Positions 1 to 64,000 of a stretch of DNA of 64,000 nucleotides are shown piece by piece. How positions within the stretch are numbered: the first letter of the stretch is position 1; every line of letters starts with the position of its first letter. The notes below the pieces were generated by a model. The model saw nothing but the letters and a program-made list of their open reading frames with translations, ran no database searches and was not told where the DNA came from. The translations under genes and the position numbers were made by a program. The stretch is taken from assembly GCA_024704765.1 (NCBI GenBank), contig JAKMXF010000315.1, positions 1 through 64,000 of the forward strand. Reading direction: 5' to 3'. This DNA is from Oopsacas minuta (lineage: Eukaryota > Animalia > Porifera).

Positions 1-108
1 GTTGTATGTAAAAGAGGAAACTATTCATTTATAAATGGATCAGATGGCCCCATGTAAATAGTCCTGAGGCCCCAAGTGGGGCCGCGGACCACCGATTGAG
101 AACCACTG
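1..108. mobile_element. Right end of a hAT-type MITE, truncated by the window edge
   Basis: Ends TTGAGAACCACTG (96-108), the reverse complement of the hAT/Charlie-type terminus CAGTGGTTCTCAA; GC-rich GGCCCC subterminal motifs precede it. Confidence 0.6.
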
Positions 109-309
109 CTTTATTTACTATACGTTTAATGGCTTGTTGTGATAAACATTAAAGAATCTCATGATTTATCCTAGGATTATTTACATGTAATACATACGTA
201 ATTGAACTTCTAACATATCATGTACTACCTCGAGGTATTCGTGGAAAAACAAACAACAATTGAGATTTAATAATATTGATGCTGTTTACAATATTCATAC
301 TAAGTATAT

Positions 310-604
310 TCGATTATCCCAGTATAGCCTTTGAAAGTATGATTCTACCTCTATTTTGTAGTTTGTTTACTTTATATTGGTAAAAACGACAATAAATTTA
401 CATATGATCAATCCGAATGTGTGAAAATCGGATTCAGTATGTTCGATATTTTAGTCAAGTTTTATTGAATTCTGTTTACTTTCTTGATAAATACATAATT
501 ATGTGAAAATTTCAAAATTGCATACCTTAAATCCTTTCCTTGACAACGGACAAACAAACAAACAGACAGACAAAGAGACAATAATTGAGATTTAATAATA
601 TAGA
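310..604 (-). mobile_element. 5' part of a non-autonomous Helitron-like repeat
   Basis: Minus strand reads A|TCTATATTATTAAATCTC followed by a (GTTT)n/(GTCT)n tract; aligns by eye with 44182-44440 on the plus strand. A second similar 5' end lies at about 245-279. Confidence 0.6.
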
Positions 605-845
605 TTTCCATACCCCAGAGAATTGTTTGTGTATTTGATAATCTAGGCTTGATGCTTAGCTCATTCCCAAGGGAATAAGTTTAAGCCCTAGCCCATGTAA
701 TAATAGCTTAAGTTCTAGCCCATTTTAAGACCCCCTCTTAATGGATTAAGTCCAGACTTAAGACCCAAATTCTTTGGAAAGCCATGTTTTCTCTCAATAT
801 ACTATATGCGTAATATATGCTGTATTACTCCTAGTTCCTATAAGT

Positions 846-1190
846 CAGAGTTTCTTAACCGGGGATCAATGGATCCCAAGGGGTTAGTAGGGTCCCTTAG
901 GGGGTCCATACTGTCGAGCAGAAAAGGAGTTTCATATCCTTTGCAATCTTAACATTCTTTTTATATAAGAAATATTTTTTCTCGCAATTATCATAACATA
1001 CTAATTCTGAATCATACACATTTTACTAATATACTAAATAACTAGTAATTCATAAGTTCATAGTTTTTCTTCAGAAAATTGTGCCAACTTGATGCATTAT
1101 TTCGTTTTGTGCAGTTTCTGGACAGGGGTCCATAGCTTTCACCAGATCTTCATAGGGGGTCCTTCACTCCAAAAAGGTTAAGAACCCCTG
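846..1190. mobile_element. 345-bp hAT MITE with a perfect 8-bp target-site duplication
   Basis: Ends CAGAGTTTCTTAACC and GGTTAAGAACCCCTG; CTATAAGT at both 838-845 and 1191-1198. Confidence 0.9.
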
Positions 1191-1348
1191 CTATAAGTAT
1201 ATATGCCTGGCAGGCGTATTTACTGCTTGAAAAGGGCTAAAGCTTATCAATAATAGGCTAAAGTCCAAGTCCAGACTTATGTCTTTTTTTCTTAATAAAG
1301 AACTTAAGTTCACTTAAAAATTGGCTTGAACCCTTTCAGACTTGACCC

Positions 1349-2161
1349 ATGCTTGCTTTATATTCAACATTATTTTATTGGCTTGTTTTAGGCAGTTCCC
1401 AAGCAGAAAATGAACAAGATGAACTTTCTATATCTGCTCTGAAGAACTGCATAAGTTTAGATCCCACGAATTTAGATGCAAGGTTACTCTTAGCAGTTGG
1501 TTATGCGAACGAATCGAAGAACATGCAAGCCTGCAAAAGTCTCCGTGAATGGATTCTCAATCATCCTACATTTAATTCTCTTTTTGTTTCGGAAGAGGAA
1601 GATCTTATTGATCCACCTTATATGCCTTCATTTTTGGACCCATTATTCCACAAAAATGTTGTTACTTTGTTTAATAAAGCCCTTTCATCTTCTATTGGAA
1701 ATTCTCATGAAATTGGTGATTTATCGGTTGCTTCGGGAATTCTTTTTCACTTAGCTGAGCAATACAGTGTTTCTGTTGTACATTTCAAACATGCCCTCAT
1801 GCTACAACCCGACAACCCAATGCTATGGAATAAGCTAGGCGCTACATTAGCTAATGGCGAGCGCAGTGAGGATGCTGTTCAAGCCTATAAAGAAGCCCTC
1901 AGGCTATACCCCAATTATGTTCGTTGTCGATACAATTTAGGTGTTGCATGTATGAATCTGAAATCGTTTCCAGAAGCTTGTCAGCATTTTCTCATCGCCC
2001 TTAAGTTACAAAGTAAAGGTAGAGGTCCAACAGGGACAGCATGGAATTTGTGGAGTACTCTTAGACTTGCAATTATGCTTGGCGACTTGCCAAAGTTATT
2101 TTCGCTAGTTGATAATCGTGATCTTGACTCGTTACTTGTTGAATTTAATTTACGATCTTAA
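1349..2161 (+). CDS. PEX5: Peroxisomal targeting signal 1 receptor, C-terminal TPR region (probably the last exon; candidate splice acceptor AG at 1390-1391)
   Basis: Contains LGSSQAENEQDE and LWNKLGATLANGERSEDAVQAYKEALRLYPNYVRCRYNLGVACMNL, typical PEX5 TPR motifs. The N-terminal WxxxF/Y region is absent and an in-frame TGA sits at 1343-1345. Confidence 0.9.
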   Translation: MLALYSTLFYWLVLGSSQAENEQDELSISALKNCISLDPTNLDARLLLAVGYANESKNMQACKSLREWILNHPTFNSLFVSEEEDLIDPPYMPSFLDPLFHKNVVTLFNKALSSSIGNSHEIGDLSVASGILFHLAEQYSVSVVHFKHALMLQPDNPMLWNKLGATLANGERSEDAVQAYKEALRLYPNYVRCRYNLGVACMNLKSFPEACQHFLIALKLQSKGRGPTGTAWNLWSTLRLAIMLGDLPKLFSLVDNRDLDSLLVEFNLRS

Positions 2162-3987
2162 TATTTCCTTAATATATTTAGGAACCCTTTTCGAATTAAA
2201 TATTATATACACTCTTCATTCAAAGTATCAGTTTGTCTATTACTGTGCCGAATGGTAGTAAGTGTTGCCTAGATTTATATTTTATTTATTTTTCCATTTG
2301 TTCCTAATATTATTATATGATTTCTCTATATCGGTCAGGTGGCCTATAATAATATTTGAAGTTATCTGATAACATGTTGTGCTATTCAAACTCAACGATA
2401 TTTAGTCTGGCATCCAGTAAAATATATGAAAGAAATGTATCATAAATTCACAGAATCTATTTCAAAGAGAGAAAATATTTGGCATTTTCTCTTCAAGGAT
2501 TTTATGTCTATAGTAATATAACTCGATTATTCTGTATCATGGCCTTATACGAGAGGCAAAAACTAGAAATTTTACGTTCATATACTTTTGAGATAGCCAC
2601 TTTGTGTAATAGTTATTGTTCTTTGTATCTGGATATTCATTATTATAATATACATATTTATATTTATCACTGCGCAACATTATCAACATACTCTATTTTC
2701 TAAGGGTATGACTTCGATTTCAATCAATTTGCAGAGGGCCACACCTAGATAGTATATTTTCTTAAGCAAGGTAATCATTCTTTGTGGATAGAGAATTGCA
2801 AAAACTCGCAAGTAGTTTCGTCAAAACAGTAGAGTGGCTAAAATGGTGTCTATCAGTTAAAAACTAGTTAAACACTCAAGGTTTTGAATGCGGTCTGTGA
2901 GTGAGCTTTGCCCATGAAGAGTAAATATCCTCCATTCGTCACTATTGCCGGTTGTGCTTCGATATCTTTGAATGCTTTAGGAAGCCAAATTAAGACACAA
3001 ATCAATAGGAACTGCCTTTCAACCTCAACTAAGATTATTTTAATAACTCATAACTTCGAAGAAAATATAACCACCACTGCAACTTGGCAGATCAGAAATA
3101 ATTGAGGATCATTCTGGGACAAGGCCTTAAGAGACCAAGTTCATGATTAAACCTGTTGGTAAATGCAGATGAGTATTTTTATTTACGTTCTATCCAAGTA
3201 TATATTTCACGAGGATTCATTATTACTTCTTTTTGTAAAATCTCTACTTCTAAGACAGGTTGGGGAATTTTCTATATTCAATCCCGATCTTACCCTCAAA
3301 GATGTTATGATAAATGGTGAATTTAAGTGTACCATCTCTGTATTGATCTCAAGGAGGTGATTACATTCTTAGAATATTCTAAGTTTCGTGCTTTTCTAAA
3401 AACGTATTATTGAGTTTCAACTAAATACATATCATAGCATTATACAGCTATTTATTAAGAAGAAATTCTAATTACGTAATCCTCAAAGCCATAGATATCT
3501 AAAATCAGTTTATTCGAAGAGCTCACGGGATAATTGAATTAAAATTTCAAAATATCCAAACTAAGAGCATTCGGTAATAATGATTTTGTAATTGATTAGT
3601 TTATAACACTTGGTTCATATCAAACGTCAAAATTTTTCGAGTACTCCTTGTATACATAAAGCCTCTCAACAACATGCATTTTGCACAATGGATGCGAGCG
3701 TCTACCGAACATATGCTTAGCAAATCTTTCGCCTGATTATTTATATGATCCGTATCGTTCAGTGCTTCTCAACTTTTTCGAACTCAGCATATTTGTTTAT
3801 GCGAGTGAATTCTCTTGGGACAGCTAACAACGTTTTAAGGCACTCGAATGTGTCCACTATTAAAGGGTATAATATCTTATTCTTGAGCATACATTTGTAG
3901 TCTAATGACAATCGTTTTGTAATATCGAATTTCCCGTTACAAAAAGTTAAAATGCATTCATCTATACTATTGAAACGAAATTAATCT

Positions 3988-4045
3988 ACTATATATATAT
4001 ATATTCATATATTTATGTATATATATATAGAGAGAGAGAGAGAGG
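3988..4045. repeat. Compound (TA)n/(GA)n microsatellite
   Basis: Direct reading: atatatat...agagagagag. Confidence 0.85.
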
Positions 4046-4614
4046 AGTTATTCTCAGGGCCCTGGGCTTTTGAGAGATGATCCGAAGGGGCTTAGGATCC
4101 TAACAGTATTTCTACAACCCTAGGGTCCGGGTCGAAATTTTATCCCAGGAACCTAATGTCCTAATCTAAACATTGGCTCCAGGACCCAATATTGAATAAT
4201 GGAAATTAAACTTATATTGCTACTACAATACACACAATTTGATTTTTCTCTATAATCCAACGATACATCACACCAGTTATCCAAATAGTGTACCGAAATG
4301 CTCATATCCTACGCTAATGTAAATGAAAGAAACTAATCCAAATACACTAGACTGATTTTATAAGTTTTAAAAATACACTAGATATAAGGTCCTAGAGCGA
4401 AATTACACTCTGGGACCCTCAGTTGCAGAATTTCGTCATACATTTTCAAAATATAATTGCAACATTTATGCCTATAAATATCTTAATGTTATAAGCACAG
4501 TGTTTAGCATATTTTTTGATTTAGAATTGAGTCTAAGTATTAGATATATGACAGTTGTTTATAGTTAAGCCTATTCATTTGCAGTAGCTACTATTTATAC
4601 TTTGTTTCTTTCTG

Positions 4615-5405
4615 ATGTCCGCCCCTGATTTTATCATAGTACAAAACATGCCACGAGTTTCTAAACGTGGCCGGAAACGGCACTTTGACGTTGCGCGGAA
4701 GCACCAGGTAAGGCAGGACGAAACCAATGATGAGCGCACTCTCCGCTTGCAGCAGATGCGTGATCGCAGATTATTGCGGGTCAGAGTTCAGACTCTTAAA
4801 TCAAAAGGGAAGCGTCTCCAAAGCAGCGAGAGCTTAATAGACTGCGCTTGAAGGAGACCCTAATCAAGAGAAAAGCCCGACTCAAACATGACTGGTTAAC
4901 AAGATTCTCTGTTGAAGCTGAAACTTGCGCGGTGACTCGATATGAGCGAGAGTCAGGCTACCCGGCTGACTGATGAGACTGGTGAAGACCGAGAGCTTTG
5001 ACTTCGTGATATGAGTGAACGTTAGGCTGCTCAGCTATCTCTGGAGGCGAGTGAAGACCGTACTGTCCGTCTTCAGGATAAGCGGGAATATCAGGCTACT
5101 CAGCTATCTATGGAGACGAGTGAAGACTGTGGTGTCCGTCTTCATGATAAGCGAGAACGTCCAGTCTCTTTGGAAGCATTTTGACGGTAAAACAGGTCCT
5201 TGAGAGAAAGGTTCATCGAAATGAGTTGTATTTTAATAAGCGTGAATCTCGAGTTTCCCATAATTTTTCCAGATCACTAATTGCCTGTGATATTCCAGAT
5301 AGTCCTGTGGATGCACATTCATGTGGCAGTTTTCGTTTAAGCTGCTCTGTGTGTCTGGCTAAATTCTGGGAGGGGAAGAAGATTTCGTGTGGTTCTGTTG
5401 TATGA
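4615..5405 (+). pseudogene. Helitron RepHel N-terminal region relic: charged repeats plus a Cys-rich motif
   Basis: ETNDERTLRL-type repeats, 69-bp period repeats starting at 4956, 5025 and 5094, then CSVCLAKFWEG..SC resembling the Helitron zinc-finger region; frameshifted. Confidence 0.6.
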
Positions 5406-5781
5406 GGATTCAACTACTTCTATTATAACAACCATGAGGGTTAACTACCTTCAATTTTGGCTCATAACTGTATACTTCCTATTACACATCAATAATTATG
5501 CATATTTTTTTCTGGAATTATAATACTCTACAGGGAAAAGCATATTGTGTTCATAAAACAACTTGATTTTAAAATATATTGAACATAAGAAATCAGTTTG
5601 TTGTATTGCCTTAAACACTCTTTGTGCTTATGGTTTTTGTTCAAATCCCCTAGCATTTATTCAGGGAAAGATCATATTCAAATAGGAAGCAGTTAGTGTT
5701 TGTTGATAATAAAAACTAGTTTGTATAATTATGAAAAACCAGACGGTAATACAAAATACAATTATTATTGTTATTCCAAAA

Positions 5782-6330
5782 CTATAGTATCGCTAAAAGT
5801 GAAGAAGTTATTGAGGAAGGATATCGACTATAAATGAAGTCGATTACTGGTTCAAAGTGATTTGATGAGTTCGTTAAATAAATAGCTGTATTGCTGTATT
5901 TGTAATATTGAGAGCTATAGCGATACCACGTCCAGCGACATTCATTTTTCTTGACATCATTGTGTAGATTGGCAACAAAAATGTCAACTTCAAGCATCTT
6001 AAAAAGCTATTATCTCCACATCTGATTTTCAAATGGCATCTGTATCCATGCTAGACTTTTCAAATACTGAATAGGGTGACATCTTCAAATTATGTCGCTA
6101 GATATCAAGAAATATAGCTTGCACCCTGAACAGCTATAAATCGGCAAATTTCCCACGAATTTTGAAATGCTCTCTTGAGATCACGATGTTAAGATAGTTG
6201 ATAAGGCACAAAATAGACAGTTTCCATCCTCAACAATTTCTAATTTTGATAACTGTATGAGTTCGTCTATCTCCTCACCCAAATACGCATTTTCTTGTAT
6301 TAGAGCAGTTTCATGAGTTCACCCAATTTC
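5782..6330 (-). pseudogene. OTU-like cysteine protease domain relic
   Basis: Minus strand gives IVEDGNCLFCALSTILT (DGNC at 6217-6228), then SDVEIIAF-KMLEVDIFV and IYLTNSSNHFEPV; Asp, Cys and His positions match the OTU fold; stops and frameshifts present. Confidence 0.7.
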
Positions 6331-6757
6331 GCACACTTAGATTTTAACCAACCAGCTTTGGTGGTGCATAGATTGCCCTATCGTTCTGTAGAGCTGGAAA
6401 AAGATCTTATATGGGAAAGATTCTTCTTTTAAATATGGGTCAAGAATCTTGGTTTCCAGAAAGTTGAAGATCTAGAAATAAGTGTTCAGTAATCAAATGG
6501 AAGCCAGAAAGAATTCCTTACACTACTTCTCGTAATATATGCAACTTGTTTGTAGCAGACATATGTACATAACAGCGGTGAAAATGTGAATCTCGTATGT
6601 GGCCGTTATAATTAGGATCAGAGTGGGTCATCTGGCCATAGATCACCATAGGTAGTCCATAATTCACTGTGATTAAAATTCAGTAATTAATCAATTACCT
6701 AACACATACCGTTGCAAATTAGAACGTGATTTACGTGATCTGAAGGTTGGAGATTAG

Positions 6758-7590
6758 TTGTCTCTAGACAAGAGTACCCTGTTTTCGTCCACCCTACTAA
6801 GTGTCCCCATGTATCTTCTCGCTAATATAGTGAATATAGTCACGAAATATGAAAAGTCTTACTTTTTCATTACATTTACATGTATTCCGCATTGGGAGGA
6901 GAATATGTCCTCACTCCAATTAAATCAAAAGGCGAGCGATCGTCCCGAATTAATTGTCTTGGTGTTTAAAATGAAATTGCAAAATGAAGTTATGAAGTTG
7001 TTTAATTGAGGCTTTGATGAGTGGTCAAGTATTGGGCAAGCCGAAAGGCAATGTTTACACTATCGAAATCCTAAAACGTGGTCTACCTCAAGCTCATATT
7101 TTGTTATATTATGTGATCGCGATAAACTTCGCAATCCCAGTGATTATGATCATATTGTTTGTAGTCATATCCCAGACCGGGTTAAGCAACCCGACTTGCA
7201 TGATATTGTTAAACGCTGTTTGCATTGCTCATGTGGGATTACTAAAAAGAGTGCACCTTGCCAACGTTGAGGGAGGTGCTCTAAAACAATTCCGAATCCT
7301 TTTTCACCAGTACTAGAAATCGTCGTGACATCGGCTGTGCTGTTAATGTAGGAGGGCAAAGCTTGACAGTAAGTGGTAATGCCATACAATCCAGTCCTAT
7401 TGCTTAAGTATAATGCTCATATTAACGTCGAGATTTCCTCTACAGTGAATGCAGTCAAGTATCTTTATAAATATATCTGTAAGGTCATGATAGAGCTATT
7501 GTGAAATCAGGTCAGGTGGCGAAGATGTAGATGCTGCTTCATCTAAATCAGTAAATGAAGTTTCCGAGTATATAGATGGTAGGTCTACAG
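6758..7590 (+). pseudogene. Helitron Rep (HUH endonuclease) domain relic
   Basis: Motif 1 FFITFTCIPHWEE..DRPELIVLVFKMKL, motif 2 YTIEILKRGLPQAHILL (cf. EFQKRGLPHAH), motif 3 YNAHINVEISSTVNAVKYLYKYI; broken frames. Confidence 0.9.
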
Positions 7591-9660
7591 TAGTATGTGC
7601 AACGCGGAGAGCCACTGGATATTCACTAATTATCCCAAGATTTTCGGATATATACTGTCACATACTTACTCTAATCAGGGCTTAATTTAATTCAATAAAT
7701 GAAAGTAAAGGGAATATATCAACAACTTTCTCAATATTATTGTATATTCTGACCGGAATATATAAGTTGACCTGTACAATCATAACACATACACATTTAC
7801 AAGAAATTATTCGGTTTTTCCCAAAGTATTTATCCTGAGCAACAGATTATACTTGGGACAAATATTGGACATTTCCAAATTTCAGGAAAAATCCTAGAAT
7901 GTACATGAAAATCGACATCTGGAGACCCTAGAATAGGGCGATATACCATAAAAATCAATGAATTCATTTGGTTCATTTTTACCTGAAATTTTCTGGATTA
8001 GAATCTATGTCAAGTCTTGGAACTTAAGTACAAACTCTTTTATTTGATGATGATAAATATGATTATTGGCATGAATTTCTTGAGAATAGGTCAGTATCAC
8101 TCTCACATAATTGACCTATTTAGCTACTTATATATCCGGTTCTCAATCCTTTACTGTCCCGAGCATAAGCAAATATTGGGACCCACTATTCAAATAATGG
8201 CCAATATTAGACATTATATAAATATCAAATAGTCATTTGTGATTTGTTTTGTCTAACTGCAGTGAGCTGTAATAATTTCAACGAGTATTTATTAATATTT
8301 ATAGAATTCCTGTTGCGAAATATGAAGGAAGAATTGAGATTATACCACATAATTGAAAACAATGACCAAAAGGAATTAAATTTCATTAAAATAATTTAGT
8401 TGTGGTGTATTCATTTGTATATTCAATGTTATATTAGCATTGCAGGAAATGAAAATAATTATATAGTATTTATAGGTGCCTTTTGATATTTTGTAGTTAG
8501 AGAAGAGAATATCTAATAATAATTAAAATAATACATTTCGAAAAAACGCCCATTGAAATTCACCCATTTTGCAAATTAGAAACTAAAATTAACTGCAAAT
8601 ATTGAATTTTTGACGTAGAAATCTTAGCTATGTTCCAAAAATTGATGAAGTAAATTTCAGCACCTTATTGGCGTCATAAAAGGGAAATTGCACTGCATTG
8701 AACATTTTCAATTTCTTGTTCTAATCTACGTATATTGACTAATTCAGCGAAAATTACCCATGAGTTATGGATTTTTAAATGAATTACTCGAAAAACTACC
8801 CAAATAGAAATCATAAAATATTTGTGTACTAAACAGAAGAATTCCAAATAGTACTTTTGTTCCGCGCCAAGTAAGATTATTCCTACTTGGTGCGATCAAG
8901 TAGGAATATTTTTTGTATTGAGATATTTTTTGACACTGAGCAGTAGGAATTTTTCATTTTTAGATTTCAGGATGGTTTTCATATTATAGACATTTACCAA
9001 GCCATTTATTATGCTGTAACTTCAATATGAATCAAATTAATGTTCATCAAGAGTTTTAATTTCTATTATCTGTATTAAAATTTTAGATTTCAATTATCAA
9101 TGTGGCTACTGTTCGGATAATCGAGATTCGGAGAAGAGGTTGCAGTGTGTTTGATTCTGCAACAAAGTGCTCTGTTTGTATTATTTACTATATAGTATGA
9201 CCACAATATACCACATCAAGTTTCCTATACAGATCAATATTATAATATTTGTATGAATTTTTAGTGAAGCTTCTTTAGGAAGGTGACCAAATTGTATGGA
9301 CGATGTACGACTTCCGTGCGTCCGCGCAACCGTGTGAAATCTGTCAGTCCGATAATAATTATATTGGTACACATATACATGTTCTGTCGAAGATTTGCAC
9401 TTCGAATGTGAATTTTATAGAGTGAAATTTCACAACTTTTTGGTTAAAATCATATTTTCACACCTTTCTATGTAATAATTCAAAGGCACGCTAGAGTTTA
9501 TGTTTCAAGATGTTGTCAGGGTTACCTGGGTGCGTGGAGTCCGAATCTGAGATTTTAGAGCTCGTAAGTAACTAATTCACAGAAATACCATATGTATTAT
9601 CATACTTTCACAAAATATTGAAATATTTTCATAACGATGCTAGAGATTTCGTTTAAACTA

Positions 9661-10780
9661 CAGGGTGTACAAATGTGTTCCCCCCACCGATTACTAGAAA
9701 TATCTTCGGATAAAACTAGAAACAAACTATATGCATTTTTTCATGTAATCGCCCCATTTCTAGAACCTTTTTAATTCTATTTGGCATGCTTTCCACTAAA
9801 TTTTCAAAAATCTCTAGAGTTATGTTTTGCCATGCAAATTTCAGTTTTCCAATTAACTTGTCCCAATTGGTCATCTGGCCATTTTCGTTTTTCTTCTCTT
9901 TCAATATAGCCCAAAGATTGTCAATTGGGATTAGATCCGGAGAATAAATTGGCCAGTAAGCTTTCTACCAAAACTCGTTTAGATTTTTCCCACACCACTC
10001 CTGGGTCAATTTTGTCTTATGAGCTGGAGCACCATCTTGCATAAAAATGAAATCGGACATGTTTTCCAACATTTCCTGCTCTGGAACATGTCCGGTATTC
10101 ACAGTACGATTGATGGCATATCTACAAGTCTTGGCTAATATTTCGTTCCTGTAATATAGCGAAATTATAGTCTGACTCTGCGGAATTATGTGGAACTCAT
10201 GTTACATAAGTCCCCAGCCATAATATTTTGAGGAAATTTCACTGTTAAGATGTGTGGAACATATTTGGTTGTTTTAGCCCAAACTCGATCATTATGCCGA
10301 TTGGATGTTGCGTACAACTCAAAGGGAGACTCATCAGACCAAAGAACCCTTTTCCAGTCTTCCATCCCCCAATTTTGATGTTGTTTTTGGCAAGTTTAGT
10401 TAGTCTAGAATGTTTTTTGTTGATAAACGGGGGTTCTTTGCCTCTTAACGCTGATGCACCAACAGAATCCTTCAAATGCCGATAGATTGTCATGTGAGAG
10501 ACAAGGTCACTACTTTCATTCAACCTTTTGCGATCTTGTGCGTTGATTGCCCTCTTTACCTATAGCTTGGGGGATGATAATTTTCTTGACCCGATTCAAA
10601 ATCGGCAGCCGGCCAGAACAGGTCTTGATCTCGAGACTTTTTCCTTTTTATAGGTACTTCACCACCTCTTGACAGATCTCATCGAGACCTCCAGATCGAG
10701 AGGCTACCTTTGCTGTGTAATAGCACTCTTTAGTATCCCTATTGCTTCGGAACGAATCTCTAAACCGTGGTTGCGGACAT
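9661..10780 (-). mobile_element. Decayed Tc1/mariner element with one visible terminus
   Basis: TA|CAGGGTGTAC terminus at 9661; minus strand FIFMQDGAPAHKT and WPIYSPDLIPIDNLWAIL; putative start at 10780; several stops. Confidence 0.85.
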
Positions 10781-11068
10781 CAATTCTTTACAGAGATAAT
10801 GATTTTAAGAAATCTAGGATAAAATAGGAGAACGATATAAACATAAATTAACCTGTATTTGAAATAGTTGAGAATTGTTAGGTTTACAACAAAACCGTTT
10901 CCCTTTGAAGACCCCTTCTCAATCAGGAATGTTTTCTTGGACCCGCAATGGTTTATTGACTAATGTTGATATGAAAAGTGAATTTGTTTACTGCGATTTC
11001 ATTTAATCGATTTCTTTATTACAAATATAGAGACGCATATACTGAAAGAAATTTAATAAATCTTGTCT

Positions 11069-13830
11069 TTAATGGCTTCTTTGCCCTTGAAACAATCTCA
11101 CTAGTTGTTCAATATTAGCTGGAATGTTGGTCAGTGCTATCCTGAGATCGTTGTGAATCACAAGTCGATTTCAATCCTTAGTTTTGATTTTAGTGACAGC
11201 ACTGAAAGCTGTTTCCGCTAAGTAGGTTGTTGTAAACGGAAATATACAATCACTAATTGCTATTATGTAAGAATTGGAGGTAGTGTAGACCTTTCTCAAG
11301 CCAGAATTTTAAGAATCCCTCTTTATGATAAAATTGGCAACTATATTATTATGTATGTCAATCAATTCTTCTTTAGCTGTGCAGGGAAATATGAGCGATA
11401 TCATCGGTAGTAGCAGTAAGTGGGTCTACGACTACAAAGTTTAGTTTTTCCACCTCCTGAATTTCCCTGAAGCGCGGAGTGATTTCGGACACGAGATTTA
11501 CCATTTGAGAAACAAATTCTTTCACCAAGGGGATGATAATATCGGTCGGTCGGGAATCGGGAAACATCTGTATTACATCGCTGAATTTTTCGCACCAGAG
11601 TATATGACGCTTACAAAAGCCATTTATAACCTGATTGCAAGCAATAGCTGTAGTTTCAGGCCATCGCAATTTCATTTTGCTTGTTTGAAATGATCAAATA
11701 TGACCAGACGCAATATGAACTCATTTAATTCACAATATGTAACTAATTCACTGAGTATTTGGCTCAGGAATTCTCTCACTTTTTCGCGCAAATGGAAGTC
11801 TTCCAAGAACCGGTCCACGAGAGAGCACGTTACCTCTGTACAGGGTTGCCAATATTTATTTAGCCCAAAGCGTGATATTTTGTCCTTGTTTTTAGAAAAA
11901 GTGTGAATATCTAGTATAAAGCCTGAGAATGAGTTATGATACCTTCAAGCAGTAGATTTAGGGTCATATTTAGCCTCCAGCCCTAATTCTTTGCCACATA
12001 TCTATTTTTGTAAAAATACCCAATATTACTAAAAATCGAACATTTTTAACATGAAATAATTCTCTATTGATGCATCAGTGCATTCATATATTTATTATAT
12101 TACGTATATCAGTATCTGAAACTGCTCGAGCCGCAATCGAAATCATGTATCATATACGTAAATGATAAACATGTAAAGCTACATACAAAAACTGCTAATT
12201 TCTTTTTACTTATAATTATATACGTATACAGTGGACTTTAGTTGTTGTGGAAAACGGTTAGTTAGGAAATTTGATTATTTGATAAACTTTCTATCAAGAA
12301 TTTGAACTCAAGCAAAGTAGTAATGCAAAATCGGTTATTGGGGACAAAGCTAGGAACGAACCTGTCACTTATTTGGAGTAGACGGTATATGGTATTGTGT
12401 ATTCAAATATAAGAAAAAGGTTTCCAAAAATTATGGGACACTTTATATGTGGATAACATACTAGTGATATCTACCCGTGAGATCGTCAAGATTATTGGTA
12501 TTTTAGTTATGTTTTTGAAAAACAAATGAATTACTAGTAAGATTATTGCTAACCCAACACTGTTTTTATCGTGTTAACTTCACGATTGTAACATTAAATT
12601 TTTGATATCATTAAATAATAGAGATAATTCGAAAGATAAAGTGAGACTCGCTTCAGTCCTTCGAGACTTCACAACTAAGGGATAGCAATATATCTATATT
12701 GAAAATTTCCTAATTTTAAACAGCGTCAGTTTTGGGTGTAAGCGTGAGATTTACGTGTTAAGCATGAGAGTTGACAACCTTCCCTCTGTATGCAGAAGTA
12801 CAGTTTTATGTTTCTCATTCGAACAAAGTTGAGAGAAAGTCGCGAATTGAGAGATTTTGCTTTGAGAACATTAACTAGTTAATGCAAACGTTCATCACAT
12901 CATTAAGCTCTGTTGAGTATTCTTTCGCTGCTAGTGCTTGTCTATGGATGAAGCAATATATAATAGGGCAATGGAGGGAAAGAACCTTTAAACGGGTATT
13001 TAACTCAATGTTTTTCCCATCATTGCTGCAGCTCCGTGAGTTCAACATCATACGAAGTGTTCATAGTTAAATTGTGTCCTTTGAAAATACTATCCACAGC
13101 CTCAAAGATATCTGTACCTGTCGTTCTTGATGTAGATTTACTGAATAGATGCAGTTCATTTTGTAGATTGTTGTTTGAAATGTATCTCACAAATATTAGA
13201 AGAATATCTCGCTAGAAACATTTGTGGATTCATCAAGTTGTATTGTAAATTTGGGTTCCCGAATTTTATTTAGTAGTTTGTGGCAATTTTCCATGTCGTC
13301 TATTCTTCACTACACAGTCTCGGCTGACAGAGGAATGCTCTTGATTTTGCTTGCCAGCTAGTTCACAGCATAAAAGCGATGTAATTTGCATGCAAGATGG
13401 TTGTATAAACTCTCGATTATATGCGGCTATCTTAATTTCGCGATGTTAAGGCTTACTAATGGGATGCCTGTACCCTTTAATCACATCCTTGTTCTGTTTG
13501 GAAAATGCATCAGTGATGATTGGGGCCTCTTGGCAATTTATAATTCCCTCATACGCTAAAATAATCTAAATTCAGTGTACACAATACAAATGACTATATG
13601 GTATTAAATTCTAACTCAAAGTATATTGAGTCTTGAGCCAAAGTACTTGTCTTGATTCCTGATGACGTCTTAATTTCGCTAGTTTCATTGAACAAACGAC
13701 AAAATCTCTCCAAATCAAATTCATTTGGGCTTGTTCGGATCAACCCGTTATTCGGTGAATCCCAAACTAGGGTATTCATGACTGTATTTTCTTTCTTTAT
13801 CAGAGGATCTAATCCAGGTGCCTTCCTTTT
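11069..13830 (-). pseudogene. Buster/Charlie-type hAT transposase relic in separated pieces
   Basis: BED finger RKYSHEY..GFT (about 13800), IQLDESTNVS (about 13240), GAAAMMG..HRQALAAK (about 12930-13050) and dimerisation domain PFTTTYLAETAFS..IKTK..NRL..DLRIAL (11069-11300). Confidence 0.85.
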
Positions 13831-15724
13831 TATAGTCATTTATTTTAGTTTATATCGTGTATATTTTACATATCAATATACAACGGATACATCATATAAG
13901 AAAACACTTTTTGGAATATATACTACATAAGAAGATATTTTCAATATACCTGAATCCATAATACTGTGATTTTAAACCATATATTCCCCAAAATATCCTA
14001 AATAGGATTAATTTTTCACCGACCCGACGGCATTCTTATATAGTTTAACCACTGTATACTATATTAATGTACTGGAGATGAGTTGTTTGTTATTTGTCAA
14101 ATTAGAATTGTTTTGATTCGTCAAGATTTTTAAGTATTCTGATGTAATTAGTATTAGATCTAGATTGTTATTCTTAATTTTACCGTGATTCCCGATCGAA
14201 AATAGGGCTTCGTTCTGAAACAAAGCTTTCAATTCCTAAATGTGAGGTGGTCGTATTACTATAATCTATTGATATTATTGTTTATGAGTACTCGAGTAAA
14301 ACATGTAATTAATACATGATATGAAAATTGTTGGGAACATGCCCAGTTGGGAATTATTTCACTACTGATTACCCCTGAGTACAGTCATGGTCTCCTTAAT
14401 CAGTTTGCGGACCCCGTGAATTCCTATAACATTGGCTGACTACTGTTCTAAATGATGGTAGATATTTCGTTTTAACTGCTAGTCAGGGGTAATCCCGTAG
14501 GCAGATTTCAAATTTCACATTTTCAAATCTCTCGCTTAATGATTAATCATATGATTATTTATATTTTCAACCCCTTGTTTGTACTTTTTTCAAATTGATC
14601 CTGAGAGTTCGTTTCGAAAGTTAGATATTCAGATTCATATCTATAGTAATCGAGGAAAAACACGATATTAGTAGGGTACTAATATTAGTGGGTATCAATA
14701 TGGTCAACACAACTTAGTATTGTATTTAACCTGATTTTTCTCAGATACGTGAGCCCAAAATCAGAATCAGTCGGAGTCTGGTGCTTTGCGGTATTACACA
14801 ATGGGTCAGGGGAAATTGGCCCCTGAAAAGAACAAACAAATTAACTTTAGCTGCACTACTTATCTGTCGGCTGGATTTTTTTCATTTTACCTAAGGATCT
14901 TCATTTTCTTTTATCACAGAGTCTTAACTGCCCTTCAAGCAATGAGGAACAATCGTTGTGTCTGAGGCAAATTTGAAATCATAATATAAACTCCAGAAAT
15001 CTCCGAATAAAAAATATGACTGCAAAATATAATTGTGGATAACATACAAAAAATGCAATTATCAACTTCACAGCATTGGGTTTCGAATATGTTTTAGTGG
15101 TTCGAAATCCATATAAGTTCTATAATTATTATTCTTAGTACATACGTAGTATGTTACAAGGATGATAGAAATGCTGTTAACAACATAAAATTGCTGATTC
15201 CATCCATATGCTATTTTCACAAACACTGAAACTATTGACATTTCACTGGTTATTACCATGGATTACTTCAATTTCATAAAGTTGGTAGGCAATTTTAATA
15301 TTATCGATAGTATCGAATTGGTACATTTTGGCTCGATTAAGAGTAATGAAGATAGATAAGAATCAACACAAATCATGTGATCCAACAATTTCCAGTTCAA
15401 ATGACGTAATCTGTTTTGAAAGGGCCACATGTGAAAGATTTCCCCATTTTCGAGCTCTGATAAACGATTAATAGTGTGTATTTCAGTATTAATATCTAGA
15501 GATCTTATGATGTGTATACATACAATATAACAATTTGTAATTATAAAGTTGTCACCTTATTGAGTATTAATAGCCGATTAAACCTATTAGATTTTATATA
15601 TGGCTTCGAACTTTTCTGGAATGTCATACCACCTTCATATCATATATTGTCAATCTATTTTCGGAATTTTTATGTGATAAGTATTGAATTATGTATATTA
15701 CTGTTACATTATTACTTCAGTGAA

Positions 15725-16621
15725 CCTGGAGGGACAAATTGCCAACTCTGCAATGCAACAAGAGATCAGTTGAAAGCTGTAGATCTAGTAAAATCTAGTT
15801 CTGCAGAAACCGAACCATTGATTACGCAAAAAAATCTTTCTAAATGTAGATCAAGAAGAGTACTCAAATTAAACTCTGAATTGAGGTTTGGCCTGACACA
15901 TCCACCAGCTCTGACAGGAATATCTTATCTGTGCCCCTCTTCATAGTTATTTTCGTGTCTTTCGCTGGCTTATGCTATTGATATATCATTTGGATGGAGG
16001 AAATAAGAACTGGCTGCCTTCACATCATCAAGAAGACTGGCTTTCAAATAGAATATCCTTCCAGTGATGGCAGTACCACTACCACTGGTAATATAACAAG
16101 AAAATGTTTTCTCAATGAAAAAGATTTAATTGCTTGTGCTACATCCACGATTGTTGAATAAGACCGACTTGCTCTTAGCACTATTCACACAAACCTCTCA
16201 GTAATATTGCGGGTATATAATTCTCATAAAGGAAAGACACTGATAAACTCTCCACCATTTGAATGGTACTTACGAGGAAATACTTTGTCGATTTCCTTGG
16301 GCTAACTTGACACCGTCTCTTCATAAATTACTGGCACATTCTTCAGAATTAATCACTGATTTTAATGACGGTTTCTGATTGAAGACTTTATCTGAAGAAT
16401 GCGTGGAATCCGTAAATAAACATGTAAGGAGATATAGAGAGAAACTTGTTCGTAAATGTTCTTTTGAAGACAATGTAAGTGACATTTTCGTTAGACTCTT
16501 GAGTCAGAGTGATACTATCCTTGTTCAATATCGCAAAATATCAGAGGTTCGAAAAGAAATACATCAACAATCTGAACAAGATATAATGGTGGAGACTTTA
16601 ATACTTAACTCAATCTCTTAA
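15725..16621 (+). pseudogene. RAG1-like/Transib transposase, C-terminal catalytic half
   Basis: GGTNCQLCNATRDQ (cf. RAG1 CTLCDATR), TTTGNITRKCF (cf. GNFARKLM), TPSLHKLLAH (cf. YFHKTLAH), LSEECVESVNKHVRRYR (cf. SEGNESGNKLFRRFR); stops and frameshifts. Confidence 0.8.
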
Positions 16622-16884
16622 TATAGTGTATCAAATTTATTATACTTTATTATATTTATTATATATCAACATATTAAAGTAATATAGTACATAATATACA
16701 TAATTCAATACTTATCACTTAAAATTACGAAAATTAAATTGACCATCTTTGGTATGAAGGTGGTATGGCGTCATTCCAGAAAAATTCGAAGTCATATATA
16801 ATTTATGATAAGTTTAATAGACTATTTTGGATCGCTAACCCAGAAGTAAATAATACATTATGCAGAGCTAGCACACAACTAAAC

Positions 16885-16921
16885 GGCTAATCCGCCAATT
16901 TTGCCATTTTGAGCTACTGTG
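16885..16921 (-). mobile_element. Transib-like terminal inverted repeat downstream of the RAG1-like relic
   Basis: Minus strand from 16921 reads CACAGTAGCTCAAAATGGC, matching the CACAGTR-N4-RAAATGG pattern also seen at 31166 and 31403. Confidence 0.5.
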
Positions 16922-17296
16922 GGGCATTGCCCTGGGAATTTGTTTGACCAGTGCGCTTTATCCCACTATCCTCCTGGTCGGCTACGCTCCACAAATCTTT
17001 AAGTCTAAAAATTTAATTGATAAAGCTATATTTGTTAGGATTCTGTGAAACTATTAAATGTTCTGAGTTTATTGTATATATTAATATTTATGTTTAATAA
17101 CTTAAGATGACTCTAATGTATGGCCGGCTGAGAATGCCACCCTGGGCGACCGTCCCTTTAGCCCACCCCTTGTTACGGCCCTTGCTTCATTATTCTTGGG
17201 CCCCCTTGGGTGTGTCAGCAGTCGCTCGCAATAATTTCTTATGGATCATTATGCTACCACCAATTTTAGCGCCTCTCTATTTTCTTAATGTTATAG

Positions 17297-20200
17297 ATGA
17301 TTTTTATCCAACATTATTTTCTTCAACTATTATTCCTATTTCTATTTATCTCTTTTCTTTCTCCCAAGACTGTTAATGTGTTTGTTCAAACTAGTTGGAA
17401 TTATCAATCACTCATCGCTGAGGTTGGTGAGTTTATAGGTGATGTAAATCCATCATACTATTGGGATTTTTTTCAATATATCTCGGAATGTAGCTCTTCA
17501 AATTCCACAGATAATGCTGATTTTAATTGTGCTTTGAAATATTGTTCTCAACAAATTGGGTTTGGCTACTCTCATCTTCTTGGTTTGGTGCAGAGTTTGC
17601 ATTATTATGCTCCGAGGATTCAAATGTACAGGCAAATTGCCGAAGAATATATTCCTCACAAGCTTAGTCTGAAAAGTCATTCTTGTCAGGCATTTGTTGT
17701 ACTTTGTGACACTATTTTTGTTTGTGATATTAATGAAATCATTACATATCTACCACAGAGTGCTGATACATGCATTTCAAATACCCTCAAAATTGGTCAT
17801 ACATCTGAGGAATCGCCTTATGTTTGTCAAAATATTTCAAATTCTGTCATTGCTGTTGTTTATGGTCCATTCGGTAGGCAACAGACTATTAATATTTTTG
17901 AAAAAATATTTTCCCTTTGCGAAATTGGCCTATTGGGAGGGTTCATTTATAGGCCTTGGTACTTATCTGGTAATGTTCAATACCCAATTCTATTATCTGG
18001 TTACGGTGTGGAATTAGCTATTAAAAGTACAGAATATCACACAGTTGATGATATCAGAGAAAATCATGGACATAAAATTGATCTTTCCCAAAATACTATC
18101 ATGTCTAATATTGAAGGACTAAATTTCGAATTACTAAGCTCAATACATAGAGAATTTAATGAAGAACTCCTTTCATTTCAAAATGATTTGATAGAAGCTG
18201 AAAATGATCTCCTTCCTCTTAAACAATGGCAAATATCAGACCTGGGACTTCAGCTTTGTCAATGGCTCATAACTAAATTCCCAAAAATGGGGTTAAACGC
18301 CTTAAATGGTTTAGTTAAATTTGTCCAATATTTTCCTGTCGAATCTAAGCATCTCTATTTTTTAGATGTAACGGATGAATTGCGTAAAGAGATTTTATTT
18401 AATCAGCGAATTTTGAATAATTTCGGTATTGAAAATGGTGTAAACATTTTATCTTTTAATGGGAAAATCTTTCAAAATGTTGACCCCTTTACTATGATTC
18501 CATTTCTAATAGATGAATTATCTATGCTTACAAAGTTTCAGACGTTGGGTGTGTCACCTGTTGATATTATTTCTCTAATTCAACTAGATTTTTCTAATGA
18601 AGAAATAGATTACGGCATTGATACTAGGCATAAATGTGTACATTATATCAATGATATTGAATCTGATATTGAATATTCATCTTGGACCAGTAGTATACAT
18701 GATTTACTAAGGCCAACATTCCCAGGTGTTATTAGACAAGTCCGCCGTAATTTATTCAACCTTATACTTTGTTTGGATCCTACAAAAATTGAATCTTATT
18801 ATTTATTAAAATCTGCAGAATATTTCTTGAGAAACCTTATTCCAGTTAGGATTGGATTAATCCTAATTCCAAATGACCAACTTGATTTTTACAAAAACGA
18901 TATCGCATTAAGTATTTCATGTTTTTATTCCTACTTGTCATTAAATAGATCAAATGAATACGCATTCGGATGGTTATTAGATATAAGCTCTTACATATAT
19001 TCCGCAAAAACTACCTTGTCTATTCACGAAATATCAGCTCACTTTCAATTGTACACAGGTGCCAATTATTCCAACCACACCGACTGTACTTATTCTAATA
19101 ACTTAGCACTAGACTTTTTTATTTCAAAAGGAATAAAACATTTCCAATCTATTTATCTGAATGGTATTCCATTAAAAATTAATTATGATAATCTTTCTAA
19201 ACGCGAATTCATTATGGAAGACATTGTTTCTTCTATAAAAGAACAGATATTTTCTCAAACTCGCATTCTCCAGAAAGATATCTATTTTAACAATCTATTA
19301 GAAGAAATGAATGTTTACGATTATATTATGTCGAAATCAAATATTGTGAGCAGGCTAAACTACAGAATATTATCTAGAAATTGGAGAAAGATTGATCTGT
19401 TTTGTTACAATAAAATGCAAAATTCATGGTTCGATGAGATGGCTACATTATCTCCTTGCGAAGTTAGCCAAATATTCGCTAAAAGTACTCCTTACGTATT
19501 AAATCCAATTTCAAAGTCCCAGGTAAAATCACTTTCACTTTGGCTTGTCGCTGACTTTTCGTCATTAAATGGACTAAAATTTTTGATTGATAGTTTAGAT
19601 ATGCTTATGAGTAGTAGTACTGTAAGAATTGGGCTGATTTTCAATGATCCTCCTTCTTTAGAGTTCAACTTGAATAAGATATTAATTTCACTATTATTTA
19701 CTCAGACTGAGGATACTTTGTTGTCTCTTCTTTTGGAATTCAGAAATATTACTAATATTTCTGATTTTACTTTGGAACAATCTCTACGACATTTCTCAAA
19801 GTATGAAAATTTCAATGAGGACAAGTATCTTGACTTTGCTCTATCACAAGTTCTTAATGTCGTTACTCTAAATTATTTCCTTTTTGCTTCTGAAATTCTT
19901 AAAGTTCCTACCAAGATGAGGGCAGTGATAGTCAATGGTCACATTCTAGAAACCCTATTGAGTAATGAATCTTTCGTTGTTGAAGATTTTCTTTTCCTAG
20001 AGAGATTCTCATACATCAACCATGGAAAGATTCTCCATTCAATTCTCAAAGAAATTGAGTTTAATCGAAATTTAACACAACAGAACCTGTTCCGTAATTT
20101 CACCATAGAAAGCACATTTAAAAGTGATATATTATTGTATTTAGCAACAATTGTGTTAAGCAAGCAAAAGACACATCGTATTCAATTTCCACATTATGAA

Positions 20201-21958
20201 TTAAGAAGCAAATATTCACTCATTAATATCCAACCCAGAATATCTAGTATGCACTATTCTAATTTGGACATTATTCTAGATCCCCTATCTAAAGAATCCC
20301 AGAGGTTATTGCCCATCTCATCTGAGTTATATAATACTTTTAATATACATTTACGTATTTGGTTGTGTCCTCCGGAACGCATAAGCGTATTACCAATTAA
20401 TAGATTTTATATATATGCGATTTCTTCGATGCCACATTTCGAAAAGAATGGATCCCTATCTCGGCAACATCCCCAAGTAACATTTACAGACCTACCTAAA
20501 TCACCACTTTTAAATCTAATTCTAGATATACCACATGTTTGGGTAGTAGAGCCTATTATATCGGATTATGACCTAGATAACCTACCTGAATCAAATAATA
20601 TTCTTGCAGTATTTTCACTTTCACATATATTGTTAGAAGGGAATTGCTTAGATCATTCTACTAAAGAACCTGTACCAGGACTTCAATTTAGCCTTGGAAC
20701 TATATATGAACCAGAAAAATTTGATAGTCTTGTAATGGAGAATCTTGGATACTTTCAACTAAAGTTTTTCCCTGGTTTATGGGGGCTGCATCTGAATGAT
20801 GATTCAAATCAACACTATTACATTTCGGAACAAGTGGGTGGCAATGTCCTTATTATGGGCGATACGATACTTTTGCATTGTGATAACTTTATGGGTGTTA
20901 ATTTACAAATTCTTGTAACCAAGCATAAATTCAACAAACACCCTATTTTAAATGATGAACGTGGACATGATGAATCTAATCTACATGATTCAACTTTAAA
21001 TAGCATATGGAAATCTATCACAAACTTATTACCAAGTGTGCAAACAACTAGTGATGTTAAGACATTTGGTTCACTAGAAGTTATCAATATCTTTAGCATA
21101 GCTTCTGGGCATCTATATGAAAGATTTCTACGTATTATGATCATTAGTGTCCTAAAACATACTAACAACCCAATCAAATTATGGATTCTTAAGCAATATT
21201 TGTCCCCAAATTTCAAAGAATATTTACCATATATGGCAAATCACTATAACTTTACATTTGAATTAGTGGATTATAAATGGCCAAAATGGTTACGAAGACA
21301 AGAAGAAAAACAGAGAGAAATTTGGGGTTACAAAATACTGTTTCTTGATGTTTTATTTCCAATGCATTTACAACGAATAATATATGTTGATGCTGACCAA
21401 ATAGTGAGATCTGATTTATTAGAATTGATACATTTAGATATTCAAGATTCACCATATGCATATACTCCTTTTTGTGATAGTAGGAAGGAAATGGATGGGT
21501 TTCGATTTTGGAAGCATGGTTACTGGCACAATCTCCTTGGTAAACGAAAATATCATATCTCTGCACTTTATGTTGTTGATTTAAAGCAATTTCGTAAACT
21601 TGGTGCTGGTGATAAATTAAGGGCTACTTATCAGGCTTTGTCTCAAGATCCGAATAGTTTGGCAAATTTAGATCAAGATTTACCAAATAGCATGATTGAT
21701 TCTGTTCCTATATTCTCATTACCTCAAGATTGGCTCTGGTGTGAAACTTGGTGTTCGGATGAGGACAAAGCCCGTGCAAAAACTATCGACATGTGTAATA
21801 ATCCATTAACGAAAGAACCCAAACTTGTCGCAGCTAAGAGAATTGCCAGCGAATGGAATGAATATGATAAGGAAGCTAGGGAAGTCATATCTAATTATAA
21901 ACCAAGTGTAGCTAATAGAGGAAACAATAATAACTCTAATAAGCATACAGAATTATAA
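17297..21958 (+). CDS. UGGT: UDP-glucose:glycoprotein glucosyltransferase, single exon, 1553 aa
   Basis: Signal peptide, LSGYGVELAIKSTEY, C-terminal GT24 domain (INIFSIASGHLYERFLRIM, IIYVDADQIV, SLANLDQDLPN, WCETWC) and C-terminal ER-retention-like HTEL. Confidence 0.97.
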   Translation: MIFIQHYFLQLLFLFLFISFLSPKTVNVFVQTSWNYQSLIAEVGEFIGDVNPSYYWDFFQYISECSSSNSTDNADFNCALKYCSQQIGFGYSHLLGLVQSLHYYAPRIQMYRQIAEEYIPHKLSLKSHSCQAFVVLCDTIFVCDINEIITYLPQSADTCISNTLKIGHTSEESPYVCQNISNSVIAVVYGPFGRQQTINIFEKIFSLCEIGLLGGFIYRPWYLSGNVQYPILLSGYGVELAIKSTEYHTVDDIRENHGHKIDLSQNTIMSNIEGLNFELLSSIHREFNEELLSFQNDLIEAENDLLPLKQWQISDLGLQLCQWLITKFPKMGLNALNGLVKFVQYFPVESKHLYFLDVTDELRKEILFNQRILNNFGIENGVNILSFNGKIFQNVDPFTMIPFLIDELSMLTKFQTLGVSPVDIISLIQLDFSNEEIDYGIDTRHKCVHYINDIESDIEYSSWTSSIHDLLRPTFPGVIRQVRRNLFNLILCLDPTKIESYYLLKSAEYFLRNLIPVRIGLILIPNDQLDFYKNDIALSISCFYSYLSLNRSNEYAFGWLLDISSYIYSAKTTLSIHEISAHFQLYTGANYSNHTDCTYSNNLALDFFISKGIKHFQSIYLNGIPLKINYDNLSKREFIMEDIVSSIKEQIFSQTRILQKDIYFNNLLEEMNVYDYIMSKSNIVSRLNYRILSRNWRKIDLFCYNKMQNSWFDEMATLSPCEVSQIFAKSTPYVLNPISKSQVKSLSLWLVADFSSLNGLKFLIDSLDMLMSSSTVRIGLIFNDPPSLEFNLNKILISLLFTQTEDTLLSLLLEFRNITNISDFTLEQSLRHFSKYENFNEDKYLDFALSQVLNVVTLNYFLFASEILKVPTKMRAVIVNGHILETLLSNESFVVEDFLFLERFSYINHGKILHSILKEIEFNRNLTQQNLFRNFTIESTFKSDILLYLATIVLSKQKTHRIQFPHYELRSKYSLINIQPRISSMHYSNLDIILDPLSKESQRLLPISSELYNTFNIHLRIWLCPPERISVLPINRFYIYAISSMPHFEKNGSLSRQHPQVTFTDLPKSPLLNLILDIPHVWVVEPIISDYDLDNLPESNNILAVFSLSHILLEGNCLDHSTKEPVPGLQFSLGTIYEPEKFDSLVMENLGYFQLKFFPGLWGLHLNDDSNQHYYISEQVGGNVLIMGDTILLHCDNFMGVNLQILVTKHKFNKHPILNDERGHDESNLHDSTLNSIWKSITNLLPSVQTTSDVKTFGSLEVINIFSIASGHLYERFLRIMIISVLKHTNNPIKLWILKQYLSPNFKEYLPYMANHYNFTFELVDYKWPKWLRRQEEKQREIWGYKILFLDVLFPMHLQRIIYVDADQIVRSDLLELIHLDIQDSPYAYTPFCDSRKEMDGFRFWKHGYWHNLLGKRKYHISALYVVDLKQFRKLGAGDKLRATYQALSQDPNSLANLDQDLPNSMIDSVPIFSLPQDWLWCETWCSDEDKARAKTIDMCNNPLTKEPKLVAAKRIASEWNEYDKEAREVISNYKPSVANRGNNNNSNKHTEL

Positions 21959-23299
21959 TCACATATTGCTTCATGATCAATGTATATTAGATTATCTATG
22001 AAAATTCCTTGATTAAAGATTTATGCATAGCCGACTAAGAATGAAGCCTTGACAGTTTCTTATGAATTTCTATGGATACGGAATAGGACTATAGATTACA
22101 GATACTTATTAGTTGTAAGTATATTTACACAGTAGAACATTACCAGATGGGGTGAACATCCAAAGTGGGGTTTGAAGTAGCTAATTGTATCAAAATGTAT
22201 GTAAAAATTCCAGATTGGCGTAAATGCCTTAGAACCTATCGATTTTGGACTTTTAGAAGGGACTCCCAAATATGAGCTTAGGAGACGGTCCAGTTGTTCA
22301 CTTTCATATGAACCAACTCTAGATCGATTGGGACAGTAAGGGCAAAGGCCGAACTGCCTTTGCCCTTTTTGAACTCCTGGGAGGGTCAGGATTTCATTTT
22401 CTGATAGGGAAGAGAGTTAATTCTCTGATAGAGAAATATTATTCATTTGGTCGATTGTGTTCTCAATTTTAATGAAAAAGAAGTCCATGTATAATTATAG
22501 CATAGCTTGTTTATGAATACTCTACTAACCAATTGAATTAAGGTTAATTGCGCCAAAATGTTTGGGGGTGGTATTTGATTGGGTAGGTTATGTATGGAAG
22601 TAACTTCGTATACAAATCAAACATTACCTAAATCAATAATATTGACATTGAACACTGCTTCTGTATTTCTGTTGAGTCGATCACTTGATGTAGTGTATGG
22701 TGTTTCAGCATTTTGAGAGTTTGTTTTTGTTTGATGTCACTCAAAAAAAGGTAAATAATACACGGTTATACATGGAAAATATTCAAAATTAACCATCTGT
22801 TGGTTCCATCATCTATTTTCCTCGAACTTTCTATAATGGACTCTAATTAATCAAGAAAATATGTGAAGTTTAGGTAGAGTAATGCGTTTTACATATGTTT
22901 AGAGTTTGTGAGGGTTTCTAATTTTCAAAGAACATGCATCAAATGTACGCATTTCGTATAAAAAATATTCAAAATAAAAATACACAGTTTTAACATTTCA
23001 TAAACTTTTTTTTACCTTTATCCATAATTGACTTACAAATATATTAATACCGGCATATTTTCGGCGAATTACGTGATTGACAACTCCGAACAGAAACTAT
23101 AGAAATCAATTACACATGAAATTGCATGTAACAAGGACACAACATGTGAGCATTCAAGATTCTTTAAAGCTACCGTTAAAATAGAGGCAGCATATGCATT
23201 CGTATTCTGGAACCATGCGTACAGTTCTCAAAATTAAGTAATAAGTCACTGGCAAGAATATAGTGCATGACCCTATAAGTCATTGACTATATTGAGCAA

Positions 23300-23770
23300 T
23301 TAAGTAGAACGGATCAAAGTGTTCACAACCTATTTGATGATATAGCCAATGATAGACTACTCCTAACTTCTGACCATTGTAGTTTGGATCAGATCCATGT
23401 GGAGAAGATAACTGGTCATTTATATCCACAGAGTCTAGCTTCCATAACCGTGTATCTTCAGCTGTAGCAAAATAGAGACAACCTCTATACTAGCTAAAAT
23501 GCCTAACATCCTTAGTTTTATATCAGTGCCCCACTCATGAGGACCTGATATGTGAGTCAGGTGTTGTTTGAAACTCTTCTTCTGTCCACTAGGTTTCTCA
23601 ATTAGAACTAATCAATGTTGTGGACTGGATTTAAACATTGTAATCAGTTGCTCCTTTAAATTTCATACCTAAGAAACATGACCAAAAATATGTGGGATAA
23701 TGTTGTAGATAAACAATTTCCATCACCTAATACTGGCACTGTACAGATATTTGGATCAATATTACCAGTT
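23300..23770 (-). pseudogene. Second OTU-like cysteine protease domain relic
   Basis: Minus strand PNICTVPVLGDGNCLSTTLSHIF, EW(G)TDIKLRMLG and YHQIGCEHFDPFY; frameshifted. Confidence 0.7.
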
Positions 23771-24268
23771 AGTTGGTTTTTGATGGATTGGTAGTAGTGT
23801 TGTGACTACTACCAAGTGATTGCTGAACAATTTCTAGGTTTGTTAATATTCGGACACAATCTAAACCAAGGCTACTGGCAATCCTAACTCGCATATCAAT
23901 GATAAAGTTTTTATGGAATCATTTAACATGTTTACTGTCAGACTGATTGGATTCCTGATGGCTGTATCCAAGAGTACAGCAGGTATAGATCTATCCTTTT
24001 GAGGTTCTGTAAATTGAAAACCTGGATAAAATCGTGCTCAGCAGAATTATGGATGTATATTCCTTTAGGCATAGCTTATGAGGGGGCAGACCACTTGGCG
24101 TGATGGAATTTAACTTGGTAGAGGGTTGCCTGCTCCTCGGGTACAAAGTCTGCACTTAAGAATGTTCTACCCTCTCCAGGTAACATTCATAACGTATTCG
24201 TTGATGAAATTGACAGTGTCATTTTAGGAGACATCAATATAAGGCAATCAGCGTAATCGAGATTATCG

Positions 24269-24872
24269 GTGCTAGGACACCTTGCCGAAAGACATCTAGC
24301 CGAAGGGATATTTTACCGAACTCAATAAGATTATTGTTTGGTTATATTGATATCAAAAGGGATGTGTATGTGTAAACAAACTATCTTGTTGATATCAAAA
24401 GGGGGGGTGTATGTGTAACCATCGGATGAATAGTCACGATCATAACGAAATCAAGAAATAATGACAAATTCTCTCCACTTGTAAAGAGTATAAATGCACT
24501 CATTCAACAGTAGATCTTCTCCTATAGCTAATGGCATCAAACAGCCACATCTTCGGACAATTGCCAACCAAAACACACCATCCAACACTCCAGGAGGCCA
24601 AGATCAGATCCTCAATTTGCACGTCAAGATCTTAACGAATCCAAGAAATAATGCCAATTTCTCTCCACTTAGTGTGCGTATAAATCCCCTGACAACCAAT
24701 ATTGTCGCTATTTTAAGAAATTCCAATTCAACATCATGCAACACTCATCATATCGCTACACTACATACTGAGCATGCACACTCGACTTTTGATATATGCA
24801 ATACTAGTACTTAATTAATTTTCGGCATGATATACTTTCGGCTAGATGTCTTTCGGCAAGGTGGGCGGACAC
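24269..24872. mobile_element. 604-bp non-autonomous Mutator-like element with a 10-bp TSD
   Basis: Subterminal IR ACCTTGCCGAAAGACATCTAGCCGAA and its reverse complement; GAGATTATCG at 24259-24268 and 24873-24882. Confidence 0.8.
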
Positions 24873-25231
24873 GAGATTATCGTAGTTCACTTTAATAAAC
24901 AGCAGATATTCATCACCAATGGAGTTACCAGTTACAATAATGCCTGAGGTAAATGGATCATTTATCTTCACTCTCAGGCTCAGTGCCTTCTCCGACCCTC
25001 AATGGAAAATCAGAGAAATCACAAACCTAAATTAAGTCGTGGGAAGAAATTGTGTGGTGACGCACGTTAATACTAAGTTTCTGATCATGAACATGCCTCC
25101 AGAGACATGCTGATGCAACATCAAATTGTGTCCCATGTCTGCCTTTGAGTCATAGAGGCCTCATCCCTAACCAATAGCTTAAAGCGCTGAATGGGTTTGG
25201 CTAAGGCAGGTTGTGTAGATATACTGCACGC

Positions 25232-25895
25232 TAGGGTGCATTAGTTGCCCCTTTCGTCTAAAAACAAACGTCGCTTATTCCTATTACGTTATCTATACTC
25301 TATTGATTCATCATGCACAATCTCAATGAAATCCATGAAGATTTAGTAGTAGTACAATATATTTTTGGAATTTTAGAGCTTTTTGTCCGGTTTTCGTCAA
25401 ATTTTGGTGGAAAATGTAGGTCGATCTTGTCTAGATATCTGAAAACTTGGAATTGAGTAGTTTGGGGTGGGTTTATGTTGGTGGATAACATTATTCGATA
25501 ACCAATCATGTACAGTTTAGGAGAAATTAGCGAAAATAGTTGGTGTCGGTGGTGGTATGATATCATCAATTGAAGCGATTCCATTAATATCTTCTAAACT
25601 GTACAAGATTGGTTATCAAAGTGGTTTTATTGACCTGCATAAAACCACTCCCAAACTACACAATTCCAATTTTTCAGATCTCTAGCCATGATCAAACTTC
25701 ATTTTTCACCAAATTGGGTAGAAACCGGAAAAACACCACAACAATCCTACACAATCTCAAAATACTATCGCGGTACCACTGAATCATTGTGGATTCCATT
25801 CAAATTCTATATGGTGAATCAATACCGCATAGGGAACCTAAATAGTAGCAAATGGACATAAGCTTTCAAATAAAAGGGGCAACAGAGACACCCTA
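25232..25895. mobile_element. Fold-back hAT MITE (TAGGG termini, imperfect IR over nearly its whole length)
   Basis: TAGGGTG..GTTGCCCC and GGGGCAAC..CACCCTA; flanks CTGCACGC and TTGCACAC (6/8 match); internal arms such as GATAACCAATC and GATTGGTTATC. Confidence 0.75.
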
Positions 25896-26327
25896 TTGCA
25901 CACACATATCTCATTCAGTCTTATTGGGACCTACAGTCTTGAATGAACAGTCCTACAACCTTGTAGCAGGAGTGCTGCTATTCCAGATGAAGCTATGGTT
26001 AGTGTTTAATCAGAACGAGGACGAACAGTAACTAACTATGTGTTTTAAACAAATGCTTTACTTGTCCCGCCAAGTCCATTAATCCTTGAAACTATCACCA
26101 CTTTAGAAACTTTTCAACCACATTCTATTATTCACGAAGAGTATTCTTCACATTATTTAGATATATCTATATCTACAGTGTGGCCTTGTTTAATACGAAC
26201 ACCAACTTGCGGTATAAATTTGTTACCATTATCCGCAGTTCATATAAGCTATAGGATAGACTACTAAAAATATTTGTCTAATAGTAAAAGTACTAGGGAT
26301 GTAGTAATAGCTAAATATTTTAATGTA

Positions 26328-26964
26328 GGGCGCATTCATTAGGTCGAATTTGATGTGTTGGCATTAGCTAGAATGTAAAATGTATGCATTATGTTGAACT
26401 TTGATGTTGTCGATAGATCAAATTCTATTTTAGCTGTGTTGACGATAGTTGAATTCGATTATAGGTATGGTGTCGATAGATCGAATATATTTAGCTATAA
26501 ATATTTCTTTTTGAGGCCATTTCCTATTTGGGTAACACTGAATGCTTCCCTAAATTCTAGAAGAACCTAAACAAACGGTATAAAACGAAAAATTACAGCG
26601 ATCAGACGTTTGCAAAGTTTTCGAATAATTAATCCAACAAAAGTCCATCCAAACACAAATTAGCATGGATTCCACATCTCCATCCCTGGGCAGCTTAATA
26701 ACGAGTACAAATGAAAACTCTCAGATCCATAAGGTAGTGGACTAAATCCCTAATCCCATCCCAATGGTATGGGTATATAATTAATACAATAAGAAGTCCT
26801 ATCCCGTCCTCGTTTCTATAAATCCATTTTTCTATATCGATCTATCGACAACATAGCTAAAATAAATTCGATCTATCGACAACATAGCTAAATAAATTCG
26901 ATCTATCGACAATATCGAAATTCGACCTAACGCCAACACCAAAATTCGACCTAATGCAGCGCCC
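26328..26964. mobile_element. TIR element with tandem subterminal repeats
   Basis: GGGCGC..TTAGGTCGAATT and AATTCGACCTAA..GCGCCC; 30-31-bp unit TCGATCTATCGACAACATAGCTAAA(A)TAAAT repeated near 26838-26912 with mirrored copies at 26405-26490. Confidence 0.7.
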
Positions 26965-29900
26965 CCTTTATGTACTTAGTTATTTTATTTCCGTAAAAGT
27001 GTATTGTTGCCTGAATATATGTTTGCATATTTGTAGAACATCTAATTTTAAACCAACAAATGCAAAAAGTTTCAGGAGATCGAAGAACATGTGAACTAAG
27101 AAGACTACAATATCACCAGGCGCAAGATTCACATGGGAAAAAGTAATAGAATTACTTAAGTAATTGCATTAATAACTAATTTGTCATAATTTTATTCTCT
27201 GTGAAAATGTATGAGTGTAAGAAGACAGGAGGGTAAGGTTCCGGATTGAAATAAGGTTGAAAACCACTGAGAATCTAAACACTAGTGTATGAAACCCTTC
27301 AAGAACATGTATATTCAATATGCGGTACCATTTTATAATTATCAGCACACAATAGTCCAGGGCTCTCAACTCTAACGATTATTGTTCTATAAAACATAAA
27401 ATCCCCGGTCCTTTCATAAAAAACTAATACAAAAGCACTTTCTTTAATCAAGTCTAGACATACCAAAAAATATATATATACATACAGAGTAATTGCGTTT
27501 TATTAGTATAGATAATTACGGAATGACGAAGATTTGATTAAACTTCAGACACAGACAGGACATGTATATGCCAGTGAGTATATTCTCTACGACAATCAGA
27601 AAAATATGTTGCATAATCTGGAAACCTTTCCAATATACACTGTATCATTTACAGTTATAAGAACGTCGCCGATACTCGTATGAGTGACATAATCCGGAAA
27701 AACGGTTCGCATACTGGATATATCTAATGATCTTGTGCAGCCAGACAAGCATCGTTAAAGGTAACGTTTGTACGACCTAACTAAAAACAGAGTTGTTTAA
27801 ATTAACTACCTAGAAACTCACTGGTTGGCCAGTAAGTAAATTAGTTAACTGTCTTATACATTTGAATTTGTGACTATCGTTCAAGTTTACTTTTGGCCAC
27901 TGGGGATATACCGTTGCTGGTTGCGTTTCCATTGTCTAGGATTGCGAAGCCTGAAATGAATAACCACGAGTAGAAGTACTCACAAAGATCAATGTACCTT
28001 GCCTTTGAGAGCTTTCGAAAATATCAGAATTACTTTTGAGTGCAGTGTGCAGAAAAGAGTATTCGTGCTGCCCAAATTGTATAGTTTGAATAAAAGTGAG
28101 GAGGGGTTGGAACCAAGCTGTCAAATAAGTAGAATTGCTCGCCTAACATGATGAGGTAATAAACGTGGTGACGTAGACAAATTGGACGGCCAGCTAGCTC
28201 GCAACTTAATGGTTAATCTTCGTGACTAATAGTAAAATAGTTGTCAAGAACACTTAGTAATAGATCTTCATGTTTACTAAATACACTGGTATGACTAGGC
28301 TCGCCACAAGGTATGTTATCCTCACTAAGGAAAATTAGATGTCCTACTTCAATAGCTATAAGTAGAGGGATGGACTCAAATATTCCAGTATTCTTTCGTA
28401 TCTATCTGTATCTGTGCATTGACAATATGTGTGCACATTCAAGGGAGTAGATTAGAATTGATAGACTATTCAATGTTCACAATAACCTGGCCGAATAGCA
28501 CTATCTTTCAATCCCAATAAAATAGGTTGTTACATTTATCACAAATGAAATGTATATATATATAGATTCTAGTGCATGTGTCTAGTTCACTAAGGCATTT
28601 AATGTAAACGCCCTCAGTGCCAAAAATCGTAATGATCAAGACCTTTACCCAGGTTATCTGCATACCCATTTGTGAGGCGCTATAATTTCCAAAAATTATC
28701 GAAATCAAACTCCTCAATGTAAGACATAAACTGATGAAACTGGCTTCAGATGAATGGTACCGGTAAAGTAGCATGTACCAGTAATCTTTGTTTTGAATTT
28801 ACAAATAATGGAGACTCTAACCAAAACTAGATGAATTGAAACTGCAAGTATGTTGTCGCTATATAGCAATACTTTACAATCTTCTTTCTATAAAAACCTG
28901 CAAAGAAAGATGAACGATTGATAAACTTAGATGTTCTTTCCGGTTGTAGTTCCATACCATGATGAAGTTGTCGAATTAAACAACTAGTTCCACACAATAT
29001 ATCGATATTATATGATGATTTATTCACTCAAAATGCTACAGCACAAGAACTCAGTGGTGACGAGATTACACATTTGCTGTGGTTCTACCAGTTGTTATCA
29101 GTTAATTGTTACAGTCGAAGAATTTCAAATCGACTTGGAATATTATACAAAAACTGCCTATGGGAATATAACAACATTATCTAAAAGAATACCTGCCCAC
29201 ATGACAACATTCTTCCTCAGGAGTTATCGTTGTGTATTCTTTAGGATTTCTTTAATATTTCCTCAGTGCACCACACACAACTCATCAGAGGTTTCTTGCT
29301 CGACATTTCAAAGATAACATATGTGTTGCCTATCATTCATAGAGTTAGAATATCAAAACTGTTATATTGTTGAAATTTGGGACGTACTTTTGTTATTCGT
29401 GATTTGGCTGCTTTTGAGACAGTCGCAGTTTCTAATCAATAACTGCGGGATTTTTGAATGGGAATCTTGGAAGTTTTGACTTCTTGACGGATCTTTGTGC
29501 GTATTGAGATGACTTGGTGTATTAATATCTGAAATTGTATAAGGTCCAAAATAATTTTGTCCGCCTTGTTCAGGTTAATCTTTTTGCTTTGTAACATTCT
29601 CATCTATTCTCTGAGCACCTTTTCAAATTCTGAACTAAAATATGATATAGAAGTATAATTGGAACGTTTGAATTAATAGAATAGAAAATGGTTTACAAAA
29701 ATATAATTACATAATCAACAATCTGTGCTATATAAATCAAAGCCATAACCATTAAGAAATTTGTGGTATCATTTATAAGGAAAGTATTTTCAATTACGTA
29801 AACTCACATACTACTTCTAACTTTCGCATCATAAGTTTTCATCTGAATAGTATGCTCTTTCTTGATGTGAATAGTTGAAATTCTCTCCAGCTCTCGTTTT

Positions 29901-31165
29901 TCTAAAAGATCTTCTAAGATATCCATTCATGCTCAATAATTGGTAGTTCTAATGGTAAATGTTTCTCCAGGGTAGTATTTCGTTATCAGTCTAAGTATAC
30001 TACAGATTAATAAATAATGGATAATCATTACATAAGGTCCATCTCATCATCAGATTGCTCTTGGGCGATATGAGATTCTTTGTAGCTCCAGTTACCAACT
30101 TAAAGAGTGCAAACGGTTCGCATTCTTCTCCAAACATCAACTAAAGGGCTTTGAACCAATAAATCTTTTAAACTGTGTATTTGGTAAAAAACAAACTGTT
30201 TGTAACTTTTCTGGCCAAAAGACTTCCCTTTCTAACTTCATCGTGTTGATTTTGCTATGGGAATAAATGTTTGACAATGGCAAAATCCAGGAATAAGAAT
30301 TTATCTATCATGAGAAGTATACAATTTGATGATTTTGTCATTTGCTTCATCAAAAAGGTACTCTAATGTTGATAAGCAGCAGTTTTTCCTATTGTCCAAC
30401 TTCTTTTCTTATGATAGTTTTGGAAAGGCTTAAAACTATAGAAACGTACAAGATTACGATACAAACGAATATTACAGATACGATAAATTGGGAAGCAAAC
30501 GACATATTTCGAGAAGAAATATCGATTAAAATGGACAAGATTATTATTTCAGGATGTTGCTTTAAATTACAAATGATCATTACATGTTTGCAACGAAATA
30601 GTCATCCAGGATCCATGAATATTATACCTATATATTATAAATAAAAATATAAATACTCGTACTCAGGGCATTATGGAAGTGGGACGGCCAGGCTCGCATG
30701 AAATATATTTTCACAATTAGCATCCATGTGTATAATTTGAATTTGGACTGCTGAGGTGGCTCCAGCGAATAAGATATATAATCTTAATCAACGATATTAA
30801 ATCTACATACTTTTGCAAGCCAAGGTGAAAACTTACAAACAAATATTCCGAGAATGCTAACTAATAAGCATAATTTAGTAAACAGTATCAAATTAGTTTC
30901 ACTGGACTATCCTGCTTCTTCAGTTCGTTGATGGTGTTGTATATGTAGTTTTAGGAACACAATCTGTTAGATAAATATCATGTAGTCTGTCTATTTTGCA
31001 GTCCTACAACCACAAACCTAGAAAGATAGCAACAGCAACAATCGTGTTGTGATACCCACATGAGTTAGCCGCCATGTCACAAACATAACAATGCTAGATA
31101 TTGATATAAGTATATAGAACAAGACATAATTAGTCACCCATAATATCAAGGAATAGCCCTTAGTC

Positions 31166-31403
31166 CACAGTGGCAAGAAATGGTTAAAACTTGGAAGTAG
31201 GTATTAGGGTGCTAGATAACGTATTAAACTATATTATTGACCTATGGGGAATCGTACCCAAGGAATCGATTGAAGTAACTAGATTTTTTCTAAGTCTTTG
31301 GGTGTGAAAGTAATGACGTCATTGTTACATTCAAAAATATTTTGATTTTTTATCGATTTGATTAAGGCCGATTTCTCAATAGTTCCCATTTTGCCACACT
31401 GTG
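31166..31403. mobile_element. 238-bp Transib-like MITE with CACAGTG ends
   Basis: Left CACAGTGGCAAGAAATGG; right end reverse complement CACAGTGTGGCAAAATGG; no clean 5-bp TSD (TAGTC versus TATGT). Confidence 0.5.
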
Positions 31404-31534
31404 TATGTCAAGTGTCAAATTTGCAATCTGCGTATTCTGATAGAACAGTTTCTAAATTTCTATTAAATTCTCAATATCAAGTTTGAAATTTCAAACCCTG
31501 TGTCACTTACTGTCACTTGTCAAAATATATTTAC

Positions 31535-31693
31535 GGGGCTGTTCAAACGTTATGCAACGCAAATTTCCCTAAATTTTATCCCGATCCTTGTGTCACACTT
31601 TTTCGCCATTTTGAAATACAAAAAAGATTGGGCTGTCACACTTTGCATAGCACCCTCCTCTCCTTGTAGCGTATGTAATGTTTGAACTGCCCC
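31535..31693. mobile_element. Short MITE with Harbinger/Tourist-like termini
   Basis: GGGGCTGTTCAAAC and GTTTGAACTGCCCC inverted ends; TSD not clear. Confidence 0.5.
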
Positions 31694-33028
31694 GCTGTAA
31701 ATAATATAATGTGGCTCAATGTTTCCTGAGTTGAAATGTTCAAAATAAACATTTAGTATCTAAATGAGAAGTCAATATACTGAGGTTTGCAAAACGAAAA
31801 ATCCAATTTTGACATGAGATATCTCTAAATCGTATGGTTTTACTTTATTGTCCCCTCAGATAATTAATAGACTGGATTGGTATTATATGTATCTACATTT
31901 CGCAGTGGCTAAATACTTTCGTTCAGGCAGGATACATATTTATGTCATGATTTTAATAGAGTTTAAACCATATGAAGGATGGTTTAAGAGAACTTGTTAA
32001 GTCTTTTCAATGAATTCCTAATATACGAAAATCCTATAATGTATATTTGTCAAATGGTAGTAGTGTTAGTTTTTCTATAATTGCTAATATATATAGGCCC
32101 CGTATTGTTTGCCCCTTAAATGTGATATATAGTACTGTATCTTAATAATATATCATCTATGAAATATTTTCTTGGCATTGTTTGTACTTCATTCTTCAAG
32201 GACTGGAGCCCAGGTTGGCCATGTCCCCAGATTTTAATGAAAAATGTCGCAAAATTGCGTTTTCTGTGTGTTCAATATTTAGTTACTCTGTAAGAATTAT
32301 CTTTATTATCTGAATATATTTTTGGTCACATGTACAGTGACTAGGCTAATGATAATCATTATAAAAAAATATTTTGAAAATTTAGCTGACCCAGCCACGT
32401 ATTCCTAAAATTTGATAGATAACTATTTAACAAGTGAGCATTCGTCGTTTCTAATAATAAAAATATAATAGCGCTCACTCTAAACTAGAATCTTTATTGT
32501 AACATTTATATTCTAAAGATATCGCCAAATATCTGTATATATTTCAAAATCTCTGAATATGGTGATATACCACAGGTATGTTTACCGATTCATTAGATTA
32601 GATCACAGTCTGCTTAATCATTTTTGGTACTTAGCAAATTTTTTCGAATGTACCTGCCTGGGTATACGAATTTTATCACGTAAACTATCACATTTTCAAT
32701 GGTAACAGTAATTAGAAATCAAAAATTCTAATGGATTCAATATTAGTGTAGACTATTCTAACATATATAATTTCCATGGATCAGAACGATAAACTTTACA
32801 GAACCTGGGCACCAGGAAACTGAATAATAGACATTGGCATAATAGAGGAAAATCCCGATATGTTGCAATTTCTGTGATGCATAGCAATTTTGAGGCATTC
32901 TTAGAAGCTTATCATTTTATAAGATAGATTATCTCCAATTCGAAAAATGCAACCCTGAACCTTAATATATATCTTTTGCGTAATATTTTATGTAGCTTCC
33001 TAGAGTATATTTTACTTAGGTTCATTTC

Positions 33029-33769
33029 ATGAACACTGATCCTGATCAATTAGGTTCTCCTCTTTATACAGTTCCGCCCTTTGTCTACTTCAACTATATT
33101 TTCCCTTCTTTCAGCTTTTTGCAATTATTAGTTCTAAAAAGCGTATGTAAACTATGGCAGAATTTAATAACCACTTATTTTCATCATTACTTAAAGGTAC
33201 TGGATTTTAATGGCGTTGAGCATCTCCTGGAAAAGGATAATTTTATTAAGATAATTCGCCAATTTTCGAGAGTTGAAGAACTTAGTCTATATCAATGTTG
33301 GAAAGCTGTTGATGCTGAATCTGTATCAATATTAGCGTTTTGTCTTCGAAAGTTGGTTTATTTAGACATTAGTCATTGTAGAGGGATAGATAATTCCGGT
33401 TTATCATCTATTGCTTTCTTTTGTACAGCATTGACTGAGATCAATCTGAATAATTGTTATAATATCGACGATAATTCAGTTATTCAAGTTTCTCTTGGTT
33501 GTACACATTTGAGAATTTTTCATGCATGCTCATGTTTCGGGATTTCAAACTCCTCTATCTGTTTTCTGCTAGATACATGTCCTGATCTTTGCTATCTTGA
33601 TATTGCTTATTGTTTACACATTTCGGATAAATTAACCCGTCATATTATAGACAAGAACTCAACTTCCCTGAAGCTTCTTCGGTTAACTGGGTGTACTAAT
33701 GTTTGTATTTCACAGATAAATTTGAATATTCTTATTAATTTAGGTATCTTTGTGAATACCTGTTTTTGA
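33029..33769 (+). CDS. F-box/leucine-rich-repeat protein, single exon, 246 aa
   Basis: N-terminal F-box-like IFPSFSFLQLLVLKSVCKLWQNL followed by about six Cys-containing LRRs (LDISHCRGIDN, INLNNCYNIDD, LDIAYCLHISD, LRLTGCTNV). Confidence 0.85.
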   Translation: MNTDPDQLGSPLYTVPPFVYFNYIFPSFSFLQLLVLKSVCKLWQNLITTYFHHYLKVLDFNGVEHLLEKDNFIKIIRQFSRVEELSLYQCWKAVDAESVSILAFCLRKLVYLDISHCRGIDNSGLSSIAFFCTALTEINLNNCYNIDDNSVIQVSLGCTHLRIFHACSCFGISNSSICFLLDTCPDLCYLDIAYCLHISDKLTRHIIDKNSTSLKLLRLTGCTNVCISQINLNILINLGIFVNTCF

Positions 33770-33822
33770 AAATATTTAATACTGACACATATTAGCAAAT
33801 TACGTTTGTATAAATGTAATAA

Positions 33823-34000
33823 CGAGCCATTTCGCTTGCTCGCGCTGCGCGGCTTGCGAACGCTGTGTTTCATATAACTAGGTACTTTGTGCCTGGAATT
33901 TTTCATCAGAATATCTATGATTTACACACGAGTACATTGAAAGTGCGAAATTCCGAATTAGCGTACTTGATTACCCTATTCTACCAATTGAAAGCCAGTT
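33823..34000 (-). mobile_element. 3' end of the Helitron-like repeat family
   Basis: Minus strand GC-rich hairpin CGCGC-A-GCGCG ending GGCTCG|T; homologous by eye to 44600-44760. Confidence 0.5.
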
Positions 34001-34845
34001 TCTAGGACTATTTAGAAATTTCTTTTCTTTGTGCACATCAAAAACAACGAATATTCACAATGCGTTGTCGAAAATATCTTATTTAAATAATCGTACACGA
34101 TTACCATATTATAACCGCTGAAGTAAGTTTTTGGGAATATTTAGAGATTTTATTCTGTGGCTAAACAACAAAATTTAGTACGTTTTTGACAATCTATATT
34201 TGCAATCAGCCAACAAATCCTATAATACCTGTGAAACGAATTCACTGCATAATTTTGCAATATCATCTCTAAAGTGTGAAAATATGTTAATCTTGTGACA
34301 ACAAGTATTTGTCTCATGTTGTTTACAATATCATATTCGGAATCAGAATACTCAGTTACCCCGAAGTAATTGTTTACTTTGCCTATATTTAGGGCATTGG
34401 AATCTAGATCCTTTTAGAGGATCGAAAGAGGATTGTCGATCCATTTGAAAATAGGATCGTGATCGGGATTGGATCGATAATTTTCTGAAAAGATGTCGAG
34501 CATTCCAAATATTTACAAGTAGTGCTATATTCTTAATTAGGTAGGACTGACTAACGAGCACAATTTGTTGCTAACTCTAAACTCTCAATTCTATCTTCAT
34601 GCTTCTATTAAATTAGCTCAATGATCCACAATCCAAAAGGAAGAGTAACAAATAATGGACAGTGTAAACCTGTTTCTCTAATATACCAGGTGTTACATCT
34701 TTAAGTATTTCTCAGGTAGTGAATAAATTACATATATTGCCACAATGTTTTCTTACTACACTTGCCTCAAATTGCTGTTAGCAATACCGGTTTCAGCTTA
34801 TGTAGAATGAAATTGTTACTATATACTAACAATATTTACGGTATG

Positions 34846-36138
34846 CAGGGTGGCTCTAAAGTTCTGATATAAACCATTTTGCCTATAATATTTTTCAGCA
34901 TGACCTACAACATTGATAATCTATATATAATTAATACATACTATTAGGAAGAGACTGCCTAGTCATTTTTCAATATAACCACCCTTCTTGGAAATGACAG
35001 CCCTGAGTCTGTTCGGGAATCCTTCTACTGAGGAACGCAGAGTTTCTTGGGGTATCTTCTCCCATTCTCGACACAAGGAAATCTTTAGAGAGCTAACTGT
35101 GTTATGTGACACAGAACAAGCCTTGTTTTCCAAGATAGACCATACAGAATAGTCCATGGGATTTAAATCGGGATTGTATGGTGGCCATTCATCCTTGTGT
35201 ATAAAGTTGGGAATATTGTGCTTCAGCTAATCTTGGGTCGTATTGGCCGTATGGGCGGGAGCACCATCTTGTTGGAGGACAAAATGAAAACATGGTCTGG
35301 CTCAGACCTTTTACCACAGGCTCTAATACAAGCTCTTGGTATGTTTTGACATTGATTTTCACTCCTGGGGGATGAAAATCAGTGGTGTCCGTCCAACAGC
35401 AGAGACCCCAGCCCAAACCATCACCGACAGCGGTTTCTTCATCCGACATATATCTGAACTTATCAGGGATCACTGAAACTGAGGTCGAGATGACTCTGTC
35501 GTTTTGGCTATTTGTAGCCTCTTCAATGGTGAAAATTTTCTCATCTAAGAAAAGGGTATTTTCGAGAACCTCAATAGCGTGTAGAGCAAGTAGGCTCTTG
35601 CTCCGGGACACTCTCTTTTCTTCACCGACCCAGATAGGAATTGTACCTTTTGCGTTTAAAAGAGCGCATTCCTAGGTCCCTTTTAACAACCTTTTGTATA
35701 GCTCGGCGAGATATATTGAGCTCCAAGGCCATTTCCTCATCGAACGGTGTGGGTTCCGCCGAATCCGTTCTCGCACCACTTTCTTGAGAGCTGGGTCGTT
35801 ACAGAGCATTGACGACCAGACCTCGGCTTGTCTACAGTGTCCCCAGTTTCCTTATATCGATTTATCGTCCTGTAGATAAATGCCCTACGTCCTTTTGCAA
35901 TATTCAGCAGTTTCAAAATTTCTGAGGGACTTTCCCACCACATGCAACTCAATAATTGCTGACCTCTCAGATTCTATGGTCAATCACAATATTTTTCGAA
36001 ATAGTATACACTAAATTGAAATAATATTTGTTAGGAAGCGTATAAGGTATGTCATGGAGGAGCAAACCATTGAGAATACTTCCTGATAATGGTTGTATAT
36101 TAATTGTGATTTTGTATCAGAACTTTGGAGCCACCCTG
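34846..36138 (-). mobile_element. maT-type (DD37D) Tc1/mariner element, 1293 bp, dead transposase, copy A
   Basis: CAGGGTGGCTC TIRs at both ends; LDEKIFT..SQNDRV, QDGAPAH then 37 residues to PMDY; TAG at a conserved Trp; inner flank TA (36139-36140), outer flank mutated. Confidence 0.95.
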
Positions 36139-36492
36139 TACATATCCATTCCCTTGCAAAAATTTAAGTTTCGCACATATACGATATTCAAAAATACTAT
36201 TCGTCAATCATTATGACCGCTAAGTTGTAACATAAAAATTCGCTATTTCACACTACCAAGCCATTGTGCATTCGGATAAATCGGGTTCGAAGTCTTAGAG
36301 TAGGAGAGTCATTTTTCGTGAGTAGCAGATTCATGTACACTATGGTTAGATAAAACGTGCTTAATACGAATATCTATATTATTAAGAACTCAATTATTGT
36401 ATTTGTTTGTTTGTCCACTTTGTATTATAATCACAAGGGTAATAGATCTATGTATAGAAAATTTATCCCTCTGTTGGCAATGTAGGTAGGGC

Positions 36493-38727
36493 CATAGCCT
36501 ACTATACATAAGGCCTCACACTAACAATTGAATATAGACCAGAGATGGAGTCCCCGATCTACTGTGAAATGGTTATTTCTTCTTTTTTTGCCAAATATGG
36601 TCAAACTTAGTCTACCAAACATAAGACTACATATTATTAAGAGAAATTGGGACTATGGATGTAACTGCGGTTGAAAGAGGGATGGATTTTCCATCACTAT
36701 ATTTGTCCAAATATATTTCGTCAGAAATGTGACAATTAGTAATTTAATTAAATAGAAACTATAAGAAAATTGCAATTGAGTCAAATTACTAGTACAAATA
36801 GATGAAAAAGAAAATTATAATATATAGGATCCGTTAGCTGTTCTGCCAATGAAAGTACTAAGAATTACATTTTTTCAACTTTCGCTTCTCTGATCCTTTC
36901 GAAACTACCTTAGAATTGTAATTCTTCACATTATTAGCTATTAAACAAGTCTCTTCAGTGAATACAAGTTTGCGAAGAATAGATGACCTATTTAACTTGA
37001 AGAGGGGCATTGTTCTCTCCAACATCCATTATCAACAGAACACACAAGATCCAATAGAATCTGCCTAGATGATCCTTCAACAAATATCCTCATCAATTCT
37101 GCATTTCCTTCGATAACAGTGAAATTCTTACAATCAGTAATTATGCAATCCAAGACAAGTTCAGAAGGATATTTCAGACCTCCACGATTAGTAAACTCAA
37201 GTAATCTATACTGAAATCCAGTTGATTCATGAATTAGGAAATCCTTATCTTATTAATAAATCTTGACAAAGTAACATGGTGGACTTCGTTTCAGGTATTG
37301 GCGTGCAGCATATCCGGCAATGAAAGCTAATAATTGAATAGTTTGGGTATCACACTCAATGCTGGATAGATCAGAAATTGCACTAGGGAAAGGGTCAAGA
37401 TCGATATCAGTATCCGAAAATAGCTTCTCTTCAGGTGAAAAGGACTGTATAAATTTTTGAATGAATTATTACATAATTTGGAACGATAGGAAAATAGATT
37501 CAGAATATTTGAAACCTTCAGACGAAGTTCAGCTTCTAATATTTGAAGATAAGAAATATGGATAGCATCAGAAATATCAGATTCACTGAGATGTGTTGAT
37601 TTAGATGCTTTACCAAGTATAGTTTCTATTTGACGAAAAGCGCTTATTGAGGTTGCGAATCAAACAAGGTTCTCTATTACAATAAGCTCTAACAGATAGA
37701 TCGGAATGTACTATTAAGTACATATTTACAAGGACATCAGTATTTACAAGACTTGGGCGGATAAAAACAATACTATTTGGCTCAGAATGCCATAATGACC
37801 ATGTTTTAGACAAGGAAAGCAAAGGTAATTAGTCTGAAATATTTGAAAACTACGAATTTTGAAGTTATCTATTTCTTCAGCTTCTGATTTCAAGCTAAGT
37901 GTCAACGTTTGGTTGAATAGTTCATCATCTCTTAATTCTAGGGGACGCTTGCGCTTAGTATTCGATTGGTAGTATGATAGACAACCTGGTAGAAACACTG
38001 GTACAGCGCCATCTTTCAGCTTGGTGATGACTCAAGGGATTTGACGAAAGGTTCCATCTCTATTTGGAACTTTGTGACTGTATTCTACATCCACTCCGCG
38101 AAAAGGTTAACACAAACATAACAGACTTCAATTCATCTAAATCATCCCTCCGAAGAGCTCTAATCCAAGAATGTCTGAGTTAAGGTGGTTTATTAGGTAA
38201 TTTGAATACAGGTACAGTTTCGTAAGTAGATTTGTAGTAGCTTTTGCAACCAGGAGCGGAGCAGCAATTAGGCATTATTAATAGCAGCTATCAACACTCA
38301 ACAGTGGTAAAATGCTAAACTAAGCAGAAAAAAGTTAATAAATTAATTAAATACGGATATCAGTAATACAAGCACCCACACGAGAAAAGATCAAGAGTGA
38401 CAGAATTCGAACAACTGAGTATCAGAATAACTATAGGACGACTGAATAATTTTTTCTAATTTGTTTACATATTAAATGTATTTTCAATTGTTTTGGTTAG
38501 ATAATAAACTAAATATTAAACCTTATGGTTCATTAATAAACCCAGCATGTAATTGCATCCGTGGTCCCAATTTCTCTTAATAATATGTAGTCTTATGTTT
38601 GGTGGACTAGTTTGGACCATATTTGGCAGTAAAAAGAAGAAATACCCATTTTCACAGTAGATCGGGGACCCCATCCCTTGTCTTTACTTAAATTGTTACT
38701 GTGAGGCTTTATGTATAGTAGGCTATG
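36493..38727 (-). mobile_element. Internally deleted Galileo/P-superfamily element (THAP + transposase C-terminus), about 175-bp TIRs, 7-bp TSD
   Basis: Ends CATAGCCTACTATACAT and ATGTATAGTAGGCTATG; flanks GTAGGGC and GTAGGAC; THAP domain from ATG at 38275 (MPNCCSAPGC..F.LP..W..R..GAVP); C-terminal FIAGYAARQYL..C and NRGGLKYPS; catalytic core not seen. Confidence 0.85.
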
Positions 38728-39030
38728 GTAGGACATTAGACGATTCTCAATTAATGGAATTAGGTCATATCCCAATTATTGGCTGAACTTATGATCGGTG
38801 TTGCCGGCTCCTATCCTAAATTCTGAAGGATTTACGATCCCAAATGATCCTATTTACGATCCTCTAATTGATGATCCATTTTTCGAAATACAGTTTAATA
38901 TTTTGAAAACCATAGTTGGACAGTCGCCTACAAGTTATCTATTCATATATACATTTACGGTACATCATTTCACTAAGTGCTACCATGAATATTAAGTGAT
39001 TCTCTGTCGGTCTTTTGAGCAACTCTTATA

Positions 39031-40323
39031 CAGGGTGGCTCCAAAGTTCTGATACAAAATCACAATTAATATACAACCATTATCAGGAAGTATTCTCAAT
39101 GGTTTGCTCCTCCATGACATACCTTATACGCTTCCTAACAAATATTATTTCAATTTAGTGTATACTATTTCGAAAAATATTGTGATTGACCATAGAATCT
39201 GAGAGGTCAGCAATTATTGAGTTGCATGTGGTGGGAAAGTCCCTCAGAAATTTTGAAACTGCTGAATATTGCAAAAGGACGTAGGGCATTTATCTACAGG
39301 ACGATAAATCGATATAAGGAAACTGGGGACACTGTAGACAAGCCGAGGTCTGGTCGTCAATGCTCTGTAACGACCCAGCTCTCAAGAAAGTGGTGCGAGA
39401 ACGGATTCGGCGGAACCCACACCGTTCGATGAGGAAATGGCCTTGGAGCTCAATATATCTCGCCGAGCTATACAAAAGGTTGTTAAAAGGGACCTAGGAA
39501 TGCGCTCTTTTAAACGCAAAAGGTACAATTCCTATCTGGGTCGGTGAAGAAAAGAGAGTGTCCCGGAGCAAGAGCCTACTTGCTCTACACGCTATTGAGG
39601 TTCTCGAAAATACCCTTTTCTTAGATGAGAAAATTTTCACCATTGAAGAGGCTACAAATAGCCAAAACGACAGAGTCATCTCGACCTCAGTTTCAGTGAT
39701 CCCTGATAAGTTCAGATATATGTCGGATGAAGAAACCGCTGTCGGTGATGGTTTGGGCTGGGGTCTCTGCTGTTGGACGGACACCACTGATTTTCATCCC
39801 CCAGGAGTGAAAATCAATGTCAAAACATACCAAGAGCTTGTATTAGAGCCTGTGGTAAAAGGTCTGAGCCAGACCATGTTTTCATTTTGTCCTCCAACAA
39901 GATGGTGCTCCCGCCCATACGGCCAATACGACCCAAGATTAGCTGAAGCACAATATTCCCAACTTTATACACAAGGATGAATGGCCACCATACAATCCCG
40001 ATTTAAATCCCATGGACTATTCTGTATGGTCTATCTTGGAAAACAAGGCTTGTTCTGTGTCACATAACACAGTTAGCTCTCTAAAGATTTCCTTGTGTCG
40101 AGAATGGGAGAAGATACCCCAAGAAACTCTGCGTTCCTCAGTAGAAGGATTCCCGAACAGACTCAGGGCTGTCATTTCCAAGAAGGGTGGTTATATTGAA
40201 AAATGACTAGGCAGTCTCTTCCTAATAGTATGTATTAATTATATATAGATTATCAATGTTGTAGGTCATGCTGAAAAATATTATAGGCAAAATGGTTAAT
40301 ATCAAAACTTTGGAGCCACCCTG
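39031..40323 (+). mobile_element. maT-type (DD37D) Tc1/mariner element, 1293 bp, dead transposase, copy B
   Basis: TA flanks at 39029-39030 and 40324-40325; same motifs and same lesions as copy A; ORF-track translations are identical between the copies. Confidence 0.95.
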
Positions 40324-40609
40324 TACTTACCATCTAGGCATATGGAATTATTTTTTAGAGTAAATTAATGTTGAAGAATAGATTTGTAACACCCAAATAT
40401 AGTAAGAGTAGTCATGATAGAGTTTAGCGTGATTTAAGGATAATTTGTAAAAATTATGTTTATAGTTTGAAAATCTGTTATATCCATACCATGAGATGGA
40501 CAAATATTCTCAAAACATGATTCAATAGTAGGTTACTTACTCAACAGTATCTTTTGTAAGTGAAACCTTTCGTAATGTACAATTGGATAATGCCTGACCC
40601 ACTTAAAAT

Positions 40610-41405
40610 ACGGCTACATTTTTCTCCGAGATGGCTTAAAAACGAAAATGTGGTATTACCACATATCTGGAGAAATATGTCTGCTAGAGCTTAAATGTGT
40701 ATAAGTGACATAGGAAGATGATATCAATTTATGCACTTCAGTTTCTTAAAATATGATATAACATCATGCGGTTTCGCGGAAGCTATTTTTAAAGAGAAAA
40801 TGCTGCTTTTTCAAGTTGTTTTTAAACCATGTTTTCAGTGTTTTAATGCTTGACAGTTGAATATAATGACAAAGGCAGATAGTTAATTTGATTAAAATGG
40901 TTGGTATGAATGGAATGTGAACACATTCCTGTGTTGCTAAGGAAATGTTTATCCCATTGTTGAGACTATGACTCAAAAACTATGAGTCTTGTAACTCTAA
41001 AATTTATACCAGTAGTTCCATAATAGTCAACTTCTTATTCGCTAAAAATATAATTCATTTGCTTTTTGTTATTTCTATTTAGATATTTTGACATTTACTG
41101 TATAGATGGCAATCATATACAAATATGAGAAACTTCAAAATATTTCAAAAGGTAGTGACATAATAGCAAATGAACTATATTATTCGTAATATGAAGTTGG
41201 CTATTATGGAACTACTGTAAAAGTTTAGAGTCATAAGACTAATAGTTTTTGAGTTCTAGCCTCAACAAATAGAAACACATACTTTGCTACCATAATCCTA
41301 TAGCTCACTAATACATACTTAAGCTCTATCTTACAAATTTCATGAGATATGTGGTGGTAATACATTTTCAGTCGGCTTTCCATATTAAGCCATATATTCA
41401 GTAGG
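40610..41405. repeat. Long imperfect fold-back element
   Basis: Arms such as ACTCAAAAACTATGAGTCTT versus AAGACTAATAGTTTTTGAGT, and GTAGTTCCATAATAG versus CTATTATGGAACTAC, centred near 41110. Confidence 0.65.
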
Positions 41406-44181
41406 CCATGGATGATGGATGATAAATTGAGGTATTAAAAAGTACATTGCGCGTGACTTCCGCGTACTTTGCGCATTACCTACGCGCACACTCAATTATA
41501 AATTATTTGTGATTTTGTGGCACATATATGGCAAAAGTTCAATAATATACAGTCCATGACGTTAAAATTTCTTATATTACAGTCCCTAACTTACTATTTT
41601 GGATTTACAGTTTGTGACCAGCAGTACCATTAAATAATGATTATAATTGTTTGTTACAATCTGTAACATCCCAAAGATACCCCGATCGAATTAATTTTGG
41701 CATAACATAGTATCTAGGATTTGTATAATTATAGAATGTTGTTAATGTGTTAGAAAGACAAACACCCACCCACACACACACAACTATGCCCAGAATCACT
41801 CAAGGTAATGTCAAAGAATCTCTTCTTTCAATGGTAGAAAATTCACTCAAGTAACTAGTGGACAAGTTGGCGTAGTATTTACATGGGAGGGCAAAGTTAG
41901 AGTACTAGGGGAGGAGCCTTTTAAATAATTCGTCAACGAGCATCACAGGGATGTCCAAAGGCTTCTATTGACATCGTTTTCCTGAACTGGAAATATCTAC
42001 ACTCTAACCCCTACACTCCTTTGGAAGAATATAATAAAGAAATCGTTGGCTACTCAATTCAAATATGACCCCCTGGAGTTTTTCAATTGAAAGGCTACGA
42101 AAGTTGCTCAATTATACGATCAGAAAATCTATGGGTGAGGACTTTTAATTGATTAGCGTATATACTATTTGAATAGGTCCAGAGTATCCTATGTACGACA
42201 TATGCACGTATGCTCCATTCCTGCGAAACACCTAATGATTTAGTTCTTATTCTAGGCGGCACTATGCATAAAAAGTATAAATAAAGTCCTCTATAATACC
42301 ATCGTTAATCAAATTATAGCACGGTAGTTATCAAAAGTTAAACGATAGAAATATGTATTCGATTAGTTACCCATTCTATTTAATCTCTTAATTGAGCTGT
42401 ACTCATGGCAGGTAATCACAGTTGTCAAGTCTCACGGATTTCCGTCGAGTCTCACTTTAAAAGTTAATGTTGTAACGTGGAGTAACTAGAAAAGAAAAGA
42501 ACAGTGTTAAGATCATTATGATAGCTAAAATGATATTACTAGTTGATATTTTTAATTTCTTTGAAAAATCTAACTAAAATAACGATTATCTTAACGATTA
42601 GTAATCATCAACTCTTATTTAGGTGGAAGCAACTATCGGCCAAAGAAAATCCGTCCCATATGGTCGGATAAAAGCATCGATTTCCATAACATTAAATCGG
42701 GGTACTCTAAGGAATCTTCAATTAGTCTTTTAATACGCTATAGAAGTTTCGAGAGTTCATCTAGTGTAATATCAGTTTGTCCTTCTCCCATTCATGAAAG
42801 ATCTCCTTATTCTTCCACCAAAAGTTTATTAACTACATCACAGATTACTCAGACTGACTTTACTGGATCAAGCACGCCTAGAACAAGTTCTCTATTTTAG
42901 CTTCACCATTAAGCTTCTTAGATGAATGTACATCTCCATTACTACGAAAAGACAGAAATTATGTACTCATCAATATTATCAGATTCAGCGACATTTCAGG
43001 ATATTGTTGAGAGTAGAGAATTAATCCAGACAAAGGATCACACGTGTTTTGTAGATACCCTCTTATAATTCGATGTCTTTACCATTATGGCCAAATCAGA
43101 ATAGCCAATATTTAGTATATACCTTACTTTCCATACCTGTAAAATATTTTGATATATCTCTTACCAATGTGTTAATCTCCATGCAAATTCGAAATTTGGA
43201 AACTTTAGTTTATTGCTCAATAAGCATTATGCAACTATCCTGCAAATATTAGTTTGGTACTATATATTTCCAAGTTGAGATCATTCTTAACCTAATGTTC
43301 CTGGACTACAGGTAATGTTGCCGCATCTGCTGAATGTGCCACTCGTGCTACGATGGTTCGCTTTTTCCGAATTTAGCGCAAAAATAGATATTTCAATGAA
43401 CATTATTGCAAAATCCCCCATTTATAGAGGAATAGCCTATTATACAAGAGGCCTACAGTAACTTGCGGATTTGAACTAGAGAGCGAGAGGTTAACCGGTA
43501 GAACAAATTCAATTAGTTCGTTTTTGAGTTACAGTTGATACGATGATGGCACATATAAGAATTTCCCATTATAACTTGATTATTTATATTATACTTGATA
43601 AACCTAGTTGAACATATTAATTTACATAGCTCGGATTAAATCCAGAAATAAGTTTCCCACACATCCATTATCACGGCCCAATAGGGCCAACCAATCCAGA
43701 TCCTCTGTATATATAGTTAAATCTCCAGATTTGCAAAAGCACAAAGAAATTTAACTTCTGAATATTTATGCTAACCAGTCACTAAGCTGTTACGCAGCGA
43801 ACTAGAAAGCAAAGCACGCTAGTGACAATATTTGTTATCAAATGGATTCAAAACACAAATGTCAATGGAGATGGTATAATTTTGATGCCATTTTTAAGTT
43901 CTACGTTTCTGACCTACCCTAGGATAAGTATTTCGAATCGTTAACAACCTGGTTGGCCATTAACAATAATTTTTATGCCACACATGGCATATGTGAGACA
44001 TTAATAGAGTATTGGGACAATGCGAAAAATTAACAATTATAGCAATATATTCATATTCATTATTGTTTAAAATTAGAAAAGTATTCTTCTATGACAGGCT
44101 TCAATTTTTCTAATTGTGCTTCAGGAAATGTAAAATCAATAATGAAAATGTTATTAACAGTTTTGGTCCGAAAAGTTCAAA

Positions 44182-44760
44182 TTTATATTACTAAATCTCA
44201 ATTGATGTCTGTTTGTTTGTTTGTCCGTTGTCAAGGAAAGGGTTTACGGTATGCAATCTTGAAATTGTCGCATAATTATGTATTTATCGTGTTTATCAAG
44301 GAAGTAAATAGAATTCAATAAAACCTTCACTAAATATATCAAACATGCTGAATCCGATTTTCACACTTTTGGATTAATCATATGTAATTTTATTGTTGTT
44401 TTTATGAATATAAAGACAACAAATAGTTGAAATCTCGAAATATACTTAGAGACTTGCTCTCAACAGATATATGGGGGTAATCAAGTACACTGAATCCGAA
44501 TATGATATTTTCAACAACGTATAATGAATAGTTCTTGTTTGTAAGTGTGTAAAGTAAACTCTTTTCTAATTATTCCTACTAATTTGCTTTTAACCCTTAT
44601 ACTGGGGTAATCGGGTACGCTGATAACAAATATGAATTTATCACCATCATATTGTGAATAAGTTGCTACTTCTATACTTTGTTCAATTGTAGGCACGAAG
44701 TGCCAAGCCCCACCCCATGGAACATAAAGTGTTCGCAAGCTGCGAAGCGCATTAGCTCTA
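44182..44760 (+). mobile_element. Near full-length copy of the non-autonomous Helitron-like repeat
   Basis: 5' TTTATATTACTAAATCTC..(GTTT)n..GTCCGTTGTCAAGGAAAGG matches 310-604 (minus); 3' GTTCGCAAGCTGCGAAGCGC matches 33823-33870 (minus). Confidence 0.6.
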
Positions 44761-47700
44761 TATAAATCAGAAAGAGTATTATTTAATGTTGTATTAAGGT
44801 GAGATTTCTTATGAAGGGTATTAAGCAGAAGATGGAGAAAGAGATTCAGATTCTTTCAATTGTGAGTTATTAAATATTAAATCATTATTTCAAATTTTAA
44901 TTATTTCACATTGGTTGGTCGCGGTCGGACACTTATATTCATGTGCATGAGAAGGAAAGGATTTCTCTCAAATATTATTGATAATATGTTACTTACTTAG
45001 TTAATTATTATACTGTTACAACTGAGCTACTAATCACAATCAAAACAAAATCCATAACCTTACTGTTAACGAATTATTTACCTAGATAAGGAATCATCAT
45101 GTAAGGAGAATCAACAGCAATTAGAGATGACTGAATTAATATCTGCTCCTGAACAATATTTACCCATTCTTCTTCAAAATTCGTCTATTTTGCAGTTAAC
45201 CGGCACTGAAACAGTCTTGATGAATGATTATACTATTAAAGAACAATCTGGAACGAGTTAGTAAATACAAAGTCTATACAAATGTCCTTTTGAGATACGT
45301 ATATTTACGTGATTTAGGTATCATTCAACTTGTAAATGGGCGTATAATCTTCTCCAAGGATAGTCATTATATGCAATGGATCTATAGCGATTGTTTCCAT
45401 ACTAAAGCATATAGGATTGCTATAGAAGACCGATGCCTACCTCATTCTTCTCCTCTTACAATCAGATCTCGTCAAGTCCATAAGTTTTCAAAGAATTTAA
45501 CTCGATAACCTATGAATCTGATATTCCTAACTATAAATTATCCGATCTCAGATTGTACTGCATAGACTGTAAAGTTACTTGCTCAGAAAGGGAAACGATT
45601 CACGAACTTCAAGGAACACCAACAACCAAGACATATTCTACGGATTACCACCAGCCAGTGAACACGTGCAGCATCATGATATATTTGTAGACTCTTAGTT
45701 AGAAAGGTTTTGAATACGTCATAATGCCCTTCGATAATGTTTTGTAATCCTTGAAGATGGGGGAATTGATTGAGTAGAAGTACCTAAATAATATATATAA
45801 TAAGTCCGATTAAGTATAACTTCAGGAAACATGTTTGAGTAATTGAAACTACAGGCAAACATACCATGAATGCGTGTATTGTCTTATCCGTGAGTACTGT
45901 GCCGTGATCAGATAGCTCACTTAAGGGAGTTCCAAGATGTAAACTTTTAAAAATTGAGGATTTAACCTTCAACCTTTGGGGCAAGAAAAGGTACAATGGC
46001 GTCAGTATCTTTATTAATATGTCTATCAACTATCCTTGTACACTATCCGTATTTCAATACTTTCACTTCCATATAGAGAGCTGCTGTCACAAAGATAAAT
46101 TTCAACTTGTTGAGCGATACTTAGAAACTTGCAAACTTTATCATGACAAATTCGGGAATATTGAAAGTTGTCGATTTATTGGTGATTATTTGCAAAAAGT
46201 TGAAATCAATCTTTTCACTATTATGTGTAATTCTTGAAAGCTTTTAGAAATTTACTGAACATTCTTAGATTCCAAGGCATAAATGTTAATCTTAACTCAA
46301 TTAATAGGATTTCTCAATGTGAATAGTGTAGTAGTTGACCAGTTTCTTGACAAAAACTTTATCACCACAATTGTCTTAGTGTTGATTTCAATTTGCTAGC
46401 ATTTGTCATTCATGTATGATATAGAAATTGAATATGGCTTTTACACACACCGGTAGATGTTAATCGTCATTTCGTTAATTATACTCTTCTCCAAAATAAT
46501 TTACGTATTATATATACAAAATTTCTTTGAACAACACTAATGGCTATCCAATCTGATCAATTATATTGTATCCATATTCGAATTTTCCTGGTATTTGAAA
46601 AGGTAGTCGAATAATCACAAATGTATTCTAACCATAATTTTGATCTAAAATTCGTAATCATTGTGAAATTTCCCTCGTTTCCTGTCACTTAACCATATTT
46701 TGAGATATTTCTTCCCCAGCAACGCAAGCGTCAGGAATGTAGCAATATTCGAATATCAAATTATGTCATATCCCTATCGAGTGACCCGTTTGAGGATGCT
46801 AAGGTAGCTGAATCTAGTTATACCTACAAAAGTTATATAATAGTATTAAATCTATAATAAGTAATACGTGATTTATTTGAACATAGTATATGCCTAGATT
46901 AACCTCGAAATATGAGATTTTGACTTTGTTAGACATGTATAAGTCACTTTTTATCAAGTATTGCATAAATTGGTCAACTATACAGATGCAAAATATTTAT
47001 TGCAGAAATCAGGCTAATATAAATTATCTCACCAAAACTATAGATTGAGCGTATGACACATATTATACGTAATACGGCTTCATTAAAGACGTATTAAACA
47101 ACTTAGAGTTATACACATACTGGTACTCTAAAATCGATTCCCTGGATCGACCTCCTTGGCTCCTCAATTTTACTTCTTTGCATAGGAATAAACGATATTC
47201 AAAACAATAGGAAGTCGGTTGATTACCCTAAATAGTTGAAACAATCAACCCAGTTCCCAAATGCAATGTGACGTAGTCATGAATATGTCAATACTTAGTC
47301 ATATTTCTGAAATAACCTCAGAGATAAACCAAAAGGTATTATAAATGTATAGGAACTTGGGTGTGTACTATATATTGGCTGTCTTATTTTGGGCATCATT
47401 TCAACAATTATCGAATTAAAAGCGGATATTGACAAAACATGTTACATCCATGGCCTCACCTGTAATTTATAAACGCTCCAACTTTATCATGAAAATTTCG
47501 GGTACATTTTGTACTGAAACAGTTTTAAATCATTTGGCATTTCAACATTTAAGTCCTAGATCAATAATCAATAATTAACATTCTACACTGTGAAGTAACC
47601 ATCTCATTGTTTACGGTGGTGGAAGCAATGGTGAATTATATTGTTTAATTAAGTATATTCCATTCAGACAACTTTAGAAAGCGATTACTTACATAATAGA

Positions 47701-47789
47701 TATTTTTTAATGATTATGTTCTTGAGAATAGATACATATAATTGGTATTGTTAAGGAGATTTACAATCAAAATAATGTGAAACTTATTC

Positions 47790-48630
47790 ATGACACTTCT
47801 TTAGCTCTCCTGCGTTATTTTTCACCCGTGCTCCGATTCTACGTAAATCTTTCGCTCTATCACCCCAAGCCCCAATTAACTCAATACAAATAGGAGCAAA
47901 GATATACGCAGAGATAAGTGAAGCATACATTCGGGTTTTGAGTGTTCAGCTTACATGCATATTTTCCCGGCTCTACTGCTAGCAGTAGCCTGTTAGAAGG
48001 AGCGAGTATGTCATAGCAAGTAAATCCCATAATAAACAATTTTCTTTTGTGTTGGTGTAAAAATGGCTACAGATCTCTACCTACCTGCAATTTTGGCATA
48101 CTTCCATGGGACCTATAACCTGGCTTCTTCTCTTTTACCTTTAGGGAGCCAGAATGGATCATTTGACAGAGGAAGCCATGATACTTCGGGGAGAGCAAGT
48201 AGAATACCACTACTTTCTCAAGAGGACAGAAAAGATCAACGCAAATGGCATGAAATCCTTAGTTTGAAAGACAACAAGAACTAGTGAGAGACGCTATGGA
48301 TGTCATGACTCGTGCTGGCCTGACAGCCACTGCGAGAAAGAATCTACTTAGAGTATGGTTAAATGCTCTCTCTATTCCCCACAAAGGTACGAAACTAAAT
48401 TGACGAATACTTCCCAATCGCAGATGGAATTCGCTTGGGGGTACATCGTCATGGAGAAAACCTGCGTATGCGACTTAAAGGTTAATAGGTAGGGAAGTCA
48501 TGGTCTTAGCTGTAAGAAAAGTGGATATCTCAACATCAGGCTGCTAATGAAACTGTCACACGAACCCTCGCATCAGGAGGTGCACCATCTATTTTGGAGC
48601 AGGTTGGGATTTGTTGAGAAGATGAATAAT
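47790..48630. mobile_element. Non-LTR retrotransposon relic with restriction-enzyme-like endonuclease (CRE/NeSL-like), internally inverted
   Basis: Plus strand 48056-48630: ATDLYLPA, CVCD..GSHGLSCKK, HQAANETVTRTLASGGAPSILE..GIC; minus strand 48055-47790: LLWD.TC.DILAPS and FAPICIELIGAWG. Confidence 0.75.
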
Positions 48631-49437
48631 AGATTGTCTCAAATCTAAATAGTACTGTCTGAAATAATTCAGAGATTAAATATACATAATATCTGGTACC
48701 ATTTGTCATTTTAAGCCCAGTTTTGCCTGAACAAATTTAGATGATGCGTACCACCCGACCCGAGGTGGTGCTAACTTAAATACACCTCTGCTTTTACATG
48801 GTCTCAAAGAAGAAGCATTATTTTATACATGTTTGAAATTTCGCTAACAGATAACAGTATTTTGATCTAAAAATTTCACAAATGTGTTTTTGTGAATTTT
48901 AATTTGGCAATTATAGAATTATCCAACTAAATTAAAATTTCAATGTATTAGATATTCTCGAAGATTTTCTCAATATACCAATATATACTGTTGTGTATAA
49001 TTTCAATTACCATCACCTGAGCCTTTTCAGGATATTTATGCAAATAGAATTTATGTGTAAGTAGTGTACTACATACGGCGCCAGCGGTATATATTACAGG
49101 TCGGACTATAATATCGTAGTTATGAAACCAGAAGATAAAATATATTTAGCCACATGAAAAACAAAAGATTATTATACTAATAGATAGAAATTTGACTACA
49201 AAAATTTGCTAATGATTTATACAAATAGAGGTTAAATATGATCAAATTTGTAAACAATAACCCTTTAAATTGATCAAATATTGCTTATTGCATCACAACT
49301 GTGCGAAGTTCTTCTGTTTCCTCATCAGTCTGCAATCAGGGCTTATAGTAGGGTCTGTGTTAGTATTCTCCAAATGTAAAGTGGAAACTCTTTGGGTTAT
49401 AAGAAATATATATTTCTCTATAATTCTGGCTTATATA

Positions 49438-52400
49438 TTATACCCAAGATGTCCACCCTTCGTACATTTGAGAAAGGTTCTCAACGTTAACTGCTTCCTG
49501 AATTAGAACGTTAACTTGATTAGTTACTGAGTGATTTGTTGAAGACACTCCTCCTTGACCCTGAATTTTTAAGTGTACTCTTTTACAGACACTAGAACTA
49601 AAGTCTTTCGTTCTCAGTATATTACTAGCAATACTATCCGAAGTATCTAGTACATTATCTTGTATGAGGCTTATATCGATTAATGCTTTCAACTTATACC
49701 CCAAGAGAACATGCTGTATAGGGTTTTGCATTACAAAATATTCATCATCAAACAAAAGATGATTATCGATTCCTAGATGACTGGCGGAAAAACAAAGCAG
49801 AAATCCAATTGCCCATTTCAAAATAGACTTAAGTAAGTCAACATTCATTATTAGTTCATTCAATTTTGTGTCACCAAGGTCAAATGTTGATAAAGAGTCT
49901 AAAATATCTATCCCGTGTAGGAAATAAATGTTAATGCGAGACCAAGTATCACTTGAAGATCGTATGGCCATATTGGTTATGTTTGCGTGAACAAGTGAAA
50001 ATAACTTTGTTAGGTCCTTAGATAGTTTAGATACAGGAATACATGCTTTTGATATAGTTAAGTGATATTTAGAGATTTGGTTGACTAAGGATAATCTTGA
50101 CTGGAATAAACTTAACTCTTCCTTATTTAGATGTAACTTAAGATCTAAAATAGTTGGATTATTAAGGTTTTGTACATCAAATTTATATAAAGAGTAATGA
50201 AATTTGTTACTATTTTCAATCAGATTTAATTTATCAATGAGTCTTTTAACTTCAATCAAATCTTTGGTTATAGATTTACCAAATGATGAAAACTCTTCAG
50301 AATTCAGTCGAAATTTATTAAAGCGTAGTGTTTCAATATATAACTTTTCCATGTGATTCATTAGATAACGGAAATCAGTTATAAATATATTTCGCTTTAA
50401 TATTCCAGTTTGAATTGGTCCATATATTTGTGTTAATTCTGGATTCATCTTCAATTGTTCGATTATGTTGGAATCTATTGATTGTATCTTTTCAATTATC
50501 CGTTCCCGAGTGAGTGATAAATTACATAGATTGAAAGCAGTTAAAGTATCAATCCAATGGGTAATTTTTGATATCAAGGTACTTTCATTTAAGTAAAAAA
50601 CATTATTTAGACGATAAGCATCAATATAATCCTTTGTACGGACTATCTTACATTTAGTTAGATTTATACTAGTCTCTAATCTGTTTTTCATATCCATTTT
50701 CCTCCAAGCTATGTCAAAATTAGTTATAAGTTCGTTAACATGAGTGAAATTCAGATCTGAATGTTGTTGAAAGAATGATTCCATACTTTGTTTTACAATA
50801 ACGTCTAGAGAATCTCCTACATTAATAGAAGGCAAAAAATCCAAACTGTCCATAATGTTGAGTGAAATTGAGAGTAAGGCTTGGGTAGGAGAACCAACGA
50901 GTTTCAAAATAAGAAAGTCTGACAAATACAACTGCAGTGGACGCAATATATTTGATTCGGTATAAAATGGTAAAGTGAAGTTAGAAGATTGAACAGTCAA
51001 AATAGACAACATATCTTTACCAGTATTCAGTATCTCATATACAGTCTGGATATATTTGAAAAGAAAGAGGTCAGCTAAAATCTGGCGGTTATTAGGATGA
51101 ACAAACGTTTCCAATAATTGTGATTGTTGAAATTCATGCAATGTGTATTTTAGAGATAATGCGTTCCCTTTCCAAGAGGTGTAATCATATTCCTGAACAA
51201 GCTTCATCAATCCTAAATAATTTCGAAATATCAGGGAAACCAGTTTACATGTTGGCGAGTTTTGCTTATTGAATCTATTGTTTAGAGATTTAACGATTCT
51301 ATCAAAAATTTCAATTGCGTTAGAATGGACTTTTAATTTTTCTGTAATAAATGTAGATTGCAAAACATCTCTATATAACTTAGTGGATTCAGCAATTAAG
51401 GAGGTTAAATCTGAATTCCCTATTATTTCATCCAGATGAAAGAATATATGCTGAATATCAGCAGATTGATGAATTTCGATCAATAAATCCATGAAGTCAC
51501 GTTGGAAGTCATGGTATAGTCCCCTCATGTGGCAAAAAATTTTATTCACAACTTTCAATGATCTAACTGTCTTTGTTAATGCAGAAAAACCTGGGCCTGC
51601 TAGATGATACAATCCAATCTTTGCACACCTCAGCATCTGGTACACATTACCACTCATTGTACATAGTTCTTCCAAAAACCAATCACCTTCTTCAGACATC
51701 AATTCGCACAACTTATTCCCAGAATTTTTAGCAGTCAGTTCCATTGAATACCACTTTTCAAATTTTTCAGGCAATGATACACCAATTAAATAGAGTATAA
51801 TTTTACTATTCATATGATCATTTTGATGTACCCATTTGGAAATGCACTTGTATATATGATTGACATTCTCAGGTTCTTTAGGCGAGAGTGTAATACTTAG
51901 ATGATCGAAACGCTCTTGTAAAGTTTCCAAAGTGTTTTCTTGATTGAACAGAGATTGCAAAAGCTTTGATAAACGAGTTGTAACATATTCTCTAGTCAAA
52001 GAATACTGCTCGAAACATTTATTAAGCGCTGAAATTACTTGAGTACAATTATCCAAGGTGGAATCTACAATAAAAGTATCTAAACAATGAATCCAGTTTG
52101 GAGAATAACTACAAACCTTAAGTCGAGAAAGACTGGACTCTTCATCTAATATTGAAAGAATCTCTTGTACTATACTCACACTACATTGGAATACGTTGAT
52201 TAATTGGTTGTAAGATGCAGAATATTCTATAACTAAATCTTGTTGATGATAAGAACCAAAAGAATTGGTGAAAAGTTGAGATAGATCTTCAGGAATTTTC
52301 GATATTAACAGATTCTTTAACAAACAACCAATTGATGCAATACGATTGGTTTGGATCATTTGTTCACAACTTTGAGGAGTATAATCATTTGGCATGAATG

Positions 52401-55400
52401 TTAGAATCTTTGACCGTAAGTTAGATAGTGCGTCATTTAACTCTTCTCTGGTAGAATTTAGTTGAACTATTACACATATAATATTGTTAAATGTATTACT
52501 TTGAATTCCAGACAAATTATTTACTTGCTTTTTACACGAAGTAATTGACTCATCAAGTAAACGTATATCAGATGAGATACTTTGCAATTCTCTAAAATGA
52601 TGATTTAGGATATCGAGATCTCGAATCGATTGCAAAAAGACATGCTTCCATTCTTGCCAACTATCAATGACAGTCATTGAGAGAAAAGTTTCATCATCTA
52701 TAGACCTTCCTAGCGTTCGGTCTACAAAGAATCGATCGAGAATATGCCATTGATCAATTGATGTACCATCAGTGAAGTCTGTTAAAGGATAATATTCAAT
52801 TGTTTGGAGAAGAGATAAAACTATTTCCTCTTCTTTCATGAGTGTTAACAAAACATTCTCACATGAATTTCTAAAAGTCCCCTCAATATCCGATGGACCA
52901 AGAGCTCGTCGAAAGTTTTGCGTCAATCTAAAAGGAACCATTTCTGGAACTCTAAGTTTCTGCCCATTTTCAAAACATACATTATAATCTACATGAATTA
53001 TCTCACCTGTTGCAAAATCCAATAGTATATTATCCAAATGACGATCACCAAGACCAATGATGTATCCAATTATTGACATAACTGCCAGTGAACGACAAAA
53101 ACTTTGTTGAATAACCCACCATTCACCTGCACAAGAGCTAGCATACCATAACTCGCTACTAATTAGAATTGAGGGTGTTTCATATTGTAATTCTAGAAAC
53201 ACTTCTCTCAGAATATCTTTAGGCAAACTTTTTCTCGTAGATTCGTAGCAAGGTCCGATTGAAATCCCACGAAATTCTAAATAAGAATTAATTTTACTGT
53301 AAAAAATTTCCTTCGGTTTTATTGGAGGAATATTATCATGACAACCTTTGTCTGAAACATCAGTCAAATCTGTGTTGTCAAATCGTTGAGATGTATTCTT
53401 ATTAAGTTGACACCGCTTGTACAAAGTAAAAATAGGAGTAGCATTATTAACCCACTCAATAATACCAGAACAATCTCCCAAGGGGGTGACAGCATAATGT
53501 CTAGCTTGAAATAATCCACGTTGGTGAGAATTTGACTCTAAAAAACTGCGATTAATTATGGATAACATTTGCATTATCGTTTGGTCAAGATGCAAATCTT
53601 CAAGGCCTTTAAATAAGAAATTATGATGTTTTCCATCTGATCCATGAAATCCAATCTTCTTGGGTCTAGTTTTTGTTGGTTGAATAGAAATTTCTGAACA
53701 TACTTTAGTTAATGTAATAGGTTTGTCATCAATTGTGGTGATCCCAGGGAGAAATACTATGTCAGGTACAATAGAATAAAGCGCAGGGCTCAGAGTAAAA
53801 ACATTAAGCATTTGATTCAGGGATTGCTTCTGATGCAAAGATACAAATAAATCGAGTAGTAATTTAAACGCATCGCGAATCCTCGAATCACTGTGTAAAT
53901 CATTTGGCTCTCGCAAAACATACATATAATGCCTGATAAAAATATTGTGATTATTCTGAAATGTCTGTTCAAATGGAGTTTCTGGGGATTTTGATATTAT
54001 TTCGACTAGACTCTCAAGTACATGGAGAAGTGGTGACATTAATATCTGATATTTTAAATCCATTAGTTTAGCAAGGAATCTTTCGTCAAGATTAGAGGTT
54101 AAGAGTTTTCTTAGTTCAAATTCAAATTGGTGTAAAGCTTTAATAAAATCATTATGGATGGATGAAAGACAGGCAAACCAAAGTTCGTCCCATAGAAGAG
54201 TCACTCTCTGAAACTCGTTAATAAGGCATCGAGTAATGCTAACCATAGCACCATTTCGCTGGGAAATACATTCCAAAACATTTGATAAGCAACAGGATGT
54301 GGTATTATCTTTCGAATGATCTAATTCTTTGATTGTACTTGAATTTGAGATTGGATTAGATAATATGGCTTTATATAACAACAAATGAGGCCAGAATTCA
54401 GATATCCGACTTAGTAATGATGTAAGAATATGCCTTACTCCAGAGATTTTGTGATCTAACTTACTGATTAACTGAGGTAATATCTTTTTCCAAACAACAG
54501 GAGGCGTTGAATAATACCCAACATAAAAACACTGTTTCATCTCGACGTAATATTTTTCTGTTAATCGAAGGAGTCTAAGTGTTGCGAGAATTGTATTTCT
54601 TTCCATATTCTGCTCTAATGATTTTGAGAGAAAGGTGAAGTAAGCTTGCACAGATTTATTATATGAGGCAAATACTCTCTTCAAAATATCATCAATAATA
54701 TCAATAAGCTTCGGAGGACAAGGATGTTCCTTAAGAGATGGAAATAGCAGACATAGTTTCTCAACAATGAAAACTCTGTTCGAATCATGAATGTTATATT
54801 GCCTTTCTCCTTGTTCTAAGATATCATCGTCTCTAATTATTTGAGAGATCATTTTTGAACAGGTGGTGATAACATTAAATCTCTCTTTCTCTGGTAGATC
54901 TGCTGGAAGTATATTCAATATACTCTCTTCCTCGGACGAAAGAAGAGCAGAATGTATATTCATAGATGAAATATTGTTGTGAAGTTTTTCTCCAACTGCA
55001 TAGTTCCACTTTGCAAAATTTAGCCAGGCCTTTGCTAAACCAGAAGAATAAAGCTCACTCGCAACGCGTTGTAAAAGTCCTGTAATACAATCTTGCCAAG
55101 TTAGCTCTTGTGATAAGAGATTTCCCACAAAAAGGATACTAGATAGTCCGGGGCCTTTAGATGTATCATGTGAAACTAGATTAAATAATGACACATCTGC
55201 TTGAAACCATTTGCTAAGGGTGGAAAACATCTTAGTGATATATTCACGTGAAAGGATAGATAAATTGTCTAAAATAAGAAGATAGTTAGCATATGAACTT
55301 ATAATAATTTGACAAGCTATTAGCTTTTCATTTTTACAGTACAGTAATTTGCTACATTCATAATAAAGTGGTAGATTGATTTCTTGTAATTCAATAGATG

Positions 55401-56133
55401 AAGAAAAGGATGCGAGTTTGCTATGAAGAACATTGCAAGTCTCTATAAATGATAATTTAGAAGATATGCTTAGTGTTTTAGAAACAAGATTATGGATGTA
55501 AAACTCTGCGAATTCAATGTTACCTTGTTTACGAGCCAATCTTGATAGAGAGATTAGGATGTTATTAATAGAAAGTGCATTGACATTTGGAGTATTCTTT
55601 GAAAGCATAAATATATGTACCCAAATTGCTAAATCATGTTGGAACGGGTCAAGCTTCATTGAATATAATCCCAAAGTATTTAAAGCTGAACCCACTGGCT
55701 GTGAAAGTCGAAATTTTTCAGGATGTGCTGCGCGGATTGCTGCAATAACTTGCAATTGCAATCCATGGTATGGCATTAGAACAATTGGCCATTCTAGAGC
55801 ACAAACACGTAAGGGTGCTTCAGCATATGCTGAAGCCTGCTTGAGCCAACGTCTCCACTTGGAAATGTTAGTACGATCAGGTCGAGGAGGGCCAAAGGCT
55901 AATGGCTTAAAATCACATTCATCTGGTGACCACTCCAATTCATCTTCAATTGTGCTCATATAAGAACTACTATACTTTGGAAGCATACCGCGAATGAGGA
56001 GTGTTTGGCTGTAATGTAAGTGTTGATTATGAGTCCACAACAAAAGATGATCCGTCAAATCAAAAAAAGATTTCGTGAGATTAAAACATGGAGCTTTGAA
56101 AGAATTGTCGTAAAATTCTGAAAGTGCTGTAAT
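49438..56133 (-). CDS. SMG1: Serine/threonine-protein kinase SMG1, terminal exon (FAT, FRB, PIKK kinase, insertion, FATC)
   Basis: KPTKTRPKK-like IQPTKTRPKKI, FLFKGLEDLHLD, YIIGLGDRHLDNILLD, HVDYNVCFENGQKLRVPEMVPFRLTQN, FATC ..LSQMYEGWTSWV; the frame stays open to 56133, preceded by pyrimidine-rich TTTTATTTAG (acceptor AG at 56135-56134). Confidence 0.95.
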   Translation of the reverse strand: MTALSEFYDNSFKAPCFNLTKSFFDLTDHLLLWTHNQHLHYSQTLLIRGMLPKYSSSYMSTIEDELEWSPDECDFKPLAFGPPRPDRTNISKWRRWLKQASAYAEAPLRVCALEWPIVLMPYHGLQLQVIAAIRAAHPEKFRLSQPVGSALNTLGLYSMKLDPFQHDLAIWVHIFMLSKNTPNVNALSINNILISLSRLARKQGNIEFAEFYIHNLVSKTLSISSKLSFIETCNVLHSKLASFSSSIELQEINLPLYYECSKLLYCKNEKLIACQIIISSYANYLLILDNLSILSREYITKMFSTLSKWFQADVSLFNLVSHDTSKGPGLSSILFVGNLLSQELTWQDCITGLLQRVASELYSSGLAKAWLNFAKWNYAVGEKLHNNISSMNIHSALLSSEEESILNILPADLPEKERFNVITTCSKMISQIIRDDDILEQGERQYNIHDSNRVFIVEKLCLLFPSLKEHPCPPKLIDIIDDILKRVFASYNKSVQAYFTFLSKSLEQNMERNTILATLRLLRLTEKYYVEMKQCFYVGYYSTPPVVWKKILPQLISKLDHKISGVRHILTSLLSRISEFWPHLLLYKAILSNPISNSSTIKELDHSKDNTTSCCLSNVLECISQRNGAMVSITRCLINEFQRVTLLWDELWFACLSSIHNDFIKALHQFEFELRKLLTSNLDERFLAKLMDLKYQILMSPLLHVLESLVEIISKSPETPFEQTFQNNHNIFIRHYMYVLREPNDLHSDSRIRDAFKLLLDLFVSLHQKQSLNQMLNVFTLSPALYSIVPDIVFLPGITTIDDKPITLTKVCSEISIQPTKTRPKKIGFHGSDGKHHNFLFKGLEDLHLDQTIMQMLSIINRSFLESNSHQRGLFQARHYAVTPLGDCSGIIEWVNNATPIFTLYKRCQLNKNTSQRFDNTDLTDVSDKGCHDNIPPIKPKEIFYSKINSYLEFRGISIGPCYESTRKSLPKDILREVFLELQYETPSILISSELWYASSCAGEWWVIQQSFCRSLAVMSIIGYIIGLGDRHLDNILLDFATGEIIHVDYNVCFENGQKLRVPEMVPFRLTQNFRRALGPSDIEGTFRNSCENVLLTLMKEEEIVLSLLQTIEYYPLTDFTDGTSIDQWHILDRFFVDRTLGRSIDDETFLSMTVIDSWQEWKHVFLQSIRDLDILNHHFRELQSISSDIRLLDESITSCKKQVNNLSGIQSNTFNNIICVIVQLNSTREELNDALSNLRSKILTFMPNDYTPQSCEQMIQTNRIASIGCLLKNLLISKIPEDLSQLFTNSFGSYHQQDLVIEYSASYNQLINVFQCSVSIVQEILSILDEESSLSRLKVCSYSPNWIHCLDTFIVDSTLDNCTQVISALNKCFEQYSLTREYVTTRLSKLLQSLFNQENTLETLQERFDHLSITLSPKEPENVNHIYKCISKWVHQNDHMNSKIILYLIGVSLPEKFEKWYSMELTAKNSGNKLCELMSEEGDWFLEELCTMSGNVYQMLRCAKIGLYHLAGPGFSALTKTVRSLKVVNKIFCHMRGLYHDFQRDFMDLLIEIHQSADIQHIFFHLDEIIGNSDLTSLIAESTKLYRDVLQSTFITEKLKVHSNAIEIFDRIVKSLNNRFNKQNSPTCKLVSLIFRNYLGLMKLVQEYDYTSWKGNALSLKYTLHEFQQSQLLETFVHPNNRQILADLFLFKYIQTVYEILNTGKDMLSILTVQSSNFTLPFYTESNILRPLQLYLSDFLILKLVGSPTQALLSISLNIMDSLDFLPSINVGDSLDVIVKQSMESFFQQHSDLNFTHVNELITNFDIAWRKMDMKNRLETSINLTKCKIVRTKDYIDAYRLNNVFYLNESTLISKITHWIDTLTAFNLCNLSLTRERIIEKIQSIDSNIIEQLKMNPELTQIYGPIQTGILKRNIFITDFRYLMNHMEKLYIETLRFNKFRLNSEEFSSFGKSITKDLIEVKRLIDKLNLIENSNKFHYSLYKFDVQNLNNPTILDLKLHLNKEELSLFQSRLSLVNQISKYHLTISKACIPVSKLSKDLTKLFSLVHANITNMAIRSSSDTWSRINIYFLHGIDILDSLSTFDLGDTKLNELIMNVDLLKSILKWAIGFLLCFSASHLGIDNHLLFDDEYFVMQNPIQHVLLGYKLKALIDISLIQDNVLDTSDSIASNILRTKDFSSSVCKRVHLKIQGQGGVSSTNHSVTNQVNVLIQEAVNVENLSQMYEGWTSWV

Positions 56134-57159
56134 CTAAATAAAATTGACAAAGTATTAGGATCCAACTAGAATAGGGGTAAAAGGATAGAGTTTTCCAAGG
56201 CAGAACTAGGATGTGGTAAATTTTGCCCAAAAATTTTAATAATAAATATGGGTCAAGTGGGTTTATTAGAGGATTTTGTGGGTTCGCACGTAAGAAGTAA
56301 GGAGGTAAATTGCGAAAGTCGCGATATCGTGGTATGGAATTGATTCAAAAATTAGAGATCTACTTTGCGATTTTGTTTCACATGTATCAAGCTAATTCGA
56401 TAGTCGAAACAGTATATGCTCAACCTTATCAAATTTCCCCATAAATTATACAGGCTTTAGGTTTAAAATGTGAAATATTTGAAAATCTAGAAATCACCTA
56501 TTCCTTACAATCCATTCTAAATCCAAATTATTATTATCTGTGCTTGTTCTCAGTTGTTTTCCTTATTTGTCTGCCTGTTTATCGGTAGTCAAGGAAATAA
56601 TTTTTGGTATGTTGTTTTGAATGTGAGTTTTGTGATTCTGAGATGTTGAATCCGATTTTATACTTTTGAATTAATCATACGTAGGGATGGTAGATATGCT
56701 GTTAAGCGCATGTTTTACTGTTAACTATTAACATCATCAAGTTGCAGTTAACAGCAAATGTATTCTAACTAACTAACTATTCCGAAATTCTTGTTCAACT
56801 AAGCTGTTAACATCTGGTTAGTAATTGTTAAGAGTTGGATACTTCCAGTAATTGACAGTATGATATTTAGGGTTAACAGCAAACATTCTTCACTTCAAAT
56901 CATGTCATTAATTATAATATCTGCGTTTTAGTACGGTATCGATATAGTGAGTGTTTCATCAAGATACAAACTAGAATCATTGTTTCCATCCCTACTGATA
57001 CTCACATAGCTGTATGAGTGTATATATTTGGTCTGATTAGTCTGTTCATAGCCTACCAAATATATGGCCAAGTATTAAAAGTAGCAGGATGCAATATTAG
57101 TTGAAAGAATTGTTATTTACATTGTTTGTATATTGCAGAAGCAGTACAGTTTTGCCCGA

Positions 57160-57840
57160 ATATATGCTAAAAACATCTAGAAATGTGTCAAAATATATCA
57201 TTCTTTGACGCCTTGTGAACAGTATAATTTGTATCATCATCTCAAAGGGAATATATCAAATGCTCTATAGATACCATTATACAAAAAATCAATATTTTGT
57301 CATACAAAATTTATGCTCGTTGTTAATTTAAGTTAGAGATCATGGATGACAAATCTTTATGAATGATCAACTATAACTCCTGAATTGTAAAAAATATGGT
57401 AAAATCAGAATAGCCAATTTACAATATAAATCCGACTTTTCCCATACCCCTGTAATAAATTTTGATCTGAAATAATTGAAGAGTACTTCGCAATCTTGAA
57501 AATGACCATAAACGATCATCGTTATATTGGTAGGAAAAATCATATCAGACTGTGTACAAGAGTATGGGAAGTAAGGTATATAGTTTAAATTAGCTGTTCT
57601 AATTTTACAATAATTTTACCGAATCTCAAGTTATAATTGAATATTCACAAAGATTTGTCATCCATGATCCCTAACGTAACTAAAGAACGAGCATAAATTT
57701 GTATGACGAAATACTGATATCATAGATAAAGGTATCTATGGATCATTTTCATATATTCACTTTGAGATGATGAATGCAAAATTTAACTTTCACAAGTCAC
57801 CAAAGAATGATATATTTTAGTAAAAAATGGATATTAGACA
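57160..57840. repeat. Long imperfect fold-back element in the presumed SMG1 intron
   Basis: Arms such as GATCATGGATGACAAATC and GATTTGTCATCCATGATC, and TCATCATCTCAAAG and CTTTGAGATGATGA, centred near 57500. Confidence 0.7.
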
Positions 57841-58649
57841 GATTTTGAGTGTATGAATTAACTACTTATGAAGGATCTAACTACCATAATAAACGACAGT
57901 TATACTATATTATTACCCCAAATTCATAAACCTGGTTTGTATTCTAAATAGTCATGGAGGACGAAGTCCCAGGGGCAAGAAAAGGAGTCCAAAACTTGTG
58001 AATAAATATTCATCACCACCTCATATGAGATTTTTTGGAAGAAATTACTCTTAATTTGACTCTGCAACAAATTAGGATAAGTAGTTTCCCAATATCATTT
58101 GGGTTTTCTAAAATTTTAAGGAAATTTGTGCGGTTATTCAGGGAAGTATAGTATATATAATTGAGTGCAGGGTTCTGCAAACTTTCAATTTGATCAGGTC
58201 GTATATTCGTCATAATTCATCAGGCCACATTCAATTCAATTAATGCTGCCAACTGAGTTGATCTTTCCTTTGCGACCATTTCACATTCGCAGAGATGTCT
58301 GGTTTTGTGATAGCTACAAATCAATAATATATATACACATCTATATATACTACTTTTATAGATTCGATTGAAGGATACAGAAACTCAGTATTCGAATATA
58401 GGACCATGGTAGTGCTAGAAAAACTTAGGTGCTTTAGTGTATACAGCCACCAATATGCCAAACGCTTAGTTAAGACACTAAAATACATAGTGTATACACA
58501 ATATACGAATACTGCCGGGACCGAGAAAAAATATTCCTATATGGTGTATATTCTTATATATTCACTACAATGGTAATTCAATTCGTTTTTCTCAAGTTAT
58601 TATGGCGAACAAATTTTGACCGCCCCTTTGTGTGTTAACATAAACGAGG

Positions 58650-58910
58650 TACATACATACATACATACATACATACATACATACATACATACATACATAC
58701 ATACATACATACATACATACATACATACATACATACATACATACATACATAACACATTAACATACATACATACATACATACATACATACATACATACCAA
58801 GATACATACATACATACATACATACATACATACATACATACATACATACATACATACATACATACATACATACATACATACATACATACATACATACATA
58901 GATACATACA
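58650..58910. repeat. (TACA)n microsatellite with two short interruptions
   Basis: Direct reading; resumes for a few units at 59443-59468. Confidence 0.98.
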
Positions 58911-59442
58911 TGTGTTGCAGTCCAACTGCGAATGGGCTGGCCCATTTGCGAATTGACCAACACAACTGCCTATTCGCTAATAGACCAATTTGAATTGGTC
59001 TGAATGCGAATTATTTTTCAGATTTACACATATTCATTAAGATATCTAGATAAGGTTATGCCATATTCAATTTATTGCTTGTCAATATACTAATTTATCC
59101 CTGTCCGTCCCAATATTAATCGCTAGCAAAAATCAAGGTCCTAAGGCAAACCAGGAGAAGCAAATGAAAGTGACAATGCAGTTCACCTGGGTCAACGCAC
59201 ATTAACGAATTACGCAATAGGCAATACAAAATAACACATATAAACTACTGTTATTGCATTCAGCGAAATATTAACTGGTTCCAGAAAGCATATAAGCGAT
59301 TATATGTATGACAATTAGTCTTGACCACACAGAAATAACAAATCCGCACTCGGACCAATTCAAATTGGTCTATTCACGAATAGGCAGTTGTGTTGGTCAA
59401 CTCGCAAATGGGCCAACCCATCCGCAGCTGGACTGCAACACA
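58911..59442. mobile_element. 532-bp non-autonomous TIR element with TGT..ACA ends (Ginger-like) inserted in the microsatellite
   Basis: TGTGTTGCAGTCC and GGACTGCAACACA; about 100-bp TIRs; TACA on both flanks. Confidence 0.7.
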
Positions 59443-61689
59443 TACATACATACATACATACATACATAATTTACGATTCATATCTACAAGATAATATGCC
59501 TTCCAGATGGAATAACCCGGAAGGTCTATACATATATAGATATACTACTAAAACCAGATATGAAACTATAGTAGAAAATCGCGTTTCCACCGCAACTCAG
59601 AACACCAATATTGAATTATGATAACTCATAATCAAGAAATAATCAAAACACACAATAACATTGAGCGTTCACGAACATACAGTTAATATTGAGTTTTCCA
59701 ATAAACATACATATATGTTTCTATGTCGAGATTGAGTAAATAATAGGAAGACCCCCAGGGTTGATTATAGCATACAGGGTTTTTTGGCCGGTTAGGACAA
59801 TTCGAATCTTGGACAAAAATCCATATTCATGTCGGATTTATGACGTAATTGCTATCTTGTTCTGATTTACGAAAATTACATTATTAGATACTGGTAAGGC
59901 AATATATTTGTAGAAATATGCAAATATATTCACAGATTCCTCTCAATATGCAAAATCTCCTAACCTCATGATTTAGAAAATGCCCAGCTCATCATGGTAT
60001 TATTAGGTCAACATTACAAGCACAAAAATATCAAAAATTTGAGAATTTCTTAATCTTCCATGCATGAGGTGCACAAATTACTAACAAATTGTCACTTAAC
60101 TAAAGTTGTAATTATCACAAAAGGCCATTAAATGCAATTTGGATGGGCAATGGATAATACAACAATTAAATTTCCGGTATTTATTCACCTTGTGGAATGT
60201 AGTGGTATGAGTGTTCCGTAGCATAGCTACCATATGTACCAAGAAGTATAGCTGATTCATACTTAATCAAAAATGAGGCTTTAAGCTGTGGCGCTAGCAT
60301 AGAATGTACTGTGGAACGAACGTTTATGGGTGCTATTTCAGGATTATAATTTACATATTTGATGTTATGGGTTCGTTCAGGTTGGACACGACCTGAAAAA
60401 CCCAGTTTGTGGAATGTTTTTAGGATAAGTGTAAGTGCGAATATTGGCTAGGTAGTGATATTTTTGTGCGAGAAGGGAAATTGGCTATACTGGCTCGCTT
60501 CACTTACTGAGGTTAATTTACATTAGATATAGGTTGAATAAAACGGTTAAATTTCGAATATTGTTTTTTTCGCTACTAGCGTTTCCCACCTTCGGAGCAG
60601 TACCATGCAGCTACCTGTCTGGAGAGAGCTTTTCGTCCGGATGAGCAAATAATGGACGAGCTGCATGGGCTAAGGATTTGTTAATAGGATACCCGGGGGA
60701 AACAGGGAATCTAAACTGCCAACCCTAAAGCGCTGCGTAAATGGGTGACATATATGATTCTTTGTTCAAGGCTAACGTTGAATCTTTGACAAGACTGGAA
60801 CTTCCCAAGCCAGGCCCAAAAATGTCCTTGTATTCCAAAAATCTGCATTGATGGTCTTACAATTTTTCAATCAATTTTGCACATACACAGGTATATTCCC
60901 GTTACAAAATTTAGCGGACACTCAAAAATACTATTGAGAATAACATCATACAAGATCTAATAATCCACGGTAATGTATTCACATGAGATATTGCAATTTA
61001 GAAATGAGAGTCGTATTCTAAGCATCCAGATTATCTAACGAACAACCTTTCAACTAAATAAGGTATCGAATTGCCTGAAAGATATCATCAATTTTCGCTT
61101 TAAATCACCTTTTGTCAATTGCAACCATAGGAACTGACAGGAACAAGTGGCACAATGTGGAAACTGTACAAAAAATCAAAATTCTCTAATTTCGAGAAAT
61201 TTAGAATTTCTTAATACACGAGGTAGGAAGTACCGAGATTACAAACCAAAAGCCACGTGGAGGTGCAGCGTTACAACTAAGCACATTAAATGGAATTTGG
61301 ATGAACCATGGATAGTAAACAAACTTAATTCCCTGTTTTATACCCGATACGCGTGGTGCCGGGCATACTCCGTCGTATAGCGACAACAAGCACTGAGAAA
61401 TGTTGCTGTTTAATAGCTAAGCCTGATTTCGGAATCTGTCCTATGATTATTCTGAGTTCGGAATGTTTCATACGGTAAATTAGATCCCATTGAAATGTCT
61501 ATATTGTGAGTTGTTTATCATTACCAACATCAGTATTATGAAAAATTAATTTGTTGCTTTTTAACAACAATTTGTCTTCATTTAGAAATGAGTTTTTTGT
61601 TTGTTATGTTTCAGCAATTTCAATGCTAACAGCAATAAAATTTCTACTTGTACACAAACACATATATAAATTACGTTGTATGGTTGCTT

Positions 61690-62110
61690 GTTAATATTTT
61701 GAACCATATTTGCCACAATTTTCTTGTTATTTTAGGGAATATTCTATTGTCGAAGGGAAATATTGAACTCAAAGAACTACGAGGTCAAGGATACCGTTAT
61801 AATAAAGTTCGAGAATCTCCAAATTTAATCTTTCTCAAGTGTACATTACTTCGGACAAATAGCTGTGAGTCCTTTGGCAAAATAGGCAAAATGACAGATC
61901 TGCTTGAAGTGACAAATCTGCATAATCCTTTGTCAAATCTCATAATAAAGAGAAAATTATCCTTTGTAAACAAATAAAGCGAAAGACAGAAATTACAATT
62001 GCGAACTTAGAGAAATATTAAATGAATGCTGCCGAGAATATATTGGCATATATTCTGTGACTTGTAAGAAATTGGAAGCAAGAGGTGTAAGAGAAGGAGG
62101 AAAATTCAGC
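61690..62110 (+). pseudogene. FLYWCH-like zinc finger / MULE transposase N-terminal relic
   Basis: GYRYNKVRES..IFLKCTL..NSC..TNLHN pattern of Tyr, Cys and His residues. Confidence 0.5.
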
Positions 62111-62352
62111 CGAGATTACCCTCACGCGCAGTGGCGTACCAAGGTGACGTTCCGCCCCGGGTGCCAGTCAAAGAGGGGTGCCAAATTTGACTGAGAGAGA
62201 TACATTATACTATATAATTTAGAGATTCAAGATGTTATAATTGCGTTCCTGTACATACCCGATAAACGATAATACGTTTATCAAACAAAATATATTCATC
62301 ATGCCAAAATTATAACATTCAAAACATATGTTGTAAACAAAGATCCCACATA

Positions 62353-62884
62353 CAGGGTGGGCCAAAAAACGGCCCTAACAATTAGCTTCGAATGTGCATC
62401 ATATTTAAGAGAGATTAACAAAACGTTATAGTTATAGAGCTAAAATGGCGTACAAGACGAATACAAGCTATTATTATCGTAGGTTGAAAGTTTACGAAGA
62501 TTAGAGCTTATGTTCGAGATGAGCACCATACAAATCTTTTCATTTTTGGATTTTTAGAACAAAATTCCCATTACATTCTTCAGAACTCTTTCTCCCGGGA
62601 TGACTTGCACGGTTTTCGGACCTACTATTTAGGTCTTTAACAGTTTTCTCAGTCTGAAATTTCCTAATCCAACCCTGAATTTCCGATTTCCAGGGCACAT
62701 TTTGACATCGAATATAGCAAATCTTTTCTGTAATTACCTTGAAGTTCGGCGTTCAAAAATTCTCTGAACCCGCTAATACTTCTACTGATTACTGAATAGA
62801 ATAAATAGATTATTATTGCATTATCTGACTAATAGTTTCAAGTTGGCCTGGAATGTGCACGGGGTCCGTTTTTGGCCCACTGGG
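62353..62884. mobile_element. Deleted Tc1/mariner derivative
   Basis: TA|CAGGGTGGGCCAAAAAACGG and degenerate CCGTTTTTGGCCCAC; helix-turn-helix-like remnant on the minus strand. Confidence 0.55.
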
Positions 62885-63714
62885 CATATGTATAATATAC
62901 TTAGCGATATATTGCATAAAAATATAGAAAAAAGGAGGTGCCAACTTCAAATTTAGGGCAGATTCCGAACAGTTTGGTCATGGGACAGATTACCGTAATA
63001 TCGTTGTACAGAATCAGGCGACTCCTAATGGACATGTCTAATGTACCAAATGTACTGTCTACTGTGCTTTTAATACTTCATTTTTGGACTTTTCTCGGGA
63101 TACCACGAGACGTTAATCCGACCCTGCATTTTGCCACAATATACTGTGAAATAGTTTGGGGATTCCTTTGCCTATCTTATGATACACATTTTTGATTTAA
63201 GGAGCTTATAGCGTTCTCATCAACCAGTGAATTCCGTAAAACTCTCCTATCCTCCCCAAATATGTATCCTGCTTTGCGCTTCTCTGCGCCAATCTGAGAA
63301 ATACTTTACCTGAAGAACTGACGATAAGATTGTGCCATGGAGAAGTTTGGGAACATAGAAATAGATTGATTACAACAAAGATATAATTTTGGTAAACGAA
63401 ATTTATGTCTCAGGAAATTTAGCCTCTTTGAATTTTCGTATCCTGAACTTTCCTAAATTGTGTAATTTCGTAAAATTTCTCGTTTATTGCAAGTTTCAAT
63501 TAGTACAAATATGTGCCAAATATATGAATATTAGAAGTAAAGTGTATATTAAGATATATTAAAGAGAATAGATGAAAGTATATTTAAGAGTAGAGATGAA
63601 GATATATTCAAAGCCAAAGTTATGTCCTATTCTCTTAAGATAGGTAATGGTATCCCAATTTGCGTAGTTTGAATCAAATGTTCGTATATGTTTATTACGT
63701 CCATTGATCTTTTA

Positions 63715-64000
63715 CTAACTAATTTCCTCTAGCCAGCCACCTACTCCACTAATGTTGTTTCCTGAATGGACTGCTCTCTCTGTAATACAACCCTCGACAA
63801 CATTATTAGTGCGAGCTAGTTCTCCTTGCACCCTTTCATACATATTCCAAATTCTGATAGGGAATTGATTCAGTGCCCTTGCATAATAACATTGAAACAA
63901 TCAACAACGTCTTGTTCCGGAACAAATGCAAGGCTTGGTACATCTTTAAACTCACACAAAATTCAATATCTGACTGGGACTGCACTGTTAATCCTTCAGA
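63715..64000 (-). pseudogene. MULE transposase C-terminal relic
   Basis: FPIRIWNMYERVQGELARTNNVVEG matches the MULE W..RTNN..EGWH motif. Confidence 0.75.

Follow-up and report, generated by a model that had tools for sequence, protein, structure and literature searches.

Sex-chromosome palindromes show intrachromosomal arm-to-arm gene conversion and occasional inversion of the spacer by crossover (PMC3723533, PMC8600007, PMC8327919). The locus described here lies in a window of 64,000 nt (positions 1 to 64,000 of contig JAKMXF010000315.1) from the glass sponge Oopsacas minuta and shares with the human Y palindromes P1-P8 and the primate X palindromes inverted arms that enclose a unique spacer and match each other far better than other paralogues do. 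Its arms, copies A and B, are however 1.3 kb long rather than tens of kb to Mb, each consists of one dead transposon attributed to transposition instead of segmental duplication, they are free of functional genes and imply no selective role, and they sit on an autosomal-type contig. Homologous recombination between nearby inverted TE copies inverts the DNA that separates them and gives the copies a younger appearance. The TE-mediated inversions and ectopic conversion of Ty elements and LTR pairs are alike in this flip and apparent youth, whereas A/B shows flip and homogenization at one locus, in the assembly, together with a sharply bounded 26-bp tip that appears unconverted. The same signature, identical inside and different at the tips, is left by P-element replacement (gap repair) in Drosophila, in which another copy serves as template for the interior and the termini stay resident. 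P excision leaves 17-nt terminal overhangs, whereas Tc1/mariner excision leaves only 2-3 nt, and a P-type gap-repair route is therefore unlikely for A/B.

Exact comparison of copy A with the reverse complement of copy B over arm lengths of 1295 nt (34846-36140 and 39029-40323, inverted and back to back; these coordinates take in the inner TA, the element proper being 1293 bp) gives 99.8% identity. The only mismatches are found at 34857, 34864 and 34871 (partners in B are 40312, 40305 and 40298), corresponding to TIR positions 12, 19 and 26 and all located in the outer 26 bp, whereas 34872-36140 is identical over 1269 bp. A preliminary description of this DNA had named the same three positions and had put the stretch without difference at about 1265 bp. 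The ORFs of A and B are divergently oriented (head-to-head). Copy A contains frameshifts and a stop, its longest ATG-initiated ORF is 86 aa, and its ORF pieces match the HTH_29 and HTH_32 domains; many frameshifting indels, as well as the TGG>TAG stop, are common to both arms, as previously noted. In a search of the 61-Mb genome the closest other copy shares 95% identity with A/B, and the identity between the arms thus exceeds that with any other paralogue (99.8% compared with at most 95%). The features of the locus are listed in Table 1.

Table 1. Coordinates of the inverted twin A/B, its junctions, spacer and flanks
Feature	Positions	Strand	Remarks
Dispersed repeat R, left part (outer flank of A)	34402..34843		70-77% matches to many loci
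Outer target dinucleotide of A	34844..34845		TG, a mutated TA; other R copies read TA here
Copy A, dead Tc1/mariner element, 1293 bp	34846..36138	-	transposase remnants on minus strand
Outer TIR of A	34846..34873	+	private C12T (34857) and shared derived T25 (34870), from alignment to 28 other copies
TGG>TAG stop, transposase codon 258	about 35227..35229	-	common to B, approximate partner 39940-39942
Inner TIR of A	36111..36138	-	matches family consensus; identical to inner TIR of B
Inner TA of A	36139..36140		reads TA
Spacer segment adjoining inner end of A	36141..36491		largely unique; almost no other genome matches
Unrelated DNA transposon in spacer, 2.2 kb	36492..38728		many copies at 83-88%
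Repeat R, right part, inverted (inner flank of B)	38729..39028	-	reverse complement adjoins the left part in six other R copies
Inner TA of B	39029..39030		reads TA
Copy B, inverted twin of A	39031..40323	+	transposase remnants on plus strand
Outer TIR of B	40296..40323	-	private C19T (40305) and A26T (40298); shared T25 (40299)
Outer TA of B	40324..40325		reads TA

We estimate the family at about 65-70 full-length copies from 135 TIR matches in the genome. The TIRs are 28 nt long and conserved across copies, and nearly every one of 30 aligned copies has TA on both sides (L016 and L017 are without TA at one end). Young copies keep intact transposase ORFs of 342-354 aa. An intact ORF of 344 aa (L004) matches HTH_32 and HTH_29 above their cut-offs and DDE_3 below its cut-off, and the encoded transposase aligns to the catalytic domain of Sleeping Beauty (E = 7e-14) and to Mos1 (E = 6e-7); the catalytic D and D are in register. 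The spacing between the second and third catalytic D, counted by hand, is 37 and hence three more than in Sleeping Beauty, and Transposase_1, the Pfam mariner model, gives no match. TA duplication, short TIRs and a DDE/D transposase with paired-like HTH place the family in the Tc1/mariner superfamily, but the spacing of 37 and the missing Transposase_1 match set it apart from mariner sensu stricto (DD34D), and the label mariner given in the preliminary description holds in the broad sense only. Going by the spacing alone, the A/B transposase appears to be of the DD37D type found in the maT group, which has the same TA duplication, TIRs of ~28 bp starting with CAGGG, a ~344-aa transposase that carries paired-type HTH domains, and a D,D,D triad in which 37 residues separate the second D from the third; a difference is that the best solved relative is Sleeping Beauty (DD34E). 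An 8-bp frameshift deletion of the A/B lineage is also present in copy L023 on another contig, which, taken with the intact ORFs of the young copies, argues that the dead lineage was mobilized in trans.

To polarize the tip changes we used 28 other genomic copies, which assign C12T to A and C19T and A26T to B. Each tip thus carries its own derived changes with respect to the family consensus; the polarity and the independent ageing of the arms claimed earlier both stand, as does a mutated outer TA (the outer junction of A reads TG, the other three of the pair TA). A derived T at TIR position 25 (34870/40299), missing from the earlier list of tip features, occurs in both arms between the differing sites 19 and 26. 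It is unique to A and B in a genome-wide pattern search, which argues that the tips share ancestry. In addition, 24 changes are common to A and B and absent from every other aligned copy, and these private changes, the common frameshifts and stop, and T25 indicate that A and B are probably sister copies of one dead lineage generated by a local hop and not unrelated insertions. The earlier view of two old copies is to be corrected accordingly, to one of sisters that descend from an already dead lineage. Since the junctions are TA (one of them mutated) and homology ends at the element ends, both copies appear to be transposase insertions rather than products of segmental duplication.

By chance, all three differences would be confined to the 26 bp at one end with a probability of 1.4e-5, and the tip rate would predict about 146 differences in the core, which has none. 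The tips contain 4 changes in 2x26 bp compared with 1.0-1.6 expected from the private rate of the core (p = 0.02-0.08). Hypermutation of the RIP or CpG type was rejected as a source of the C>T changes in the tips, as these changes lie outside CpG contexts and the core has been spared.

The arms enclose an asymmetric spacer of 2.9 kb that consists of unique DNA, a 2.2-kb element whose TIRs are about 175 bp long and 89% identical, and part of R. The TIRs of this multi-copy transposon (36492-36664 and 38553-38728) explain the additional inverted repeats within the spacer, and we therefore rejected a palindrome extending beyond the elements. In six other R copies the sequence corresponding to the outer flank of A runs straight into the reverse complement of the inner flank of B, which indicates that the spacer has been inverted with breakpoints inside the arms; in the assembly, its orientation is flipped compared with the ancestral R insertion site. 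Such a flip is what an inter-arm crossover would leave, and the assembly thus points to at least one crossover inside the arms. The model implies that the unique segment next to A was formerly contiguous with the sequence from 40326 onward.

We consider it likely that A and B are local-hop sister copies of one decaying Tc1/mariner element that have been homogenized by inter-arm recombination. One copy would have been seated at a TA inside R, and transposase supplied in trans may have placed the second, inverted, at a TA about 2.9 kb away. Intrachromosomal recombination between the arms would then have followed, repeated non-crossover events (gene conversion) erasing or spreading mutations such that the 1.27-kb core stayed identical and drifted from the consensus. 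At the homology edge a heteroduplex would have no anchor, and the last 26 bp of the outer ends may have escaped conversion and decayed independently, A acquiring C12T and TA>TG and B C19T and A26T, while at least one crossover within the arms would have inverted the spacer. The pattern fits ongoing conversion and a single near-full-length conversion event alike.

Arm-to-arm gene conversion, one of two processes suggested earlier for the homogenization, is the best-supported reading of A/B given the 95% identity of the nearest copy, the independent tip changes, the flipped spacer, and a second twin with the same pattern. This twin (C332) belongs to another family and has a core of ~1250 bp (1292 alignment columns) that is 100% identical; the identity of this twin to its relatives does not exceed about 91%. 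Its outer tips, some 44-46 bp long, have diverged strongly (a hand count gives about 8 and 5 events over about 46 bp, the automatic alignment 11 and 17 of 40 columns), its inner tips differ slightly, and its spacer is not flipped. Four points stand against inter-arm recombination as outlined above. First, the differences lie at the outer and not the inner ends in all three twins examined, which a symmetric edge effect does not predict. Second, tip change is somewhat above the expectation from the core rate in A/B as well as in C332, where the excess is roughly twofold in either case. Third, an inverted pair 7.2 kb apart (C307), one member of which is a recent insertion, is not homogenized (identity is 92.2%, the longest identical run 75 bp). 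Fourth, both the identity of the arms and the orientation of the spacer are taken from a single assembly, apparently made with hybridSPAdes/Pilon.

Alternatively, two independent old insertions could have landed 2.9 kb apart in inverted orientation, with one recent long-tract conversion or gap repair leaving only the outer 26 bp of the recipient. Tip divergence (3/26, 11.5%) is indeed near the pairwise divergence of unrelated old family copies (up to 8.6%), and the two C332 tips have decayed unequally, as expected under a donor/recipient model. However, T25 between the unconverted sites 19 and 26 demands either a patchy tract or coincidence, chance would have had to produce a near-maximal tract anew in every one of several twins, and random landing a few kb apart is rare for a family of ~65-70 copies, rendering this scenario unlikely.

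The preliminary description regarded an assembly or polishing artefact as the main alternative. For the Oopsacas minuta genome, Illumina reads and Canu-corrected PacBio reads were assembled in SPAdes 3.9 (--careful, k up to 99), and the result was then processed with SSPACE, Pilon and GapFiller (PMC10280926). If the arms were similar but not identical, collapse of the de Bruijn graph could have popped interior SNP bubbles, and the orientation of the spacer may be arbitrary. Consistent with this, the tip differences that survive in the twins are less than 99 bp from the boundary (26, about 46 and 13 bp). Collapse, however, needs a true divergence of about 1% or less, and the contrast with tips diverged by 11-30% would remain. 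Within the outer 99 bp, which lie beyond the reach of collapse at k = 99, differences are distributed 3/26 versus 0/73 (p = 0.017), identity begins at position 27 and hence well inside this zone, and 311 protected bp in two twins contain 0 differences. Across 16 young copies the assembly also keeps 82 private SNPs in the interior, and the private SNPs of dispersed copies with 99-99.8% identity lie evenly along the element. A young twin (C122) likewise keeps an arm difference 195 bp from its end; it was rejected as a further homogenized pair since ten other copies of its family at 99-100% identity make it uninformative on conversion, and it serves as an assembler control only. Finally, an arm of 1.3 kb should be short enough for PacBio reads of several kb to cross it. 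We thus find an artefact rather improbable, and the sharp boundary at 26 weakens it from the main alternative that it had been taken for.

There is also a slim chance that head-to-head twins recur in this genome in a manner that goes beyond ordinary conversion, their cores being identical and their outer ends decaying at ~2x the core rate and faster than the inner ends. Under this reading, active transposase could select twins in which both outer ends are disabled, or a transposition- or repair-coupled process could act directionally from the spacer outwards.

Very improbable, in our view, is that a recent local hop produced identical copies whose outer ends then changed fast by an end-specific process, candidates for which are error-prone repair after abortive transposase cleavage and survivorship of twins with both outer TIRs damaged. 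The twofold tip excess in two twins and the outer position of the differences in 3/3 would fit, intact transposase genes are present in the genome, and damage to both outer TIRs would be the smallest change that blocks excision of A, B and the composite. Yet solitary copies show no excess TIR change in the alignment of family copies, the tips of C332 have decayed much too far for the event to be recent although the core is identical, and the sample comprises three twins only. We know of no Tc1/mariner step that resynthesizes DNA beyond the terminal 2-3 nt, judging from Mos1 and Tc1 chemistry, which also counts against such a process.

The remaining candidates were rejected: fold-back copying, the second process suggested earlier, or a segmental inverted duplication, because the palindrome stops exactly at the TIRs with TA junctions around an asymmetric 2.9-kb spacer; recent trans-mobilization with many dispersed copies identical to A/B, because the genome search returned no other copy above 95% and the pattern search found T25 nowhere else; and one-step inversion-coupled duplication (replicative or by staggered nicks) as a general origin of twins, because the C332 spacer is not flipped, its NHEJ-junction version being further at odds with TA on both sides.

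Homogenization of A and B by inter-arm recombination is most likely a known kind of process, of which this locus is a tidy but ordinary example. It suggests that in an early-branching animal two TE copies separated by a few kb can recombine so frequently that they remain identical and that the spacer between them is flipped. Copy-to-copy identity is then unusable for dating, as the A/B core looks newborn and yet is several per cent from the family consensus. Inverted TE twins mark sites where small inversions may be polymorphic and, if reads confirm the assembly, could be used to measure tract length and edge effects of mitotic or germline conversion in sponges.

Base-by-base comparison of the dead element A with the reverse complement of its inverted partner B returned mismatches only at 34857, 34864 and 34871, and an identical stretch from 34872 to 36140. 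The sequence match ends precisely at the element ends, and the two arms are separated by a gap of 2888 nt in the repeat search. Three of the four junction dinucleotides are TA, the outer one of A being TG. The frameshifting indels of A recur in B, as does a stop at transposase codon 258 (TGG to TAG), and the longest ATG-initiated ORF of either arm has 86 aa. For three differences placed at random on 1293 bp, the probability that all are confined to the 26 bp at one end is 1.4e-5. The unbroken interior, the three substitutions with a mutated outer TA, and the common frameshifts and stop had all been reported in the preliminary description, which was right in all details that could be checked.

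Features of the inverted pair A/B, its surroundings and related loci (G000, whole genome; C, contigs; L, extracted loci; other positions are those of the window)
Feature	Position	Size or spacing	Remarks
Inverted arms A/B, inner TA included	34846-36140 and 39029-40323	1295 nt each	repeat search of window
Element proper	A 34846-36138 (-); B 39031-40323 (+)	1293 bp	agrees with TIR pattern match positions
Nearly unique spacer segment	36141-36491
Non-autonomous DNA transposon, multi-copy	36492-38728	2237 bp	many genomic copies, 83-88%
Inverted repeats within spacer	36492-36664 and 38553-38728	~175 bp	89% identical; TIRs of the separate transposon
Dispersed repeat R	34402-34845 (left flank of A) and 38729-39028 (inverted)	~750 bp	other copies L059-L064
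Foldback or MITE-like repeat	40945-41280; arms 40945-41039 and 41188-41280		arms 80-93% complementary
ORF (+)	33029-33769	246 aa	~1.1 kb upstream of A
L023	G000:C233:121363-122654
L042, L043	G000:C155:629703-631211; G000:C305:329689-331197	1509 bp	derivatives of A/B family
C332 twin	L049:901-2206 and L050:960-2261 (G000:C332:~170400-171705 and ~179359-180660)	spacer ~7.65 kb
C122 twin	L071:1994-3306 and 4699-6011 (G000:C122:288493-289805 and 291198-292510)	spacer 1.4 kb	head-to-head

Young relatives of A and B retain an ORF of 342–354 aa, and their transposase matches HTH_32 and HTH_29, with a DDE_3 match below cut-off. Alignments were obtained with the Sleeping Beauty catalytic domain (E = 7e-14) and with Mos1 (E = 6e-7). 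The third catalytic residue is a D found 37 residues past the second D (3 fewer for Sleeping Beauty in the same alignment), so the family belongs to Tc1/mariner and is of DD37D type. By this spacing alone it would resemble the maT group, and it is not a strict DD34D mariner. The ends of L042 and L043 are 98.5–100% identical to young copies and enclose an unrelated interior. One transposase, used to search the genome in six frames, yielded 3007 first-look candidates; scored matches fall into identity classes from ~47% to 100%, with many uninterrupted ORFs of 344–381 aa. The span of these classes suggests several Tc1/mariner families, and the matches point to a very large, partly active Tc1/mariner load in this 61-Mb genome.

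Across the 61.46 Mb searched (365 contigs), the closest other copy to A shares 95% identity. An alignment of 30 copies resolves two groups, a young burst 0.5–1.2% from the consensus and older copies at 3.6–6%. A and B are found at ~3.1%, with 24 common changes absent from all other aligned copies. When polarized on this alignment, the tip changes are C12T in A, and C19T and A26T in B, in line with the earlier assignment made from the inner TIR alone. That assignment had overlooked a T at TIR position 25, present in both A and B and replaced by C in every other aligned copy; a pattern search of the whole genome did not find this variant outside A and B. As position 25 is located between the differing sites 19 and 26, the outer tips of A and B are of common ancestry, which favours sister copies from a single lineage over unrelated insertions. 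Of the proposal that two old copies had aged independently, the private derived changes of each tip stand, and the two old copies are better described as sisters from a lineage already dead. L023, on another contig, carries the same 8-bp frameshift deletion as A and B (A position ~440), so the A/B lineage transposed when already dead. This was a trans-mobilization, and intact transposase genes exist in the genome.

In the window, the mariner insertion lies between the halves of R, which now lie 4.2 kb from each other and point in opposite directions. In six other copies of R, the match to the outer flank of A is continuous with that to the reverse complement of the inner flank of B, the two being joined at TA. 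Since these copies run uninterrupted across the TA, one element inserted into R at this dinucleotide, and relative to that insertion the spacer is inverted in the assembly. The breakpoints would lie inside the arms, in an arrangement that appears exactly as a crossover between inverted repeats would leave it. The spacer orientation in the assembly hinges on long reads that cross an arm of 1.3 kb, and is probably right. The window also holds the foldback or MITE-like repeat, whose family has many genomic copies matching in both orientations, and the upstream ORF, for which LRR_6 gave only a weak match below threshold.

A model that fits these data begins with a local hop, after which the arms recombined repeatedly with each other within the chromosome. 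The hop would have placed the second copy inverted near the first. Gene conversion between the arms would homogenize the core, which would still move away from the consensus as fast as a single copy does, and at least one crossover would have flipped the spacer. The outermost tips may escape because the edge of homology offers a heteroduplex no anchorage, and once mutated they would act as part of the non-homologous flank. Of the homogenization proposed earlier, arm-to-arm gene conversion fits, with the conversion events themselves inferred; a fold-back origin is unlikely.

Other twins, inverted copies of one element, occur in the genome. The C332 twin belongs to a different Tc1/mariner family, with members ~65% identical to A and closest relatives sharing at most ~91% identity. 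Its core of ~1250 bp is 100% identical (1292 alignment columns), its outer 44–46 bp are heavily diverged through substitutions and indels in the one copy as in the other, and differences at its inner ends are limited to the terminal ~10 bp. The arms of the C122 twin, each with a 280-aa open frame, differ at two sites, 22 and 195 when counted from the outer end. Ten other copies of this family share 99–100% identity, so the twin is simply young; twin formation is thus still going on. An inverted pair on contig C307 (one old and one young copy, 7.2 kb apart) is 92.2% identical, with a longest identical run of 75 bp; homogenization is therefore not universal.

The assembly was apparently built with SPAdes 3.9 (--careful, k up to 99) from Illumina and Canu-corrected PacBio reads, and processed with SSPACE, Pilon and GapFiller (PMC10280926). 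A de Bruijn graph could fuse arms that are almost the same, popping isolated SNP bubbles, and variants closer than k to unique flank could not merge, which would mimic arms identical inside and different at the tips; all twin tips seen are shorter than 99 bp. Such collapse, however, requires a true divergence of ~1% or less, and the contrast with tips diverged by 11–30% would persist. Identity moreover begins at position 27, within the collapse-proof 99-bp zone (3/26 versus 0/73 differences, Fisher p = 0.017), and 0 differences in 311 collapse-proof bases pooled from two twins put core divergence below ~1%. The assembly also kept 82 evenly spread private SNPs in 16 young copies 99–99.8% alike, and the C122 difference at 195 bp. 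We thus consider an artefact improbable.

The tips of A and B hold 4 changes in 2 × 26 bp, against 1.0–1.6 expected from the core private rate (p = 0.02–0.08), and a manual count gave a similar excess for the C332 twin. The A/B, C332 and C122 twins are all head-to-head with ORFs outward, so that outer ends are ORF-distal, and their differences are biased to the outer ends (n = 3), which is only suggestive. A directional process could produce this excess and bias, as could survivorship of twins with both outer TIRs disabled, the least damage sufficient to block excision of A, B and the composite; we give this account little credence. One-step inversion-coupled duplication as a general origin of twins is argued against by the C332 twin, where both flanks of the left copy derive from one repeat copy and the spacer is thus not flipped. 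TA at all four A/B junctions (mutated to TG outside A) marks the second copy as a genuine transposase insertion, making NHEJ-based models and the fold-back copying event of the preliminary description unlikely.

Published accounts describe arm-to-arm gene conversion and rare inversions in human Y and primate X palindromes (PMC3723533, PMC8600007, PMC8327919). A/B resembles such palindromes in its arms, probably maintained by conversion, and in its probable inversion, and it also resembles transposon-mediated inversion; it differs from both in scale, in its origin by transposition and in having arms without a gene. The A/B twin would be a fresh example of a known process rather than a new kind of system.
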